From a virus (taxonomy: Duplodnaviria > Caudoviricetes), in the IMG/VR virus record IMGVR_UViG_3300048549_001527: a stretch of DNA of 64,000 nt; one strand, given 5' to 3'. Below, piece after piece: positions 1 through 64,000 of this stretch; position 1 is the stretch's first letter; each line of letters begins with the position of its first letter. The position numbers were made by a program, and so were the translations under genes. Below the pieces are notes generated by a model that did not search any database, was not told the DNA's origin, and worked only from the letters and a program-made list of their open reading frames with translations.

Positions 1-172
1 GGTTTAGAATCAACCTTTCTTTCAAATCATTATCTTGTCTGTATCTTCCAAATAATTTGCGTAAATATTGAAACCGTTTTAAGTCTTCCTCAAACTCTGA
101 TACATCGGAGCATTGCGGATTGTCGTAATATTTAGATGCAAATAACAGAAAGGTTGATTCTGTTAATTTCAT
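1..172 (-). CDS. Conserved T4-like phage hypothetical protein, N-terminal part (runs off the window edge)
   Basis: Manually translated from ATG at 172: MKLTESTFLLFASKYYDNPQCSDVSEFEEDLKRFQYLRKLF...LILN. The YYDNPQ/EDLKRF/LILN pattern is recalled from marine T4-like phages. Confidence 0.65.
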   Translation of the reverse strand, partial: MKLTESTFLLFASKYYDNPQCSDVSEFEEDLKRFQYLRKLFGRYRQDNDLKERLILN

Positions 173-189
173 ATTATATTTTCTTTACT

Positions 190-492
190 TTATGTGTCAG
201 CTACAATAGTATCTTCAATTGCAGTATTACCTGTTACACCAGCGTCTCCAGCGTCTGATTGAGAAACTTTCATTGGTACTAAGCATTCTGCATGGTGGCG
301 CCCGCCATCTGTGTGGTATAACCACCAGCCCGGACCAGTAATACCTTTAGCACGGTTAGCAGCAACGCCAGCCTCAGTAAGATCAACAAAGATTGCGTTG
401 TCGCGATCATTTGATTTGTTTGTATTTGCCGCGTCGTCTTCCAACCATTTTGGAACGTCGGCTAATGTATCGGTTTTTCCCCAAAGTGCCAT
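190..492 (-). CDS. Hypothetical protein, probably late/virion
   Basis: 100-aa ORF with SD (aggag), downstream of the late promoter at 526-533. Confidence 0.6.
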   Translation of the reverse strand: MALWGKTDTLADVPKWLEDDAANTNKSNDRDNAIFVDLTEAGVAANRAKGITGPGWWLYHTDGGRHHAECLVPMKVSQSDAGDAGVTGNTAIEDTIVADT

Positions 493-525
493 TTTTTTAT
501 ATCTCCTTATTTGGGTTTCTTGATT

Positions 526-533
526 TATTTATA
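526..533 (-). promoter_or_regulatory. T4-type late promoter TATAAATA
   Basis: Exact gp55 consensus on the minus strand, intergenic. Confidence 0.7.
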
Positions 534-536
534 AAC

Positions 537-731
537 TTAATCGGCGTCACGAAGTTCTTGTTCTTCCTTCATAGCCTTTTTAATTGCTTTACGGCGCTTG
601 TGAAGATATTCATCAGAACCGTCTACGTCGCCATCGTTATCAATGTCGGCGTCAGCTTGTCCAACTGGATCCATTTTCTTTTCTTCCAAAGCATCCAACA
701 ACTTGGATTTAAATGATGATGCAAAGTCCAT
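537..731 (-). CDS. Small charged protein with an EF-hand-like DxDxDGD loop, possible head internal protein
   Basis: DADIDNDGDVDGSDEYL motif; lies in the late internal-protein cluster. Confidence 0.55.
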   Translation of the reverse strand: MDFASSFKSKLLDALEEKKMDPVGQADADIDNDGDVDGSDEYLHKRRKAIKKAMKEEQELRDAD

Positions 732-745
732 TGTGTTTTCCTTTT

Positions 746-1123
746 TTATGGATTAGATTGTTGTCTAGATTGTCTTGCTTGTTTGCGAGCCGCTTGATAA
801 TCGGATCTTGCTTTTTTAAGATCATTACGAGTATCGGTTGCGCGTTTCAATTCTTTTTGTTTACGTTTAAATGCGTCAGCTTTTGCCTGTCTTGCATCGT
901 TACGCCCAGCGCGAGAAACCCTAAGGTTTCCTTGTTTATTAACAAGACCACGACGTATACCTTTAGCCGCAAGTTTTGCAGCACCACCGATTACTTTACC
1001 GATGATTTCATTTAACTCTTCTTCAGTTAAATCATCTGGGTCAATATTTTCTTCGTGCATATGTTCCCATACGAGTGCGAGCTGCATCTCGTGCTCAGTC
1101 ATATGTGATTTAAACGTCTTCAT
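746..1123 (-). CDS. Putative internal head protein with capsid-targeting-like N-terminus
   Basis: Starts MKTFKSHMTE; acidic N-half, very basic C-half. Confidence 0.6.
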   Translation of the reverse strand: MKTFKSHMTEHEMQLALVWEHMHEENIDPDDLTEEELNEIIGKVIGGAAKLAAKGIRRGLVNKQGNLRVSRAGRNDARQAKADAFKRKQKELKRATDTRNDLKKARSDYQAARKQARQSRQQSNP

Positions 1124-1385
1124 TTATTATTATCCTTAACTTGTTTCTTCCAGGTATAATCCTGTGATAAACCATTTTAGGTATTTCTATTGTATCACGT
1201 TTATTTATAACAGTAGGCAGTTCATCATCAAATTGTATTTTCCAATCGTCCCCGTCTAAAACTGTAAACACCCTATTATGCTTATCTCTGTGCCAAACAT
1301 AATCATCGTTTGTTGTATTATACGGGTTAAATATTCTTATCCATTGGTTATCAGTCAAGTGTTCATCATAATATGGTTTTACCAA
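1110..1385 (-). CDS. Small cupin-like hypothetical protein
   Basis: WHRD and YHR motifs in a beta-rich sequence. Confidence 0.45.
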   Translation of the reverse strand: MVKPYYDEHLTDNQWIRIFNPYNTTNDDYVWHRDKHNRVFTVLDGDDWKIQFDDELPTVINKRDTIEIPKMVYHRIIPGRNKLRIIINEDV

Positions 1386-1912
1386 AAGAACGAGCCCCCA
1401 TTTTTTAATCCTAATTCATTCGCATATCGAGGTAAACGGCAAGACCAATATCCAGCTTTAGTTTTATCGTTTTTTAAATGACATTGGTGGCGAGCTGCGA
1501 AAGACTTGCGTGCCTCTTTATCATCAAAGTTTACGGCCAAACCGGACGTATCCCCAAAGGTTACTTTTTTGACTTTATCCCCATCTTTCACGTACACATA
1601 GAACTTTTTGGGACCACCTCTTTGTGGCTTATTGAGCTCAACATCTTTTTCTTCCCCTTCCAACATGGGAATGTCAAGTGGAACTCGCCGTCCTTCGTAA
1701 ATATCGTGTTCACCTATATCTGTTTCTAATAGGTCTTTATCGAAATAATTAGATGGGTTTATGATACCTTCTTTGAATAACTTACGCGCTTCAATAAAAA
1801 AATTGTAAAACGATTTGCTGTGCGGTCTATACACGCACTCTGCAAGTGGTATTTCGTTTTCTAAATGGTATACAATTCCTTCGTGTAAGTTATGCTTTAT
1901 AAAGGTTTTCAT
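1379..1912 (-). CDS. Conserved T4-like phage protein with capsid-targeting-like N-terminus
   Basis: Starts MKTFIKHNLHE; C-terminal KKFYVYVK...KKVTFGD...ARKSFAARHQC...YWSC module recalled from marine myoviruses. Confidence 0.6.
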   Translation of the reverse strand: MKTFIKHNLHEGIVYHLENEIPLAECVYRPHSKSFYNFFIEARKLFKEGIINPSNYFDKDLLETDIGEHDIYEGRRVPLDIPMLEGEEKDVELNKPQRGGPKKFYVYVKDGDKVKKVTFGDTSGLAVNFDDKEARKSFAARHQCHLKNDKTKAGYWSCRLPRYANELGLKNGGSFFW

Positions 1913-2166
1913 AATCTATCTTCCTTGCTGTCTAAACATCTTGTTGTAAACAATGCTGCATCTCTTGCAGTCTTAAAGTACATTGAGTGCTCGTGGAGAT
2001 CAGTCCACTTTTTAAATTTCCATCTGTAATCTTCAAGATGGTATTCCACCCACTTAATTGCTGCGAGCTTTTTGCTACTGTGAAACTTAATCTGTACACG
2101 ATCTTCGGATTTCATCCATTCCGCAATAACTGCTAAGTGCTCTTCTGATTTTGATCCCTTATTCAT
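1909..2166 (-). CDS. Hypothetical protein
   Basis: 85-aa ORF tightly packed in the operon. Confidence 0.5.
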   Translation of the reverse strand: MNKGSKSEEHLAVIAEWMKSEDRVQIKFHSSKKLAAIKWVEYHLEDYRWKFKKWTDLHEHSMYFKTARDAALFTTRCLDSKEDRL

Positions 2167-2169
2167 AGG

Positions 2170-2397
2170 TTAACCTCCAAACTCGTGACCTGCGACTCTT
2201 CGCATTTGTTTATTAAATTCTGCCTGTGATGGCTTTTCTTTATATAATTTAATAGAGATATTAGGTCTATCTTTACCTTTAATTCTCCAATTTTTTCCGT
2301 CTTCTTTGTGCTCAGGTTTAGTGGTTTTAACAACACGGCGCTTATATCCTGCTTCCCATGTTTCTGAACCTTCGCAAAACTGTTTAAAACTTTTCAT
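2170..2397 (-). CDS. Small putative internal head protein
   Basis: Likely start is ATG 2397 (SD aagggag), giving MKSFKQFCE. Confidence 0.6.
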   Translation of the reverse strand: MKSFKQFCEGSETWEAGYKRRVVKTTKPEHKEDGKNWRIKGKDRPNISIKLYKEKPSQAEFNKQMRRVAGHEFGG

Positions 2398-2399
2398 TG

Positions 2400-2720
2400 C
2401 TATTCTCCCTTTGGAACGCAATTAGGGACCATCTTATCCCCTTTTTTCTTCATACCAACTTGTTTATAATCAGACCAACAAGCTTCTTGCTGTCCAATTT
2501 CTTTATCATCTTGCGATTTCATATAATCCCGAGCAGTATCAATATAATCTGTAGCCTTAGTGATTTTGCTTTGTACCCACTCTGGCATATTTTCATCGTC
2601 AGACAACATATCATGCAATTGTTGTGCTGCATCAATCATGGTTTTTAGTTGGCCTTTTGCCATACTACCTTCGTTATCATATTCGTCTTTTGATTCTAAA
2701 AAAGATTTAAAGTTTTTCAT
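2400..2720 (-). CDS. Putative internal head protein
   Basis: Starts MKNFKSFLE; contains MPEWVQSKITKA and C-terminal EACWSDYKQVGMKKKGDKMVPNCVP modules. Confidence 0.6.
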   Translation of the reverse strand: MKNFKSFLESKDEYDNEGSMAKGQLKTMIDAAQQLHDMLSDDENMPEWVQSKITKATDYIDTARDYMKSQDDKEIGQQEACWSDYKQVGMKKKGDKMVPNCVPKGE

Positions 2721-3010
2721 TTCATCAACTTCTTTATTGCTGCCAACGCTTTTTTACCGTCGGGATGTTTTGGATTAATACCTACAGGTTCGCCATTCAC
2801 AAGTTCTGATACATTAACAGATTTCCGCAAAGCTGCAATTGCTTTATGTAAAGGATCTTTTGAGTCATACTTAGTTTCAAACCCTGGTTTGCCGCGAACT
2901 TCAACCCAAGATTTTTCATTACTGTCTTTTATTTTTAAAACGTCTTGAGACTTACCCCTAATGAGTTTAATCTTAAGACCTTCTGATACATATTGTTTAA
3001 AACTATACAT
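2717..3010 (-). CDS. Putative internal head protein
   Basis: Likely start is ATG 3010, giving MYSFKQYVSE. Confidence 0.55.
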   Translation of the reverse strand: MYSFKQYVSEGLKIKLIRGKSQDVLKIKDSNEKSWVEVRGKPGFETKYDSKDPLHKAIAALRKSVNVSELVNGEPVGINPKHPDGKKALAAIKKLMK

Positions 3011-3563
3011 ACTCTTTAATCTTTTTCTCAATCGCTGTAATGATTTTATTATGTGTTTTACTTAAATATCTATCACTGCGTAGGCGTTTGATAGCGAGCG
3101 AAGTTTGTGCAGCATATTTCTTTTGAAAATCTACAGGCCGCGTATCAATGTCTTGTACGTTTGCTAATCTATCAGCAAGTTTAATAACCAATGACCAACT
3201 TGACATTTTAGCCATCTTATTGGCAATGTATTCACCTTTACCAATCGCATCAGACGCAGCCTTATCAGTTGTTAATTCCTGAACCATATCAGCTACAAGA
3301 GCACCAAACTGTTTAACTAAATCAGCATATGTGGTATCAGTATCTTCAATAGTATCATGCAAATATGCTGCTTGTACTAATGCTGAGAGGTTGTTTGATT
3401 TTTTAAACTTTTGTACGAACCTAGCAACTTCTTTTGGATGCTCAATGTATTTACCACCGCTTTTACGCGTCTGCCCTGAATGAGCTTGAGTAGCAACACG
3501 TAAAGCTTTAAGCGCGCTTTCATTTAGTGTATCTTCAGATATGAATTTTTTAAAAGTTTTCAT
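3003..3563 (-). CDS. HD-domain small alarmone hydrolase-like protein (SpoT-hydrolase/Mesh1 family) with capsid-targeting-like N-terminus
   Basis: AH.GQ.RKSG..YIEHP, AAYLHDTIEDT, V.ELT.DK and IKLADRLANV motifs; starts MKTFKKFISE. Confidence 0.85.
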   Translation of the reverse strand: MKTFKKFISEDTLNESALKALRVATQAHSGQTRKSGGKYIEHPKEVARFVQKFKKSNNLSALVQAAYLHDTIEDTDTTYADLVKQFGALVADMVQELTTDKAASDAIGKGEYIANKMAKMSSWSLVIKLADRLANVQDIDTRPVDFQKKYAAQTSLAIKRLRSDRYLSKTHNKIITAIEKKIKEYV

Positions 3564-6496
3564 TTTTTAGCTTTTTTCTTTGCCATAATTTTCTTAGCCA
3601 TTTTATATACACCTTTAGCTGTAGCTTTGGCACCTTGAGCAACCATTGGAGCGGCAAGAGCAGCTCCTACAACTTCTGGCGGAATACTTTCCATTGGTGT
3701 ATCTTTTTTATATTTTTTAGTAAGCTCATTAGTTCCTTGCTCACCAGCACCACAGGATGCCTCTTTACGCATATCCTTATATGTAGGTTTTGCTTTTGGT
3801 TTATCAGCGTATTCATCCATTTCACCTGCAGCTTTTTTCTTTGCCGCCGCCGCAGCTGAAAATTTAGCTAAGTCTTCTTTTTCATCTTCGTCAATAGTTG
3901 GTGTAGTATTAATATGTTTCTTTGAGCTTTTTTCTTCACCATAGCCTGCTTTAAGACCGCCCATCATACCGCCATATGTTTTCTTTGTTGCAGATTTAGC
4001 ACTCATTGAAGGACGCTGTTTACCGCTTGCTTTATTTTCGCGTTCTTTGTCCTTTTTGATTTCTTCGGGGGTTGGCGCTGTATACTTTTCTAAAAACGCC
4101 ATAGCTTGCTCGTCAAGATTTGATTCTACGTAACCTTTATCACCAGGCTTTTTGCCGTGGTTCATAACCTTTTTACCAATAGCAGTAAGGTTACCTTTCT
4201 TATCATACATTTGATTGACAAGTTTCTTTTCTGATGGTGATAAAGTTTCATCAAGTTCTACTTCTTCGCGGATTTTAACTTTAAACATTTTTTCAACTGT
4301 TTGTTTACCCATAGTCTTAGCAAGATTAGTGATTAACCATTCACGTGGCTCTGTGTCAAGATCATCTACAAATTTAACAAAGTTTGTACCTGCGTTGCCA
4401 CTTGACAACATTTTTGCGGCTTTCATAAAGTCTGCTTTATCAATACCACCACTTTTCTTTGCGTATGCTTCAATACTTGCCGCAGCTTTTTTCATGGCAG
4501 GAGTTGCAGCTTCAATTATATTTTTATATGTTTTTGGCATCTGTTCGTTTCCTTCTCCGCGTAACGACGCAAGTGATCTTTGAGTTGAAGTCATGGTTTT
4601 CTTTGGCAGTTTACGGCCTGTTTTTACTGAACGGCCCATTGCCTTTGCGTGCGCTGCATCCTTAGCACGTTGAATAGCAATAGAGTCACCGGTCATTTTT
4701 GGCGCCTTTTCATCAAGTTGAGTTTCCTCTTTACGAACCTTGTCGGCAAGGTCTTTATCTGCCTTACCCCAAGTACCTGACGATTTTGTTATAAATGAAT
4801 TAACTCTTGCGTGTCCCCATTGCTCAGGAGTTGTGCCTGGGCGGTGACCTGTTCGCCATGCCGCCACGCCACGATTATAAACTTTACGTAAAATACCAGC
4901 AGGCATACCTGATTTCGCCGCTTTATCTTTTAAAGATTTGCCAGCTTTATCTTCTTGTAATCCATCGCCTTCGCAAGTACAAGGATCACAATTACATTGT
5001 CCGCAAACCCATTCCTCTACAAATGTTTCTGTTGCTTCATATAGTTCTGCAATATCTTCAATGTCAAACTCGTTTGCTTCTTTAACATCTTTTGGTTTGT
5101 ACATTTTAAATCTTTTATCAAATTTTACTTTTCCGTTTGCAGCATACAGCATATGTGGACGTTTCATAATACGTTTTCCCCATAGTCCTTCATCAAGACC
5201 TTCAACAAGTTCTTCCCAGATCAAGTCTTCCGTGAAACCCATAGCTCTTGCTTTTTTGGTAAACTTTGACTCTTTAGTCTTTGCTTCCTTATCACCAGGT
5301 GCAGGTTTGTACGCAGCAGGATTATCGTCAGACATCTTTGCGCCTTTTTCAAAATGAGCAGCGCGCGCATCTTTCTTATTTTTATCTACACCTTTATAAT
5401 AACCTTTTGGTTGAGAACCCGGACGATCTGACACGTCGCTATCTTGCGGCTTTGTCATTTTTTCCATGAACATTGCAAATTGTTCGTCAAGGCTAACTTC
5501 TTCCTTTTTTGAACGTGCCGACGCAAGTCGTTCTTGTTCTTTCTTTTTAACCATTGGTATCATTTTGCGCGCAAGTCTATCAATACGTGCAGGAGGTATT
5601 TTTTCCATACGTTTATCAATACGTTCTTTTTCAGCATATGACAAGCTTGCATACTTTTTAGGTTTTGCTAACCTATCTTTAATCATATTCCTAGCCGACT
5701 TTTGTGCTCTTTGTTTAATCTTTTTCATATCAGCTTTTTTACGCTTAGCCCGTTCTTGACCGCGCTTGATTTTTGCACGAGCCTTTCTCATAGACCGAGC
5801 TTTTTTAAATCTTTGAACTCTATTTAGAGCTTCATCCATTTCTAAGTCGTTTTCTTCTGACATGTTCATCCCCATGCTAACTAACGTTGCGATTTTGTCG
5901 GCATCCGTTTTTAATTTCTTAGGCAAATTTGATGTAAACTTTTTCATATCTGTCGATGCATAGCCTCGCATTTTAGTGCCAGAAATTCCAGATACATCAT
6001 CTGCGTCTGGGTCTCTGCTACCTGCTGATACTACTTTAATCTCATCAAACTTATATTCTTTGCCATTATATTTATTTAGTGTAGTATTAAATTCTTTAAC
6101 TCTATCAGAGCCAGCAACCAAAACAACCCGTTTAAATGATCTTTCAAGTTGTTTCATTAGTTGGAAAATAGTTTTAGCATTTGATTTTTTAACAACAGAA
6201 CCAAAAGCTTTTTGGGCAAAATTGATTTTGTCTTCGTAACCTAATGGATTTTTCTTTTTGTCAACTGTATGTGTAAGGAATACGTGCGGTATTCCCTTTT
6301 CAGATTTAGCAACAGAAATAACTTTATTAACTAATTTTTCATGGCCTGCGGTCATAGGGTTCATTCTACCCCACGCAACAACTGCTGTCGCACCAGCGGC
6401 CTCGTCTATCGTAGGCTCAAGCTCAATGTATTTGGCAGAGTCAAACTCTTTAAAACCTGCAATTTTTCTGTCTTTCTTTTTTTCTTTATCAGCCAT
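3560..6496 (-). CDS. 978-aa modular protein: N-terminal cytidylyltransferase/NadD-like (HIGH-motif) domain plus several internal-protein-like modules
   Basis: WGRMNPMTAGHEKL (TxGH), VAGSDRV and SAG.RDPD...GISGTKMR motifs; repeated LDE/xxE boundaries downstream. Confidence 0.75.
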   Translation of the reverse strand: MADKEKKKDRKIAGFKEFDSAKYIELEPTIDEAAGATAVVAWGRMNPMTAGHEKLVNKVISVAKSEKGIPHVFLTHTVDKKKNPLGYEDKINFAQKAFGSVVKKSNAKTIFQLMKQLERSFKRVVLVAGSDRVKEFNTTLNKYNGKEYKFDEIKVVSAGSRDPDADDVSGISGTKMRGYASTDMKKFTSNLPKKLKTDADKIATLVSMGMNMSEENDLEMDEALNRVQRFKKARSMRKARAKIKRGQERAKRKKADMKKIKQRAQKSARNMIKDRLAKPKKYASLSYAEKERIDKRMEKIPPARIDRLARKMIPMVKKKEQERLASARSKKEEVSLDEQFAMFMEKMTKPQDSDVSDRPGSQPKGYYKGVDKNKKDARAAHFEKGAKMSDDNPAAYKPAPGDKEAKTKESKFTKKARAMGFTEDLIWEELVEGLDEGLWGKRIMKRPHMLYAANGKVKFDKRFKMYKPKDVKEANEFDIEDIAELYEATETFVEEWVCGQCNCDPCTCEGDGLQEDKAGKSLKDKAAKSGMPAGILRKVYNRGVAAWRTGHRPGTTPEQWGHARVNSFITKSSGTWGKADKDLADKVRKEETQLDEKAPKMTGDSIAIQRAKDAAHAKAMGRSVKTGRKLPKKTMTSTQRSLASLRGEGNEQMPKTYKNIIEAATPAMKKAAASIEAYAKKSGGIDKADFMKAAKMLSSGNAGTNFVKFVDDLDTEPREWLITNLAKTMGKQTVEKMFKVKIREEVELDETLSPSEKKLVNQMYDKKGNLTAIGKKVMNHGKKPGDKGYVESNLDEQAMAFLEKYTAPTPEEIKKDKERENKASGKQRPSMSAKSATKKTYGGMMGGLKAGYGEEKSSKKHINTTPTIDEDEKEDLAKFSAAAAAKKKAAGEMDEYADKPKAKPTYKDMRKEASCGAGEQGTNELTKKYKKDTPMESIPPEVVGAALAAPMVAQGAKATAKGVYKMAKKIMAKKKAKK

Positions 6497-6528
6497 TTTG
6501 CCCTCAAGATAAAAACTATTCCCAATAT

Positions 6529-7359
6529 TTATAAGATTGAGTAACCCAACCTATTCATAAGATCTTCTCCCATAATTTTAGGAACCATATCTATAAATCT
6601 TTGCTCCAATTGAGTCGGAACACTTTTAACATAATAAGCTATACGATCTTTAGTCATAGGCTGTGACGAGCCAGAATGCATTGCCCAAGTATATTCAGGG
6701 AATTGATATTCAGGCCAACTGAACTTTTGCCACATTTCATTAAAAATGTCTTCACGTAAATCTTTATATAATAGATGTTCCCATTTGATAAGCATAGTTG
6801 TTTCTTTATTTTCGTCATAATATTTTAGCCAAGTATTGAACCAATGTTTATAGCATCTTAACATTTGGTCAGGGAAGCAAGTACCGTTTTCTTCAATATC
6901 AACTCTAGTCTTGTTTCTTTCCCATTGGTTTTGTATTTTATATGTTTCGCCATATGTTTGCTGCCAACCACCGTTTGAGGCTCCTCTTCTGTACATCATA
7001 GACTCAAGCCAAGTATACGGATTTTTGTGGTTTAAAACTACAGGCAAACCTGGGCGTAAAAGCTTTGGCACATTAAGTTCGTGTTTCCATGTTAGTAAGT
7101 CTGCGTTAGGTGGTTTAACCGTATGCGGGGTAAGATCGTTTGCTTTATTAAATTTAAAGTTATCGCGGATCATCCTGTCAATAATAGTTGTCCCTGTTCT
7201 TTGTAACCCAAATTGATAATATGCATAATACTTATGATCTTTCATAATATATTTTGCGCCGTCTTTTTCGATTTCAATTTCATGATCTAACATTTTTTGG
7301 TACCTCTTGAACTTGGCCTGTAAAATGCTCCTTAAACGAAGGTAGCAATTCTTTAACAT
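6529..7359 (-). CDS. Sulfotransferase-like protein
   Basis: FGLQRTGTT (5'-PSB-like) and KNPYTWLES (3'-PB-like). The true start is probably downstream of the annotated one. Confidence 0.6.
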   Translation of the reverse strand: MLKNCYLRLRSILQAKFKRYQKMLDHEIEIEKDGAKYIMKDHKYYAYYQFGLQRTGTTIIDRMIRDNFKFNKANDLTPHTVKPPNADLLTWKHELNVPKLLRPGLPVVLNHKNPYTWLESMMYRRGASNGGWQQTYGETYKIQNQWERNKTRVDIEENGTCFPDQMLRCYKHWFNTWLKYYDENKETTMLIKWEHLLYKDLREDIFNEMWQKFSWPEYQFPEYTWAMHSGSSQPMTKDRIAYYVKSVPTQLEQRFIDMVPKIMGEDLMNRLGYSIL

Positions 7360-8002
7360 TATTATGAGTTGCTGACCTACCCCATATTGTAGATTTCTTT
7401 AATGCGCCCATGCCAGCAATAGGATCAGTAATGGCCATTTTTGTTTTTGTATGTATTACGCGAGTATGCATAAAGTGCCTGTTATCAATAGCTTCAGTTA
7501 TACCGCTTTTTTCTATTTCGTCAACTAAAGTTTGAGCCATAACATGAGTAATTGCATATGCGTGAGACCCAGGATGAAACTGAACATCAACTAATTTTTT
7601 TGGCGGACCTGCAGATTGATAATCATACTTATCCCAATCGTAGTATTTATATCCTAATGCTACAATTCTATCATCAGGAATATCTAAATCAAGTGGATGA
7701 AGCATAATACCGTCGTGTTCTAATATAATAACGCATTCTTTATTTTTAGAAATACGTCGCCACAAATGAGCATGGCTTGCAGTACATCCTGCAGCTCCTT
7801 TATCCATAGGTTTAAACTTTGGAACCGTAACATCAGCTGTATCTTTAAAATTTTTCCAAAGATCTTTTTGATTGGTGGGTTTATAACCTTTATAATATTC
7901 CCACGGCAATCCAACCTTATCACAAGACTCGGCTGATGTTTTTGCGTATTCAATAGACACAGGATCGTCGTGATACATTATATAAGCTTTACTTACTTTC
8001 AT
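7280..8002 (-). CDS. Glycosyltransferase family 25-like protein
   Basis: GCTASHAHLW, IILEHDG and GSHAYAIT motifs. Confidence 0.65.
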   Translation of the reverse strand: MKVSKAYIMYHDDPVSIEYAKTSAESCDKVGLPWEYYKGYKPTNQKDLWKNFKDTADVTVPKFKPMDKGAAGCTASHAHLWRRISKNKECVIILEHDGIMLHPLDLDIPDDRIVALGYKYYDWDKYDYQSAGPPKKLVDVQFHPGSHAYAITHVMAQTLVDEIEKSGITEAIDNRHFMHTRVIHTKTKMAITDPIAGMGALKKSTIWGRSATHNNVKELLPSFKEHFTGQVQEVPKNVRS

Positions 8003-8718
8003 TATATAATATCCTTAATAAAAAGTGAATTGATTTGAAGGTTAACTGGCAAGTGTTTATTGTGATGCGCTAACTTGTAAACCGGTGCTGTAAAGTTTTG
8101 TACCGTTTTAGCAACGATAGAAAGATGCCTAGAGTCGTAAGGAGCAAATACATGCGGGTTACTTCCATCATATGATGCCGGGCTCCATGTTGCATTATAC
8201 TTTTTTACTTTATCCCACTTATCTTTAAACTCAGGTAACTGATTATAGCAAGAATCAAAACAAAAATGAAACCACAAATAATCGTGAAACTTTTGTCTCA
8301 TATCCCAATAATTATCTACTGTTTCTTTCCATTTGTCAACTAAAAAATTACCTTTTTCACCATATAAAAACCAACTACAAACATTATTGCGGTTTGTAGG
8401 TTTTGAAAAGGCAAAGAAGCCTTTTGACGCGTACTCAGGTAACCATTCATCAAGCGGCTTATTAAACAACACCGTTGCATCAACCCATACGCCACCATAC
8501 TTGTTAAGAAGAGAAATACGGATGATATCTGAATACGCAGCCAAAGGACCAGGATGATAAACGTCACTAATGTATTCTTTTAAGTTAACATCCGTAAGTT
8601 CAACAACATTCCAATCTAAGTTGTAATGCTTAATGCTTTTTAAACATTCTTTAACTAAAGGTGGTGCATTATCAAATCCTTGAGACCAATATACCCATAT
8701 GTTTTTATTCATAACCAA
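8002..8718 (-). CDS. Capsular polysaccharide synthesis protein (DXD glycosyltransferase, GT32-like)
   Basis: IWVYWSQG...AP..V..C, SDIIRISLLNKYGGVWVDAT motifs. Confidence 0.75.
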   Translation of the reverse strand: MVMNKNIWVYWSQGFDNAPPLVKECLKSIKHYNLDWNVVELTDVNLKEYISDVYHPGPLAAYSDIIRISLLNKYGGVWVDATVLFNKPLDEWLPEYASKGFFAFSKPTNRNNVCSWFLYGEKGNFLVDKWKETVDNYWDMRQKFHDYLWFHFCFDSCYNQLPEFKDKWDKVKKYNATWSPASYDGSNPHVFAPYDSRHLSIVAKTVQNFTAPVYKLAHHNKHLPVNLQINSLFIKDII

Positions 8719-9367
8719 ACAACTCCAAATCTTTGTGTATATATGGATACAAATCTTTTTTGATTTTAGGAGTTAGGTAATCGTCATAATCTTTTCTTTC
8801 AGATTTATTATGGTGACCAAACTCAACTTTCATATTGAGCTTTTCTGATATAGTCTTTTCGGCTTTATCTTTTTCTTCTAACTTAAATACGTCGTCAACA
8901 AGTAAGTTAAGATGCTGGTCGTAAACAAACTTATACTGAGGAGCATTATGAGGTCTGTTTAACTTCATTTGATAGGTACTTTCCATCGACTGCATTCTTA
9001 TTTGAGCTTCTAAGTTATGAGTACGTTGCCCTAAATGTTGTTGTTTCCATATAGTTTCAGATACAAATCTGTGCCATGGATTACGAACAAATGCAAATGT
9101 ATAGTTTGAATTACAAAAAGAAGGATCGTTCCATTCTTTTAATTGCCATGCTGATAAATGTTGCGTTTCTCCAGTCGGTAATCGCTCAGGAGTTTTTTGA
9201 CCAAAATGGTATTTGGCACCAACTTCTCGACCGAGCTGTTCAAACATTTTGCCATTATCTTGCATATTTGGAAAACCACAAACGTTTCGGAAGAAAAACA
9301 TTTCAACCGAGGTTCCACCACACTTTGGGATATGAATAAAATATGTATTGATTTCTGGTATGTACAT
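8705..9367 (-). CDS. Sulfotransferase family 2 protein
   Basis: FIHIPKCGGTSV and FAFVRNPWHRFVS motifs. Confidence 0.8.
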   Translation of the reverse strand: MYIPEINTYFIHIPKCGGTSVEMFFFRNVCGFPNMQDNGKMFEQLGREVGAKYHFGQKTPERLPTGETQHLSAWQLKEWNDPSFCNSNYTFAFVRNPWHRFVSETIWKQQHLGQRTHNLEAQIRMQSMESTYQMKLNRPHNAPQYKFVYDQHLNLLVDDVFKLEEKDKAEKTISEKLNMKVEFGHHNKSERKDYDDYLTPKIKKDLYPYIHKDLELFGYE

Positions 9368-10020
9368 TATATAAAAGCCTGAGGAACTATGTCTTTATTC
9401 CACCAATATTTGTAGTCTTGCCTGTAATAGAATTTGATTGTATTTATATCATTTTCAGTAAGCTTTATTTTATCTTTATGTTCAGATCCACCGGTTTGAC
9501 GTTTAATTGGCTGTACGTCTCTTCCGCTTATTTTTGAAAGAAACTTTGCAACCTTATCCATTTCGTTGATTGTGAATACTTTATCAAATTTTTCGGGTTC
9601 GTATCCTATTTCTCTGACCATAGGTAAAGTATGGTGAGTAAGATCACCGTTATTGTATTTACCGAGGCGTAACACAAACTCTTCCCAACCGCCAGGAACC
9701 GATCCTTTGCCGTGGTATAAAACTCTATTTGTGTATGCTGATTTTAATCGTTCTATAGGATCACGTATCATACAAATCCTATAGTGTATTTTATCGTAAA
9801 AATTTTCATCGTGGAGCTTGTGAAACTTAGTACTTTGCCCGCGGTACGAGTCTTTATAATCTCGTTCTTTTTCAGGCTTGCCCCAATCTCTTGAAATTTC
9901 ATTGTGCCAATCTAAACCTTCAGCATCAAGCATCATTGTTTTAACCGAGGTTCCACCACACTTTGGTGTATGTACAAAACTAACAACTATATCATTTATA
10001 TTTGCACAAAATCTTGGCAT
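9367..10020 (-). CDS. Sulfotransferase family 2 protein
   Basis: FVHTPKCGGTSV and IRDPIERLKSAY motifs. Confidence 0.8.
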   Translation of the reverse strand: MPRFCANINDIVVSFVHTPKCGGTSVKTMMLDAEGLDWHNEISRDWGKPEKERDYKDSYRGQSTKFHKLHDENFYDKIHYRICMIRDPIERLKSAYTNRVLYHGKGSVPGGWEEFVLRLGKYNNGDLTHHTLPMVREIGYEPEKFDKVFTINEMDKVAKFLSKISGRDVQPIKRQTGGSEHKDKIKLTENDINTIKFYYRQDYKYWWNKDIVPQAFI

Positions 10021-10042
10021 AATATACTTATACTCCTATAAA

Positions 10043-10068
10043 CAAAAAGGGCAACCAAAGCTGCCCTG
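10043..10068 (-). terminator. Intrinsic terminator
   Basis: Minus strand gggcagc-tttg-gttgccc followed by ttttt. Confidence 0.65.
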
Positions 10069-10069
10069 T

Positions 10070-10077
10070 TATTTATA
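10070..10077 (-). promoter_or_regulatory. T4-type late promoter TATAAATA
   Basis: Exact consensus upstream of the sulfotransferase/GT genes. Confidence 0.65.
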
Positions 10078-10285
10078 AGACTTTACAGTCAAAGTTAGAT
10101 GGTCCATTTTGTATGGGTACTCCGCCTGCTTCTATGCAAGCTTCACCCCAAGTAGGTTGTTTAAACTCTTGAATTACTGCAAAAAACCCAAATGCAATAC
10201 ACACTACAGTCAAAAGTGTCATTACAAAGAAAGAGTAGAAACCAACCTTGTCGACTATTTCAGCCGCAGGCGTTGTTGGGCCCAT
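10073..10285 (-). CDS. Small membrane protein
   Basis: One hydrophobic segment; C-terminal C...C pair. Confidence 0.5.
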   Translation of the reverse strand: MGPTTPAAEIVDKVGFYSFFVMTLLTVVCIAFGFFAVIQEFKQPTWGEACIEAGGVPIQNGPSNFDCKVL

Positions 10286-10510
10286 TTAGACAACGGCAAA
10301 CATTAACAACAACGCTACAAGAAACGCAAAGATTCCTAACGCTTCAGCAAATGCAATACCAACAAACATTGTGGATGTATCAGATTTTTTAGGCATTACT
10401 TTAAATACGCTACCAACAATCATTCCAACTGCAATAGCTGCGCCACCCATACCAAAAGTAGCAAGGCCTGCGCCAATCAAGGCACCCATCGTTGCAATAT
10501 CACCGGTCAT
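10286..10510 (-). CDS. atpE: ATP synthase F0 subunit c-like protein with a divergent loop
   Basis: GAGLA..G.GGAAI.VG glycine stripe and [26 protein letters not shown]-terminal helix with the conserved Glu. Confidence 0.9.
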
Positions 10511-10688
10511 TATACAACCCTTTGATTTCCATCATACACGCTTTCGATTCCTCGTGATATCCAAGTCTTGCGAGCTCCGCTGCCGCTCTCGAGTATCCCA
10601 CTACTTGGGCCCAACGATCTATTGAAGACCACAAGCCAGACAATGGCGAAAAGACATAATTGCTTACTAATGCTGTCATTAAACCCAT
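10500..10688 (-). CDS. Small hypothetical protein, Rhodobacteraceae-like
   Basis: [17 protein letters not shown] pattern; coupled to the DUF1127 gene. Confidence 0.55.
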
Positions 10689-10933
10689 CCCTGTAAATTG
10701 TTATTTGCTTTTACATTATCAATGCAGGTTGACGTACGAGCGATTGTATAAATGTCGCCACGTGTAATTCCAATATCATCTAGTTCTGCATTTGTTAATG
10801 ATCGTAAAGCTTTTTCCGTTTGGCGAATTGCTTTACGTTCAATTCTTTTTTCGTTTACTGATTTTAAAAAATCTAATAGGCCTTCGATTGCGCCTGTTAA
10901 GTGGCTGTGCGCCGTAAGGATTGCTTGTGTCAT
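10679..10933 (-). CDS. DUF1127 (YjiS-like) small protein
   Basis: R...R.T.K.LRSLTNAELDDIGITRGDI signature. Confidence 0.8.
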   Translation of the reverse strand: MTQAILTAHSHLTGAIEGLLDFLKSVNEKRIERKAIRQTEKALRSLTNAELDDIGITRGDIYTIARTSTCIDNVKANNNLQGWV

Positions 10934-11101
10934 TTCCGTTTCCTCTAATATATGTGTATGTATGATCCGATCCTAGACCCCACGCCTAGGTTTAATCCTT
11001 TTTACAAATATATTTATTAGAGAAATGGGTAAACAATGGTTACCAATTTGATATAGCCGGATTGCTTCTAATGCAACAGCGACATTATGTCAAATTGACT
11101 T

Positions 11102-11482
11102 TTAAGAATATCCGCCGGTTTTATTTAGTTTGAGGATGCAATGGAATTCACCATCACCAATGAGGCGAATATCAGCTTCAGAATATGCGTTGTCTACGAA
11201 ACCAACAAAGGTATGTTCAGATGCCCCAACCAAATAGTAATGACCGTGTGACGCAACGCCGTCCCATCTGTTTACATCAATATGCTTATTTGGTTTTACA
11301 CCCCAGAATATTTCTTTGAGAGTAACATTAGCATCGCCTGCAGTATAAGTTTCGCCTGGTGCTATAAGTGTAGATAAAGCAATATCAACTATTTCGCCAG
11401 AAGCTTCTGAAGAGTAAACTTTGACTACTGCTTCGTTTTTATCTCGTTTTAAGTAATGTATTTCAGCCATTATTTCTGCCAT
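11102..11482 (-). CDS. Hypothetical protein
   Basis: 126-aa ORF overlapping the upstream stop. Confidence 0.5.
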   Translation of the reverse strand: MAEIMAEIHYLKRDKNEAVVKVYSSEASGEIVDIALSTLIAPGETYTAGDANVTLKEIFWGVKPNKHIDVNRWDGVASHGHYYLVGASEHTFVGFVDNAYSEADIRLIGDGEFHCILKLNKTGGYS

Positions 11483-12711
11483 CCCTTAATATATTTGTCT
11501 GAAAAGTTTGCTGCTGAAAATTGTAAGCGGTCAACAAGTTTTAACGCATTCTTACCATAACGGTCGATTGCCACAAAACCTTCTTGGCCTGTAACTTCAA
11601 ATCCTTTATTCGTTTTAAGCAATGTTTTCAATCCGTCAACTTTTTCAAGTTTGCGTACGATCATATGTTTTGCATCTACGATTAGGTTATACATTGTGAA
11701 TAAATTTTCAATATCTTTTGGTTTGTTTGTTTTAAAGAACTTCATTGCGTCGGCTTTCTTAGCTTCCCAAGTTGCCTTACCTTTTGGTGATTTCTTTGCG
11801 GCAATTTCTCCATCGTACCAATCGTTAAGATATTTTGTTAATCCTTTAACAAACACTTTTGGATTACCTACACGCTGGCCTTCACGTACTTTAACGTTAA
11901 TATAGGTATTTACTCTCATATTGAGTTCTTTATTGGTTGAAGGCAGTAAACCATCAAATGTCTTTTTAGGAATTACACGAAATAATGTTCCGATTTGAGA
12001 AAGGATCCTTGTAATTTCTGCAGTTTCGTCTGCGGTAAAATTAGCTGTACCTGATTGATCTTTAAATACTGCATCAACTGACCATACTGATTTTACTTTT
12101 TTGAGGCTTGAAGCAATCTCCTCTCCAAAACTTGCAGACATTGATTCAAACGCATCTCCTCGGTAGACTGTATGCCAGACCACACCGACCTTGGATCCGA
12201 GTATTGCTTTACCAAGTTCTGATGATTTAGGTACCGCATAAACAATCGTATTAGGATGGAAAGTAAGATGCGATTCACCATCAATCGTTTCTTCTTTAAT
12301 ATCACTTCTTTCATATAAAAAATCGCCTTGTACTACACCCTTAATCCCAAGTTTTGAAAACTCGTCAAGGGCAACTTTCAATTTGGAATTAAGATCGCCT
12401 TTACCAACAGTATCAGCATCAATATCAGCATGCGTTTTGTAAACTTTAGGGTTTTTATTAAACACGCCTTTTTTAGCTACAAAGAACTTTCCGTCACTTG
12501 GATCTGTTCCTGCAAATACGGCTGGAGCGCCATCCCATTTAACACTTATGTTAACAGCAGACTTAGTGTTGCCGCTAAGCATATCACGAATATCACGGAG
12601 ATAGTTGATAACATTTCTTGTTCCTTTTATACCGCCATCTATAACAGCATCTTCAGCATGCGTCATATGAAGATTTTTATCTTCTGTTATAAACGATTTA
12701 AAACTTTTCAT
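11470..12711 (-). CDS. Conserved T4-like phage protein with ATP-dependent ligase-like nucleotidyltransferase motifs and capsid-targeting-like N-terminus
   Basis: SVKWDG (motif I), VQGDFLY (III), QEGFV (IV), LKLV (V); starts MKSFKSFITE. Confidence 0.6.
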   Translation of the reverse strand: MKSFKSFITEDKNLHMTHAEDAVIDGGIKGTRNVINYLRDIRDMLSGNTKSAVNISVKWDGAPAVFAGTDPSDGKFFVAKKGVFNKNPKVYKTHADIDADTVGKGDLNSKLKVALDEFSKLGIKGVVQGDFLYERSDIKEETIDGESHLTFHPNTIVYAVPKSSELGKAILGSKVGVVWHTVYRGDAFESMSASFGEEIASSLKKVKSVWSVDAVFKDQSGTANFTADETAEITRILSQIGTLFRVIPKKTFDGLLPSTNKELNMRVNTYINVKVREGQRVGNPKVFVKGLTKYLNDWYDGEIAAKKSPKGKATWEAKKADAMKFFKTNKPKDIENLFTMYNLIVDAKHMIVRKLEKVDGLKTLLKTNKGFEVTGQEGFVAIDRYGKNALKLVDRLQFSAANFSDKYIKGWQK

Positions 12712-13481
12712 ATTTCTACCTTAAATAGCTGTGCAATAGATTTTTCCATTACATCTAAATTTATCATTACATTCTTTGCACTTGTTACTGGCGCAATGTT
12801 ATAATCTGACCGATTCTGTCTAATTATACCAAATGTTAACTCAAATGTAAACTGATAATTTCCGCCACCTTTGTTTTGTACTCTTGCCCTATAACCTGCT
12901 GTTGCTAATTTACCAAAGGTTCTTAGTCCTTTTAGATTTAACGGATTTTTCTGTCCTAGCAAATACAAGCCGTGTGTACCAACATTAATATAATAAGTGT
13001 CCTTTGTGTTATAATAGCCTTCTATTTCAGTAGATGGTATTTCACCTTTTACATCAGGAAACCTTTTCAGTTCTTTTGCGTATTGTTCTCTTTTTGTTAA
13101 TATTTTCTTTTCGTTTATCAATAATGCAGAAGTAGCAAACTTATATGACTCAATACCGTCCCACGCTTTGTTAATTTTGTCTAATGCCTTTGCGCGTATT
13201 GCAACTGCTTTTATAAATCTTTTTTCAACATCTTTTACTGGTATTTCATCAAATTGCCATTTACCATTTATATATTTTAAAACTAAAGATCCACCTGATG
13301 CCGCTGGCGATATCTTTAATTCACAGCCGCTTTGTCCTAATGCCCTAGGTCCTGGCTTTTTAATTATTAAATCCGGTTGATCTGCTCCTGCTCCTGCTGG
13401 AGTAAAAGTAGCCGGTACTAAATCATATTTCTTTAACGCATCCGATGCGTATCGCTCATATACAAAACCTAACTGTGCCAT
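12708..13481 (-). CDS. PD-(D/E)XK nuclease-like protein
   Basis: YERY...QPDLII...GCELK arrangement. Confidence 0.55.
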   Translation of the reverse strand: MAQLGFVYERYASDALKKYDLVPATFTPAGAGADQPDLIIKKPGPRALGQSGCELKISPAASGGSLVLKYINGKWQFDEIPVKDVEKRFIKAVAIRAKALDKINKAWDGIESYKFATSALLINEKKILTKREQYAKELKRFPDVKGEIPSTEIEGYYNTKDTYYINVGTHGLYLLGQKNPLNLKGLRTFGKLATAGYRARVQNKGGGNYQFTFELTFGIIRQNRSDYNIAPVTSAKNVMINLDVMEKSIAQLFKVEI

Positions 13482-14536
13482 TAGAAATTAATTTTATTAT
13501 TAACCTTAACATCTGGGTCAGTTTCAAAGAATGACATTACGTTTGATACCTTGCCTGAAATAAACGATCTAGCCTTTTTGATACCTTGACCGATCTTACC
13601 TTTTAACCTGCTGATAACGTTTCTAAACATTCCTTCTTCAAGCTCAACTTCTTCTTTGAGTTTTGCATCAACGATAAGTGAAATAACAGACCAGAAGTTA
13701 TACTCGCCAGTTTTTACGCCTTTTAATTTACGGGAGGATGTTTTAAACCGAGCTTGTAGCTTCATTGCATCAGCAATCTTTTTACAATACGCATCGTCAT
13801 ATACTGAGGTGATTTTAGTTGAAGATCCGTTGTGATCTGATACAACCATAAACTCTGCGGCTGAATTACTTGTTTCGCCATACTTAACAAAACCTGACAT
13901 AGCTTCACGCGCAAACTCAATTTTAAATTGTTCACTTTCCTCAAACAACTTGCCGAGTTCAACCATAATTTGTTTATGAGCAGCTTCACCTCGGTTAACT
14001 ACCGGATTATTTCCTGCTTTAATAATAGGTCTTAATTGAGATGGTGCAAGCTGGGCAGTAACAAAGTCATCAAAAATACCTAATACTTTTTTTAGTTGCG
14101 GCGATTTTGAAATATTTACTTTTTCCATCGCAGCATAAAAAGTTGCAGTTGACTCTGCTTTACCGCCTGACATTAATTGTGCCATACCAATTTTCAATGA
14201 TAGTCTTTTATCGCCAATTAGTATATCGGTTTTTGGAGTTGTATCAGTAGCACCGTGGCCGCTCCAAAAAGAAGTAAGACTTGATTTAGCACGACCATAT
14301 TGTTCAGCTTTAACTTTGTCGCCAAGTTTAAAATGAGATTTAATTGATTGTGCAATTTTTTTACCGGCATCAACATACTGAGGTTGCGCCATAATGCTAT
14401 CGTATACCTTTTGCGATATACCCGCAGCTTCAGGATTAATTTCTTGTCCAGTGATTTCGTGCCATCCAATCACAATTGCCGCTTCAAAATCTTCAGCCTT
14501 AATAGCTTCGGTAAGGTGTGTCTTGAACCCCTTCAT
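13481..14536 (-). CDS. PD-(D/E)XK-like nuclease with capsid-targeting-like N-terminus
   Basis: DFEAAI...PKTDILIGDKRLSLK; starts MKGFKTHLTE. Confidence 0.5.
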   Translation of the reverse strand: MKGFKTHLTEAIKAEDFEAAIVIGWHEITGQEINPEAAGISQKVYDSIMAQPQYVDAGKKIAQSIKSHFKLGDKVKAEQYGRAKSSLTSFWSGHGATDTTPKTDILIGDKRLSLKIGMAQLMSGGKAESTATFYAAMEKVNISKSPQLKKVLGIFDDFVTAQLAPSQLRPIIKAGNNPVVNRGEAAHKQIMVELGKLFEESEQFKIEFAREAMSGFVKYGETSNSAAEFMVVSDHNGSSTKITSVYDDAYCKKIADAMKLQARFKTSSRKLKGVKTGEYNFWSVISLIVDAKLKEEVELEEGMFRNVISRLKGKIGQGIKKARSFISGKVSNVMSFFETDPDVKVNNKINF

Positions 14537-14566
14537 AGTCTTTCCTCTTATAGAATAATCTAGGGT

Positions 14567-14574
14567 TATTTATA
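14567..14574 (-). promoter_or_regulatory. T4-type late promoter TATAAATA
   Basis: Exact consensus about 30 nt upstream of ATG 14536. Confidence 0.7.
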
Positions 14575-14580
14575 AAATAT

Positions 14581-14760
14581 TTAGATCCTCTGCATCACAA
14601 AAGCTGGTATGTTACCTTCAAACCCAGAACCTAAATTGAGTTTACGAGCCATATCGTTTGCTTTTTGCTTATCAAGACTTAGTTGAATTGGAAGATCTTG
14701 ATCTTTGTCCCAAATCATATATTGATCTTTTACTTCAGTTTTGCGTACTACGTAACTCAC
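14581..14760 (-). CDS. 59-aa hypothetical protein (not in ORF track)
   Basis: GTG start overlapping the gp41 stop: MSYVVRKTEVKDQYMIWD...RKLNLGSGFEGNIPAFVMQRI. Confidence 0.55.
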   Translation of the reverse strand: MSYVVRKTEVKDQYMIWDKDQDLPIQLSLDKQKANDMARKLNLGSGFEGNIPAFVMQRI

Positions 14761-16178
14761 ATTAAATCTCCTGTATCAAATAAACCTTTTTTCTTTTTGC
14801 CAAATTGAGTATTATCAAATATTGGGGTATCTGTTAAGGATGGTTTTTGAAAAGACGTGTTGGCTGCAGGCTGGTCATTTGATATTCCATTTTGCGCGCC
14901 ATCTTCCAAATCGTATAATTTCATTTTTGATCTATCAACACCAACCACAAACCTACGATAATAACTAAGATCGTTCCAACGGTTTTTCAACTGTTTAATC
15001 ATTAGTTGTCCAAGCTGATCTAAATCTTCAGATGTGATTAGGCCTAGAATACAGTCAGCAGTATGGGTAATTCCCATACTTTCAGAAGTATTAGTGAGAT
15101 CCACGTCAGAGTTGCCGTAACCATCACGATTAAACTGAGAACTAGTAACCACAGCACAATTATATTCCATCGCAAGACCACGTACCTCCTCAGCGATTGA
15201 TTTTACAAGAGTGTATGAGTTAGCCGCCGCGGCGCCTTTTACTCTTGCAGACGCACAAATATTCAAATAGTCAATAAAGATAATATCAGGCGCAAAGTTG
15301 CGTTTCATTTTTAATTCGTTAAGTAAATGCCTAAAGTGGCCAACATGAGCAGAGCCAGTTGGATATTCTTTAACGACTAACTTACCAGTTGTTTTTGATG
15401 TAAATCTGCCAATTCTTTTTGCAAACACGTCGCGTGGAGTTTCAGAAACTTCGTCAATAGTAACGTCCATCATATTAGCATCAATACGTTCAGAGATGCG
15501 TTCTTCAGCCATTTCCATTGTAATATATAAAACGTTCTTACCCATCATTAATGCCGACGCAGCATGGTGACATTTGACTAATGATTTACCACCACCAGTT
15601 GTGGCGAGCAATACAGTCATAGATTTGCGAGGTAGACCACCTTTAGTAATCTTGTTGAGTAATTCAATATCGAATGGAATGCGCTCTTCTTTCTTATGAT
15701 AAAAGTCATAGCGGCTTTCGTAGTCTTCGAGATAATCGTGGCCGATGCTTGTATCAAAACTGATTGATAATGAATTAGATAATAACTCAGGTAATGAACC
15801 TTTATCCATTTCTTTATCTTCGCCGTCAATTACGAGGATTGCTTTACGAATAGAATTGAATAAGTCTTTATCTTGACAAAACTTTTCGGTTTCTTTTACA
15901 AGCCAATCAAAGTCTGTTCCTTGGTCAATTGCCATATTATCAACCTCGGACATAATGCCTTTATAACTATCTTCATTAAGGTCTTTACGTTTATCCAACG
16001 AAATCTTTAATGCTTCAATTGAAGGCGGAGATTTGTATTCATCAACATATCCAGAATACGTATCAAATATTTTCTTAAGGCTATTATCGTCAAAATACTC
16101 CTGTTTGATGTAAGGATATACTTTACGAAAATAATCTTCGTTAAATATTAAGTTTGCTAATACTGTTTTTTCAATCAT
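14757..16178 (-). CDS. 41: Replicative DNA helicase gp41
   Basis: Walker A ATTGGGKS, FIDYLN, SSQFNRDG, KQLKNRW; T4 gp41 architecture. Confidence 0.95.
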   Translation of the reverse strand: MIEKTVLANLIFNEDYFRKVYPYIKQEYFDDNSLKKIFDTYSGYVDEYKSPPSIEALKISLDKRKDLNEDSYKGIMSEVDNMAIDQGTDFDWLVKETEKFCQDKDLFNSIRKAILVIDGEDKEMDKGSLPELLSNSLSISFDTSIGHDYLEDYESRYDFYHKKEERIPFDIELLNKITKGGLPRKSMTVLLATTGGGKSLVKCHHAASALMMGKNVLYITMEMAEERISERIDANMMDVTIDEVSETPRDVFAKRIGRFTSKTTGKLVVKEYPTGSAHVGHFRHLLNELKMKRNFAPDIIFIDYLNICASARVKGAAAANSYTLVKSIAEEVRGLAMEYNCAVVTSSQFNRDGYGNSDVDLTNTSESMGITHTADCILGLITSEDLDQLGQLMIKQLKNRWNDLSYYRRFVVGVDRSKMKLYDLEDGAQNGISNDQPAANTSFQKPSLTDTPIFDNTQFGKKKKGLFDTGDLM

Positions 16179-16204
16179 AAGAATTCCTGTGTGTAAAGAT
16201 AAAT

Positions 16205-16233
16205 GATGGCGCCTAACTTAATAGCCGCCATCT
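16205..16233 (-). terminator. Hairpin, possible terminator
   Basis: gatggcg...cgccatc inverted repeat between uvsX and 41. Confidence 0.45.
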
Positions 16234-16278
16234 TTAATATTATAGTATTATACATTTCGTATAATGTCAACAACTATT

Positions 16279-17373
16279 TTAGCTTTCAATAACTTCTTCA
16301 AATACTTCATCACGGTCATCATCATCACGCATAATACTACCTGAAGCTCCAATTGTAAATGTATTCCGTACATATTCTTTGAAGTCTGTAGTTTCAAACA
16401 TCATATTCCAAAATTCACCGTTATCGTTAACTTCTTTAGCACGCATTAACTTTTGTGAAATAACTTCACCAGTTGCTGGATTTACTGCTTCATACCAACC
16501 AACTTTTGGTTTACGCAAGTAGCCACCTTTTTCAGCAACATCCATTAAACCCGACCATTTAACAATACCGCCATCCCAACTTACACTAATTGGAATTTTA
16601 GATTTTTCTTTAACATGGCGTGACTTTTCAATATTGATAACAAAATGATAACCTTGGATTTCAGTACCAACTTTATCTTGTTGTCGACCAACAATCCAAA
16701 TAGCATCAGCTGAATAATAAATGCCTGTACCGCCCGAAACAATAGCCTTAGGAAACAATCCAATTTCTTGATAAGTATGGTTAACTGCAATCAAAGGGAT
16801 GTCTTTAAGATTAAGGTGTGGTGTTACAATACGGAACAAAGACTTTAAAGATTTAGCCCGAGACATATCCGCAACGGATTTTTCATTCATTGCGTCCTCA
16901 ACTTCTTTCTTTGAAGCCAAGTTGCCGACCGAGTCAATAATAATACAGACATGGTCTTTTTTATCAATTTGATCTAATTGGTTACTAATATCAAACTTGA
17001 GTTCTTCAACATTGGTAATCGGCGTATGAACTACGCGATCCATATCAATACCAAATGACTCGAAGTATGCTTGAGGCGTACCAAATTCTGAATCATAAAA
17101 GAGCAGGATTGCATCTTTGTATTTGTTCATATATGCGGCCGCCGTCAATAATGCAAACGCAGATTTGAAGTGTTTAGATGGACCTGCCAAAACCAATAGT
17201 CCTGGGCTAAGACCGCCATCAGTATCACCTGATAACGCTACATTAACCATAGGAACTGGTGTTGGCGCCATTTCTTTTTTACCAAAAACCTTCGACTCAG
17301 ATAACTGAGCTGTTAATTTAATAGTAGAGTTTTTCACTAGTTTGTCTAATAGACTCATATTATTTTCCCTCAA
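16279..17373 (-). CDS. uvsX: RecA-like recombinase UvsX
   Basis: LAGPSKHFKS, DSEFG, IIDSVGNLAS, VSGGTG motifs. Confidence 0.95.
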   Translation of the reverse strand: MRENNMSLLDKLVKNSTIKLTAQLSESKVFGKKEMAPTPVPMVNVALSGDTDGGLSPGLLVLAGPSKHFKSAFALLTAAAYMNKYKDAILLFYDSEFGTPQAYFESFGIDMDRVVHTPITNVEELKFDISNQLDQIDKKDHVCIIIDSVGNLASKKEVEDAMNEKSVADMSRAKSLKSLFRIVTPHLNLKDIPLIAVNHTYQEIGLFPKAIVSGGTGIYYSADAIWIVGRQQDKVGTEIQGYHFVINIEKSRHVKEKSKIPISVSWDGGIVKWSGLMDVAEKGGYLRKPKVGWYEAVNPATGEVISQKLMRAKEVNDNGEFWNMMFETTDFKEYVRNTFTIGASGSIMRDDDDRDEVFEEVIES

Positions 17374-17686
17374 CGATCTTCAATAGTTTAGCTTTATAAG
17401 ACTCAATTTTACCAACTCTGTCGGGCCAGTAAATTGTAGACTTATCCGCATTCTTACACAAGTTATCTAAGAATGGGGAGATTGATTTATATAGAAGTTC
17501 TAAACGATATTCAAAGTCGTCAGCAGCTACTTTAGCATCAGTAAGTTGATCCTCAAGTGATTGCTTTTCACTACTGACTTCTTGAATTTTTTGTTCGGCC
17601 ACAGCTTCTTTTTCTTGAAGCTCTTCATCAATAAAGCTGAAGCCGAAATCGAAATCTAAAACCTCTTCGTAGGTTTTATTAACCAT
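17360..17686 (-). CDS. Hypothetical coiled-coil protein
   Basis: 108-aa ORF coupled between 32 and uvsX. Confidence 0.55.
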   Translation of the reverse strand: MVNKTYEEVLDFDFGFSFIDEELQEKEAVAEQKIQEVSSEKQSLEDQLTDAKVAADDFEYRLELLYKSISPFLDNLCKNADKSTIYWPDRVGKIESYKAKLLKIVEGK

Positions 17687-18605
17687 TCGCTAGTTCCTTA
17701 AAGATTGATAGATCGTCGTCATCATCCATACTCATTGCTGGAGCAGGTGCAGCAGCAGGAGCGGATGGCGCAGGAGTGGCAGCCTGAGTATTACCCATGT
17801 TGCTCAAATCCAAATCTTCGTCAACATCCATTGCGGTTGTAGGTTCTGACGGCTCTTCACCAATCGCAAGAACGCGATATAGTTTGGCTTTCAATTCAGA
17901 ATATGTTTTGAAGTTCTTTGGGTCAACCAATTCTTGTAGTGAATGTTGCTGGTTCCAAGTTGCTTCAATTTGACTGTCGTCTTCTGAAATAGCAGACGGT
18001 TGGTCAAACTCTGATTTGTCATAGTTTGGATATCCTTCGAACTGACGGATTTTCAAACGGAAGTTTGCGCCTTCCCAAAAGTCAAACGGATTAACTGGTG
18101 TTTCATCCTCAAACGACGGGTTCATCATATCGTTCAATTTGTCAAAGATCTTTTTGCCAAACTGATACATAAAGACTTTGCCTTCGTTTTCAGGATTTGC
18201 ACTGTCTTTAATAACCAAAATATTGGATACATATTTTAGACGACGTTTCTGTTTACGAGCCTGTTCTTTATCAGAGTCAATGCCACTGTTCCACAGTTTT
18301 GAATTGAACTCGGATACAGGATCGTCTTGGTTTAAAGTTGTAAGTGAGTTTTCAATATACCAAAGACCTGTTGGTCCTTGAAAACCATGATCCCAGATAC
18401 GTACGAAAGGCATTTCTTCGCCTTGGGCTGCAGGTAGGAAACGAATAATTGCAAAACCGTTGCCAGCTTTGTCACGTGTTGGTTTCCAAAATTTACCTTC
18501 GTTGGGATCTGAATAGCTCTTAGTTGAAATCTTTTCGAGCTGTGCGTTCAATTTGTTTAGTGAACTTGAACGATTCTTTTTAAGTGCATCAAATGATGTT
18601 GCCAT
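17679..18605 (-). CDS. 32: Single-stranded DNA-binding protein gp32
   Basis: DKAGNG.A.IRFLP, HGFQG..G.WYIENS, NPFDFWEGANF.LKI, acidic tail. Confidence 0.95.
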   Translation of the reverse strand: MATSFDALKKNRSSSLNKLNAQLEKISTKSYSDPNEGKFWKPTRDKAGNGFAIIRFLPAAQGEEMPFVRIWDHGFQGPTGLWYIENSLTTLNQDDPVSEFNSKLWNSGIDSDKEQARKQKRRLKYVSNILVIKDSANPENEGKVFMYQFGKKIFDKLNDMMNPSFEDETPVNPFDFWEGANFRLKIRQFEGYPNYDKSEFDQPSAISEDDSQIEATWNQQHSLQELVDPKNFKTYSELKAKLYRVLAIGEEPSEPTTAMDVDEDLDLSNMGNTQAATPAPSAPAAAPAPAMSMDDDDDLSIFKELANG

Positions 18606-18674
18606 AGTCGTATCTCCTTGTATAGCGTTGTATGTTTTTGTATTGCGAAATATAGTTAACCGAAGTCAACGATA

Positions 18675-18682
18675 TATTTATA
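18675..18682 (-). promoter_or_regulatory. T4-type late promoter upstream of gene 32
   Basis: Exact TATAAATA. Confidence 0.65.
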
Positions 18683-19285
18683 TCAGAAAAACCTATCTCT
18701 GATAATTTCTTTGAACTTTTTTTCATTAATTTCCAAGAATGGTTTGTACTTTCTTGATAATCTAATTATATCACGCGCAACGATTTTGTCAACTATTTTT
18801 TGCTCCCAATAAGGAAAAATATTTGACATATGCGTAAGTATAGTAAATGTCTCAAGAGTTATTTGTCGCTGTACATATAAGGTCATAACATATGGATGCT
18901 GACCGTCATGTGTGACAAAGTTAGACTGATAGTTGTCGTCTAATTTATTTAAGTCTGATTTGAAAGTATGCGTTAAAGAATCAATCTTTTTCTTCCAGTC
19001 AAAGTACTTGCTTTCACCTTCCTGCTCTACGATTGTTCGGATCCAAACATTTGGATTGACTAACATATTAGCCAACATAAGATTTATTGGATCGTCTTTT
19101 TGTGCAAGCTTATGGAAAAAGAATACGTCGTTTCGAGTACGATATGTCTCAAACTTAGCTCTTATTTTTCCATTATACTTGTGGTAATCGTAGCCGTCAG
19201 TAGTGAAGTGTTTCTTTAGTGCAAGATACCTAACATAGAGATTAAATGATTCCTCATTTGCAAAGCTCTGTGATGTCTTGATCAT
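18683..19285 (-). CDS. 59: Helicase loader gp59
   Basis: YLALKKHF....YDY.KYNGK...F..R.D..FF.KL motif. Confidence 0.85.
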   Translation of the reverse strand: MIKTSQSFANEESFNLYVRYLALKKHFTTDGYDYHKYNGKIRAKFETYRTRNDVFFFHKLAQKDDPINLMLANMLVNPNVWIRTIVEQEGESKYFDWKKKIDSLTHTFKSDLNKLDDNYQSNFVTHDGQHPYVMTLYVQRQITLETFTILTHMSNIFPYWEQKIVDKIVARDIIRLSRKYKPFLEINEKKFKEIIRDRFF

Positions 19286-19502
19286 CTCGTTCTTCTCTTT
19301 GGACTAGTTTTAGCTTAACTGCCTCTCCTCTAAGTTTTTCCTTAAGGATAGACGATTTTTTTACAATATCTGCTACTGCCTCGATTTCAAGATCGTTTTG
19401 TCTGGCATATTCAACAAGCGCGTCAATATAATTGACTCCGTTTGCCAACATAGCGGCGATTTCATGATGAATCTTTTCCGGTGATCTTGGTGGTGTTATC
19501 AT
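19254..19502 (-). CDS. 33: Late transcription coactivator gp33
   Basis: YIDALVEYA..NDLE.E.V....K.S.ILKEKL..EA; likely start is ATG 19502. Confidence 0.8.
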   Translation of the reverse strand: MITPPRSPEKIHHEIAAMLANGVNYIDALVEYARQNDLEIEAVADIVKKSSILKEKLRGEAVKLKLVQREERDDQDITELCK

Positions 19503-19509
19503 TATGTTT

Positions 19510-19695
19510 TTAAATTCCCAATGCGGTGCGTATTTCATTTTTCTTATGGTCCCTTCCCATTCTATAGGCATGAAGAAACAACATAACTTCTTTTTTATTA
19601 TTATACATTATTTCTCCATTCAATTTAACCCAACATTCTCCAGGGGTTACGCTTATTTCAACTCCATAAGTATTTCCACGTATTCCATTATCCAT
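19510..19695 (-). CDS. Hypothetical protein
   Basis: Likely start ATG 19695 (MDNGIRG), coupled to the upstream gene. Confidence 0.5.
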   Translation of the reverse strand: MDNGIRGNTYGVEISVTPGECWVKLNGEIMYNNKKEVMLFLHAYRMGRDHKKNEIRTALGI

Positions 19696-19888
19696 TGAGT
19701 ACTTTAATCCCGCTAATCCAATTGTGAGCTGCATCTTCAACATAGTAAATACTTTTAGAAGGAAATGTTTCTGTTTGCTGTAAAACATTATTAATATAAA
19801 ATTCTATAGCATAGCCATCTTCATTATCATGTATTTCAGCACGCAGTGAGGATCCATTACGATCGCCAACATATTCGTTAATTTTCAT
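19688..19888 (-). CDS. Hypothetical protein
   Basis: 66 aa, SD aggaagg. Confidence 0.55.
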   Translation of the reverse strand: MKINEYVGDRNGSSLRAEIHDNEDGYAIEFYINNVLQQTETFPSKSIYYVEDAAHNWISGIKVLNG

Positions 19889-20048
19889 ATTTACCTTCCC
19901 TTATATTTGAGGTGGCTTTTTTATTACCACAGTTAGAGCAAAAGAATACCGTTACGGTAAACTGGTGATTCTCAAAAGTAACAGTAGTTTGTCCTTTTGT
20001 TATATTAACAGTATCACAACAACCGTTAACTGTCAACTGTTTTTTCAT
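19878..20048 (-). CDS. Small Cys-containing hypothetical protein
   Basis: Likely start ATG 20048; CC and CSNC motifs. Confidence 0.45.
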   Translation of the reverse strand: MKKQLTVNGCCDTVNITKGQTTVTFENHQFTVTVFFCSNCGNKKATSNIREGKYEN

Positions 20049-20332
20049 TATACTGCAAAACTTTCTCCGCAACCACACGATGCAGTTGCGTTTGGATTTA
20101 CGACTTTTAAATAAGAACCACCTAATTCCTCTATATAATCTATAGTACATCCAAATATAAACATTTCTGCCATTGGATCAAGCCAAAGATTTTCTATAGT
20201 AGGTTCCTTATCGGTTGTTCCCCATTCATATTGAAATCCTGAGCAACCGCCACCTTTTACATTAAGAGATACATTTGGTTTTCCAGCTTTTGCTAAATAC
20301 TGTTTAGCTTTTTCTGTAACTGTAATGTTCAT
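20048..20332 (-). CDS. iscA: HesB/IscA-family Fe-S cluster assembly protein
   Basis: GGGCSGFQY and NPNATASCGCGESF motifs. Confidence 0.9.
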   Translation of the reverse strand: MNITVTEKAKQYLAKAGKPNVSLNVKGGGCSGFQYEWGTTDKEPTIENLWLDPMAEMFIFGCTIDYIEELGGSYLKVVNPNATASCGCGESFAV

Positions 20333-20985
20333 CCTTCTGCTTCCTCTTTTGTTTTATATTGCCATTCATCGGTATGTCCAACGGACCATTTAGGTTGATC
20401 TTCAACTGCGTAGTTTTGAGTACACACTTTAAAATCAGGTCGTTTCAAATCAGCGGGTGTTAATGAGCTATCTCTCCAGATAACCCTATTGTTTGGTTGA
20501 GCAGCGAATTGACCGTTGTCCAATCTAATAACATTAAATGATTTGTGCTCAGGGTCGTGTTCGCTGAAGTTGGTGTCAATGATGGAAGAATCGCGGTGAC
20601 AATTATCAATTGTGAACTCGTATTCTCCTGCATGCATTTTTTTGTCTTTACCGAAAAACTCGCATCTACACAGGATTGGCTTTTCGATAACAGTAATATC
20701 ATAATCAAAACAATCCCAAAGCTGAAGAACATCGAGTGGAAGATGATCATCTGGATTAAACTCTTCTTTCCACACAAAAGCTGATATAGGTAATTTATCA
20801 TATAATGCTCCATAGTCTGTAAGAAGTGTTTCAAAATATAACGCTTTTGACTGAGTTGATTTAACACTAATCCAAATACCAGGAGTTAAGTTACCCCAAC
20901 TAGGATGCCCAGGTTCTAAATCGTATAGGTATTCCATTTTAACATATACGTTTACTGGTGGTAAGGGATGTACTAAAAACGCCAT
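20329..20985 (-). CDS. Conserved hypothetical protein
   Basis: 218 aa; GALYDKLPISAF and QFAAQPNNR pattern recalled from alphaproteobacterial/phage proteins. Confidence 0.6.
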   Translation of the reverse strand: MAFLVHPLPPVNVYVKMEYLYDLEPGHPSWGNLTPGIWISVKSTQSKALYFETLLTDYGALYDKLPISAFVWKEEFNPDDHLPLDVLQLWDCFDYDITVIEKPILCRCEFFGKDKKMHAGEYEFTIDNCHRDSSIIDTNFSEHDPEHKSFNVIRLDNGQFAAQPNNRVIWRDSSLTPADLKRPDFKVCTQNYAVEDQPKWSVGHTDEWQYKTKEEAEG

Positions 20986-20988
20986 AAT

Positions 20989-21138
20989 TTACTCCTGGTA
21001 ATTTGCTTTGATTTTAACTTCTTTGTATGGTTTGCGCTTAGCCGATGCCTCAATTTGCATCTTACGTACTTCCATACCATGCTGAATTGTTTTGTCTTCT
21101 AAAAGATAATCTAAAAGTTCTTTATATTTCTCGTCCAT
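20989..21138 (-). CDS. 49-aa hypothetical protein (not in ORF track)
   Basis: MDEKYKELLDYLLEDK...KANYQE; ATG follows the pcyX stop. Confidence 0.45.
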   Translation of the reverse strand: MDEKYKELLDYLLEDKTIQHGMEVRKMQIEASAKRKPYKEVKIKANYQE

Positions 21139-21819
21139 TTAGATTTCCTCAAATAAAACGTTATTTACATATTCATCTTTATCTTCTTCTGATATACCCA
21201 TTGCTAAAATGGATCTGTGAAGATGCGGATTCATTTTTTGATTTTCGCAATACTTATTTAATAGTGGCTTTGTATCACGACGAGCCACAAATTGATTTGT
21301 TTCCATACCCATTAAATAATATTCTACTAAATCTGACGTTACTTGAATAAATTGGTTAAGCTCTTTATCAGTATTAATATTCCCAACTGCTAGCATATCA
21401 GTTGAAAAGATTTCTTTTGCCCACGGCGGTAATTCACGTGGTTTATTCCATTCTAAGTTTGCAACCCTTTTTTCCATATAATCATGGTATGGATGCGGAA
21501 ATCCATATAATGGAGAAAAATCCATAAAAGAACCAGTAATTTTTTTAGGGCCGGCAACAATATCAAATCCTAGTATAGGTAATTCAATTCCAATTTTAGG
21601 GAATACGTTAACGTGCATTAGCCATAAACCTTTACCATCTTCTGGAACAATAGTTTTTAAATGAGCTTTAGAAATACTATCTGAAGACCAAAACCGATCT
21701 GTCCAGTCTTTAAACTGCAAGTCTTTCATAGCAGCGTTTTCGTATTCAGTAAAGTACTCATCAAAGCTAGACGCAATATAATCTGCGTAGCCGTTAAGCC
21801 TGTCCCATAATGGATACAT
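21139..21819 (-). CDS. pcyX: Ferredoxin-dependent bilin reductase, PcyX/PcyA-like
   Basis: LMHVNVFP, PILGFDIVAGPKKITGSFMDFSP, LPPWAKEIFS, YCENQKMNPH; near hemO. Confidence 0.8.
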   Translation of the reverse strand: MYPLWDRLNGYADYIASSFDEYFTEYENAAMKDLQFKDWTDRFWSSDSISKAHLKTIVPEDGKGLWLMHVNVFPKIGIELPILGFDIVAGPKKITGSFMDFSPLYGFPHPYHDYMEKRVANLEWNKPRELPPWAKEIFSTDMLAVGNINTDKELNQFIQVTSDLVEYYLMGMETNQFVARRDTKPLLNKYCENQKMNPHLHRSILAMGISEEDKDEYVNNVLFEEI

Positions 21820-21965
21820 TAATCTTTTTTCCTAACATACCAAGTAGTGTGGTTACCAGACCACTCGAGAGTATCGCCTTCTTTCCAATCGAGCTCTTCT
21901 AACATTTCCTTAGGTATGTCTAGGTAGAGGTCCCCGGTTTGGGGATCCTCTTTTACTTCCATCAT
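21819..21965 (-). CDS. 48-aa AbrB/MazE-like small DNA-binding protein (not in ORF track)
   Basis: MMEVKEDPQTGDLYLDIPKEMLEELDWKEGDTLEW...; IP.E.L..L.W.EGD pattern. Confidence 0.6.
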   Translation of the reverse strand: MMEVKEDPQTGDLYLDIPKEMLEELDWKEGDTLEWSGNHTTWYVRKKD

Positions 21966-21972
21966 TTTCATT

Positions 21973-22152
21973 TTAACTTCTTTTTCTGGCCCGACGAGCT
22001 TTTGCGAATTTATTTGCTAATCTCGTCTCGCGGGTCTCTTTTGCGCTTCGTCGCCGGCGCCTTGCAGCGTCTGACCTTGACATTCGGTTTACTCTACTCA
22101 TATCCTTTTGAAACTCAGGTTCTTCGGTTGCGTAAGTAATTTGCTCTTGCAT
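21973..22152 (-). CDS. 59-aa protein with Arg-rich C-terminus (not in ORF track)
   Basis: SD aggagg, consensus promoter upstream; ...SDAARRRRRSAKETRETRLANKFAKARRARKRS. Confidence 0.6.
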   Translation of the reverse strand: MQEQITYATEEPEFQKDMSRVNRMSRSDAARRRRRSAKETRETRLANKFAKARRARKRS

Positions 22153-22191
22153 TGCAAGTCTCCTCCTGTTTTTTATATAGCGTATGTTTAT

Positions 22192-22220
22192 ATTATAACT
22201 TGATAATATAGGAATGTCAA
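22192..22220 (-). promoter_or_regulatory. Consensus sigma70 promoter
   Basis: TTGACA-17-TATAAT. Confidence 0.8.
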
Positions 22221-22223
22221 CAA

Positions 22224-22766
22224 TTATGTAGACAATTCGTCAAAAAGTTTTGATGCAAATTCAAAACATTTTTTGGCCTCTGTGGCCATATCATCATTTA
22301 AGAGTTTTCTAAACTCCTCAATGAGAACTTTTGTATCACCTTCAAACTCGTACATTGTTCCAGAGCCAGGTGCTTTTCTTTTAATAATTTGACCGCCATG
22401 CAATTCGCCAAAGTGCCTTGTATACATATGGGCAAGCAAGCCTTGGTTATCGTCAGCTTCTGCTAAACTACCAATATGAGCTTGATATTCTTTAACTGAA
22501 ACAGGCAACGCAGACGGCATACCAAAGCCGTGTTCTTTTTCTAATTCTTGGATGTCAGCCATAATACGGTCAGCTCTATAAATTGCAGACAAATTCGGAG
22601 GAATGATAACTGCGTTTTCAAGAGGGGTATAATTATGCCATTGGCACCAAAGAAATATGTAATACTCGTGTGAGGTAAGTTCGCCGCGTAATAGTTTTCT
22701 AGCAAAAGCACGACGTTCTGCTGACTGATGGTGATCCCATGTCAACTGTTTCAAACGATTGGTCAT
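22224..22766 (-). CDS. hemO: Heme oxygenase
   Basis: LKQLTWDHHQSAE (proximal His) and AHMYTRHFGELHGGQII (distal helix). Confidence 0.9.
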   Translation of the reverse strand: MTNRLKQLTWDHHQSAERRAFARKLLRGELTSHEYYIFLWCQWHNYTPLENAVIIPPNLSAIYRADRIMADIQELEKEHGFGMPSALPVSVKEYQAHIGSLAEADDNQGLLAHMYTRHFGELHGGQIIKRKAPGSGTMYEFEGDTKVLIEEFRKLLNDDMATEAKKCFEFASKLFDELST

Positions 22767-22802
22767 TATAAAACCTTTTTTGTATAGGGTGCGTATCAGA
22801 TC

Positions 22803-22810
22803 TATTTATA
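22803..22810 (-). promoter_or_regulatory. T4-type late promoter upstream of hemO
   Basis: Exact TATAAATA. Confidence 0.65.
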
Positions 22811-22825
22811 CATTCTTTCAATGAC

Positions 22826-22849
22826 CAAAGGGGCAGCTTACGCCGCCCC
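22826..22849 (-). terminator. Terminator after the porin gene
   Basis: ggggcggc-gtaa-gctgcccc then ttt. Confidence 0.55.
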
Positions 22850-22877
22850 TCTACCAAGTTTTTTCTATAGGTATTCT

Positions 22878-23672
22878 TTAGAAGTTAAAGCTTACGCCTG
22901 CAGTTGGTGTAAACTCTTCAGCGTCAAAGTTGTATGAACTACCGAGTGTGATTTCAGCACCGCCGCCAACTTGATACTCATATTCGGCGCCAACGTTTTG
23001 TAGCGTTTCATCTGAGTCACCGTTAAGGTAAGCTGTAAGGCCCATTGCCTCAGCAGTTACTTCAAAGCCAATATCTTCTGCATCCATGTCGTATGTTACA
23101 GCGCCACCGAGTTCGGCAACTCCTGCATCTACGCCATCAACACCAGCAGCAATGACTGTGTTTTCAGTGTCTAAATTGTAATCAGCACCAGCTGTTACTT
23201 GAAGACGACTCATATCAATTGTGTATGCGCCTTGGATGTTACTAATGTCTGTAATGTCAGAGCTAAAGTCTGTGAAGCCAAGAGCTACTGCAGCTCCGCC
23301 TGCTTGTACACCCAAAGCTGTTCCCATTGCTGGTGCTGCAAGCGTTTGCTCGCCTTCTGCTCCTGGCAATACACCTTGGTCGTTGCCGAAGGACAGACCA
23401 AGACCTGCTACCGACATTCCAACGCCATATGTGTCAAGTTTAACATTATCATTTGCGTCTAAAACAAAATCCAAGTCAACTTGTGCTAATCCAGCTGCAT
23501 CAATTCCGAGATCCAAACCAGTAGTACCACCCCAATCGCCAGCGGCAGTTTCAGCAACGTTAATACTAAACTCTCCTGAAATCATGGCTCCTGCTTGAGC
23601 CGTCGTGTCTTCAGCAAATGCACCGCTAGCGAGTACTGTTGTGATTGCTGATGTGATGAATAAATTGCGCAT
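22878..23672 (-). CDS. Alphaproteobacterial-type outer-membrane porin
   Basis: Signal peptide (ASGAFA/E), alternating amphipathic beta-strands, C-terminal Phe (GVSFNF). Confidence 0.75.
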   Translation of the reverse strand: MRNLFITSAITTVLASGAFAEDTTAQAGAMISGEFSINVAETAAGDWGGTTGLDLGIDAAGLAQVDLDFVLDANDNVKLDTYGVGMSVAGLGLSFGNDQGVLPGAEGEQTLAAPAMGTALGVQAGGAAVALGFTDFSSDITDISNIQGAYTIDMSRLQVTAGADYNLDTENTVIAAGVDGVDAGVAELGGAVTYDMDAEDIGFEVTAEAMGLTAYLNGDSDETLQNVGAEYEYQVGGGAEITLGSSYNFDAEEFTPTAGVSFNF

Positions 23673-23704
23673 TATTATTCTTTCCTTTTAAAAATAGTTG
23701 TGTT

Positions 23705-24035
23705 AAGTTACCACTTTTCTGTTGCTAAGCAAGTGGCCAGCTCCCTGTGTTATGCCGCTAGGGCGTAACCAGATGGTGCAAAATTATCGTTTGCATTTGT
23801 AGTTTTTGGCTTAATAACGTAGGCCAACACGGTAATCTACTCTCATCTCTCTACGTCAGTCGATCCTATTTCGACCCCATCAAAGATACATTATAGAGAA
23901 AAGGAAACTTTTTTCAGCAATTCTTTTTCAGTTTACGTTCTCTCCAACGCTTAACCCATAATGTATCTATGGTGGAGTCGCTGGGTACCGCCCCCAGGTC
24001 CTGTCCGCATGTTGAATTGTATCAACGATTACTAG
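23705..24035 (-). ncRNA. ssrA: Permuted (two-piece) tmRNA
   Basis: Acceptor piece ends ...gacctgggggcggtacccagcgactccacca (CCA end at 23970). Intervening segment 23879-23969. Coding piece starts ggggtcgaa at 23878. Tag ORF 23794-23750 encodes ANDNFAPSGYALAA*. TTGACA upstream at 24068-24063. Outer ends are approximate. Confidence 0.9.
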
Positions 24036-24105
24036 ATATATATAAACTATATAAGGCCAAATGTCAACCACTCAGCCTTATATTTTATTAATTGTTACTT
24101 AAATG

Positions 24106-25071
24106 TCACACCGGGTTGATAACATAATGAATTAGTAACACTAACGCAACCGAGGCGCCAAGACCGACCATCATTTTACCAAAGTCCTTTGCGACCAACG
24201 GAAATACTGATTTGGTTTTCTTTTTACCAAAGTATGTAGCCATTGCCAATTCACGACCTGCTAGAAGCCCAACAAAGACCCAAGTTGTACTCATTGGAAT
24301 ATCGTTTAGTTCTTTAAAGAAATACAGACATAGCCAATAAAATAAGTCAATCAATGTCGCCGATCGTACGTATCGAGTGTTATGCTTTTCCAAAACAATC
24401 TTTTGGATCTTACCACCTTTTTCTCTAAACATAAAAAACAGGCCGGCAACAAACACAATACTAATAAACACCATTAGGTCTACTGGAATTTGTCGTGGTA
24501 GGAATACCGCAATGTTAGCAATATCGTGAGATAACCAAGTAAACCATAATCCACCTGTTGCTACCCATTGGGCAATACGCCAAAACTTTTTATTACCTTC
24601 AGATACTGGTTGAGTTTCGTCGTACCATTTACCAAAATACTTATGGATAGCAAACCACACAACATAAGCAAATGCTGCGGCAACACCATAACCCATAATT
24701 GATTTCATTAGCATCTTCTCTAACACAAAGGTTGAAGCAAATACTGATAAGACCAAAAACGATGTTGAAACGGGTACACCCATTCGTGTTAGTAAAACAA
24801 GAATAGCTGGGGCTGCGGCATGATACCATTGTACATCTTGGAATGGGATTTTATTCAAACGGCCATAGGATATATCGCCGCCATTCATATACCAACCATA
24901 CCATAGTGTATACAACAAAACCGCAGATGCTGCGGCCCATAATACTTTAAAGTTAAATCGCTCATTGTTTGATGCCATCCAAGTACCGAGCGTTTGTACT
25001 GAATCGTTTGCTATAACTGCATACGCAGCAAGCAGGAAGCCGACAAGGCTCCACATAGTGAGTAATTCCAT
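24106..25071 (-). CDS. PiT/PHO4-like multi-pass membrane permease, putative phosphate transporter
   Basis: About 10 TM segments; IANDSVQT and SHDIANIA resemble the two PiT GxND signature repeats; MGVPVSTS; Pho box upstream. Confidence 0.6.
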   Translation of the reverse strand: MELLTMWSLVGFLLAAYAVIANDSVQTLGTWMASNNERFNFKVLWAAASAVLLYTLWYGWYMNGGDISYGRLNKIPFQDVQWYHAAAPAILVLLTRMGVPVSTSFLVLSVFASTFVLEKMLMKSIMGYGVAAAFAYVVWFAIHKYFGKWYDETQPVSEGNKKFWRIAQWVATGGLWFTWLSHDIANIAVFLPRQIPVDLMVFISIVFVAGLFFMFREKGGKIQKIVLEKHNTRYVRSATLIDLFYWLCLYFFKELNDIPMSTTWVFVGLLAGRELAMATYFGKKKTKSVFPLVAKDFGKMMVGLGASVALVLLIHYVINPV

Positions 25072-25167
25072 TTAGTTCTCCTTTTTGCTTGACGGCTTTA
25101 CCCCGTCGCTCGCATTAAAAAAGACAAGGTATTTACCACCTTGCCTTAAAATATTTATTATAGAAAT

Positions 25168-25196
25168 ATGAAAGTTTTGTAACAGTACTGTAAAAC
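25168..25196 (-). promoter_or_regulatory. Pho box (PhoB-type 11-bp direct repeats)
   Basis: GTTTTAC-AGTA-CTGTTAC-AAAA-CTTTCAT followed by atttcTATAAT. Confidence 0.6.
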
Positions 25197-25200
25197 TTAG

Positions 25201-25225
25201 AAAAAAAGAGGGACCTAAGTCCCTC
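25201..25225 (-). terminator. Intrinsic terminator
   Basis: gagggac-ttag-gtccctc followed by 7 T. Confidence 0.8.
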
Positions 25226-25323
25226 CTAAAACCCAAAGGTTTTGTCTCCTTTGTGACACCCATTGTTTATCCGAGTCTAACTCAGCGATAGTTAGGCAGC
25301 GTAATCGCTTTGGGATTTGCCTA

Positions 25324-25704
25324 TTAGGCTGCAAGACGCCAGTCATGCGAAAAAGCAACAAAGCCGATTGGAGCAACTACAATACACTGACCTTCTTCGT
25401 CAACGAGTACATCGCTAACTGAAATTGAGTGCATACGTTCTAAGCGCTCAATGTTTTCTTCAGGACCGATGTTACCAATTTGAAATACTTCATTTGCTGA
25501 AGCAGCTTCAATATTAGCAACATGAGTGTAGTAGTTGTTTACTACGAAAGCATCGTATGCCAATCCACCGATCTTATGTCCTGCGAAATCCATATCCATA
25601 TCAATCTTTGCTTTTTTGGCAGGAACTGACTCAAAGCTTTGTGTTTCGTTGATTCTGTCAATTTGAGCATCTGTAAGACGGATTTGATAAATTGCGTATT
25701 TCAT
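25324..25704 (-). CDS. Early hypothetical protein ending in -RLAA
   Basis: 126 aa; own promoter and SD; HSISVSDV motif. Confidence 0.6.
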   Translation of the reverse strand: MKYAIYQIRLTDAQIDRINETQSFESVPAKKAKIDMDMDFAGHKIGGLAYDAFVVNNYYTHVANIEAASANEVFQIGNIGPEENIERLERMHSISVSDVLVDEEGQCIVVAPIGFVAFSHDWRLAA

Positions 25705-25736
25705 AAGATGATTCCTTTTGTTTACCTTATAGAATC

Positions 25737-25765
25737 AATCTATACTATTCTGGACTAAATGTCAA
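25737..25765 (-). promoter_or_regulatory. sigma70-type early promoter
   Basis: TTGACA-17-TAGATT, with TGATTCT immediately downstream. Confidence 0.7.
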
Positions 25766-25774
25766 TAGTTAATT

Positions 25775-26254
25775 TCATAATGCTGTAGGAAATGGGGGAT
25801 TACCTATTTCCGGCAGTTCATCAAATACTGTGTTTGCCCAAAGAACTCCAGTTCTCATTCTAGCATCAGTCCCATAAGGAAGCACTTGCCCAGTGCAGTT
25901 TATGGTTACTGTTTCATCATCATCGTTAAATGTAATACCGCCGTGCAAATTGGCAGGTACAATAATATTAGGAGAAGCTGTATTCAAATCAACCATCCTA
26001 AAAGATAGGTCATCTTCAGTGTACGTTAAACCTTCAGACTGTAACATGCGATTAATACACACAAGTAAAGTAGGTACTACATAAGATTGAAACTCGTATA
26101 TTGGATATCCGTTTTCATCGGTTGTCTCTGTATTGATTGCTGCAAAAAGAGAGCAGTGCTGTGCCCACTCTTGCACTTGATCATCAGTTACTCCATCAAT
26201 TTTAACTGGATATTGGATGTACCAAAGCTTGGTCTGAGTTGGAATATTGCTCAT
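25775..26254 (-). CDS. Hypothetical protein, late
   Basis: 159 aa, downstream of TATAAATA at 26284-26291. Confidence 0.55.
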   Translation of the reverse strand: MSNIPTQTKLWYIQYPVKIDGVTDDQVQEWAQHCSLFAAINTETTDENGYPIYEFQSYVVPTLLVCINRMLQSEGLTYTEDDLSFRMVDLNTASPNIIVPANLHGGITFNDDDETVTINCTGQVLPYGTDARMRTGVLWANTVFDELPEIGNPPFPTAL

Positions 26255-26283
26255 AATAATGCCTCATGTTGATCTGTTTAGTC

Positions 26284-26291
26284 TATTTATA
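26284..26291 (-). promoter_or_regulatory. T4-type late promoter
   Basis: Exact TATAAATA. Confidence 0.6.
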
Positions 26292-26295
26292 AAGA

Positions 26296-26544
26296 CTAGT
26301 CGTAATGCCCACCAAGTACTGCAACTTTTTTGATTTCTTCGTTAAACATTTCAGCTTCTCTTTGCTTCCATGCTTGTTCAAATCCGTCTTCATGGATATA
26401 ACTTTCGTTATTTCCCCAAAGTCTTTTAAAATATGAATCGTAGGTTTTTTCAACTTCTGTGTCGGACCAGGAAACATCAATTAGTTTTCCTTTTATCATC
26501 CAATTCAAACGGTTGGCTTCTTTACGTACAAATGGACTGCGCAT
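26296..26544 (-). CDS. Hypothetical protein
   Basis: 82 aa, SD aggagg. Confidence 0.6.
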   Translation of the reverse strand: MRSPFVRKEANRLNWMIKGKLIDVSWSDTEVEKTYDSYFKRLWGNNESYIHEDGFEQAWKQREAEMFNEEIKKVAVLGGHYD

Positions 26545-26644
26545 GGTGGGACCTCCTATATAAACAATGTAATATTATTTATGTTTTAGTGGTACTTACC
26601 ATGCGCTATGTTAACGGTAACATTCAATATTTATTTAATTTATT

Positions 26645-27055
26645 TTACAAAGCTTTATTTAAATCACCGTGATTACCTTCGTGTGAAGGTGGTTTCCAAC
26701 CCAATGGTTTTAACAAATCAGGCAAACCAAAACGATTAGGTCGGCCAGGTTTTACACCAGGTTCCTTTGCCATGTTAGCTTCGTAAATAGCGTTCCATGC
26801 TTTATTAGCATCAACGCCAAATACATCAAGTGTACCTAACGCGAATACACACATATCAATCAAGCCATCAACAACTTCTTCAGCATCTGAATTATTAATA
26901 GCCGATAATGTTTCTTGGTATTCTTCGCCAATCATAAGCATCCGAAACATCAGATATTTGCTCATCAGATCTTTATCACCACGATTCTTTTGAAACCAAT
27001 CATGCACTCCAAATTTGTCATGCATCATATTCATATCGTTTGCCATATCAGTCAT
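26645..27055 (-). CDS. MazG/PRA-PH-like all-alpha nucleotide pyrophosphohydrolase
   Basis: EEYQE...EEVVDGLID motif, EANMAK, and KP.GW..P tail. Confidence 0.75.
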   Translation of the reverse strand: MTDMANDMNMMHDKFGVHDWFQKNRGDKDLMSKYLMFRMLMIGEEYQETLSAINNSDAEEVVDGLIDMCVFALGTLDVFGVDANKAWNAIYEANMAKEPGVKPGRPNRFGLPDLLKPLGWKPPSHEGNHGDLNKAL

Positions 27056-27230
27056 TATTTTTTAGTCCTTCACTTTTTAAAATTGCGATCTTATCTTTAA
27101 TACGTAGTCTTTCTTTCTTGGCTTTTTGAACATATTTGTCTGGCGCGTTTTCAGCCTCTAGGCATTCAACGACAGTGTTCTGATAACGCCAAGATGCTTC
27201 AAGCGTTGCTAATTTGTGGTTCGGCGTCAT
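27048..27230 (-). CDS. DUF465/YdcH-like small coiled-coil protein
   Basis: KKERLRIKDKIA motif. Confidence 0.5.
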   Translation of the reverse strand: MTPNHKLATLEASWRYQNTVVECLEAENAPDKYVQKAKKERLRIKDKIAILKSEGLKNND

Positions 27231-27239
27231 ATTATTCTC

Positions 27240-29816
27240 CTATGCAAAGAAATCTTCGAGTGTGTTAATTTTTTCGGCAGACCATCCGATAGCTTCAAGG
27301 ATTGCTTCTATTGGGTTTAGGAATACCTTCTCAAACTGTTTATCATAGTCAATGTAATTTGTCAACTCAAATTCAGGGGGTAATACACCTGGAAAAGAAA
27401 TAATGTTTTCTTTAATCGGGTTTGGTACTTTAAGGTATACAAACTTGATCTTTCCACCACCTTCAATTACTTCATACCTTTTGTTTAGCTTAAGTTGTTT
27501 TAGATGATTGTTATATAGAATACATCCACGTACATGCATCGGACAACCTTTCTTATAGGTACCTTTGACAATATACTTACCGATGTTATCAGTACCTGAG
27601 TTGCGTCCAATATCTTCAGGTGGTAACTTTCTGAACTCTTGGCGGAACTCTTCAATAAAGTCCTGCATGGCCGTTTCACCTTCGTTCATAATAACCTTAA
27701 ACGATTTCTTTAGCTTTTCACGGCATACTTCAGGAGTTGACGAGCGAACAGACTCAAGTCCTGTAACAGAAATCTTTGGCTCTTCGTAATGAACGCCTTC
27801 AGAGTTTAGCGTGTTCATAATGTAACGCTTCTTAGCGATGAATACAGATTTATCAGTAATCTTTTCGCGTTTCATACCCATAGCTTGACGATATGCGCCC
27901 ATCTTTTTAGCAAGATCTTCATAGCCGGCTTCAATAACTGGCTCAATCTTCATTTGGCAAACTTTATCTAAGAATGCTTCGCCTTTTTTACGGTCAATAT
28001 CAACAGTGCCAAACGCAGACTCAACAATAGGAGCCATGTCAACATAAATTGAGTCAGTGTCAATATATACAATATAGTCCTGGTTGTCTGTCTTGAGGAT
28101 CTTATTCATATAATCATTAACAGACTTTTGAGCATATCGGATTGATAACTGGCCTGACGTTGTAATTGCTTCAGCCATATCGTTAATATAATATAAAAAG
28201 TAGATATTTGCCATTGCGCCATATAATGAGTTCATACTAATTTTGATAGCCATCTGAGCATTGTGTAGCTGATTTGCTTTTCGTTTTAGTTGCTCTTTTT
28301 GAGCTGAGTCAGTTGCGTTTTCAAGGTCTTGCTCAACTTTCAACATTTCTTGTTTAATGATCTTACGATTTCCATAATATTCATCAATGATTTCAGGAAT
28401 GATACCGAGATGATTATTTGTAAAACAAGCGCCGTTGGCCGCGACCGACATGTCAGTTCTTTGACTTTGATACTTCCCGCTCAATACCATATCCTGCGAT
28501 ACGTTTTCACGTTCATCTTCAAGATATGTTTCAGGAGACATATTGTATTGCAACATCAAGTGAGGATACAGCGAGTTCAAATCAAACGATACAATCCAAG
28601 GATGCATACCGACTTTAGGATCTTTAACATAACCGCCAACCAATTCACCAGCCCTTTGTCCTGGGCCACCTTTAATTGGAGGAATACGATTTTCTTTAAT
28701 TAGTTTACGGTATAAGGTTGTTTCCCATATACCCACAGTACCGAAAGCATCGCCGTAGTTGACTCCACCACCGTATGCAACAGTCATGACTAACTGAAGC
28801 AAACTCGTTTCATCTTCAAATCTTTGGATCAACCATGTATCTTTAAGATTATAGTCAAGATACAGTTGTGGATTTTGTTCATATAAGTTTGTAAGGTTAC
28901 CATACTCAGAATAGTCCATCTTCTTTTCGCCGAGAATAACGTGAGCAATGTGGTCAAGTTTCCACGACTCCTGAGGACCATACTTATAGCCAAACTTTTT
29001 AAACGCATCCATATAGTCAATCACGGCGATGCCACCGATGCGGTATGAACCCTGATCTTTACCGAAGAACTCACGGGAATATGGACGAACAGAACGCCAA
29101 GGAGACAGTTCTTTAATACGTTCTTCACCTAACAGGTTTTTCATACGCGTTATAATATATTGAATGTCAAAGAATTCAACGTTCCAACCTGTAACAATAT
29201 CAGGATAGTCGTTTACCCAAATCTGTAAGAACCTGCGAAGTAATGCCTCTTCGGTATCAAACTTCATGAATTGAATATCATCTTGAGGAATGTTAGTCAG
29301 AGTTTTTGTCTTATCGTAATCTTTACGTCCAAGCAAATGGTAAGTATCAGATTTGGAAGACTTGATTGCAATTGATGTAATTTCTTTATCAGCAAAATCC
29401 ATATCAGGATAGCCGTCAGAAACATCAACCTCGATGTCAAAAGACACAATGTTAATCAACGATGGATCAAATTTGATTTCATTAGGATATTTTTCTTGGA
29501 TGAATTGCGATACGTAATTCGTATTACCACATATTTCAATACCATGAACACCTTTATATTGCTCGGTAAATTCTTTAGCATCTTTCATACTATCAAATTT
29601 CTTTGCGGCAATTGGTTTTTTGGTAAATAAAGATTGGTATTGCGATTCTTGTTTCTGCGTTGTCAAAAACAAGGTTGGCTCGTACTTGACTTTGCGTTCA
29701 AATCTACGGCCGTTTTCGTATCCTCGCCACAAGATTGTATTACCAAATCTTTCGACCGATGTATAAAAGTTAGACATGTTTATCCTTTGTGTATTGTATA
29801 CCGTACATAGTACCAC
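27240..29816 (-). CDS. 43: Family B DNA polymerase gp43
   Basis: FDIE exonuclease [28 protein letters not shown]. Likely start ATG 29777. No intein or intron. Confidence 0.97.
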
Positions 29817-29831
29817 TTAATGTTGAATTTG

Positions 29832-30530
29832 TCAACCATTATTTGTGAGATACATCATAAAACCTGAACCCCACCCAATAGGCCATTCGCCAGTCAACCA
29901 TTCATCATCATACGCCTTTTGCTTATGCTTAGGATCAAGATATCTAATCTTACCATTATATTTAGAAAGTAAATTGTCTCTGATCCACATGAATTGTTTA
30001 GGAGCATCTTCAAATACATCAAGATGCCATTCGACTGCAATATGTTTAACGTTATTACATAGGAAATCCCAATTTCTTTCAGTAAAGATACTATACTCCC
30101 CACCTTCAATATCAATCTTAAGATAGTCAATATGGTTTATGTTATGCTTATACAAGAACTCAGAAAAGACCATAGTCTTAGCATTAGAATCACTAAAAGA
30201 ATTCAAAGTATGATCTTTTTCAGATCCAATGAATGCGTTCTCAGGCACAACCGATCCTGGGTTCTCTACTAAATGCGGTAAAACGTTTTTCATAGTTGTT
30301 GATAGTAATTGCAGACTTGGCTCTACTGAATACACCTTCGAGGCTCCTAAGTCTAAAGCGCGACACGTAAACATACCTACGCAAGCTCCAAGGTCAACTA
30401 CAATATCACCAGCCTTAACTGGTACCCACCAATCATATGTCTCTTTATGAAAGAATTCTTTAAACATTGTTTCAAGTGTTTCAAGATCATTAAGTCCTTC
30501 GGTAGACATTGAGTTATTTAACAAAGTCAA
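29832..30530 (-). CDS. FkbM-family methyltransferase
   Basis: VVDLGACVG and IDYLKIDIEGGE motifs. Confidence 0.8.
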   Translation of the reverse strand: MTLLNNSMSTEGLNDLETLETMFKEFFHKETYDWWVPVKAGDIVVDLGACVGMFTCRALDLGASKVYSVEPSLQLLSTTMKNVLPHLVENPGSVVPENAFIGSEKDHTLNSFSDSNAKTMVFSEFLYKHNINHIDYLKIDIEGGEYSIFTERNWDFLCNNVKHIAVEWHLDVFEDAPKQFMWIRDNLLSKYNGKIRYLDPKHKQKAYDDEWLTGEWPIGWGSGFMMYLTNNG

Positions 30531-32239
30531 GCTGTAACCTCACTAAAGTTTTTAACTTTTTGAAAACGAATATGATTATCAAACTTATCACCAAACTGAT
30601 GACCACGATGGCTAATAACAAATATATTATCATCAGCGTTTAGATTATGTAATGTGTCAATAAGATTTTCAATACCGACTGAGTCAAGAGCGCCATCCAA
30701 CGTTTCGTCAAGTAGCAATAAATTGGTAGAAACAGAATTTCTTAGTTTCGCAACAGAACGCCAAGCCAACATAATTGACAACGTGATCCTGAGCTTTTCG
30801 CCTTCGCTGAACGATGCGTAAGAAAACGCGTCGCGGAACCTTGACTTAATTACTTCATTAAAGTTTTCGTCAAGTTGGAAGTCAACAAATAAATCAAACG
30901 CGCCGAGGTACTTATTAATTAGTTTGTTCATAACAGGAATGTATTGACGAATGATCTTTGCTTTAATACCACCATCTCTTAACATTGTTTGGACAACGCT
31001 AATTACTTCTTTTTGATTAAACAAATCCTGCTGTTTTATTTCAAATTCTTTTAATTTTGTACTTAACTCTTCGAGCTTTGATGTATCAACTGCTTCAACC
31101 TGTTCTTCAGCTTTTGTTAATTCATTCTTATATGATTTCAAAGCATTCATAGATACCTTAATAGTTGCACGATGGTCGCCAATAGTCAAATTAAGTTCAG
31201 AAATCTGATCCTCAACGTTTGATATTTCTTCAACTCGCGTTTCGTAGCTTGTTATCTTTTCCAATAACTGTTCAAGACCGCCGTCAAGTTCGCCAATCTT
31301 TTTACCTTTATCGGTAATAATAGTTTCTTTGAAATCGTGTTCAATACCCTGTTTACATGTTGGGCAGTTATCGTGATTGTTATAAAAAGAAAGCTCATCA
31401 TGATGGCTACGAAGTTTAATAGCTAATTCTTGTTTTAATTTCTTTGCTTTGTCAATCTTTGATTTGACTGATTGCTTATCTGTAATAGTTTTAACCAGTT
31501 CTTCAATATTTGTTTGAAGCTGCTCTATTGCTTCTTTTTCTTCTTCGACCTTAACTAAATGGCCTGACATTTTTTCACGTACTTTTTCAACTTCATCTTC
31601 ACGGATCTTACGGATTGAAGCGTTGTGCTCCTTTGCAGAATCAAGCTTTTGCTCTGTAAGATCCATTTGGTAACCAGTTTCAGCAATATTATCTTTATTA
31701 ATTGATACACGATCTTTTAGCAAAGTATTCATTGTACTAAAGACTTGAATATCTAACAAATCTTCGATAATATCGCGACGTGTATGAGCAGGCAACTCCA
31801 TAAACGGAACATAGGTTGCACTACCTAATACTACAATTTGATTAAATGATTTATAATTTAAGTTGAGAATGTTTTGCTCAAGATACGATTGGTAATCTCG
31901 AGACGCAGCGTCCTGATTTATGACTTCACCATTTTTCCATATTTCAAAGACGACGGGCTTAATGCCACGGCGAACCATATATTTGTTTTGACCAATTTGA
32001 AACTCTATTTCAACAAGAGTGTCTCGACCATTAATACTGTTAATAAGTTGGTTCTTATTAATTTTACGAAATGCTTTACCGTATAAACCAAAAACGATAG
32101 CGTCCAACAATGTTGACTTACCGCTACCATTTGTACCGCTGATTAAAGTTGTTCTGTTATTATTAAGCGGGATTGTTGTCCAAGAATTACCAGACGACAG
32201 TAAATTTTTATAACGAACAGTTTTAAATTCAATCTTCAT
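30527..32239 (-). CDS. 46: Recombination endonuclease ATPase subunit gp46 (Rad50-like)
   Basis: GTNGSGKS, CPTC hook, SFSEGEK, LLLDE. Confidence 0.95.
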   Translation of the reverse strand: MKIEFKTVRYKNLLSSGNSWTTIPLNNNRTTLISGTNGSGKSTLLDAIVFGLYGKAFRKINKNQLINSINGRDTLVEIEFQIGQNKYMVRRGIKPVVFEIWKNGEVINQDAASRDYQSYLEQNILNLNYKSFNQIVVLGSATYVPFMELPAHTRRDIIEDLLDIQVFSTMNTLLKDRVSINKDNIAETGYQMDLTEQKLDSAKEHNASIRKIREDEVEKVREKMSGHLVKVEEEKEAIEQLQTNIEELVKTITDKQSVKSKIDKAKKLKQELAIKLRSHHDELSFYNNHDNCPTCKQGIEHDFKETIITDKGKKIGELDGGLEQLLEKITSYETRVEEISNVEDQISELNLTIGDHRATIKVSMNALKSYKNELTKAEEQVEAVDTSKLEELSTKLKEFEIKQQDLFNQKEVISVVQTMLRDGGIKAKIIRQYIPVMNKLINKYLGAFDLFVDFQLDENFNEVIKSRFRDAFSYASFSEGEKLRITLSIMLAWRSVAKLRNSVSTNLLLLDETLDGALDSVGIENLIDTLHNLNADDNIFVISHRGHQFGDKFDNHIRFQKVKNFSEVTA

Positions 32240-33306
32240 GCAACCTGCTGTGCCTCAATATATAAATCATCAATTAACATTTTAATATCTTTCCTATCAA
32301 CCTTCGTGTCAAGAGAGTCAATATAACTATGTAGGATTTCTTTTGTATCCTTTGTTTCATCAAGGATATCTTCAACCCCTTCTGACTCTAAATTAAGACT
32401 GTCCTCAATAGCTTTAACATCAGCAGCGCCTGCGTCAGTTAATTTATTAATGAACAAGTCATATATGTATGGATTGGAACGTTCTTTCACAATCACTTTA
32501 ATATATGCATCTTTGATATTATCAGTATCCAAGGATGCAATTTCTTCAATAGTCATATCAGTATCGTCGTAGTCTATCTTATGATAGATTTGAAACGGAT
32601 TTAAGATCCATTCCAATTCACGGGTTTCAGTATCAAGTATACGGAAACCACGACGCCCTTCGTAATCGGACCAAGTCATTTCATACGGAGCGCCAAGGTA
32701 CTTAATATTGCCATACTCTGAAGGATGGTGAAAGTGTCCTGAGTAAACTTGCTCAAAATGAGTGAACACATCTTTCTGTAAACCGTGGTCGTTAATTGCG
32801 CCTTTCAACATTTCAAAACCTTGAATAGCAAAGTGGCCCATACAAATGTTTGCAGTTGAGTTTTTTATTGCCGTAAGACTTGTTTCCATATTATCTTTTG
32901 TAAGCCATGGAACCATAATAACACTAGTTGACCCAAATGTCAACTCAATTGGATTGTCTTGATAAATGTTGAAGTTTGAATACTCTTGAAGCAATAGGTT
33001 CATCGAGTTAACTTCGTTGGTGTTTGTATAATATACAGAATGATTTCCAACGATTGCATGATATTCAATGTTGCGATTTGATAATTGGTCAAAGAACATT
33101 TTCTTAGCTCTTGCAAGTGTAACATAATTGACATACTTGCGGCGGTCAAACGTATCACCAAGATCTAGAACAATCTTAATATCATGTTTATCTAAATACG
33201 GAAAAAATATTTCGCTGAAAAACTTTTCTTGATGATCCAAGAATACTTTAGAGTCACCTCGTACACCGAGATGCATATCTGTAATAATTGCTATTTTCAT
33301 TACCAA
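32236..33306 (-). CDS. 47: Recombination endonuclease subunit gp47 (Mre11-like)
   Basis: TDMHLG, LGDTFD, VGNH, SGHFH motifs. Confidence 0.95.
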   Translation of the reverse strand: MVMKIAIITDMHLGVRGDSKVFLDHQEKFFSEIFFPYLDKHDIKIVLDLGDTFDRRKYVNYVTLARAKKMFFDQLSNRNIEYHAIVGNHSVYYTNTNEVNSMNLLLQEYSNFNIYQDNPIELTFGSTSVIMVPWLTKDNMETSLTAIKNSTANICMGHFAIQGFEMLKGAINDHGLQKDVFTHFEQVYSGHFHHPSEYGNIKYLGAPYEMTWSDYEGRRGFRILDTETRELEWILNPFQIYHKIDYDDTDMTIEEIASLDTDNIKDAYIKVIVKERSNPYIYDLFINKLTDAGAADVKAIEDSLNLESEGVEDILDETKDTKEILHSYIDSLDTKVDRKDIKMLIDDLYIEAQQVA

Positions 33307-33509
33307 AATCCTAACGTTTTACCATTGCCACCTATAATCATAAAGCAAGTAACAATATGTAGTACTATCCAAAATGTTCTAAACCAAAGAGCCTTCATAA
33401 CATCCTTTTGAGTAATCGGAAGGTTTTCAGGTTTATCATTATCATTTAATCCTATAGGCATTCCAACAGTTCTTGCCCAGAGTTTAAACCATTTGCGCTG
33501 ACCGCTCAT
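33300..33509 (-). CDS. Small membrane hypothetical protein
   Basis: 69 aa; hydrophobic C-terminal segment. Confidence 0.55.
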   Translation of the reverse strand: MSGQRKWFKLWARTVGMPIGLNDNDKPENLPITQKDVMKALWFRTFWIVLHIVTCFMIIGGNGKTLGFW

Positions 33510-33979
33510 AAATTACCTTTATTATAGATTAACCATACTATAAACACAAAAACACTGGATGTCAATAGAAATAAGAATATTCCTGCTGTCCACTCTATAC
33601 ATTTTTCTTTAAATTCCTGCGCAGCATATACTGCTTCCTTTTGATCTTGTTTAATTTGATTTTCAATTCTAAGGATTTCTTGCCAAGCTGATGGACCGTA
33701 ATTCGATGATATAAAACTACGGAGTTCATCTCTCATATTTTCAACCTTTTTCTTTTCAGCCCAAATTTGAACAGCGTCTGCTTTAGATTTGCTACCAAGA
33801 GCTTTGTACCATTTTGGTTTTTCAGTCTTGTCTGCGGCATAATTAAAATCAGATATAGCTTTTGACCATTGGCCGAGTTGACCTGCCATGTCTTGAATGT
33901 CGCGACCAACAGAAACTGCTTTTTTGATTCCGTTGAACGCTGCAGTTGCTGCAGCAACCGCTGTAAATGGATCTACCAT
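33506..33979 (-). CDS. Hypothetical membrane-anchored coiled-coil protein
   Basis: 157 aa; C-terminal TM segment. Confidence 0.55.
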   Translation of the reverse strand: MVDPFTAVAAATAAFNGIKKAVSVGRDIQDMAGQLGQWSKAISDFNYAADKTEKPKWYKALGSKSKADAVQIWAEKKKVENMRDELRSFISSNYGPSAWQEILRIENQIKQDQKEAVYAAQEFKEKCIEWTAGIFLFLLTSSVFVFIVWLIYNKGNL

Positions 33980-34066
33980 ATGATAACCTTTCTAGATCAA
34001 ACATTTTGTATATCATATGGTAATTAATATAAGTCAAGTTTTGAAAAAATTATTTATTCTCCAATA

Positions 34067-34570
34067 CTATTTTTTCTTCTCTTTATCACGAGTTAATTTG
34101 TCTTCAAAGTCTTGAACAAATGCATTCATATAATCAGCATTAGTATTTAAATTGAGAACCACTTCGTCGCCAGCGTACGTTCCGCCAGTTGCAATCATAC
34201 TTTGTGAAGATTTAAAACGAATATACATTTGCTTCTTTTCTTTTTGAATGCGCCGTAAAAACGCGTACCAAATGATTTGCGTAAAGTATGCAAATGGATT
34301 CTGCGATTTTTCAGGATTAAAGTTATTGATATATTGTAGGCAATTTTCAATGCCGTCTGATATCATATCTTCTTTGTACGAATAACCACTGAAGTTTGGT
34401 TTTGTCGCGAGTCTTGTTGCGATTTGATAAATGCATTTGCCAATGTAATCAGGTACGCGTGGTACTATTTCACCTTGGTCTTCTGCTTCGACACAATCTT
34501 TTTTGTAATTGATTAACGCTTCTAGCAGATCTTTGTTGTTTACGTAATTCCGTTTGCGAGGTTTCGCCAT
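34067..34570 (-). CDS. 55: Late sigma factor gp55
   Basis: NYVNNK, YIGKC...IA..L..KPNF.GY.YKEDMI.DG.ENC, NPFAYFTQI...AFLRRI.KEK. Confidence 0.95.
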   Translation of the reverse strand: MAKPRKRNYVNNKDLLEALINYKKDCVEAEDQGEIVPRVPDYIGKCIYQIATRLATKPNFSGYSYKEDMISDGIENCLQYINNFNPEKSQNPFAYFTQIIWYAFLRRIQKEKKQMYIRFKSSQSMIATGGTYAGDEVVLNLNTNADYMNAFVQDFEDKLTRDKEKKK

Positions 34571-34633
34571 GGACGGTGTCCTCCTTTATTGTGGTTATAT
34601 TAATATAGTATTCTAAAAATACTAATATGTCAA

Positions 34634-35233
34634 CTACTTTTTTCTAACATCGCGTGCTGATACAAAAGATGGTTCTTCTGGATCTCGCAGCTCATATACA
34701 AAAAATTCGTTAAGTAATTCTATCCATTGATCTTTTTTGATACGATTAAGAAAAAATCCTTTGTAATGCTCTCGGTGTTCTACACCCCAAGTATCATCTT
34801 CGTAATGGTCAAATGTAGGCGGTATTTGTTTTTTATGATCTGAAAGGTCAATATGTATTCCGCCTGAGCCTTCATCGTCTATCTTATTATACATCCCAAC
34901 AAGAGTATCAAATACTTCGCCCTCAGGTATATGTTCTAAAACGGAATCACACCTGAACTGTTCTGCCATAATGTAAGAAGGCATATCGTTTCTGATATCA
35001 TCAATCACATATATATCATGTAAACGAAACGAATATTCATGTTTCTTTATCCAAACGTTTTTAGCCGTTTGAGTATATCCTGCTACAAGTAAATCTATAA
35101 ATTGTTTTGACGCGTTGTGCTTAATCGGCCTACGATCTATTCCAACATACGGAACATCTTTTGGAACTGGCCAATAAGTTTGCTTATGTTGAAATTGGCT
35201 AAGATCGTAACCGCAACCAAAGTCTATAAACAT
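34634..35233 (-). CDS. SAM-dependent methyltransferase-like protein
   Basis: IDFGCG, YVGID and SVLEHIP motifs. Confidence 0.55.
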   Translation of the reverse strand: MFIDFGCGYDLSQFQHKQTYWPVPKDVPYVGIDRRPIKHNASKQFIDLLVAGYTQTAKNVWIKKHEYSFRLHDIYVIDDIRNDMPSYIMAEQFRCDSVLEHIPEGEVFDTLVGMYNKIDDEGSGGIHIDLSDHKKQIPPTFDHYEDDTWGVEHREHYKGFFLNRIKKDQWIELLNEFFVYELRDPEEPSFVSARDVRKK

Positions 35234-35260
35234 TTTTTTTCCTTTTTATGAAAATATTGG

Positions 35261-35309
35261 TTGACATACTCTGGATACTGTGTATAATAGACTTATGTCT
35301 CTATAAATA
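35261..35309 (+). promoter_or_regulatory. sigma70-like promoter plus late promoter, antisense to uvsW
   Basis: TTGACA 35261, 16-nt spacer, TATAAT 35283; TATAAATA at 35302-35309. Confidence 0.45.
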
Positions 35310-35313
35310 ATAA

Positions 35314-36807
35314 TTAGATGTTAACTGTATATATCTTATATGGGAATTGTTCAGAACCATAAATCTCAATACGTTTACGGAAATGTTTGAGAGTATAGTT
35401 TTCAAACGATCCTACTGATAGGTCGTCAGTAATATCATACAACGTAGCTTTATCTGCGTCGTTACCTTTCCTAAGAGTCCGTCCGATTGATTGAAGTACT
35501 TTGATTTCAGATTTAGAACCAGACGCAAAGATTACGTTATCCAATTTCTTAAGGTTAACACCAGTTGAGAATACACCATACGATGCAAGAATGTCATGTT
35601 GCTTAATTGGATCATTTTCAATCATATGACGAATACGTTCACGTTCTTCACCTTTTGTTGCGCCATATATAAAATGTAGTTGACGATCGTCTCTCCGAAG
35701 GAGTGGCTCTAATATCTTACCATGTTTTTCAACCAAATCAAACAACACTAAGTTATTTTGATTTTTAAGAGACCATAACAAGTTGCGAATGAATATGTTT
35801 CTTTTTTCGTTATTAACAATAAACTCTCTTTCAGCTGGGTACTTTTTCTGAGTTTCTTTAACTTGTTTAAAAGCGTCTTTAAACTTTTTACGTGTTTCGT
35901 TATTATGAGAAAGAACAATTGCTTTGATGTTGAAATCTGCAACTGTTCCGCTTTCAATTAAATCCTTAGTATTAACAAAGCGACGAACAGGACCAAAGCA
36001 ACCTTCAAGAACAAGTTGGTGTGTTTTGCTTTCCTCAGTTTTTAGTGTACCTGTAAATCCATGTCGGTAATAACATTCGTCTAAACCTTCCATGATTTTT
36101 TGCAAAGACTTAGCTTGGAACAAGTGAGCTTCGTCTCCTAATGCAACTTTAAATTGAGAGAACCAATCCTTTGGCTGTTTAATTAGTGATTGCCAAGTAC
36201 TTATAACAATAGGAGCTGAAGTATTCTTATCGACACCTCCTTGTATTTTATAAATCAAACTAGGATCGCAACCATAGTCTTCGAAGTCACCGGCCATCTG
36301 ATGAACAAGACCAATTGTAGGAACAATGATTAAGGTTCTATGACCATAAGTTTCATAATAATGTTGTTGCATAAGATAAATGATTAATGATTTACCTGAT
36401 GAAGTTGGCGATAACGATAATGATCTGCGATCTCGTAACGCGCTAACAATATAATCGTTTTGATAATCTCGAGGCTCGAATTTACAGTTTATATCTTTAG
36501 CAATTTGATAACCATAATCATCAGGAATATCATCACCGTGTATAAGATCGTCGTCAGCATTAATAGTATAACCTCTGTCTTCACAGAATTTAATTAGGTG
36601 TTTCATCAAACCGACGTAAAGCGTTGGCCGCATAGGTTGATATAAGCGGATCCAACCATCCCACATACGATTTTTGTATGCAGGAGTAAATTGATAATTA
36701 TTTGGTCTAAATGAAAAGAATTGCTGAATCTCTTGACGAGTTCCAGGATCTGCGGTTACTTTCAAATAAACAGCATTAATCTGTTCAACATTTACAACGT
36801 CAGTCAT
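35314..36807 (-). CDS. uvsW: SF2 helicase UvsW
   Basis: PRDYQ, SPTSSGKS, GDEAH, GFTGT, QSIGR.LR. Confidence 0.95.
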   Translation of the reverse strand: MTDVVNVEQINAVYLKVTADPGTRQEIQQFFSFRPNNYQFTPAYKNRMWDGWIRLYQPMRPTLYVGLMKHLIKFCEDRGYTINADDDLIHGDDIPDDYGYQIAKDINCKFEPRDYQNDYIVSALRDRRSLSLSPTSSGKSLIIYLMQQHYYETYGHRTLIIVPTIGLVHQMAGDFEDYGCDPSLIYKIQGGVDKNTSAPIVISTWQSLIKQPKDWFSQFKVALGDEAHLFQAKSLQKIMEGLDECYYRHGFTGTLKTEESKTHQLVLEGCFGPVRRFVNTKDLIESGTVADFNIKAIVLSHNNETRKKFKDAFKQVKETQKKYPAEREFIVNNEKRNIFIRNLLWSLKNQNNLVLFDLVEKHGKILEPLLRRDDRQLHFIYGATKGEERERIRHMIENDPIKQHDILASYGVFSTGVNLKKLDNVIFASGSKSEIKVLQSIGRTLRKGNDADKATLYDITDDLSVGSFENYTLKHFRKRIEIYGSEQFPYKIYTVNI

Positions 36808-36813
36808 ATAATC

Positions 36814-37077
36814 CTATACTTCAATATCTACGAATTCACCTTCAGTAACAGCAGGTAAAATCTTATCTCCATTTGGAGCATATCGCAATACCGCTTGTTG
36901 TCTGAGTATATTTATCTCTTCTATCCGCTCTTCGATTTCCTTAACTCGATGGCTAGCAATCTCAGCTCGAGTGGCAGCTTCAACAACACGAACACGTTCT
37001 TTTTCCAAAGGCGGTAAAATGTTTTCGCTATTAGGATACACTATCGGATGCCCATACACGTTATTAATTTCTGTCAT
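36814..37077 (-). CDS. Hypothetical protein
   Basis: 87-aa ORF coupled to uvsY. Confidence 0.5.
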   Translation of the reverse strand: MTEINNVYGHPIVYPNSENILPPLEKERVRVVEAATRAEIASHRVKEIEERIEEINILRQQAVLRYAPNGDKILPAVTEGEFVDIEV

Positions 37078-37514
37078 TAGTATTCTCCAGCTTGAAATTT
37101 CATAATGTCAATTATATTTTTGATAATGAAATTGCGGCTATGTATTGTCTTAACGATATCTTCCAGGTAGTTTGCTCGTACCGAATGATAATCTATTTTA
37201 AGACTTAAGTTTATAACATCTTTATCGCTCTGAATATATTTATCCATATCTTGGCGAATAACTTTTTTCTGAAATGGTCGCCATCCGCGGTCATGTAGAT
37301 CTTCTTCTGCCATGGATCCATCAATCCATTCGCGCTTTGCCATTTCAAGTTCTTTATAGTCATATCGAAGCTTTTTAACTTTTAGCGCTTCCTTATAATA
37401 TAAATTATAATACTTACTATGCAATTCAGGAATTCGTTTTGATTCACCCATAAGGTTCGTTTCGTCAATCTTAGAATCTTTTGACCACAGCTCGCTGATA
37501 TCATCAGTGCTCAT
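37077..37514 (-). CDS. uvsY: Recombination mediator UvsY
   Basis: W.KDSKID...L..ES..IP.LHSKY and R.F.IKN.I motifs. Confidence 0.9.
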   Translation of the reverse strand: MSTDDISELWSKDSKIDETNLMGESKRIPELHSKYYNLYYKEALKVKKLRYDYKELEMAKREWIDGSMAEEDLHDRGWRPFQKKVIRQDMDKYIQSDKDVINLSLKIDYHSVRANYLEDIVKTIHSRNFIIKNIIDIMKFQAGEY

Positions 37515-37540
37515 ACTATACTCCTCTAGCTTATACTGCT

Positions 37541-37569
37541 ATTCTACACTAGAATCAGTGGAATGTCAA
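37541..37569 (-). promoter_or_regulatory. sigma70-type promoter with GANTC in the spacer
   Basis: TTGACA-ttccacTGATTCTagtg-TAGAAT. Confidence 0.75.
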
Positions 37570-37572
37570 CAA

Positions 37573-38064
37573 TTATAATTGAGTGATTGTGAAACCGTTA
37601 TGGCGGAATGTTACGGTTACTTCAGGGTTTACAATATCGCCAGGTGTAATATCTAAACTGATTGGAGAGATAGTAAGTGGGAAAGCATCTTTAAACCTAA
37701 ACTCAATATTTGGGTTCTTGTGGCTATTCGTCATGATAATTACAATATCTGACTTCAATCCATCTCTTGATTTCTTTAAGCGATCGAACTGCGCCAAATT
37801 TTCAGGAGTTGCAAGACCTTCCATCCAATTTAAAATTTCTATATAATTATCAAGGTTTTCATTGAGGATAAAACTCAAGTCAAGTTCAGCATATTCAAGA
37901 TGGTCAGGAACTTGATAGATATTTTTCAATGGGTTAGGAGTTGTAACCGCGGACATCGAAATCGAAGGCAAGATAGCCCGTTGTGTTGTAAATACTACAT
38001 TTGGTATTCTTTCAATAGACACCAAAAAGGATGTTGGATTCAAATAATTTGTCTGCATGTTCAT
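37573..38064 (-). CDS. 3: Tail completion/sheath stabilizer gp3-like (tail-tube fold)
   Basis: YLNPTSF, LPSISM, L.Y..L...FI.NE...NY.EI.NW, F.DAFP; synteny next to uvsY. Confidence 0.7.
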   Translation of the reverse strand: MNMQTNYLNPTSFLVSIERIPNVVFTTQRAILPSISMSAVTTPNPLKNIYQVPDHLEYAELDLSFILNENLDNYIEILNWMEGLATPENLAQFDRLKKSRDGLKSDIVIIMTNSHKNPNIEFRFKDAFPLTISPISLDITPGDIVNPEVTVTFRHNGFTITQL

Positions 38065-38071
38065 TTTCCTA

Positions 38072-38100
38072 TTTACATTCTGTCCCGAATCAGTTAGTAT
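38072..38100 (+). promoter_or_regulatory. sigma70-type promoter with GAATCAG
   Basis: TTTACA-ttctgtcccGAATCAGt-TAGTAT. Confidence 0.65.
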
Positions 38101-38239
38101 AGATATTTATAATAAATAGAGTAACCGGTAACAGAAACAAGGATCTGTATGGACAACGACGACATTCCGCATAAATGGGATGATCCGTGCGATGATTGTA
38201 CTCATTGGTTTTGAGTATACTATATAAAATGGAGTAAAT

Positions 38240-40069
38240 ATGTCTGAACAATTTAAAATCTTAACAGCTCGTCAACACGTTCGTGAACGCATTGGTATGT
38301 ACATGGGATCAAGCGCCCGTGAACCAATTGAACGTTTTATGATGGGCCAATGGGATAGAGTTGAATACGTACCAGCTTTATCAAAAATGATTGATGAAAT
38401 CTTAGATAACTCAATAGATGAAGCAATTCGCACTAATTTCAAATATGCAAATAAAATTGACGTGTCTATTAAAATGGACAACTCAATCACCGTAACAGAT
38501 AACGGACGTGGTATACCACATGAATTGGTTTATGATGAAACTACAGGAAGTAAAATATCTCAAGCGACAGCAGCATGGACGCGTGTCAACGCAGGTACAT
38601 CTTTTGACGATGAGCGAGTAACCATCGGAACGAACGGCGTAGGATCTGCGGCGACTAATTTCTTGTCTGCAAAATTTACAGGCAAAACATGGAGAGATGG
38701 TAAATGTCAAATCGTTCAGTGTACTAACGGTGCCGAGTCAATCAAAGAAAAAGTATCAGACAAAGCAGGTAACGGAACTGAAGTTTCATTCATTCCTGAT
38801 TTTGAATTATTTGAGTGTAATAGCCTAAATGAATACGATACGATTTCTTTAGTTGAAGATCGTCTTATCAGTTTGCAAATGGCCTTTCCTGAAATTACAT
38901 TTTCGTTTAATAAGAAACGGATTAAAGTTAACGATCTTAAAAAATATTCTAAAATGTTTGTAGGTGACCAACCAGCAATTATTGAAAAGTCTGATAACTT
39001 ATCATTTTTTATTGCGCATTCGTCAGATGGCTTTCGTTCAAATAGTTTTGTAAACGGTGTTAATACTCGCCAAGGCGGAACATATGTCGATTTTGTAATG
39101 AATAGCATTGTTGAAGAATTGTGCGTTATGATTAAACGTAAACATAAGATTGAAATTAATCGTAATCATTGTAAAGGTAATCTTACGTTTATTATGTTTG
39201 CTCGTAATTTTACTAATCCAAAATTTGACAGCCAAACTAAAGAGCGTCTAACAAACCCAACTGGAAATGTTAAAGAACACGCAACTGAAGCTGGTATTAA
39301 GGATGCTGTATTCTTTGCTCGCAAAATTTTAAATACTCCTGAGCTTATTGATCCTATTATCGAAGCGCAACTTGCGAGAAAGATTGCAGCTGATAAACGT
39401 GCAGCTACGCTTGCTCAAAAAGGCCTACGCCGCGTTAAGGTTGCAAAACATATTGCTGCCAACAAATCAAACGCAACTCTAAAGATCGTCGAAGGTGACT
39501 CAGCTATGGGTTTCTTACTTAAGGTTCGCGATGCTAATAAGGTTGGAGCATATCCACTTCGAGGCGTCATTATGAATACGTGGGATATGAAACCTGCTGA
39601 TGTATTGAAGAATAAAGAACTCTCCGAGCTCGTTGCGGTTTTAGGACTTGATATTACTAATCCTAATAGCGTTGACAATATGACATATGAAAGCGTTGCA
39701 ACTCTAACTGATGCTGACCATGATGGTATTGGTCATATTAGTCCATTGCTGATTGCATTCTTTTTCAAATTCTGGCCACGCCTATTAACCGAAAAACGTG
39801 TAAAGATTACTCGTACACCTATGATGATTTCAACGTTCAAAGATAAGGTTATTTGGTTTTACGATTACGATAGCGCAAACGATCATAAACAAAAAAATCC
39901 AAATTGGAAACACCGTTACATTAAGGGCCTCGGTTCATTAACTGAAAACGAATATGATAGTATTATTAACGATCCACAATATGATACTGTTACGGTCGAT
40001 GATGCAAGTATTTTTCAAATGATGTTTGGTAAAGACTCAGCATTACGTAAGGAGTATATGTTTGCATGA
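38240..40069 (+). CDS. 39: Type II DNA topoisomerase large subunit (gp39+gp60 fused)
   Basis: EILDNSIDE, DNGRGIP, GTNGVG, VEGDSA, TDADHDG, YIKGLGS. Confidence 0.95.
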   Translation: MSEQFKILTARQHVRERIGMYMGSSAREPIERFMMGQWDRVEYVPALSKMIDEILDNSIDEAIRTNFKYANKIDVSIKMDNSITVTDNGRGIPHELVYDETTGSKISQATAAWTRVNAGTSFDDERVTIGTNGVGSAATNFLSAKFTGKTWRDGKCQIVQCTNGAESIKEKVSDKAGNGTEVSFIPDFELFECNSLNEYDTISLVEDRLISLQMAFPEITFSFNKKRIKVNDLKKYSKMFVGDQPAIIEKSDNLSFFIAHSSDGFRSNSFVNGVNTRQGGTYVDFVMNSIVEELCVMIKRKHKIEINRNHCKGNLTFIMFARNFTNPKFDSQTKERLTNPTGNVKEHATEAGIKDAVFFARKILNTPELIDPIIEAQLARKIAADKRAATLAQKGLRRVKVAKHIAANKSNATLKIVEGDSAMGFLLKVRDANKVGAYPLRGVIMNTWDMKPADVLKNKELSELVAVLGLDITNPNSVDNMTYESVATLTDADHDGIGHISPLLIAFFFKFWPRLLTEKRVKITRTPMMISTFKDKVIWFYDYDSANDHKQKNPNWKHRYIKGLGSLTENEYDSIINDPQYDTVTVDDASIFQMMFGKDSALRKEYMFA

Positions 40070-40221
40070 TAGAATGGTATGATATACTAGCTGCAACCTT
40101 TTGTGCGTGGCTAATACTAAACTTTTTCTTCTTTCCATTTATCGGTCCCATTATATCATACAGTTTGTGGGAAGCTTGGAAAGTGTATTGCAATTATCGG
40201 TTGACATCTACACTCAAATAG
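40066..40221 (+). CDS. 51-aa membrane protein (not in ORF track)
   Basis: ATGA overlap; MIEWYDILAATFCAWLILNFFFFPFIGPIISYSLWEAW... Confidence 0.5.
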   Translation: MIEWYDILAATFCAWLILNFFFFPFIGPIISYSLWEAWKVYCNYRLTSTLK

Positions 40222-40253
40222 TGTAGAATATATAGAATCACAAAGGAAATATA

Positions 40254-41603
40254 ATGAGTATACTTGATTTTGCAAAAGCAGAAAAAGAATATCCAATTTC
40301 ATCTGTTGCGAAAAACGAATGGCTTTCGTTTGCTATGTACACAGTTGAAAGTCGTGCTATTCCAAATATGATTGACGGATTGAAACCTGTTCAGCGTTTC
40401 TACTTATATTCATCAATCCTAAATTCTAAAAACGATTTCAAAAAGGTGTCTGCGGTTGCTGGTATTATATCAGACTACGGATACAACCACGGTGAAGCAA
40501 GCGCAGCTGGTGCCGGTCAACTTATGGCTGCAGAGTGGAACAATAATGTCTGCTTAGTTGAAGGACGAGGATCGTTTGGTACTCGGTTAGTTCAAGAGCC
40601 TGGTGCAGCTCGTTATGTTTACACTCGTTTACACCAAAACTTCAAAAAGTATATTCGTGATTTAGATCTATCTCCACAACATAGCGATCCTGAACACGAA
40701 CCTCCTTCGTTTTATATTCCAGTTATTCCACTCGTGTTGACTAATGGAACTAAAGGTATCGCAACTGGTTTTGCTACAAACATATTACCTCGAAGCGCTG
40801 ATGCACTTTCTCGTGCCTGTCGCGAATATGTGACGTATGGTAATATATCCAAAAGGCTTCCAGTGTCCTTTCCGGACTTCAAAGGTACCGTAAACTATGA
40901 CAAAACTGATGATAAATACACAGTTCTTGGTTGTTTTGAAAAGAAGAGTAAAACAGTATTAGAAATAACTGAAGTACCATATGGCTTTGACAGAGAAGGC
41001 TATGTTAAGGTACTTGACAAGTTAGAGGAAGACGGAGATATCGTTTCTTATGAAGATCTTTGCGATAAATCTGGTTTTAAATTTGAAGTTAAACTAAAAC
41101 AGAACAGCTCATCAACGTGGACTAACGTAAAAATTATTTCAAAATTTAAGCTATCAAAGCCATTAACTGAAAACTTAACAGTAATTGGATTTGACGGAAA
41201 GCTGCGTGAATATAAAGACGAACGGCAACTCATCAAAGACTTTTGTGAATTTCGTATGGGTGTTCTTCAGCAGCGTATTGATTTGCGCAAGAAAGAAGCT
41301 GAAGAAGAAATGCGTTGGCTGAACGTTAAAATGCAATTCATTCAAGCAGTACTTGACAATCGTATTGAGTTTAAAAATCAAAAGAAAGCTGACGTAGCTG
41401 AGCAGATTTATAAACAAACAGATGCAGTACGCAACCTTGACGATGTTGACCGTTGTCTCCGTATTAATATACTAAGTCTTACGCAAGAAATGGTAAAAGC
41501 ATTAGAAAAAGAAATCAAAGAGGCTGAAAAGGATCTTAAGTTTTGGTCCAAGACAACACCAGCAAAACAATTCACAACAGATCTTGACGAGTTGGATTCA
41601 TAA
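40254..41603 (+). CDS. 52: Type II DNA topoisomerase medium subunit gp52
   Basis: RAIP..IDGLKPVQR, YNHGE, AARY (catalytic Tyr), GIATG. Confidence 0.95.
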   Translation: MSILDFAKAEKEYPISSVAKNEWLSFAMYTVESRAIPNMIDGLKPVQRFYLYSSILNSKNDFKKVSAVAGIISDYGYNHGEASAAGAGQLMAAEWNNNVCLVEGRGSFGTRLVQEPGAARYVYTRLHQNFKKYIRDLDLSPQHSDPEHEPPSFYIPVIPLVLTNGTKGIATGFATNILPRSADALSRACREYVTYGNISKRLPVSFPDFKGTVNYDKTDDKYTVLGCFEKKSKTVLEITEVPYGFDREGYVKVLDKLEEDGDIVSYEDLCDKSGFKFEVKLKQNSSSTWTNVKIISKFKLSKPLTENLTVIGFDGKLREYKDERQLIKDFCEFRMGVLQQRIDLRKKEAEEEMRWLNVKMQFIQAVLDNRIEFKNQKKADVAEQIYKQTDAVRNLDDVDRCLRINILSLTQEMVKALEKEIKEAEKDLKFWSKTTPAKQFTTDLDELDS

Positions 41604-42013
41604 TGTACTATGTTAGCTATGGAAAACCAAGATGGATATCTAATGAACTTATGGATAAGGCTGTATTGTTTGCATCTGACTTTCTTGAAATAGATGAGTC
41701 AGTTGAAATAGATTTTGGTGGCGAGTTTGATAACGAATGCGCTGGATATTGTGACTATGATGAAGAAGATGGTATAACATTATTTGTTAATCCAAAACTT
41801 AAAAAGAAAATGGTAATCACAACACTCTTTCACGAGTTTGTCCATGCAAAGCAATACATAAATGGTGAGCTTGAAATAGGTGAAGGCAAAGCGCCATCGC
41901 GTTGGAATGGCGAACCATTTGACGGAGATTACTATTCTTTACCGTGGGAAAAAGAAGCATACGAATTAGAAACAGTAATGTCAGACATATTTTTTAATGA
42001 AGTATTTAAATAA
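41603..42013 (+). CDS. Small HExxH metallopeptidase-like protein
   Basis: TTLFHEFVHAKQY and PWEKEA motifs. Confidence 0.65.
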   Translation: MYYVSYGKPRWISNELMDKAVLFASDFLEIDESVEIDFGGEFDNECAGYCDYDEEDGITLFVNPKLKKKMVITTLFHEFVHAKQYINGELEIGEGKAPSRWNGEPFDGDYYSLPWEKEAYELETVMSDIFFNEVFK

Positions 42014-42016
42014 CTA

Positions 42017-42045
42017 TTGACATTCTATCGCGAATCAGATAGTAT
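42017..42045 (+). promoter_or_regulatory. sigma70-type early promoter with GAATCAG
   Basis: TTGACA-ttctatcgcGAATCAGa-TAGTAT. Confidence 0.75.
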
Positions 42046-42071
42046 AGTTCTATAAATGGAAGGAACTATAC

Positions 42072-42245
42072 ATGATTGAACTTATTGTAATTGCCGAACG
42101 TCTTCGTAGTTTATCTCGCCGCGCTGATAACTTTGGTAAATCGCGGCAGGAACTCCTCGAAGAAATTATTATGATTGCTGAAGATTATGAAGATCGCGCC
42201 GAGCGTCTTGAAATGGCTCAAATTGTTGAGGCTCAAGCAGTATGA
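42072..42245 (+). CDS. 57-aa hypothetical protein (not in ORF track)
   Basis: SD aaggaa; MIELIVIAERLRSLSRRADNFGK... Confidence 0.55.
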   Translation: MIELIVIAERLRSLSRRADNFGKSRQELLEEIIMIAEDYEDRAERLEMAQIVEAQAV

Positions 42246-42448
42246 TATTTTCTACTTCATTGGTAAACACTAAAAACCATTGGGCTGTTGGTACAGAATG
42301 GCAATATGCTAAAGGTACAGTAAAAATGCATAACGAAGGTTTTAGTTGCTCATGCAAAAAGAAACCACGTAAAGCGTGTAGTCATATTCGTAACGTAAAG
42401 CTACGGCTGCATGGAACTTTTGATGAATATTATAAGGAGGCTGCGTGA
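42242..42448 (+). CDS. SWIM-type zinc finger protein
   Basis: FSCSC...ACSHI motif. Confidence 0.6.
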   Translation: MIFSTSLVNTKNHWAVGTEWQYAKGTVKMHNEGFSCSCKKKPRKACSHIRNVKLRLHGTFDEYYKEAA

Positions 42449-42536
42449 TGGGAGCTTTTATTGGATGCAGTGTTTTCTTTATTACATTGGTAGCTGTTAC
42501 AGCTGTATACGAAACATTTTTTTAAAGGAGAAATAA

Positions 42537-43031
42537 ATGCCTAACTGGTGTATGAACGATGTTCTTATTAGTGGACCTAAAGAAAAGATTACTGATCTGT
42601 ATAATAAAATAATGGATACAGGTGGTCTTTTAGAAGTTATGTCACCTCAAGGAGAATGGGATTATAGTAATGCAGTTGATAAGTGGGGTACCAAGTGGGA
42701 TGTAGATCCTGAAAATCTTGAAATTGAATTTGAGAAAGAAGAAGGCTCAATTTCAGGTACTGTGGACAGCGCATGGAGTCCTCCTGTAGAAGCATTTAAA
42801 ACCTTTTTGAATAATAACCCAGAATGTGTTGCTGAGCTTAGATATTACGAATCAGGTATGGAATTCATTGGAATATTTGCTGATGGCAAAAATGAATATT
42901 TTGAATATGATTCAAACGATATTAATTCGTTAGACTCGATTCCTAAAGATCTTGTAGAACACTTTAATCTTGAAGAAGAACTACAAATGAACTTTGATGA
43001 AAGTGAAGAAATTTGGGAAGATGAATATTAA
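42537..43031 (+). CDS. DUF1281/YubB-like ferredoxin-fold protein
   Basis: MPNWC.N, WGTKWD, SAWSPP and YYESG motifs. Confidence 0.7.
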   Translation: MPNWCMNDVLISGPKEKITDLYNKIMDTGGLLEVMSPQGEWDYSNAVDKWGTKWDVDPENLEIEFEKEEGSISGTVDSAWSPPVEAFKTFLNNNPECVAELRYYESGMEFIGIFADGKNEYFEYDSNDINSLDSIPKDLVEHFNLEEELQMNFDESEEIWEDEY

Positions 43032-43407
43032 AGTAGATAATTTAGATGATTCTTTAACAAAAGACTTTGTTAATTTTTGTTGTAAAGAGCTTAATATAAA
43101 ACCTCATAGCATTGAAGTTGTTGGCGCTGCGTATTTAGCAGGTAAAGACAGAACAGGAATGTGTATAGATCTTGACGAACAAAGCTATATAATAATGACT
43201 GCAGTTAAAGATCGTACTCTTACTGAAATATATACTACTGTTGCACATGAAATAGTTCACATCAAACAATACATGGAAAATAATCTCGGTAAATTACTCG
43301 ACAGCAACAAACCAAAATACGAAGATCGTTGGTGGGAAAAGGAAGCAAGAGAAAAAAGTTTGGTTTTTGTGAAAAAATTTGTTGACATTCTTGATAGAAT
43401 CAGATAG
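42994..43407 (+). CDS. Small HExxH metallopeptidase-like protein (paralog of 41603-42013)
   Basis: TVAHEIVHIKQY and WWEKEA; true start probably 43021. Confidence 0.6.
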   Translation: MMKVKKFGKMNIKVDNLDDSLTKDFVNFCCKELNIKPHSIEVVGAAYLAGKDRTGMCIDLDEQSYIIMTAVKDRTLTEIYTTVAHEIVHIKQYMENNLGKLLDSNKPKYEDRWWEKEAREKSLVFVKKFVDILDRIR

Positions 43408-43410
43408 ATT
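43382..43410 (+). promoter_or_regulatory. sigma70-type early promoter with GAATCAG
   Basis: TTGACA-ttcttgataGAATCAGa-TAGATT. Confidence 0.75.
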
Positions 43411-43440
43411 ATATATATCAAATGGAAAAAAGGAATCACC

Positions 43441-43665
43441 ATGAACATTACATTTTTTGAACAAACTCCTCAGCAACGTGTAATTGCTAACTTTGGCCGT
43501 AAAATGATGTGGTTTTCAGAAAGCGGAGAAAATATGAATGTGCCTTTGGCAATTCTAAACGCGTTTTCAGATGTAGGAGAGCATCTTGCAGAGACAGCTT
43601 CAACTAAAGGTTTAAACGACGCTCAGCTCTTAACTATTAAATATGCTAAAAAGGTTATGAAATAA
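43441..43665 (+). CDS. Early hypothetical protein
   Basis: 74 aa, SD aaggaa. Confidence 0.6.
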   Translation: MNITFFEQTPQQRVIANFGRKMMWFSESGENMNVPLAILNAFSDVGEHLAETASTKGLNDAQLLTIKYAKKVMK

Positions 43666-43904
43666 TGTTTAAGTTTGGTAAAGATTTAGATCTCGAAGAA
43701 GAGTTTAAAGAATTTAAAGTTATTGATTGGATGTTTGACACTTTTGATGCGCAAGAGCGTGAAGAAATACAAGACATGTCACGCCAGATCGCGATGAATA
43801 AATATCTGTCTGAGTACAATTCAGATATAGATATCAGCTTTGAGTGTGATGGTTCGTCAGAGCCGTTTGATGAATGGGATTTTAGTAGTGAATATGTTGA
43901 TTGA
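43665..43904 (+). CDS. Acidic hypothetical protein
   Basis: 79 aa, translationally coupled. Confidence 0.55.
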   Translation: MFKFGKDLDLEEEFKEFKVIDWMFDTFDAQEREEIQDMSRQIAMNKYLSEYNSDIDISFECDGSSEPFDEWDFSSEYVD

Positions 43905-44008
43905 AATAATTCTTCCTAACATTGTTTTTTGGTGTGTATACGGCTGGGTTTGTTATTTACCCTACAAAATCTTTCAAAACGCAATAGACAACCATAAAGG
44001 ATATAACA

Positions 44009-44479
44009 ATGTCTAAGTTCATTATTACAGCAAGCCTATTGTTGGCTGCAACAACTGCAACCGCAGACGCAAAAACAAAAATGGTTGGTGTACAAGATTA
44101 TTACGCAACTCAAGTTATTTCTGAACCTTACTCTGTCAAGGAATGTTATACTGTAGAGACCCCGATTTATGGCAGACAGCAAGGCGGTGACGCTGGTGCT
44201 GGCGCTTTAGGCGGTATGATCCTCGGTGGCATCCTCGGCAAAGGCCTGACCGGTGATGACGGAGGCGCAGCTGCAGGAGCTGTCCTTGGCGGTATTATTG
44301 GCGCAAATGAAGCGCAAAATAGTACTAAGCGAGTCATCACCGGTTACAGGCAAGAACGTAAGTGCGATAAGGTAACAAGATACCGCGATAAAACGCGTCG
44401 TGTTTATGACTATTCAGTTGTCACCTTCAAACAAAATGGTAGAACATACGAGCTACAATTTATTGATGTAACAAAGTGA
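44009..44479 (+). CDS. Glycine-zipper 2TM secreted/envelope protein (YcfJ-like)
   Basis: Signal peptide; GALGGMILGGILG...GAAAGAVLGGIIG; C...T...E...Y.V tail. Confidence 0.75.
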   Translation: MSKFIITASLLLAATTATADAKTKMVGVQDYYATQVISEPYSVKECYTVETPIYGRQQGGDAGAGALGGMILGGILGKGLTGDDGGAAAGAVLGGIIGANEAQNSTKRVITGYRQERKCDKVTRYRDKTRRVYDYSVVTFKQNGRTYELQFIDVTK

Positions 44480-44481
44480 TA

Positions 44482-44559
44482 GGTCTCTTAGCTCAGCCGG
44501 ATTAGAGCAAGTGCCTTCTAAGCACTAGGTCGTAGGTTCGAGTCCTACAGAGATCACCA
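44482..44559 (+). tRNA. tRNA-Arg(UCU)
   Basis: Cloverleaf; anticodon arm agtgc-cttctaa-gcact; TTCGAGT T-loop; encoded CCA. Confidence 0.95.
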
Positions 44560-44561
44560 AT

Positions 44562-44646
44562 ACTCGCATGTTGGAATTGGTAGACAATGAAGACTTAAAA
44601 TCTTTTGCCTTAGGGCGTACCGGTTCGAGTCCGGTTGCGAGTACCA
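44562..44646 (+). tRNA. tRNA-Leu(UAA)
   Basis: Acceptor actcgca/tgcgagt; anticodon loop cttaaaa; long variable arm; encoded CCA. Confidence 0.95.
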
Positions 44647-44664
44647 AATAGAAAGAATGATTAA

Positions 44665-44853
44665 ATGTGGGCCCTTGTCTTTATATACTTTTACGATACT
44701 ATACCTTATGCCGAATTGGTAACAACTCATTCTACGATGACAGAATGTTTTTACGCCCGTGAAGCTCTTAGTGATGATGTAGGAAAGGGTGGAGGTTATT
44801 TCAAACTAGGGCAACAGGCTTTATGTATTAATTTAAATGAAAGATCAATATAA
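44665..44853 (+). CDS. Hypothetical protein
   Basis: 62 aa; hydrophobic N-terminus; two Cys. Confidence 0.5.
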   Translation: MWALVFIYFYDTIPYAELVTTHSTMTECFYAREALSDDVGKGGGYFKLGQQALCINLNERSI

Positions 44854-45143
44854 TGTATAAAACAAATGATATTGTTACAGTACTAACAACCAACGGTGAA
44901 TATGTTGGAAAATTAGTATCACAAGATAACGATAAGGTGGAACTTAAAGATCCTAGGTTTGTGTCTATTAGTGACCAAGGAATGGGATTTGCAAATGGTA
45001 TTTCTATGACAGGCCACGCAAATCCAAAAGAAGTTACTCTCTATAATATTTCATGTATTATGGAAACAAACGAACAAGTACAAGATGCGTATCGTCAAAT
45101 GACAAGTGGACTTGTAACGCCAAAAACAAATCTAATTGTATAG
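44853..45143 (+). CDS. Sm/SH3-like conserved phage protein
   Basis: DIVTVLT.NGEYVGKL...VEL.DPR; AY..MTSGLV tail. Confidence 0.5.
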   Translation: MYKTNDIVTVLTTNGEYVGKLVSQDNDKVELKDPRFVSISDQGMGFANGISMTGHANPKEVTLYNISCIMETNEQVQDAYRQMTSGLVTPKTNLIV

Positions 45144-45357
45144 GAGAAAGAAAATGGAATTACGAGATCAAATGATAGCAGCTCTAAAAGACCACGCGCG
45201 CGCTCATATCGAAAAACATCGTATGAATGCAGAAATTTATTTGCGGAACCCAGTAGGAGTTGGCGAGCATTCAGAAGTTATGGAAGAAATTGAAAAGCAG
45301 CTTGAAGAAATGGCTAAGTATGAAGACCAATTGGACATGCTAACTAATTATTTCTAA
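45136..45357 (+). CDS. Conserved hypothetical protein
   Basis: H..N.EIYL.NPVGVGEHS motif recalled from marine myoviruses. Confidence 0.6.
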   Translation: MYRRKKMELRDQMIAALKDHARAHIEKHRMNAEIYLRNPVGVGEHSEVMEEIEKQLEEMAKYEDQLDMLTNYF

Positions 45358-46169
45358 TGGAGCCAAAACTAAAAGGATTTCCAAAGTGCTACGTTGTTAA
45401 CCTTGAAGAAAGTGTTGAACGTAGAGACTATATGAATTCCGAGTTTAATAGACTCGGTTTAGATGGAACCGTCCTACAATACAAAAGACTTGAAGACAGC
45501 GATTTAAAGATTGCTGGCGACCGTGACACCTTGGACATACTACCATTAGGTGCTACTACTTCTCATCTCCTGACCATTAAGTGGTGGTATGAAAATACTG
45601 ATGATGAACAAGCCGCATTCTTTGAAGACGACTGTGACTTTAGCACTATTCAACATTGGAACTTTGTTTATGAGGATTATGTTAAGGAGTTTGGCGTATT
45701 GTGGGATGGTCTCCAACTTTGCTGCATGCACGAAGGCTGGGCTGTTATGTATCCACGCCACCGCAACGGCCACGATCATGGACTTCAATGCTATGTAATT
45801 AAGCGCCATTATGCTAAAAAAATTATAGACTATTATTTTGTAAATGATAACACAATACATTTTAAAATGCCGTATGTATTAAAGAGTGAAGATAGTAAAA
45901 AGTATAAACCTACTATAGAAAATGTTGTATATGGATTAGGCACTTTCTATATTCACCCGTTATTTAATCATAACGTACCAAAATTTCCATCAACAGTTCA
46001 CGATCCAAATTCACAACATTTAAAAGATGTTGCTAATCACGCATATGGATATGTTAAACAGTGGTGGGAAACCAAAGGAGGAACTGGTAACCTTAATGAA
46101 TTATTTACTTATGAGTGGTGTTGTCCACCACCTCAAACATTTTCCCAAGTCATGCATATTGATAGGTAG
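45357..46169 (+). CDS. Glycosyltransferase family 25-like protein
   Basis: YVVNLEESVERR, SHLLTIKWW and FFEDD motifs. Confidence 0.7.
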   Translation: MEPKLKGFPKCYVVNLEESVERRDYMNSEFNRLGLDGTVLQYKRLEDSDLKIAGDRDTLDILPLGATTSHLLTIKWWYENTDDEQAAFFEDDCDFSTIQHWNFVYEDYVKEFGVLWDGLQLCCMHEGWAVMYPRHRNGHDHGLQCYVIKRHYAKKIIDYYFVNDNTIHFKMPYVLKSEDSKKYKPTIENVVYGLGTFYIHPLFNHNVPKFPSTVHDPNSQHLKDVANHAYGYVKQWWETKGGTGNLNELFTYEWCCPPPQTFSQVMHIDR

Positions 46170-46629
46170 TCTTGCAGGCTGTTCAATACTTTCTGAAGAA
46201 CACGATTTATCACACCCTGATTATATAAAATTAGGTGCTGAATACATAGGATATTCAGAAACAGAGCATCGCTCTGATTTGAGAAACTTTCTAAAAGTAG
46301 ATCCTGTCAACACAGAATGGTGCGCAGCGTATGTTAATGCTGTGCTTCGTGATTCTGATATCCCTGGTTCCGAAACAGTATCAGAAAATCCATATATGGC
46401 AAGAAGCTTTATGGATTTGGGATATAAAGTTAATACTCCAGAACACGGAGACATTGTTGTCTTAAAGCGAGGAGAGCCTTGGGAAGGTCATGTCGGTTTT
46501 TATCTTGACCTTAAGATTATAGGCGGAGATGTTTATTATCAAATTCTTGGCGGTAATCAAGATAACTCAGTGTCAATTCAATTATTTAGAGCTGACCGTG
46601 TTGTAGCAGTTAGAAGGTTAATACTATGA
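46111..46629 (+). CDS. TIGR02594-like NlpC/P60 cell-wall amidase with a lipobox
   Basis: WCAAYVN, ARSF, GDIVV..RG, GHVGFY, LGGNQ; SLAGC lipobox. Start uncertain. Confidence 0.75.
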   Translation: MSGVVHHLKHFPKSCILIGSLAGCSILSEEHDLSHPDYIKLGAEYIGYSETEHRSDLRNFLKVDPVNTEWCAAYVNAVLRDSDIPGSETVSENPYMARSFMDLGYKVNTPEHGDIVVLKRGEPWEGHVGFYLDLKIIGGDVYYQILGGNQDNSVSIQLFRADRVVAVRRLIL

Positions 46630-47489
46630 AAGTATTAGTAACAGGTGCAACAGGTTATATTGGTAGTCATGTTTGCAAACAATTAAAAGAACACGGTCAT
46701 GAAGTGCACGGCTTTGATTTGAACATACACGGCGAATATAACAACGTTGAAAAGTATTGCGATAAGTTTTGGGTACAAGACCTTATGGATCATTGGCTTA
46801 TGGGTTGGGGAGACGCAGTAGTTCACCTAGCAGGCCGTAGCGTTGTTCCTCAATCACTAAAAGAACCATCAGCGTATTATCGTACTAACATAATGGGTAC
46901 AAAAAATGCTGTTGAAAAGCTCAGAACAGAAAATTTTATATTTGCAAGTACAAGTTCTGCGTTTGAAATGGCTTCTCCATACGCAAGAAGTAAGGTAGGA
47001 GCAGAAGATGTAATTAAGGAGAAAGCAGATGGGTATACTATTTTTCGCTTTTTTAACGTCAGCGGTACTGATGGTGTTAACCGCCAACTTGGTGTGGCTT
47101 CCCATCTTATCCGTGTTGCTGCTATGGTGGCTGCTGGCAAAATTCCCAATATTAAGGTCTTTGGTAACGATTATGATACTAGGGACGGTACTTGCATTCG
47201 CGATTATATACACGTTAGTGATCTTAGCCGTTCTATAATTAATGCGGTTGAAGCTGGTCCTAGCAATACTCCATACGAGTGTTTAGGTTCTCAAAGCGGT
47301 TGGACTGTACATGAAGTACTTGATACAATGGAAAGAGTTACAGGCGTTAGTATGAACCGTGAAATCGTTGGCAGGAGATTGGGCGATCAAGCTGCCGCAG
47401 TCGCGACTCCGTCAACATTATGCAAATTAACTAAAACATTAGAAGATATGTGTTTAGACCAATTTACTTTAGAAATGAATAATCCATGA
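46626..47489 (+). CDS. galE: UDP-glucose 4-epimerase-like extended SDR
   Basis: TGATGYIGS, PYARSK, RFFNV, DGTCIRDYIHV. Confidence 0.85.
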   Translation: MKVLVTGATGYIGSHVCKQLKEHGHEVHGFDLNIHGEYNNVEKYCDKFWVQDLMDHWLMGWGDAVVHLAGRSVVPQSLKEPSAYYRTNIMGTKNAVEKLRTENFIFASTSSAFEMASPYARSKVGAEDVIKEKADGYTIFRFFNVSGTDGVNRQLGVASHLIRVAAMVAAGKIPNIKVFGNDYDTRDGTCIRDYIHVSDLSRSIINAVEAGPSNTPYECLGSQSGWTVHEVLDTMERVTGVSMNREIVGRRLGDQAAAVATPSTLCKLTKTLEDMCLDQFTLEMNNP

Positions 47490-48190
47490 AAATACAAAAT
47501 ATTGCCTTGTTTCCAACGAATGTAACTCACGCACAACATGAGGTTAGCAAAGAAGAACAAGATCTTTGGTTTGATTTGTATTTAAAACATTCTAATGAAG
47601 ATGGGAGAACTCATGACCTTTTAGGATATGAACAAATCCAATTAGAGCCAAGCCTAGAAGGTTTCTTTAAGCATAAAGTAATGCCGAGTGTACGTGAATA
47701 TTTCAAAACGTTAAGTGTTGACTCAAACAAGTTTAACGTCCATATAACTAAAACTTTCTTTAACGTTGTTGACGATAACGGAATCAATAAACACAACCAC
47801 GAAGAAAACCATATATCATTTACTTATTATCCATATATAAAACCAGGAAAAGAAAGAAGTATTATATTATATGATACTAAATCTTGCCATTCAAACGAAA
47901 TAAACACAAGTTGGTTTTTTCATTATGTTGATAAATGGACTGAAATGAATTGTACTAATTTTTCTATACCAGTAGGTCAAGGTTCTATGCTTATTTTTCC
48001 AAGCAATATGAACCATGATATCACAAAAGAAAAACATGAAAGTACAGTTATAAATTCGTTTAAAACTAAAGAGGATTTACTTGAAAGCCGGTTTTGTGTT
48101 GCAGGTGATATGATCATTACAAAAAAACCAGAAGCAAAAGTTTATATGAGAACTTTATCATCTCCTGAAAATTGGAAAACATTTGGTTGA
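47486..48190 (+). CDS. 2OG-Fe(II) oxygenase-like protein
   Basis: HNHEENHISFTYY and LIFPS...HD motifs. Confidence 0.65.
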   Translation: MKIQNIALFPTNVTHAQHEVSKEEQDLWFDLYLKHSNEDGRTHDLLGYEQIQLEPSLEGFFKHKVMPSVREYFKTLSVDSNKFNVHITKTFFNVVDDNGINKHNHEENHISFTYYPYIKPGKERSIILYDTKSCHSNEINTSWFFHYVDKWTEMNCTNFSIPVGQGSMLIFPSNMNHDITKEKHESTVINSFKTKEDLLESRFCVAGDMIITKKPEAKVYMRTLSSPENWKTFG

Positions 48191-48215
48191 CATTCTAAAA
48201 GAATCAGTATAAATT
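48187..48215 (+). promoter_or_regulatory. sigma70-type promoter with GAATCAG
   Basis: TTGACA-ttctaaaaGAATCAGta-TAAATT. Confidence 0.6.
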
Positions 48216-48239
48216 AAATATATCTAAAGGAGAATAGAT

Positions 48240-48464
48240 ATGGATAAGCAAGCTGAAATAGCTACAGAGTTAGCAATTGATATCATGATGAACGGTTTTC
48301 ATCAGCCTTTAGTAAATGGTAAAGCTAATGTAGAAAAAATTGAAGACGAAATAGTTAAAGGTATATATGCTCGTGAAATAAAAGACGTTAATCAAGAAAC
48401 GGTTAATATGGCAGTTATGTTTGTTAACGATATAATAAAAGAGTTTGGAGAATTAGATGGGTAA
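48240..48464 (+). CDS. Hypothetical protein
   Basis: 74 aa, SD aggag. Confidence 0.55.
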   Translation: MDKQAEIATELAIDIMMNGFHQPLVNGKANVEKIEDEIVKGIYAREIKDVNQETVNMAVMFVNDIIKEFGELDG

Positions 48465-49179
48465 TTATCAAATCAATCATAAAGAAGTTACCTTGGAAGG
48501 TCATACGTATTTTATTCCTTCATACGCGTTACGACGCCCTGCGGCAGAAGTAATGATAAATGGATATCGTTATGAAGCAAGGACACACGAGTTTGTTGTT
48601 GGAGTATTAAAAGATACTAAAATGTCTATGATCCATGGTGGTACGTTCTTTGGTGATATGGTTCCAAATTTTTCTGTACATTGCGAAGGTACATTATATG
48701 CCTTTGAGCCGGTATTAGAAAACTACGTTCTTACGAGACGTTGCGTTCAAGAAAACAATTTGACTAATGTTATGTTATTTAATGCAGCTATGAGTCTTGA
48801 AACTGGTTACGCGTATATGCAAACATTTGACAATGGCCACATGGGTGGCGCATCACAAATTACAGAAGATGACAATAAGAAAACACAATTAGTTAATACG
48901 ATCGCAATTGATGATTTGGCTATTAAAGAATTATCAATTATGCATTTGGATTTAGAAAACCATGAGCCTCCTGCAATCAAAGGAGCAAAGAATACAATAA
49001 TGCAAAATGAACCTATTGTAATTATGGAAGACTATTATGATAAAGCTGGTGATGTTCTTAAAGAATGGGGATACGAATATATTGGACAGCTAAAGTTCTC
49101 CCCTCACAATTGGTTAAATATATGGTCAACAGAAAAGTTTAAAGATGTCGCAACCAATAATTTACAAACACAATCATAA
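48457..49179 (+). CDS. FkbM-family methyltransferase
   Basis: IHGGTFFG, YAFEP, IDDL..K, MHLDLENHE. Confidence 0.75.
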   Translation: MGNYQINHKEVTLEGHTYFIPSYALRRPAAEVMINGYRYEARTHEFVVGVLKDTKMSMIHGGTFFGDMVPNFSVHCEGTLYAFEPVLENYVLTRRCVQENNLTNVMLFNAAMSLETGYAYMQTFDNGHMGGASQITEDDNKKTQLVNTIAIDDLAIKELSIMHLDLENHEPPAIKGAKNTIMQNEPIVIMEDYYDKAGDVLKEWGYEYIGQLKFSPHNWLNIWSTEKFKDVATNNLQTQS

Positions 49180-49256
49180 AGAGTTTTTAAAACTGCAGCG
49201 GTTTAAGAAAGAAACTCTCAAATTAAAACGAATGCGTAAAAGGGATTTGAAAGAAT

Positions 49257-49511
49257 ATGTCCTTAAAAATAATCCAGTTCATAGCTAATTACTCGAACTC
49301 AGCAAAACTGTTAGATAAGCAAATAGCAGGTAAAGATTTTGGTGTACCTATTGAAAAGGTAGACATAATGGGAAACGTTGGTTTAGCAGGTAGCTATGGT
49401 GTTAAAACATTACCGTGTTTTATACTATTAAAGGATGGTGTTGAAATTGATAGAGTTCAAGGTACAATTCCGCCGCGTTTAATAACTGAAATGATTAATC
49501 GTCATTCCTAA
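49257..49511 (+). CDS. Thioredoxin-fold protein lacking CxxC
   Basis: F.A.YSNSAK, KVD, YGV.TLP.FILLKDG.E.DR..G. Confidence 0.7.
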   Translation: MSLKIIQFIANYSNSAKLLDKQIAGKDFGVPIEKVDIMGNVGLAGSYGVKTLPCFILLKDGVEIDRVQGTIPPRLITEMINRHS

Positions 49512-50070
49512 AAAATATATTGCAATTTCTAACGTGATTAATGTTTCTTTTATTGCATGCTTTCTTTTGTATATCAGAACTTATCTTGTCTCTGCGGTAT
49601 CCACGCCTTTCCCACTCATCAATCCATTCTCTTTCGTGCCTTTCAGCAATATGACCATTGCCGCCTTGCCCAGGCCTTGCGGCTGAAAACAAAACGACGC
49701 GTGGATTTTTAGAAACAAGATAGTCAAATATTTCAGCATGGAATTTTTTGTCAATATGTTCCATAACTTCAATAGACACAATTGCGTCATAAGTTGGTAA
49801 TATTGGTGATGGTTCAGGATCTTTAGTTATATCCCAAACAATATTTTCACAACCTTCATTTTGAAACATATTAGGATCCATCGGGGCAGGTTCTACGCCA
49901 TGAACGATTGGAATATCGGAATTGGACATGTAATTACAATAATGCCCAATTCCGCAACCAAACTCAAAAACCGAAGTTGGTTTAAATTTATCTACAAAGG
50001 ACCTTATCATGCCATCGTCAAAGTTATTAGGATACCATTTTTTATGGTCTTCAAAAGTCCAGTGTGCCAT
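49495..50070 (-). CDS. Class I SAM-dependent methyltransferase
   Basis: FEFGCGIG, SIEVMEHI, FSAA.PGQGG.GHI.E. Confidence 0.8.
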   Translation of the reverse strand: MAHWTFEDHKKWYPNNFDDGMIRSFVDKFKPTSVFEFGCGIGHYCNYMSNSDIPIVHGVEPAPMDPNMFQNEGCENIVWDITKDPEPSPILPTYDAIVSIEVMEHIDKKFHAEIFDYLVSKNPRVVLFSAARPGQGGNGHIAERHEREWIDEWERRGYRRDKISSDIQKKACNKRNINHVRNCNIFFRNDD

Positions 50071-50073
50071 GGT

Positions 50074-50232
50074 TTATTCTTTACGCCAGATTGTCCATGC
50101 TCCCCAAGCAATTGCTGCATAAGCAATCATTTGAGTTAGCGGGCTGAATACAATAATGGCAGCACCAGCGGCAACCATTAAAATTCCGTCCATACTTGAA
50201 CGCTCTGTAAGTTTTGATTTTAACCAATTCAT
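50074..50232 (-). CDS. 52-aa two-TM membrane protein (not in ORF track)
   Basis: MNWLKSKLTERSSMDGILMVAAGAAIIVFSPLTQMIAYAAIAWGAWTIWRKE. Confidence 0.65.
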   Translation of the reverse strand: MNWLKSKLTERSSMDGILMVAAGAAIIVFSPLTQMIAYAAIAWGAWTIWRKE

Positions 50233-50543
50233 TTTTTGGTCTCCTTCTGTTTTATTACTTTTGCTTTAGATCCAGCTTCTAGCGTTCGCAGCCGCAATTC
50301 TAAATCATCAATTTTCTTTGTGACTTTAGGATAGCGTTTACGCCAAGCTTCAGGATCGTCTTGTAGCCAATCCCAACCAAAGCGGTCTACTAAATAATCT
50401 AAAAATGCATCAAACTTCGACATCAGATAAAGTGCTGCGTGTGTATTTCTGAACCATGCCAAAAATGCTGCGCCAATTACTGATCCGCCGATAGCTGTAT
50501 ATATCCACAGCGTATCGCCAAACATTCTAGTTAACATTTCCAT
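50229..50543 (-). CDS. Membrane-anchored hypothetical protein
   Basis: N-terminal TM segment; basic coiled tail. Confidence 0.6.
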   Translation of the reverse strand: MEMLTRMFGDTLWIYTAIGGSVIGAAFLAWFRNTHAALYLMSKFDAFLDYLVDRFGWDWLQDDPEAWRKRYPKVTKKIDDLELRLRTLEAGSKAKVIKQKETKK

Positions 50544-50735
50544 TTATTTATCCTTATGATTATGAGTTCCGTTTCCGTGCGTATGACCATGACCAACATA
50601 TGACCATATAGCCCATCCACCTAAACCAACCGGTACAGCATGTAATAATAAATGCAAGATAAAAAGTATTGTACTTATAGCATAAGTTATATGTGCTGCT
50701 TTACTGTGAAAAAAATTGTCGAATAATTTAGCCAC
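50544..50735 (-). CDS. Small membrane protein with His-rich tail
   Basis: Hydrophobic core; GHGHTHGNGTHNH tail. Confidence 0.5.
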   Translation of the reverse strand: MAKLFDNFFHSKAAHITYAISTILFILHLLLHAVPVGLGGWAIWSYVGHGHTHGNGTHNHKDK

Positions 50736-50976
50736 CGAAAGTACTCATTATCATTGGACCAAAGGCTGTTGCAACAAAACCTAGTATTGCAATAGCTATA
50801 AGACCAAGGATAAGCCACTTTGCTTTGAAATCGTCGACTCGCATTGCAAATCCAATAACTTCGTTGTTCATTATTCTAAAACTTAAATCAAAAGTTCCTT
50901 CTGGTGTATCTTCATCTTTTAATGGTACAGGTTTTTGTAATATTTTTGGTACTTCAATTTCATCAGACATTTTCAT
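50728..50976 (-). CDS. Small membrane protein
   Basis: C-terminal TM segment. Confidence 0.55.
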   Translation of the reverse strand: MKMSDEIEVPKILQKPVPLKDEDTPEGTFDLSFRIMNNEVIGFAMRVDDFKAKWLILGLIAIAILGFVATAFGPMIMSTFGG

Positions 50977-51700
50977 TTTCTTTCGTGTATTTACAATAAT
51001 GGTTCATACCGTGATCGTATGCCCCGTCGAATGGCATTCCTTTTTTAAATGCACGTAATCTTCCACGCCATTTATCTTTTGTTCTTTGCCATCTACTCAT
51101 TTTTCTAATATTACCGAAGTAGTTGATGTACCGCGGTTGCGAATGGTGTCTATATCCCATTGCAGCAAAAGGAACACAAGTGACCAAGTCGTTATTGTTA
51201 ACATGGCGGAAATGAGGTATATGAGCAAACGATTTAACAAATTTTCTAGTCCCTACTCTTGGCGACCCATATGTATATAAAGCTGTAACTTTATCGCCGA
51301 GTCGGCTTGTTGCAATTGTTGCCATTGCAGCTCCTAAAGAATGGCCGCAAATAAACAAATGTTTTCCATCTGTTTTCATTTTAGATAAAGCCTTTTCAAT
51401 GTCAGGCCATACTTTGTTTACTTCTTCTTGAAACCCGTTATGTACTAATCCGTGTCCATTGTTTGGTTTATCTGGAAAGGCGTTTAAATCTGCCTTAATA
51501 TCAGAAAACTCTTTTGGTTCGGTACCGCGAAATGCAATTGTTATTTCTTCTTTGTTTGAAATGATGTGGCATTGTGCACCGTTTACTTCAACAAACTTGT
51601 GGGCTACATAACCTAATTTTTTATATTTAGGTTTTGCCTCAGGTCCGTCTAAGTATGCAAGCTCAGCTACTTCTGCCATCTTTGCACAATTTTCTAACAT
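50963..51700 (-). CDS. Class 3 lipase (alpha/beta hydrolase)
   Basis: AFRGTE, VHNGF, GHSLG (GxSxG), YTYGSPRVG, NNNDLV..VP, DHGM. Confidence 0.9.
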   Translation of the reverse strand: MLENCAKMAEVAELAYLDGPEAKPKYKKLGYVAHKFVEVNGAQCHIISNKEEITIAFRGTEPKEFSDIKADLNAFPDKPNNGHGLVHNGFQEEVNKVWPDIEKALSKMKTDGKHLFICGHSLGAAMATIATSRLGDKVTALYTYGSPRVGTRKFVKSFAHIPHFRHVNNNDLVTCVPFAAMGYRHHSQPRYINYFGNIRKMSRWQRTKDKWRGRLRAFKKGMPFDGAYDHGMNHYCKYTKENENV

Positions 51701-51702
51701 TG

Positions 51703-52044
51703 TTACTCCCCTGCTGCTAACATTTTTTCTAATATATCATCTTGTCTCATTTCCATGATATCTATTTGTATTTGTTGCATGTCGTGAAACGTTTCATGCC
51801 TTGCATATTTTGAAGCGATTGCTCCTGATAATTCAAGATGATTCATCTCAGTTTGCTTTTTTAATTCTTTAACTTGAATTTCTAATTTTTCCGTATTAAT
51901 TATAAGATTATTAATTTGTTCTTGCTGCTTTATACTTTCTGCAGTATTTTGTTCTTGAAAATAACCTAATGTCGCTACTTCGTTTTCCAAGTTGTTAATA
52001 GTGTTTCCCATAGCAAAAAACGTTATGAATGCTAAAATTTCCAT
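51703..52044 (-). CDS. Membrane-anchored coiled-coil protein
   Basis: Hydrophobic N-terminus; heptad pattern. Confidence 0.55.
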   Translation of the reverse strand: MEILAFITFFAMGNTINNLENEVATLGYFQEQNTAESIKQQEQINNLIINTEKLEIQVKELKKQTEMNHLELSGAIASKYARHETFHDMQQIQIDIMEMRQDDILEKMLAAGE

Positions 52045-52257
52045 TTACTTACCTTTGCTTAACAGTTTTGCTTTAATGGCTTCGCTTGGACTGACCGGAA
52101 CATCGGCCGGTCGCCGTGGCGATTCTTCCACTTTTCCATCTTTTCGTGTAGTACTGCGTCGTGGCGAATTACCAGAAATTTGAGCTCTGAGTTCTGCAAT
52201 TCTTCTTCTGATATCTCGAATTTGTTTTCTAGTACTTTCATAATAGTCATTAGTCAT
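52045..52257 (-). CDS. Basic hypothetical protein
   Basis: 70 aa, coupled in the operon. Confidence 0.5.
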   Translation of the reverse strand: MTNDYYESTRKQIRDIRRRIAELRAQISGNSPRRSTTRKDGKVEESPRRPADVPVSPSEAIKAKLLSKGK

Positions 52258-52369
52258 TTTTCTTGCAGCTGCATTTTATGCATACGTCATTTTGGCAATC
52301 TTTACAGTCAGGTCTATAACAATGGCAATCATGGCCGCACGACGTACATGTTCTTTTTGATTCTTGCAT
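52250..52369 (-). CDS. 39-aa Cys/His-rich metallothionein-like peptide (not in ORF track)
   Basis: SD aggag; MQESKRTCTSCGHDCHCYRPDCKDCQNDVCIKCSCKKND (9 Cys, 2 His). Confidence 0.65.
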   Translation of the reverse strand: MQESKRTCTSCGHDCHCYRPDCKDCQNDVCIKCSCKKND

Positions 52370-52378
52370 GTGTATCTC

Positions 52379-53074
52379 CTATTCTGATAACGGATTATCT
52401 AATGCTTCTTGTATTGTTTCTTTGAGGTCCTTTTCTAATAATCTCATTTCACTATCAATATTAGTTTGTGTATCACGCATAGTATTACGTACGTCTTTTT
52501 CAGACGCTCTTATCGTCGCTTCAACTTCACGGATAGACGAAGTTACGTCTTTTTGAAGTTCGTTCATTTCAGTACGAATACCTTCAAGAGTACCACCAAT
52601 ACTATTTTGTGTATTCTTAATTCTTGCTTCTGAATTGTCAAGGTTAGTTGAAATTGTATCTCTTAAGTTTGCCATTGTATCTTGGTTATCTTTAAGAGTT
52701 ATTCTTAGCCTTTCTTCGAAGGCATCAAGTTTTGCGTATATATCTTTACGCAAATCTCTTACGGTGGTTTCAGCCGCAATAACCTGATCTTCTAATACTC
52801 CTATTAAATTTTCAGAACGGGCAATGTCACCTTTTAAATCGTCTTTAATATCTTGTGTATATCCTATAGCGTCTTCAAGCTTTTGTAGTTGCAATGCATT
52901 TGCTGCGGCGATTTCGTCAATGTCAATGTTTTGAACAATTTCTTTCATGTCCATATAGTCCGCATAAAATTCAAAACCGGCCCATGCGCCACCACCTAAA
53001 GTAGATAGTGCGGTTAAGACAGCAAACATTTTACCACCTTTAAACGTGGTTCCGGCAAATTCAAATTCAGCCAT
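52379..53074 (-). CDS. Inner-membrane-anchored long coiled-coil protein
   Basis: N-terminal TM (FAVLTALSTLGGGAWAGF) then about 190 aa of amphipathic helix. Confidence 0.65.
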   Translation of the reverse strand: MAEFEFAGTTFKGGKMFAVLTALSTLGGGAWAGFEFYADYMDMKEIVQNIDIDEIAAANALQLQKLEDAIGYTQDIKDDLKGDIARSENLIGVLEDQVIAAETTVRDLRKDIYAKLDAFEERLRITLKDNQDTMANLRDTISTNLDNSEARIKNTQNSIGGTLEGIRTEMNELQKDVTSSIREVEATIRASEKDVRNTMRDTQTNIDSEMRLLEKDLKETIQEALDNPLSE

Positions 53075-53077
53075 ATA

Positions 53078-53488
53078 TTACTCCTCGAAAGATAATTCTT
53101 TCAACTGCTGAAGCTCTCTTCTTAAACGTTCTAATTCCAGCGATTTTAACTGTAATTCCATTTCATATAATCTATTACAATCAATTCTTTCTTTAGGTCT
53201 TGCGCCGAGTGGTATAACAATCCTTGCATATACACCAACGTTATCAACTCTCCTATCATTAACATATCGATTCACATCATCATAATAACCGCCGTCAATA
53301 AGACCAGTTACACCGAGCTCAAGTTGTGTAGCCGATCCGATGGCATTAGAACAATCTAAATCACCAGCCCTAAATTTATCGGATTGGTAATTACCTGGTG
53401 CACTCGGTAATGCCAAACTTACCGAACCAGAGTCTGCGTTTACTGTTGTCGTAAACAACATTAAACACAATGAAATAATATAACGCAT
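53078..53488 (-). CDS. Secreted protein with signal peptide and Cys pair
   Basis: MRYIISLCLMLFTTTVNA/D; VGVYARIVIPL beta-hairpin; C-terminal coiled coil. Confidence 0.6.
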   Translation of the reverse strand: MRYIISLCLMLFTTTVNADSGSVSLALPSAPGNYQSDKFRAGDLDCSNAIGSATQLELGVTGLIDGGYYDDVNRYVNDRRVDNVGVYARIVIPLGARPKERIDCNRLYEMELQLKSLELERLRRELQQLKELSFEE

Positions 53489-53495
53489 AATGTTC

Positions 53496-53870
53496 TCACT
53501 TTAATTTGGAGCATATCCTTGATTTTACTCCGGTTGATAGTACATCATCCCTCAAAAGTTTAGAGGTAGTACATATATATACAGCCTTAGCTTTGTGTTC
53601 ACTTTTGATATAAACCTCAAATTGTTTCTTTTCTAAATAACCAAGCTTTATAACTTTATCTTGTGAAGCAAACGGAAGTGCCTCCCAATATTTATCAAAG
53701 ACTTCTATTTCGTAATACTCTACATCTGTTCTTCTATTCCATATATCCATAGTTGTCACCAACACACCATCTACGTACGCAGGTCGTAACTCAGGGTATG
53801 TTGGCGTCAATTCGTGTGATGTAACCGCAGTACTTATTAACACAAAAATCAAACTCACTAGGTATTTCAT
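53496..53870 (-). CDS. Secreted Ig-fold/periplasmic chaperone-like protein
   Basis: Signal peptide ending AVTS/H; beta-rich; YICT...SRIC Cys pair. Confidence 0.45.
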   Translation of the reverse strand: MKYLVSLIFVLISTAVTSHELTPTYPELRPAYVDGVLVTTMDIWNRRTDVEYYEIEVFDKYWEALPFASQDKVIKLGYLEKKQFEVYIKSEHKAKAVYICTTSKLLRDDVLSTGVKSRICSKLK

Positions 53871-53909
53871 TTTTAATCCTTCACTTTACTCTTTACGCAA
53901 ATTAACACC

Positions 53910-54413
53910 TTAGTCTGCGATACACTCTGCAACAACATTAGCTTTATATTCACCACCTGGTAGTGATTTGCCTACGCCATACTTTGCTTCTGATTCAACT
54001 TGAAACCAAGTAGACCCAGCTACACTAAGATCGTATTCAGTGTGATTATCGTATTCAATTTTAGCTGCTTCATATCCTGACATATTAGTATCTGATGTAT
54101 TAGATACTGTAACTTCGCCATCCCACGTTACTGAGTCACTAAGACTCGGTGCGGAAGTAAACGATGTTGGCCAGGAAATTTTAGCGGTATAGTAGTCTGC
54201 AATAGCAACGTCATAGCGTACAACTGGATAAACACCGCCGTCCGCTGGGATTGTGCTCAATTCGTCTGGTGTAGGGTTACCATAAACCCCAGCTGTGTCT
54301 GTAAAAATTGAGCATTTTGACGCAACGTTACCGGTGATTGGAGTTTCTGCTGCGCCTACAGATCCGCCTAGCATAATAGCTGCTACGCTACTAAATATTA
54401 GATGTTTGAACAT
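53910..54413 (-). CDS. Secreted pilin-like (fimbrial subunit-like) protein
   Basis: Likely start 54413; signal peptide SVGA/A; N-terminal ITGNVASKCSI; C-terminal PGGEYKANVVAEC. Confidence 0.5.
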   Translation of the reverse strand: MFKHLIFSSVAAIMLGGSVGAAETPITGNVASKCSIFTDTAGVYGNPTPDELSTIPADGGVYPVVRYDVAIADYYTAKISWPTSFTSAPSLSDSVTWDGEVTVSNTSDTNMSGYEAAKIEYDNHTEYDLSVAGSTWFQVESEAKYGVGKSLPGGEYKANVVAECIAD

Positions 54414-54423
54414 ATATTTCTCC

Positions 54424-55323
54424 TTATCGTTCATATTGAGAGCGTACCATAGATTTATGATTAGCATCAGATGCCAAGTTTCTCATCGCTCTTCGGTTGT
54501 CTGGATAACTAGATGAAGGCAATACTAAAGTATCTTCGTATATACCTCCAGGAATAGTTATTTCATAATATGGTACAATCTTTGGATTTAACGATAAATC
54601 AGCTAAGATTTTTTGTTGCGCGGTACTATCGACTAATTTGTCAATATTATTATTACCGCCAAGCTGTTCTTCCAAATCATCCTCTACTTCATTATTGGTT
54701 GTTTGTTCTATTTCTTCTTCGTCTTCTACATTTGCTTCACGGTTCAATTCAGCCTGAACCCATTCATCATAATAAGGATCTCCAATTGACGGTGGAACGG
54801 CAAGTGAAGCTAAATATTCTTGTAATGCTGTCGAATATCCAGGACAACTTGGATCTGATAATGGTGAAAGACATTTATAACTATCATCTACCACCATCTT
54901 ATAATTATAAACCACAAATGGATCCGTAACCGTACCTTCTCCTTCAACACTTATTTCTCCATCTCCCCACCTAGAAGAATCTGTATATCCAAATCTAAAA
55001 AATTTTCTTACAGACCCACCTGGGTTACCACTCCAATCATCTGTTTCTTCAAAAATATTTTGCCCAGGATTTGCAAGGTCTTCGTTTGAAATTGTAACCT
55101 TTGCGTCTGCCTCAGGATCTTTTACCATTGTATATTGATAAGCTAAACCATTTACTTCTACTGTAATATAAGGTGAAGCTGAATCAGGTAATACATTTTT
55201 CATTGCCCACGCTAAAGCATCCGCTGCGGCGTTATTTGTTGAATGATACGTTGTATCAGAGTAACAATAAGAGGAGGAGGCCGCCAACAATGCCACCGCC
55301 GAACAAAGTAGACTTAGTCTCAT
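54424..55323 (-). CDS. Secreted acidic protein
   Basis: Signal peptide; beta-rich N-domain; CLSPLSDPSCPG motif; acidic linker. Confidence 0.6.
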   Translation of the reverse strand: MRLSLLCSAVALLAASSSYCYSDTTYHSTNNAAADALAWAMKNVLPDSASPYITVEVNGLAYQYTMVKDPEADAKVTISNEDLANPGQNIFEETDDWSGNPGGSVRKFFRFGYTDSSRWGDGEISVEGEGTVTDPFVVYNYKMVVDDSYKCLSPLSDPSCPGYSTALQEYLASLAVPPSIGDPYYDEWVQAELNREANVEDEEEIEQTTNNEVEDDLEEQLGGNNNIDKLVDSTAQQKILADLSLNPKIVPYYEITIPGGIYEDTLVLPSSSYPDNRRAMRNLASDANHKSMVRSQYER

Positions 55324-55828
55324 CGTTCATATCCTTTATTATATTACTTTGCGGATCTTCAGGTTGTTCATCGCGATTTGCTATCCATGCTGCTTTAGCT
55401 GCGTCCCCAATCATACCATCATAAGGGCAAGGTGTTCCTGCATCCATCATAGCGTTAAATACGCGAGGATCTTGGCACATCACTGAAACCGCAGCAACTT
55501 TCATTCCCATATCATATAATGTTTTAGCGTTCTTTAACTTTTCACAATTCATATCACGAACCATCTTGGCACCTGATATACCCAATATTTGTGTTTGGAC
55601 TGCGCCGGAAACTCCAACTGTACATAAGTCTGAGTTAGCTGAATTAATCGAAGGGGCGATCGCCGACGGCGGTGGAGAATTAACTGTAGTCTCCGATGTA
55701 CTATTACTATTGATAGTACTTTCTGTTGTACTTTCTGTAACTATTGGCTCTGCCTCCACTGCGGTTGTTCCAATGAAAGGTATAAATAATAAAAACAGAA
55801 AGAGTAAATGTTTAGTCATAATGTTCAT
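55256..55828 (-). CDS. Secreted Cys-rich protein with C-terminal hydrophobic anchor
   Basis: Signal peptide AVEA/E; Ser/Thr-rich linker; four Cys; LFGGGIVGGLLLLLLL tail. Confidence 0.65.
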   Translation of the reverse strand: MNIMTKHLLFLFLLFIPFIGTTAVEAEPIVTESTTESTINSNSTSETTVNSPPPSAIAPSINSANSDLCTVGVSGAVQTQILGISGAKMVRDMNCEKLKNAKTLYDMGMKVAAVSVMCQDPRVFNAMMDAGTPCPYDGMIGDAAKAAWIANRDEQPEDPQSNIIKDMNDETKSTLFGGGIVGGLLLLLLL

Positions 55829-55871
55829 CCCATATTAGTAATGATAAAAGCATACTTTACTCTATTATATA

Positions 55872-55879
55872 TATTTATA
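55872..55879 (-). promoter_or_regulatory. T4-type late promoter for the secreted-protein operon
   Basis: Exact TATAAATA, 44 nt upstream of ATG 55828. Confidence 0.7.
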
Positions 55880-55933
55880 AGTTTTTTAAGAGTGTCAAAG
55901 TTTTGACACATAATATAATTTGACAGTTGCAAA

Positions 55934-57262
55934 ATGAAAACAATCGTTAACAAAATAAAAATTTGGACGTGGGATATAGCTGTTTGCCCGGTGCACAAGA
56001 CGGCAATGTGGTATGGACCAGAGTCTCAAAAATTTGGCGAATCTTTGGATCAAGTTAAAACAATTTGGTATGATAAAAAAATACGAGAACAGTTTTTTAA
56101 ATATTTTGCAGACGAACAAGACGAAGAATGTTATGGAGAATTTAGACCTTCATACAAAATAATAAATCAAGATGTAGTCAACGATAACGATATAAATCTT
56201 ATAATTTTACCAGGTGATGATACTCGTACTTTAGCTGAAATTCCTGGGTTATTATTAAAAAATCAAGACTTAATAAACTTTGCAAATAACAATAATGTTA
56301 CGATAGTTATAGCATGGATATTCGAGCATATATCGTTAAATCCTGATTACTATATAGGTAATCCTGATTTTAAAAATTTCTTTTTAGAATTTGATAAATT
56401 GTGTGAACAGTTACCACCAAGCAAATTTCAATGGCTGTTAAATTCATACGATACAAACCACAAACATCTTGATATTGGAACACACCTTGAAAAATATAAA
56501 CCATATGTAACACACATTGATTGTTTTGATAAGATTTCTCATTTTCCATATATTCAGTGGGATCCGTATGCAAATCATGAATACAAGTTATCAGTGCCAG
56601 TTGGAATGATAGACGGAAGGTGGCTACGTTTAGACTTAATTGCTGAATTGATTGAAAGAAACATATTATGGCAAGATGACGTAATACATACGCAAAACGT
56701 ACCAAACCCAGAAGCATCTATTAAAAAATATTTAGAAAATCCAGACCCAGTATTAAAACAATCTGTACACGATACTGTAAACCGCGTAGGTCCTGAAAAT
56801 GTTTTTAAACACCGTATTTTAAATGATAATGGCGAAGATATTAAAACGAGTTGGATGAAAGTTGCAACAGGACAATTTTGGTATAGGACTCCACCGCAAT
56901 TTATAGATTCGCAATTTCAAGTTGTAATTGAATCAAGAACTCATATACCATCAATTACTGAAAAAATTTATAGGCCATTAATGCTAGGGCAACCTTTTCT
57001 GTGGATTGGTGCGTCAGGTATAAAAACATATTTGGAAAGTAAAGGATATAAGTTTTATCCATGGATTGACTATTCGTTTGACGCGGAGCATAACCAATTA
57101 TATCGCTTTAACATGGTAATGGATGAAGTAGAAAGATTGTATCATACTGATTTGTCGCAGTATTTAATTGACAGCGATGAGATAAATATACATAATATAA
57201 AGGCATTTAGATATAATGAAAATGATATATCTGATATGGAAAGGTTTTTAAATGATTTATAA
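55934..57262 (+). CDS. Hypothetical protein with glycosyltransferase-like C-terminus
   Basis: VVIESR...ITEKIYRPLMLGQPF...GYKFY..IDYSFD, resembling the GT10-like TEK motif. Confidence 0.45.
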   Translation: MKTIVNKIKIWTWDIAVCPVHKTAMWYGPESQKFGESLDQVKTIWYDKKIREQFFKYFADEQDEECYGEFRPSYKIINQDVVNDNDINLIILPGDDTRTLAEIPGLLLKNQDLINFANNNNVTIVIAWIFEHISLNPDYYIGNPDFKNFFLEFDKLCEQLPPSKFQWLLNSYDTNHKHLDIGTHLEKYKPYVTHIDCFDKISHFPYIQWDPYANHEYKLSVPVGMIDGRWLRLDLIAELIERNILWQDDVIHTQNVPNPEASIKKYLENPDPVLKQSVHDTVNRVGPENVFKHRILNDNGEDIKTSWMKVATGQFWYRTPPQFIDSQFQVVIESRTHIPSITEKIYRPLMLGQPFLWIGASGIKTYLESKGYKFYPWIDYSFDAEHNQLYRFNMVMDEVERLYHTDLSQYLIDSDEINIHNIKAFRYNENDISDMERFLNDL

Positions 57263-57797
57263 AATAAAACTAAGACATGATTTTTCAACCTTTTTGAATG
57301 CTGATTACGAAAAACACAAAGGTAGTTGTATAAGTTACCAAGTTCGCGAACAAGAAGATATTCATAAAACATTTGGTGGATTTCCGGAAAGTTACTCCAA
57401 AGAAAACACAAAGATCCAACAACTATGGTTTGATCCTATTGATGTAGACTTTGAAGAGCTTGGCAATAAATTAAAGATTGAGCCAGTTACAATAAGTACG
57501 ATATTGCAACCGCCTGGGAATACTATTACAATGCATAGGGACACGTTTTTTAAAATAAATAAATTGTTTCCTGATGATAAACGTAAAAAGGTAAGAGCTA
57601 ATATTTACTTAGAAGATTGGGCTCCCGGCCATTTTATAAATTATCAAGATCATTACAAAAAATGGCAAACAAGTACTCATTGGAAAGCTGGTGATGGGTT
57701 TGTTTGGGATAGTGATCATTTACACCTTAGCGCAAATGCTGGCTTAACGCCAAAATATACTTTACAGATTAGTGGATTTTATAATGGAAGGGAATAA
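57252..57797 (+). CDS. Cupin/2OG-Fe(II) hydroxylase-like protein
   Basis: MHRDT, HLSANAG and YTLQISG motifs. Confidence 0.65.
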   Translation: MIYKIKLRHDFSTFLNADYEKHKGSCISYQVREQEDIHKTFGGFPESYSKENTKIQQLWFDPIDVDFEELGNKLKIEPVTISTILQPPGNTITMHRDTFFKINKLFPDDKRKKVRANIYLEDWAPGHFINYQDHYKKWQTSTHWKAGDGFVWDSDHLHLSANAGLTPKYTLQISGFYNGRE

Positions 57798-57799
57798 CT

Positions 57800-58063
57800 A
57801 TGAGCAAACCAATTAATGAATTAGAAGGTTGGGTATTTGAATATTTAAAAAATGAAACAGGTGAAGATTTAACAAGAGAACACTTGATTAGTAATTATAT
57901 TGATTCTTTAGACGTAATGAATATTGTTATGGAAGCCGAAGACGTATTTTATCCAGGAAAAGAAATTCCTGATAACGTAGTTAGAGAATGGATACAAAAC
58001 ATGGGTACCATTGGTGAATTCATCGATAATGTACATTCTTATGCAGTAAGACTTCAAACTTAA
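57800..58063 (+). CDS. Acyl carrier protein-like
   Basis: YIDSLDVMNIVMEAED (DSL phosphopantetheine motif); acidic; 87 aa. Confidence 0.7.
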   Translation: MSKPINELEGWVFEYLKNETGEDLTREHLISNYIDSLDVMNIVMEAEDVFYPGKEIPDNVVREWIQNMGTIGEFIDNVHSYAVRLQT

Positions 58064-58121
58064 AATAAATATATGGCGATAATCGCATTCCGATAACAAT
58101 TATAATAAATGAGGAAATAAA

Positions 58122-58604
58122 ATGAGCCATCAAAACGAATATGACGTGACTGTCGTTAAAGTAGTCGACGGTGATACTGTAGATGTAGATATTGATCTAG
58201 GTTTTGGTATTTGCCTAAAAGATGAAAGGGTACGCATCATGGGTATTGATACACCTGAGTCAAGAACGTCAGACCGTGTAGAAAAACTATTCGGTAAAGC
58301 ATCAAGTAAAAGACTCGGCGAGCTTTTAGAAAAAGACGCAAAACTTATCACAACTGAAAACAAACATGGCGAGGATATGAAAGGCAAATTTGGTCGTATC
58401 CTTGGTGATTTCAGAGCAGCCGATGGGCGTTTAATAACAGAAATCATGGCTGAAGAAGGACACTGCGTTCCGTATTTTGGTGGATCAAAAGAAGACACTC
58501 AAGCAGCTCATATGGCCAATCGTGAACGTTTACTCGCTGAAGGATTAGTTAATCGTGAAGATTACGATAAGATGGTTATTGCAGAAGCCAACGAAAAAAA
58601 ATAA
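58122..58604 (+). CDS. Staphylococcal nuclease (SNase)-like protein
   Basis: VVDGDT, RIMGIDTPE and KFGRILG motifs. Confidence 0.9.
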   Translation: MSHQNEYDVTVVKVVDGDTVDVDIDLGFGICLKDERVRIMGIDTPESRTSDRVEKLFGKASSKRLGELLEKDAKLITTENKHGEDMKGKFGRILGDFRAADGRLITEIMAEEGHCVPYFGGSKEDTQAAHMANRERLLAEGLVNREDYDKMVIAEANEKK

Positions 58605-58626
58605 TTCGTTTTCACTAAAAAAGTTG

Positions 58627-58655
58627 TTGACATTTGGTTTAGAATCAGTTATATT
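58627..58655 (+). promoter_or_regulatory. sigma70-type early promoter with GAATCAG
   Basis: TTGACA-tttggtttaGAATCAGt-TATATT. Confidence 0.8.
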
Positions 58656-58686
58656 GTTTATATAAGGTAAACAAAGGAACAACCAA

Positions 58687-58917
58687 ATGTCAACAATTAC
58701 ACATCTTCCAAACGGTTCAATGATTAAAGCTGATGTTGTCGAGAGCTTTCAAAAAGCAATCCGCAACGATTTTAACTTGCGCCCTGGTTTTGGTTCAACA
58801 GATTTTTGGAATTTTGTTGAGTCTGATATGTATATGGATCTTGCTGGAATTTACGCTTCAACATACATCGACGAATGCTTTGAAGCATTGGCTGATCTTG
58901 AAATGGAGACAGTATAA
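58687..58917 (+). CDS. Early hypothetical protein
   Basis: 76 aa, SD aaggaa. Confidence 0.6.
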   Translation: MSTITHLPNGSMIKADVVESFQKAIRNDFNLRPGFGSTDFWNFVESDMYMDLAGIYASTYIDECFEALADLEMETV

Positions 58918-59156
58918 TGGAACCTTGGATTCAAGAAACTCGCAATGGCTTTGAAATGGCTGAAGAAGAAATTAATCGTATTGAAGCTCGGCCTGCCCAA
59001 GGTGAACAGTCTTGCATGGTTCAGTCTGATATGAAACAGTGGGCTCTTAAAAAGGGTCTGTGGCCATCCGAACCATATAAGAATATGATTGTTCTGCACG
59101 CAATTGACCGTGGTTGGTTACAAGAAAACTTTACTGGAATGGAGATCGTAGAATGA
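58917..59156 (+). CDS. Early hypothetical protein
   Basis: 79 aa, coupled. Confidence 0.55.
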   Translation: MEPWIQETRNGFEMAEEEINRIEARPAQGEQSCMVQSDMKQWALKKGLWPSEPYKNMIVLHAIDRGWLQENFTGMEIVE

Positions 59157-59395
59157 ATAGTGTTGAAAATCCTTACATGGAAGACGTAATTGTAACTGAA
59201 GGATTACCACGCCACGGGTCGCCTCAAGATCGCGGTAGTGCAGATGCTTATTACCATCGTCCTTATGATCCTCATTACTATGTTGGTGATTCTATTACTT
59301 CGGAAAGAGTAGAAAAAGACAATATGACTGTTGGTGAAATTGAGGCTTATAAATACGGTTATGATAATGAAGACGATCGTAAGGATTGGGGATGA
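59153..59395 (+). CDS. Early hypothetical protein
   Basis: Likely start 59153; HGSP.DRG.AD.YY.R...PHY motif. Confidence 0.6.
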   Translation: MNSVENPYMEDVIVTEGLPRHGSPQDRGSADAYYHRPYDPHYYVGDSITSERVEKDNMTVGEIEAYKYGYDNEDDRKDWG

Positions 59396-59501
59396 TTTAT
59401 TGTATTAACGGCAAACGCTTTGATTGTGTTCTTGACGCCATAGAATACAGAGATATTCTTGATGCTCATTATATTAAAGTGGTATGGAAGCAAATTAACT
59501 A

Positions 59502-59530
59502 TTGACATTCTGTTTAGAATCAGTTATATT
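59502..59530 (+). promoter_or_regulatory. sigma70-type early promoter with GAATCAG
   Basis: TTGACA-ttctgtttaGAATCAGt-TATATT. Confidence 0.8.
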
Positions 59531-59561
59531 AGTTATATCAAATGGAAAAAAGGAATCAGTT

Positions 59562-59693
59562 ATGGAACAGTTTATCACATTAGGCGGCATCATCTTTCTT
59601 AGTGGTGTTATTGGATATATTCTTGGTAACCGCTCTGGTTGGGCAAGCGCTAAAGAAATTTATGGAAAAGATAATCCATATGTAGATGTATAA
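59562..59693 (+). CDS. 43-aa single-TM protein
   Basis: MEQFITLGGIIFLSGVIGYILG...; SD aaggaa. Confidence 0.55.
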   Translation: MEQFITLGGIIFLSGVIGYILGNRSGWASAKEIYGKDNPYVDV

Positions 59694-59695
59694 GG

Positions 59696-59914
59696 ACTAC
59701 TTTACTCAGCGTCCGTGTAGAGGGAACCGGACCTAGAAGCACTTGGAAGAAATCGACTTACAAATGACGACGGTGCTATCTAACAATCGTATTAGATAGT
59801 AAATATAGCGAAACTAGTAAGTTAGATCCAATTGGTTTCAATCAAACTAGAGCGGCAATGTCAATAAGGCCGTGCGGAGAGATTGGAGATACTAGGGGCG
59901 TTGAGTAAAGTAGT
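59696..59914 (+). ncRNA. Candidate structured ncRNA of about 220 nt, family unassigned
   Basis: 19-bp closing stem (59696-59714 with 59896-59914) containing two G-U pairs; several internal hairpins. Confidence 0.65.
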
Positions 59915-59920
59915 TTATCA

Positions 59921-59997
59921 CTCGGTGTAGCTTAGCTTGGTAAAGCGCCTGGTTTGGGACCAGGAGACCGTAGGTTCAAATCCTACTTCCGAGACCA
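59921..59997 (+). tRNA. tRNA-Pro(UGG)
   Basis: Anticodon arm cctgg-tttggga-ccagg; TTCAAAT T-loop; encoded CCA; one U-U mismatch in the acceptor stem. Confidence 0.9.
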
Positions 59998-60002
59998 AAG
60001 GA

Positions 60003-60177
60003 TAATGAGGAAAACCCGACTAGCAGGTAAGAACTCATTATACTAAACCCTATATGTGGTTCGAGGCGCGTCGGACATATAGGTCGGTAAAAAGCACTGG
60101 TACCGTAAAAAAACCCAGTCGGTTGTTGCATACGTCAAATGCAAATAAGGGGAGAGGCACTGCAGAAAGCCTCTCCC
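60003..60177 (+). ncRNA. Candidate structured ncRNA with H-type pseudoknot
   Basis: Four hairpins plus pseudoknot cggta/taccg and actgg/ccagt. Confidence 0.55.
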
Positions 60178-60204
60178 TCGAAAACTATACAAGGATAAAA
60201 TATT

Positions 60205-60978
60205 ATGTTTTGGAAAAAGAATCCAGTAATTAAATTTCATATACCGGATGATATGAATATAAAGCCATATCACCCTGTACCGGCTGATCGTAGTATTCCG
60301 GAATGGTTTGTAAAGACACCAAAAGGTTGCCCAGCAGGAAAGCTACCAAAAGGCCAAGATCCAAATAAAGATTCTACAATTAAAACATGTATGCCTGTTC
60401 TTGATGCAATGACTGGAGGATATGTTGTAAAATCTCCAGTAGATATGAACATAAGAGCTTGGAAAGAAGATGGTGACGTTCATTTTGGTTGTGAATGGGC
60501 TAAAAGCGGTATGTCAACACATGATTTTATTAATTTTCATGGTACATGGCAATTAGGAAAACACTCATTATTTGATAAAACACCACCAGACGCAGTTGCT
60601 CTAAAACTTATTACTTGGTTTTGTATTGAAACACCACCTGGATATAGTATCTTGGTTAATAGCCATCACAATAACGATCATTTAAAAGATCTAGGAATAG
60701 AATTTATGACTGGTATTATAGACTCAGACAAATATACATTAGAAATTAATTTTCCATTTATATTTACAAATTTTTCTAAAGAAGGTGTATTTGTACCACA
60801 AGGTACTCCACTTTTACAATTATTTCCATTTAAAAGAGAAGCCTGGAACCATGAAATTATTAGCATGATCCCAGGCGACGAGTTTAGTAAAAAACGCCAC
60901 CGCAACATTACTGCATTACAGAGTATGTTTCGCGCTGGCTATCGTAAAAATTTTCGTTCTGTCAAAAAGTTTAAATAA
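60205..60978 (+). CDS. Conserved marine phage hypothetical protein
   Basis: KTCMPVLDAMTGGY, TPPGYS, GIIDSD and QLFPFKRE.W motifs. Confidence 0.6.
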   Translation: MFWKKNPVIKFHIPDDMNIKPYHPVPADRSIPEWFVKTPKGCPAGKLPKGQDPNKDSTIKTCMPVLDAMTGGYVVKSPVDMNIRAWKEDGDVHFGCEWAKSGMSTHDFINFHGTWQLGKHSLFDKTPPDAVALKLITWFCIETPPGYSILVNSHHNNDHLKDLGIEFMTGIIDSDKYTLEINFPFIFTNFSKEGVFVPQGTPLLQLFPFKREAWNHEIISMIPGDEFSKKRHRNITALQSMFRAGYRKNFRSVKKFK

Positions 60979-61329
60979 TTAGTCGTCGCTACTTCCGCCG
61001 CGGCCTTTCAATGCATCAGCACCAAAGAAGGCTGAAACTAAGACTGCAATTGAAGCAAAATATGTTGGGGCAATATCTGCAATTAATTGTGCAGCAGTAT
61101 CTAATCCTAACCAGGATGTTAACATTATCCCAATTGGATAAAGTAAAAGACCGAATAGAGCAAACCACGCCATTTTACGTATGGCATCGCGTTGTGCATC
61201 GGCATCTTCCATTTCTAGCATTTTACGCTGCATATCGAGTTCTTCATTAGTGATCACTCCATCGCCATTATAATCCGCTGCTTTTGGATCATATTTAGAT
61301 GGCGCAGCTGCTTTTTTCTTACCTGCCAT
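60979..61329 (-). CDS. Membrane protein with EF-hand-like loop, holin-like topology
   Basis: DYNGDGVITNEEL followed by two TM segments. Confidence 0.55.
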   Translation of the reverse strand: MAGKKKAAAPSKYDPKAADYNGDGVITNEELDMQRKMLEMEDADAQRDAIRKMAWFALFGLLLYPIGIMLTSWLGLDTAAQLIADIAPTYFASIAVLVSAFFGADALKGRGGSSDD

Positions 61330-61378
61330 TTCATTCTCCTATAAAATTTTGAATTGCATGACAAATAACTCACGTTTT

Positions 61379-61390
61379 TATTTATAAATA
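61379..61390. promoter_or_regulatory. Overlapping divergent late promoters
   Basis: tatttataaata contains TATAAATA on both strands. Confidence 0.6.
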
Positions 61391-61403
61391 AAGAAAAGGA
61401 GGT

Positions 61404-61607
61404 TTGTTTTTGTATATAACACCCTGTGTATCAGTATGCCAAGTTGACGCTTTTACTGGTGTTTGCATTGGTTGTAAAAGAACGCAAAAGCAAATAAATC
61501 GCTGGAACGATTATACAGATGACCAACGTATGGAAGTAATGAAGTCGTTGGGTTACGGAAAACGTATGAGCAAAGAAGAGCGATTACGAAGGTATGATCG
61601 CGGATAA
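61404..61607 (+). CDS. DUF1289 family protein
   Basis: PCVSVC...CIGCKRT..QI..W motif. Confidence 0.75.
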   Translation: MFLYITPCVSVCQVDAFTGVCIGCKRTQKQINRWNDYTDDQRMEVMKSLGYGKRMSKEERLRRYDRG

Positions 61608-61640
61608 ATAAAACGTAGCCTAGTCGAATTATAGGAGGAG

Positions 61641-61829
61641 ATGAAAATGGCATTACAAACAGACGGTACAACTCGCATTACAAATGCTGGCGAGCTAGCA
61701 AATATTTCAGGAACGGACTCAGTTTCTGATGCTGCAATCAATACTGCTATTAAAAACCAAAACAATGTTCTAAGAATTTATAACGCTGCGGGTACTGAAG
61801 TTAAAACTTTATTCTGCGCTCAAAACTAA
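61641..61829 (+). CDS. Small putative virion protein (paralog of 62840-63025)
   Basis: GT..IT....L..I.GTD.....AIN.AI...N.L.I..A.GT.VKT shared with the paralog. Confidence 0.55.
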   Translation: MKMALQTDGTTRITNAGELANISGTDSVSDAAINTAIKNQNNVLRIYNAAGTEVKTLFCAQN

Positions 61830-61841
61830 AAGGTTTTTAAC

Positions 61842-62816
61842 ATGACAGTTAGGGCACCGGCGTATTTAGACACGTCCAATACTTTTATCACATATGTATA
61901 CTCTGCTAATTCCGTTCAAATGGAAAGCGTTTATAATTATGCGGCATATCGTTATACTACTAGTACAGCTGTAGAATTATCTGTTGTTTCATCTGGCGGT
62001 AATCTTGGAAATATGACTGACAGAAGAAAGCAAGCGGGTGATGCTGGATCTAATTCTGGAGCAGGACAAACATTTCCAACAGAAGCAGTTACTGATGATA
62101 TTAGCAATGTTGATACTACAGCTGCAACTATTTCCCAAACCGTTAATGTGACTAGTGAGCCAACATACACCGATGAAAACTACGCGTTTCCTGCATATGT
62201 TACCGCATCAGGTAATTTGCAGAATATGACCAAAGCTGACTTTTATGACACATACATATATCCAACAATTACTAGAATGACTGCTGGCGGATCTGGGGCC
62301 GACGCCGATAGAACTGGTACTTATATTATTAGTACCTTAAGTTCCATCACAGGGGCGCAATTGGTTTCAGCTACTCCTGTATTTACGGATACCCGTGCAA
62401 ATGCTGCAAGCTACACGGCTGCAGGTATTGCAGAAAATAACGACCAGCCTGTTGACATCAACGATTATTATTTACATCAAATTGTTCAAGTGCAACTAGC
62501 ACCAGCTGAAATTCCATTTTATATTAACAGTAGTGGTGAAATGAGACAATATAGTACAACTGCCTGGCGAAATATGTTAAGAGATCATTTAAAATATGTA
62601 GCATCTTCTGTTACTCCTTATAGAATACGCTATAATATTAACGGCGGCGGAAACAACTGTGGTACTGGTATGGCTGATACATATTTGTCTGGTACATCGG
62701 CTCAAGGTTACACTACAAGGTTTGACTCGGCCACAACTACATATTATGCTCAGGAATTTCCGAATGGTACACCAGCAACAAGAATAACATATTATTTAAG
62801 AATAACCGCGGATTGA
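61842..62816 (+). CDS. Putative virion structural protein (paralog of 63035-63982)
   Basis: Thr/Ser-rich; VSATPVFTDTRA and YYAQEFPNGTP...TYYL shared with the paralog. Confidence 0.6.
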   Translation: MTVRAPAYLDTSNTFITYVYSANSVQMESVYNYAAYRYTTSTAVELSVVSSGGNLGNMTDRRKQAGDAGSNSGAGQTFPTEAVTDDISNVDTTAATISQTVNVTSEPTYTDENYAFPAYVTASGNLQNMTKADFYDTYIYPTITRMTAGGSGADADRTGTYIISTLSSITGAQLVSATPVFTDTRANAASYTAAGIAENNDQPVDINDYYLHQIVQVQLAPAEIPFYINSSGEMRQYSTTAWRNMLRDHLKYVASSVTPYRIRYNINGGGNNCGTGMADTYLSGTSAQGYTTRFDSATTTYYAQEFPNGTPATRITYYLRITAD

Positions 62817-62839
62817 TAAATATCTGATAGGAGAAAAAC

Positions 62840-63025
62840 ATGGCAATTAAAGTAGGAACTGACACGGTTATCACCGACCTTAAAGCGCTCAACGGTATAA
62901 CTGGAACAGATGATACAACACAAACAGCAATTAATAATGCAATAGTAGCTGTTGATAATAAGCTCGTTATTAAAGATGCAACAGGTACGGCTGTAAAAAC
63001 AATTTATGGCGGACAATCCGCGTAA
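62840..63025 (+). CDS. Small putative virion protein (paralog of 61641-61829)
   Basis: Shares the pattern listed for 61641-61829. Confidence 0.55.
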   Translation: MAIKVGTDTVITDLKALNGITGTDDTTQTAINNAIVAVDNKLVIKDATGTAVKTIYGGQSA

Positions 63026-63034
63026 GGAAAAATC

Positions 63035-63982
63035 ATGGCGGCTAGATCACCATTATATTACAGTGGCGGAGAAATATTAACCGCGACTAATCTTGACACA
63101 GTCGTGGATCAAGTTGTGCGAGCATATGGCCAAAACCCAGGTGTTACGCTTACAGTTGTTTCATCAGGCGGCGATGCAAAATTTGAAATGACTGATACGA
63201 GATACAAAGCAGGCGCGGTTTCAGTCGGCGATGGAGCATATCTTCCAGCAGGACAAACACCTGATATTGAGGCTATAGAAACAACCGCTTCAAATATTAC
63301 AGAAACCGCCGCTTCAGTTACCCAACCCGCTGCTTCTTCTAATCCAAGATCGTTTCCTGTGTATTATAATAATGCCGGCGAAATACAAGCTATGACTGAA
63401 ACTGATTTTATTGATACGTTCATTAAGCCTGCCTTGGACGAAATTGTTGCAAATAATAGTGCAGGCGAATATTTCGTTTCAACTTTGTCTACTATTACCG
63501 GTGCAACAAGAGTTTCAGCTACTCCAATATTTGTTGATACTCGTGCTGATGAAACTTTATATGATGATGTTGGTATTACAGGCGAGACTTTAGATCAGCC
63601 TGAAACAGTAAATTCATATTACTTATTTCAAAGAGATGCAGGTGACACTCAATATGGAGAAACAGGTTGGGTAGATCTTATGTATATTGACACAGATGGT
63701 AGCTTAAGAGTATATAGCGACTCTGATATTTCTGCATTATTTGGTGATTATGTTAGGTATGCGGCTTCAAATACAGTAGGCGCTAGACTTTCTTATAGTA
63801 TTAATGGATCAGGTACAACAAAAGGTACTGGCATGATTGATACCGTTTTGGATGGAACTTCGGCAGAAGGTTATACAGAGGGTGACGTTGATCCAGATAC
63901 AAATTACTACTATGCTCAGGAATTTCCAAACGGCGAGCCTACAGCTTTAACTACATATTATTTAAAACTTACAACATACTAA
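63035..63982 (+). CDS. Putative virion structural protein (paralog of 61842-62816)
   Basis: VSATPIFVDTRA and YYAQEFPNGEP...TYYL. Confidence 0.6.
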   Translation: MAARSPLYYSGGEILTATNLDTVVDQVVRAYGQNPGVTLTVVSSGGDAKFEMTDTRYKAGAVSVGDGAYLPAGQTPDIEAIETTASNITETAASVTQPAASSNPRSFPVYYNNAGEIQAMTETDFIDTFIKPALDEIVANNSAGEYFVSTLSTITGATRVSATPIFVDTRADETLYDDVGITGETLDQPETVNSYYLFQRDAGDTQYGETGWVDLMYIDTDGSLRVYSDSDISALFGDYVRYAASNTVGARLSYSINGSGTTKGTGMIDTVLDGTSAEGYTEGDVDPDTNYYYAQEFPNGEPTALTTYYLKLTTY

Positions 63983-64000
63983 AAGGTGATTATACAATGG

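Follow-up and report, generated by a model that had tools for sequence, protein, structure and literature searches.

Stable RNAs of the T4 rnaC and rnaD type have been known in phage tRNA clusters for about fifty years, still with no function assigned to them. Only recently was the formation of RNA-only assemblies demonstrated for two giant RNAs of phages, GOLLD and ROOL. GOLLD (RF01998), ROOL (RF03087) and OLE share a number of properties with the RNA described here: they are non-coding RNAs of phages or prophages, their role is unclear, they often lie beside tRNA islands, they contain multiple pseudoknots, and their loop palindromes covary. ROOL and GOLLD are phage RNAs encoded near tRNA islands, and for OLE and GOLLD the covariation of palindrome to palindrome validated intermolecular kissing loops seen by cryo-EM (10.1101/2024.12.08.627333).

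We analysed a 64,000-nt stretch of viral DNA, here called the window, with a G+C content of about 37%. Its RNA genes include four for tRNAs and one for a permuted alpha-type tmRNA, and its proteins matched phage families. The gene for tRNA-Pro lies within a 510-nt non-coding gap (59694-60204), and a pseudoknotted RNA starts 3 nt past it (Table 1). The reading that we favour, with a rough probability of 0.55, is that 60000-60186 on the plus strand would encode a small structured RNA, non-coding and stand-alone, whose uncatalogued family is carried by T4-like marine phages that are uncultured, and that this RNA would act as a homo-oligomer and be matured with tRNAs. At about 130-190 nt, the family is shorter than GOLLD, ROOL and OLE (580 to >800 nt), and its proposed assembly is read from sequence, whereas GOLLD and ROOL form nanocages. 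Neither RF01998 nor RF03087 matched the window or eleven relatives of the RNA.

Table 1. Positions of the pseudoknot RNA, its parts and the neighbouring elements in the window.
Feature	Position	Strand	Details
Sigma-70-type early promoter TTGACA-17-TATATT	59502..59530	+	11/12 consensus positions
tRNA-Pro(UGG), encoded CCA	59921..59997	+	ARAGORN and Rfam tRNA, 65 bits
5′ domain	60000..60041	+	helix 60002-09/60034-41; alignment A3
Inner mini-hairpin of the 5′ domain	CC 60016-17/GG 60026-27	+	
Hairpin H2, conserved base CCUA/UAGG, hypervariable body	60049..60083	+	cctatatgt 60049-57/acatatagg 60075-83
H-type pseudoknot	60085..60119	+	S1 cggta 60085-89/taccg 60101-05; S2 actgg 60096-100/ccagt 60115-19
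Pseudoknot loops	L1 60090-95; A-rich L3 60106-14	+	0 nt between S2-5′ and S1-3′
Single-stranded CGGUUG	60120..60125	+	kept in 59/60 distinct sequences
Hairpin H3, 6-bp stem, 7-nt loop ACGUNAA	60126..60144	+	ttgcat 60126-31/atgcaa 60139-44; 100% paired
Terminal hairpin H5, 10 bp, 10-nt loop A-CUGCAG-AAA	60149..60178	+	gggagaggc 60150-58/gcctctccc 60169-77
H5 loop palindrome CUGCAG	60160-65	+	6 nt
Conserved 3′ tail CGAAAACU	60179..60186	+	blastn conservation with L001-L004 stops at 60186

The small RNAs of T4 have a similar setting. Like the pseudoknot RNA, rnaC and rnaD (the species 1 and 2 stable RNAs) are small, belong to the tRNA cluster of a T4-type phage, share the strand of the tRNAs and abut one of them; in T4 they come directly after tRNA-Arg. 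They are also co-transcribed, and presumably matured, with the tRNAs, as would be the case here. When T4 positions 69500-73500 were searched by cmsearch with our covariance model (R1, below) and with filters off, the best match had 5.1 bits and was not at rnaC or rnaD. Their minimum free energy (MFE) folds, from which pseudoknots cannot be read, do not have the layout of hairpins and palindromic loops, and rnaC has a tRNA-like T arm. The T4 RNAs are positional analogues only and are not homologous to the RNA of the window.

To collect relatives of the RNA, short parts of its sequence were used as exact patterns against IMG/VR, which gave 5, then 7, then 82 and 44 loci; in total, seven of the loci were chance matches. 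When window positions 59400-60400 were compared with the first five loci by blastn, the conserved part was 60045-60186 only (94-96% over 133-142 nt), and the sequences on either side of it were unrelated between the window and these loci. Conservation of this part alone, between unrelated flanks, marks the pseudoknot RNA as a discrete module. MAFFT was used to align 61 sequences, of which 60 were distinct (alignment A1), and this showed an almost invariant core with a hypervariable hairpin on either side.

The covariance model R1 was built from A1. In the window it had a single match, at 60028-60193 with 140 bits. Of the 87 IMG/VR loci that were searched, 86 had one full-scoring copy each (≥88 bits); the remaining matches there, seven in all, were weak (≤21 bits). 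Five large viral records likewise had a single copy each, and one of these records, of 221 kb, is rated 100% complete. A scan of metagenomes, with records from Tara and records named "marine metagenome", gave at least 120 marine contigs with the RNA, in addition to the approximately 87 IMG/VR loci. The family is thus abundant in ocean viromes, with at least 200 contigs. A pooled set of 123 distinct sequences was taken from the IMG/VR loci and the metagenome contigs listed; the length of the conserved unit was 142-187 nt.

Searches of other collections gave no relatives. When 50,697 records of cultured phages were searched with the core by blastn, no match was found; a wider query returned homology to tRNA-Pro only. 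A pattern scan of representative prokaryote genomes gave 14 matches, which we attribute to chance because about 17 were expected by chance with 18 specified bases and none of the 14 matched R1. At the gathering threshold of Rfam, the window contained matches to tRNAs and tmRNA only, and a search of 59500-60300 against Rfam 15 at E up to 10 returned only noise. For eleven relatives searched at E up to 1, Rfam gave tRNAs and one sub-threshold match to the DUF2815 RNA. The family is uncatalogued in that no Rfam family matches it and it is absent from phage annotations. About 10,000 candidate RNAs from viruses were catalogued in 2023 (PMC10690425), and the motif may be among them.

An MFE fold of 59998-60204 gave the four hairpins. 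Its energy beat that of shuffled sequences only by a modest margin (z = -2.35), so that the single sequence proves little alone. The structure, consisting of the four hairpin stems and the pseudoknot (33 pairs), was tested on the 60 distinct homologues of A1. There, 96.3% of the cells were paired, and 19 of the 33 pairs showed changes on both sides. None of 500 shuffles reached the A1 values for pairing and for both-side changes, and controls in which the structure was slid along the alignment were 35-46% paired. G-U pairs made up about 4% of the paired cells. An earlier note on this DNA had made its case depend on conservation of the pairings; the hairpins and the H-type pseudoknot were conserved, with compensating changes, in 123 distinct relatives from marine viral and metagenome contigs.

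The two stems of the H-type pseudoknot were examined separately. S1 was 99% paired in A1, with a first pair that was C-G in 51 sequences, U-A in 9 and mixed in none of the 60. In the pooled set of 123, S1 was CGGUA/UACCG in 90 sequences and UGGUA/UACCA in 22, again with no mixed case. S2 was 98% paired; one of its pairs was G-C in 47 sequences, A-U in 8, G-U in 5 and unpaired in none, and its outer (fifth) pair was A-U, G-C or U-A. From this covariation of S1 and S2 we conclude that the H-type pseudoknot proposed in the earlier note is real; its A-rich loop is present in the sequence as well.

The hairpins listed in that note were likewise all in place, and H2, H3 and H5 were conserved with compensating changes. 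For H3, the outer pair was C-G, U-A or A-U, and the inner pair changed from U-A to C-G in one relative (L088). The seven outer pairs of H2 were 90% paired in A1 and four of them changed on both sides. For H5, both-side changes were seen at seven of the eight inner pairs. The note's expectation of a compact tertiary RNA is borne out: this is a conserved, covarying family with pseudoknots, and the window has a single copy.

The unpaired nucleotides between and after these stems were also highly conserved. CGGUUG did not covary with S1, and a GA occurred within 5 nt past the H5 stem in 108 of the 123 sequences. The exposed invariant nucleotides (CGGUUG, the ACGUNAA loop and the GA after H5) are likely to form a contact surface.

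Several further pairings and motifs were considered for these nucleotides. A GGUU/AACY helix closing H3 and H5 had its partner in only 20 of the 123 sequences and was not family-wide. A K-turn around H5, with the GA after the stem, was not convincing and not above chance. The same was true, as judged by eye, when the 3′ tail or 16S rRNA was considered as a pairing partner for CGGUUG.

The conservation pattern bears directly on whether the RNA switches between structures. According to the earlier note, CCGAC in the first loop (60016-20) could pair with any of three GTCGG copies (60070, 60083 and 60118). The four words are present in the window, but the pairings between them were not conserved. 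CCGAC was confined to two variants of the 5′ domain, those of the window and of L016. S1 covaried only with the 5′ GUCGG copy: when S1 changed to UGGUA/UACCA, the 3′ copy CGGUUG was unchanged, and the 3′ GUCGG copy therefore cannot replace S1. The idea of a switch is thus not supported.

A related proposal was that of a riboswitch-like leader for 60205-60978, in which a pseudoknot aptamer with H5 as the terminator would control read-through into the downstream gene. In favour of it, designs of the SAM-II/V or preQ1 type are similar in combining an H-type pseudoknot that has an A-rich loop with a hairpin after it, and H5 ends 27 nt ahead of the ATG at 60205. However, the gene downstream of the RNA varied and no pathway was conserved there, no Rfam riboswitch matched, and the proposal is therefore unsupported. 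Moreover, no anti-terminator pairing covaried with the hypervariable H5, S1 did not switch to the 3′ GUCGG copy, and some members were immediately followed by a tRNA. A riboswitch or attenuator is thus extremely unlikely.

The first hairpin (taatgag 60003-09/ctcatta 60034-40) turned out to be the window version of a helix in a second, 5′ pseudoknot. This 5′ domain was present in about 60% of the family and missing in about 40%. It has a short stem, Pa, in which AGGC/GCCU covaries with GAGC/GCUC, GGGC/GCCC and GGU/ACC as alternatives; a small hairpin, Pb, which also covaries; and a pseudoknot helix formed by the Pa loop with the strand following Pb. The words of this helix were GGG/CCC, GAG/CUC and GACGGC/GCCGUC, with AAUGAG/CUCAUU in the window and in L016. 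In the window, the domain looks like one long hairpin because Pa is reduced to two G-C pairs.

An RNA with pseudoknots and many invariant nucleotides, which abuts the tRNA CCA in 15 of 61 distinct contexts, might be a self-cleaving ribozyme that frees the 3′ end of the tRNA. The HDV-like theta ribozymes have a pseudoknotted fold and are found in phages immediately beside tRNA genes (PMC10879173). For the present RNA we consider such an activity very unlikely. The order of its strands is not HDV-like, with S2-5′ abutting S1-3′ and no P3/L3, and the 5′ domain (Pa, pseudoknot helix and Pb) also lacks P3/L3. The RNA lacks the nested double pseudoknot of theta ribozymes, to which P3/L3 and a catalytic C in J4/2 belong. 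Rfam 15 gave no match to a ribozyme family, even when E values up to 10 were allowed. Only a minority of members adjoin a tRNA, and many follow a protein gene.

A feature that suggests an assembly is the loop of H5. Across the family it has the form A/U-[6-nt palindrome]-A/U-A-R, and the palindrome was present in 123 of 123 distinct sequences (CUGCAG in 93, CCUAGG in 27 and CUCGAG in 3). Among the symmetric pairs of the palindrome in A1, 180 of 180 cells were complementary and two of the three pairs covaried. The covarying pairs include that of the two central, adjacent nucleotides, which are unable to pair within one loop. The palindrome is flanked by A and AAR, and its centre is displaced by one nucleotide from the symmetry axis of the inverted repeat that forms H5; it is thus not a mere extension of an inverted repeat in the DNA. 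Both H5 words were seen within one H2 type (CUGCAG/CCUAGG split between L039, L058 and L076 versus L023, L027 and L041), so the switch arose more than once or was exchanged. The palindrome switches in H5 may represent few independent events.

The H2 loops were more diverse, with about 16 unalignable H2 types among the first 60 sequences. The apical loop in the window, GGCGCG (60065-70), contains the self-complementary GCGC/CGCG. A perfect palindrome of at least 4 nt occurred in the H2 interior of every distinct sequence, and at the apex in most H2 types. Eight central tetranucleotides were found (GGCC, UCGA, GUAC, ACGU, GCGC, UGCA, UUAA and GAUC). The palindromes were often 8-14 nt long, for example CCCGUACGGG, CGCUCGAGCG, CCUACGUAGG and CCUUCGAAGG; GGAUCC is another example. 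No loop of the GNRA or UNCG type was seen at the H2 apex among the distinct sequences of the family. Centred palindromes at the H2 apex could arise, without selection, by template-switch 'perfecting' of DNA hairpins.

The two loops also appear to be related to each other. CUGCAG, the H5 word of three quarters of the family, was at the H2 apex in five sequences, and all five had CCUAGG in H5. This is the pattern expected if the two loops must not cross-pair.

In both hairpins, then, the loop palindromes covary yet stay self-complementary (three types in H5, eight in H2), as in GOLLD, ROOL and OLE. Because this is the same pattern as that of the OLE and GOLLD kissing loops, we infer that copies of the RNA self-associate via H5, and probably via H2. 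With two self-complementary loops, a dimer, a ring or a chain would be possible.

Loop-loop contacts of this kind have precedents in retroviruses and phages. The dimerisation loop palindrome of the HIV-1 DIS is flanked by unpaired purines, and the GACG tetraloops of MoMuLV form kissing contacts. H5 resembles the DIS in its 6-nt palindrome, its unpaired purine flanks and its 9-10-nt loop, and the self-complementary tetraloop at the H2 apex resembles that of MoMuLV. They differ in that the retroviral elements are signals in genomic RNA, whereas ours belong to a small phage RNA and are only predicted to dimerise. The pRNA of phi29 (RF00044) is also phage-encoded, early and about 120-174 nt long, and it works as a ring held by intermolecular loop-loop pairing. 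It differs in using two different, complementary loops, in its occurrence in phi29-like podoviruses and in its role in the packaging motor, and no Rfam match links it to the present family.

Palindromes could instead be the mark of an element that acts as DNA, for instance one at which replication or recombination takes place or to which a protein binds. Indeed, the loop palindromes correspond to restriction-type sites (CTGCAG, CCTAGG, CTCGAG, GGTACC and GGATCC), and the module appears to move among genomic contexts. Several observations speak for RNA and make this alternative highly unlikely. Interleaved covariation in a pseudoknot and A-rich loops are features of RNA; the approximately 4% of G-U cells would be A-C on the opposite strand; the palindrome and the inverted repeat of H5 do not share an axis; and the orientation of the module is strictly tied to tRNAs and to upstream genes.

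This orientation was seen in the genomic neighbourhoods. In 61 distinct contexts, a tRNA gene was within 600 nt in 32, and all 57 of the 57 tRNAs were on the same strand as the RNA. Besides the 15 contexts in which the RNA begins right after a tRNA, there were three in which a tRNA follows at once. At about 15 loci, or about a quarter of the contexts, the RNA started 2-3 nt past the stop codon of gene 32. The gene 32 product there has 293-325 aa, ends in ..DDDTMSYFAKLAAED and is a gene 32-type SSB (phrog_224, 371 bits), which identifies the carriers as T4-like phages.

Together, the strand bias of the tRNAs, the position of gene 32, a promoter found at L001-L004 and the approximately 4% of G-U pairs indicate that the plus strand is the RNA strand and that transcription is early, with the tRNAs. 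The promoter at these four IMG/VR loci, immediately 5′ of the RNA, has the same sequence as that at 59502-59530 in the window.

The downstream side varied by locus and included an SNase-like nuclease gene, tRNA genes and unknown ORFs. A tight linkage to the SNase-like nuclease was considered and rejected, as it was seen in only 16 of 86 loci and at variable distance and side. A phrog_7084 gene was downstream of the RNA in the window and in L016, and upstream of it in L001-L004. When the ORF downstream of the RNA in the window was used as the query, a protein-anchored search of IMG/VR gave no match. Relatives of this ORF in cultured viruses are haloarchaeal virus proteins, which are uninformative on the RNA.

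The loci where the RNA forms the 3′ UTR of gene 32 raise the question of a role in cis. The RNA could be a 3′-end or intercistronic element (a terminator, or a stability or processing module) that guards gene 32 mRNA or tRNA precursors or punctuates early operons, with no function in trans. H5, a GC-rich hairpin of 10-12 bp, would suit such a role, and the RNA is always on the transcribed strand. When any 6 consecutive nucleotides up to about 10 nt past the stem were allowed, at least 4 T were found in 28 of the 61 contexts, and within the first 6 nt past the H5 stem at least 4 T were found in 15 of the 123 sequences. In most of these 15, the U's after the stem were paired with an upstream A-run. 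Neither the window nor many of the relatives have a U-run after H5, and in L003, where the RNA has a promoter to itself, there is no gene before it that it could guard. A terminator or stabiliser would not need about 30 invariant nucleotides, two pseudoknots and palindromic loops, and the module is kept while its flanks change. We therefore regard an element acting only in cis as somewhat unlikely.

The same loci could be explained by an RNA that titrates or regulates gp32 (SSB) or another factor, which we consider improbable. T4 gp32 recognises an RNA pseudoknot (PMC10690425), and the RNA is directly 3′ of gene 32 in about one quarter of contexts. The comparable case is the leader pseudoknot of T4 gene 32, but that site is a 5′ leader and the present RNA a 3′ element with no similarity to it in sequence or model. 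In the window and at most loci, moreover, the RNA is not adjacent to gene 32. An action on gp32 is compatible with, and not exclusive of, the main reading of a stand-alone non-coding RNA.

A second structured RNA lies upstream of tRNA-Pro in the window (RNA1, 59694-59916) and belongs to a different family. In six loci (L046, L047, L059, L067, L075 and L082), a member of this family is directly 3′ of the pseudoknot RNA. In the window and in L016 it is 5′ of it with the tRNA between, and in other loci the two are kilobases apart. This change of relative position argues that they are separate modules. The earlier note had entertained a single RNA of about 480 nt with an embedded tRNA. As a fixed unit this was not upheld, since the neighbour RNA moves among loci; co-transcription in the window is likely, with a promoter upstream and no terminator between. 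A scan of window positions 59300-60400 found no terminator-like site, and the promoter at 59502-59530 probably drives a small ORF, RNA1, tRNA-Pro and the pseudoknot RNA as one transcript.

For the RNA of the window, we propose the following course. Host RNA polymerase would transcribe it early from the 59502 promoter, along with the small ORF, the neighbour RNA and tRNA-Pro. Its 5′ end would be set when the 3′ end of tRNA-Pro is matured, and its own 3′ end may be protected or defined by the long hairpin H5. As the covariation shows, the RNA folds, in order, into the 5′ pseudoknot domain, the variable H2, the H-type pseudoknot with abutting stems, H3 and H5. The 6-nt words of H5 and the words of at least 4 nt at the H2 apex would then make homotypic loop-loop contacts between copies, and the RNA would act as a dimer or higher assembly, like OLE, ROOL and GOLLD.

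More tentatively, it may be a phage RNA that assembles with itself at a minimal size of about 130-190 nt, in which two orthogonal self-complementary loops on a rigid body of two pseudoknots could form defined RNA-only dimers, rings or filaments during infection. On a small scale, it might then correspond to the nanocages of GOLLD and ROOL, and marine T4-like phages would make it together with the RNA at 59694-59916 and the tRNAs.

A small RNA with two covarying, self-pairing loops is suited to routine biochemistry, crystallography and cryo-EM. It offers a tractable model for why self-associating RNAs sit by phage tRNAs and for what the pseudoknot core binds. The covariance model R1 is a ready annotation tool for an RNA gene that is missing from Rfam.

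Among described RNA families, the DUF2815 RNA (RF03084) gave a weak alignment to one relative, L057, at 29.4 bits versus a gathering threshold of 41.2, with the window unmatched. The alignment covered H5 and its flank only, that is, H5 with the Shine-Dalgarno region, where the loop CCUA..GAAG is followed by AAAGGA..AUG.

The module formed by window 60045-60186 of the pseudoknotted RNA was 94-96% identical to its counterparts in six other IMG/VR loci (L001-L005 and L007). Even the hypervariable hairpin H2 was identical or differed by one base between the window and these loci, despite its variability in the family, while their flanks and 5′ domains were unrelated to those of the window. The combination of a nearly identical H2, high identity over the module and unrelated surroundings suggests that the module was recently swapped between phage genomes.

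The surroundings of the terminal hairpin H5 were conserved as well. AUAR precedes its stem across the family, and a GA dinucleotide lies directly 3′ of the stem (window 60179-60181) in 108 of the 123 distinct sequences; the two make up a conserved motif at the hairpin base. In L057, another locus with a relative of the RNA, the terminal hairpin and the Shine-Dalgarno region that follows it (1304-1365, minus strand; the latter belongs to the next gene) gave a weak match to the Rfam DUF2815 RNA, which scored 29.4 bits and stayed below the gathering score of 41.2. A distant hairpin module may be common to both RNA motifs.

Several other features of the region and of the window are listed in the table.

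Features near the pseudoknotted RNA, in a related locus and elsewhere in the window
Feature	Location	Strand	Remarks
SNase-like nuclease (PF00565, phrog_452)	window 58122-58604	+	recurs near the RNA in relatives
Small ORF	window 59563-59693	+	~43 aa from ATG (MEQFITLGGIIFLSGVIGYILG...); directly behind the early promoter, ahead of the RNAs
Second structured RNA	window 59694-59916	+	just 5′ of tRNA-Pro; family unrelated to the pseudoknotted RNA
~120-nt stretch	L003 4240-4362	-	between the pseudoknotted RNA and the next tRNA; closed by CTTAATACTG/CAGTATTAAG
tRNA-Asn	window 45400-45486	-	87 nt; unusual anticodon ATT; called by ARAGORN
Permuted (two-piece, alpha-type) tmRNA	window 23706-24071	-	RF01849 112 bits; RF04321 120 bits

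The family of the second structured RNA was found directly 3′ of the pseudoknotted RNA in six relatives and kilobases away from it in others. The stretch in L003 looks like a third structured RNA of the same tRNA cluster. The product of the small ORF is hydrophobic and gave no family match.

The nuclease gene was near the pseudoknotted RNA in 16 of 86 loci. It lay on either side, at distances from 25 nt to 11 kb; this association looks like regional synteny and not like a functional pair.

The tRNA-Asn called by ARAGORN was not reported by the Rfam tRNA model at its gathering score; the tRNA could be aberrant, or the call itself could be wrong. The presence of a permuted alpha-type tmRNA gene hints at an alphaproteobacterial host for the phage.
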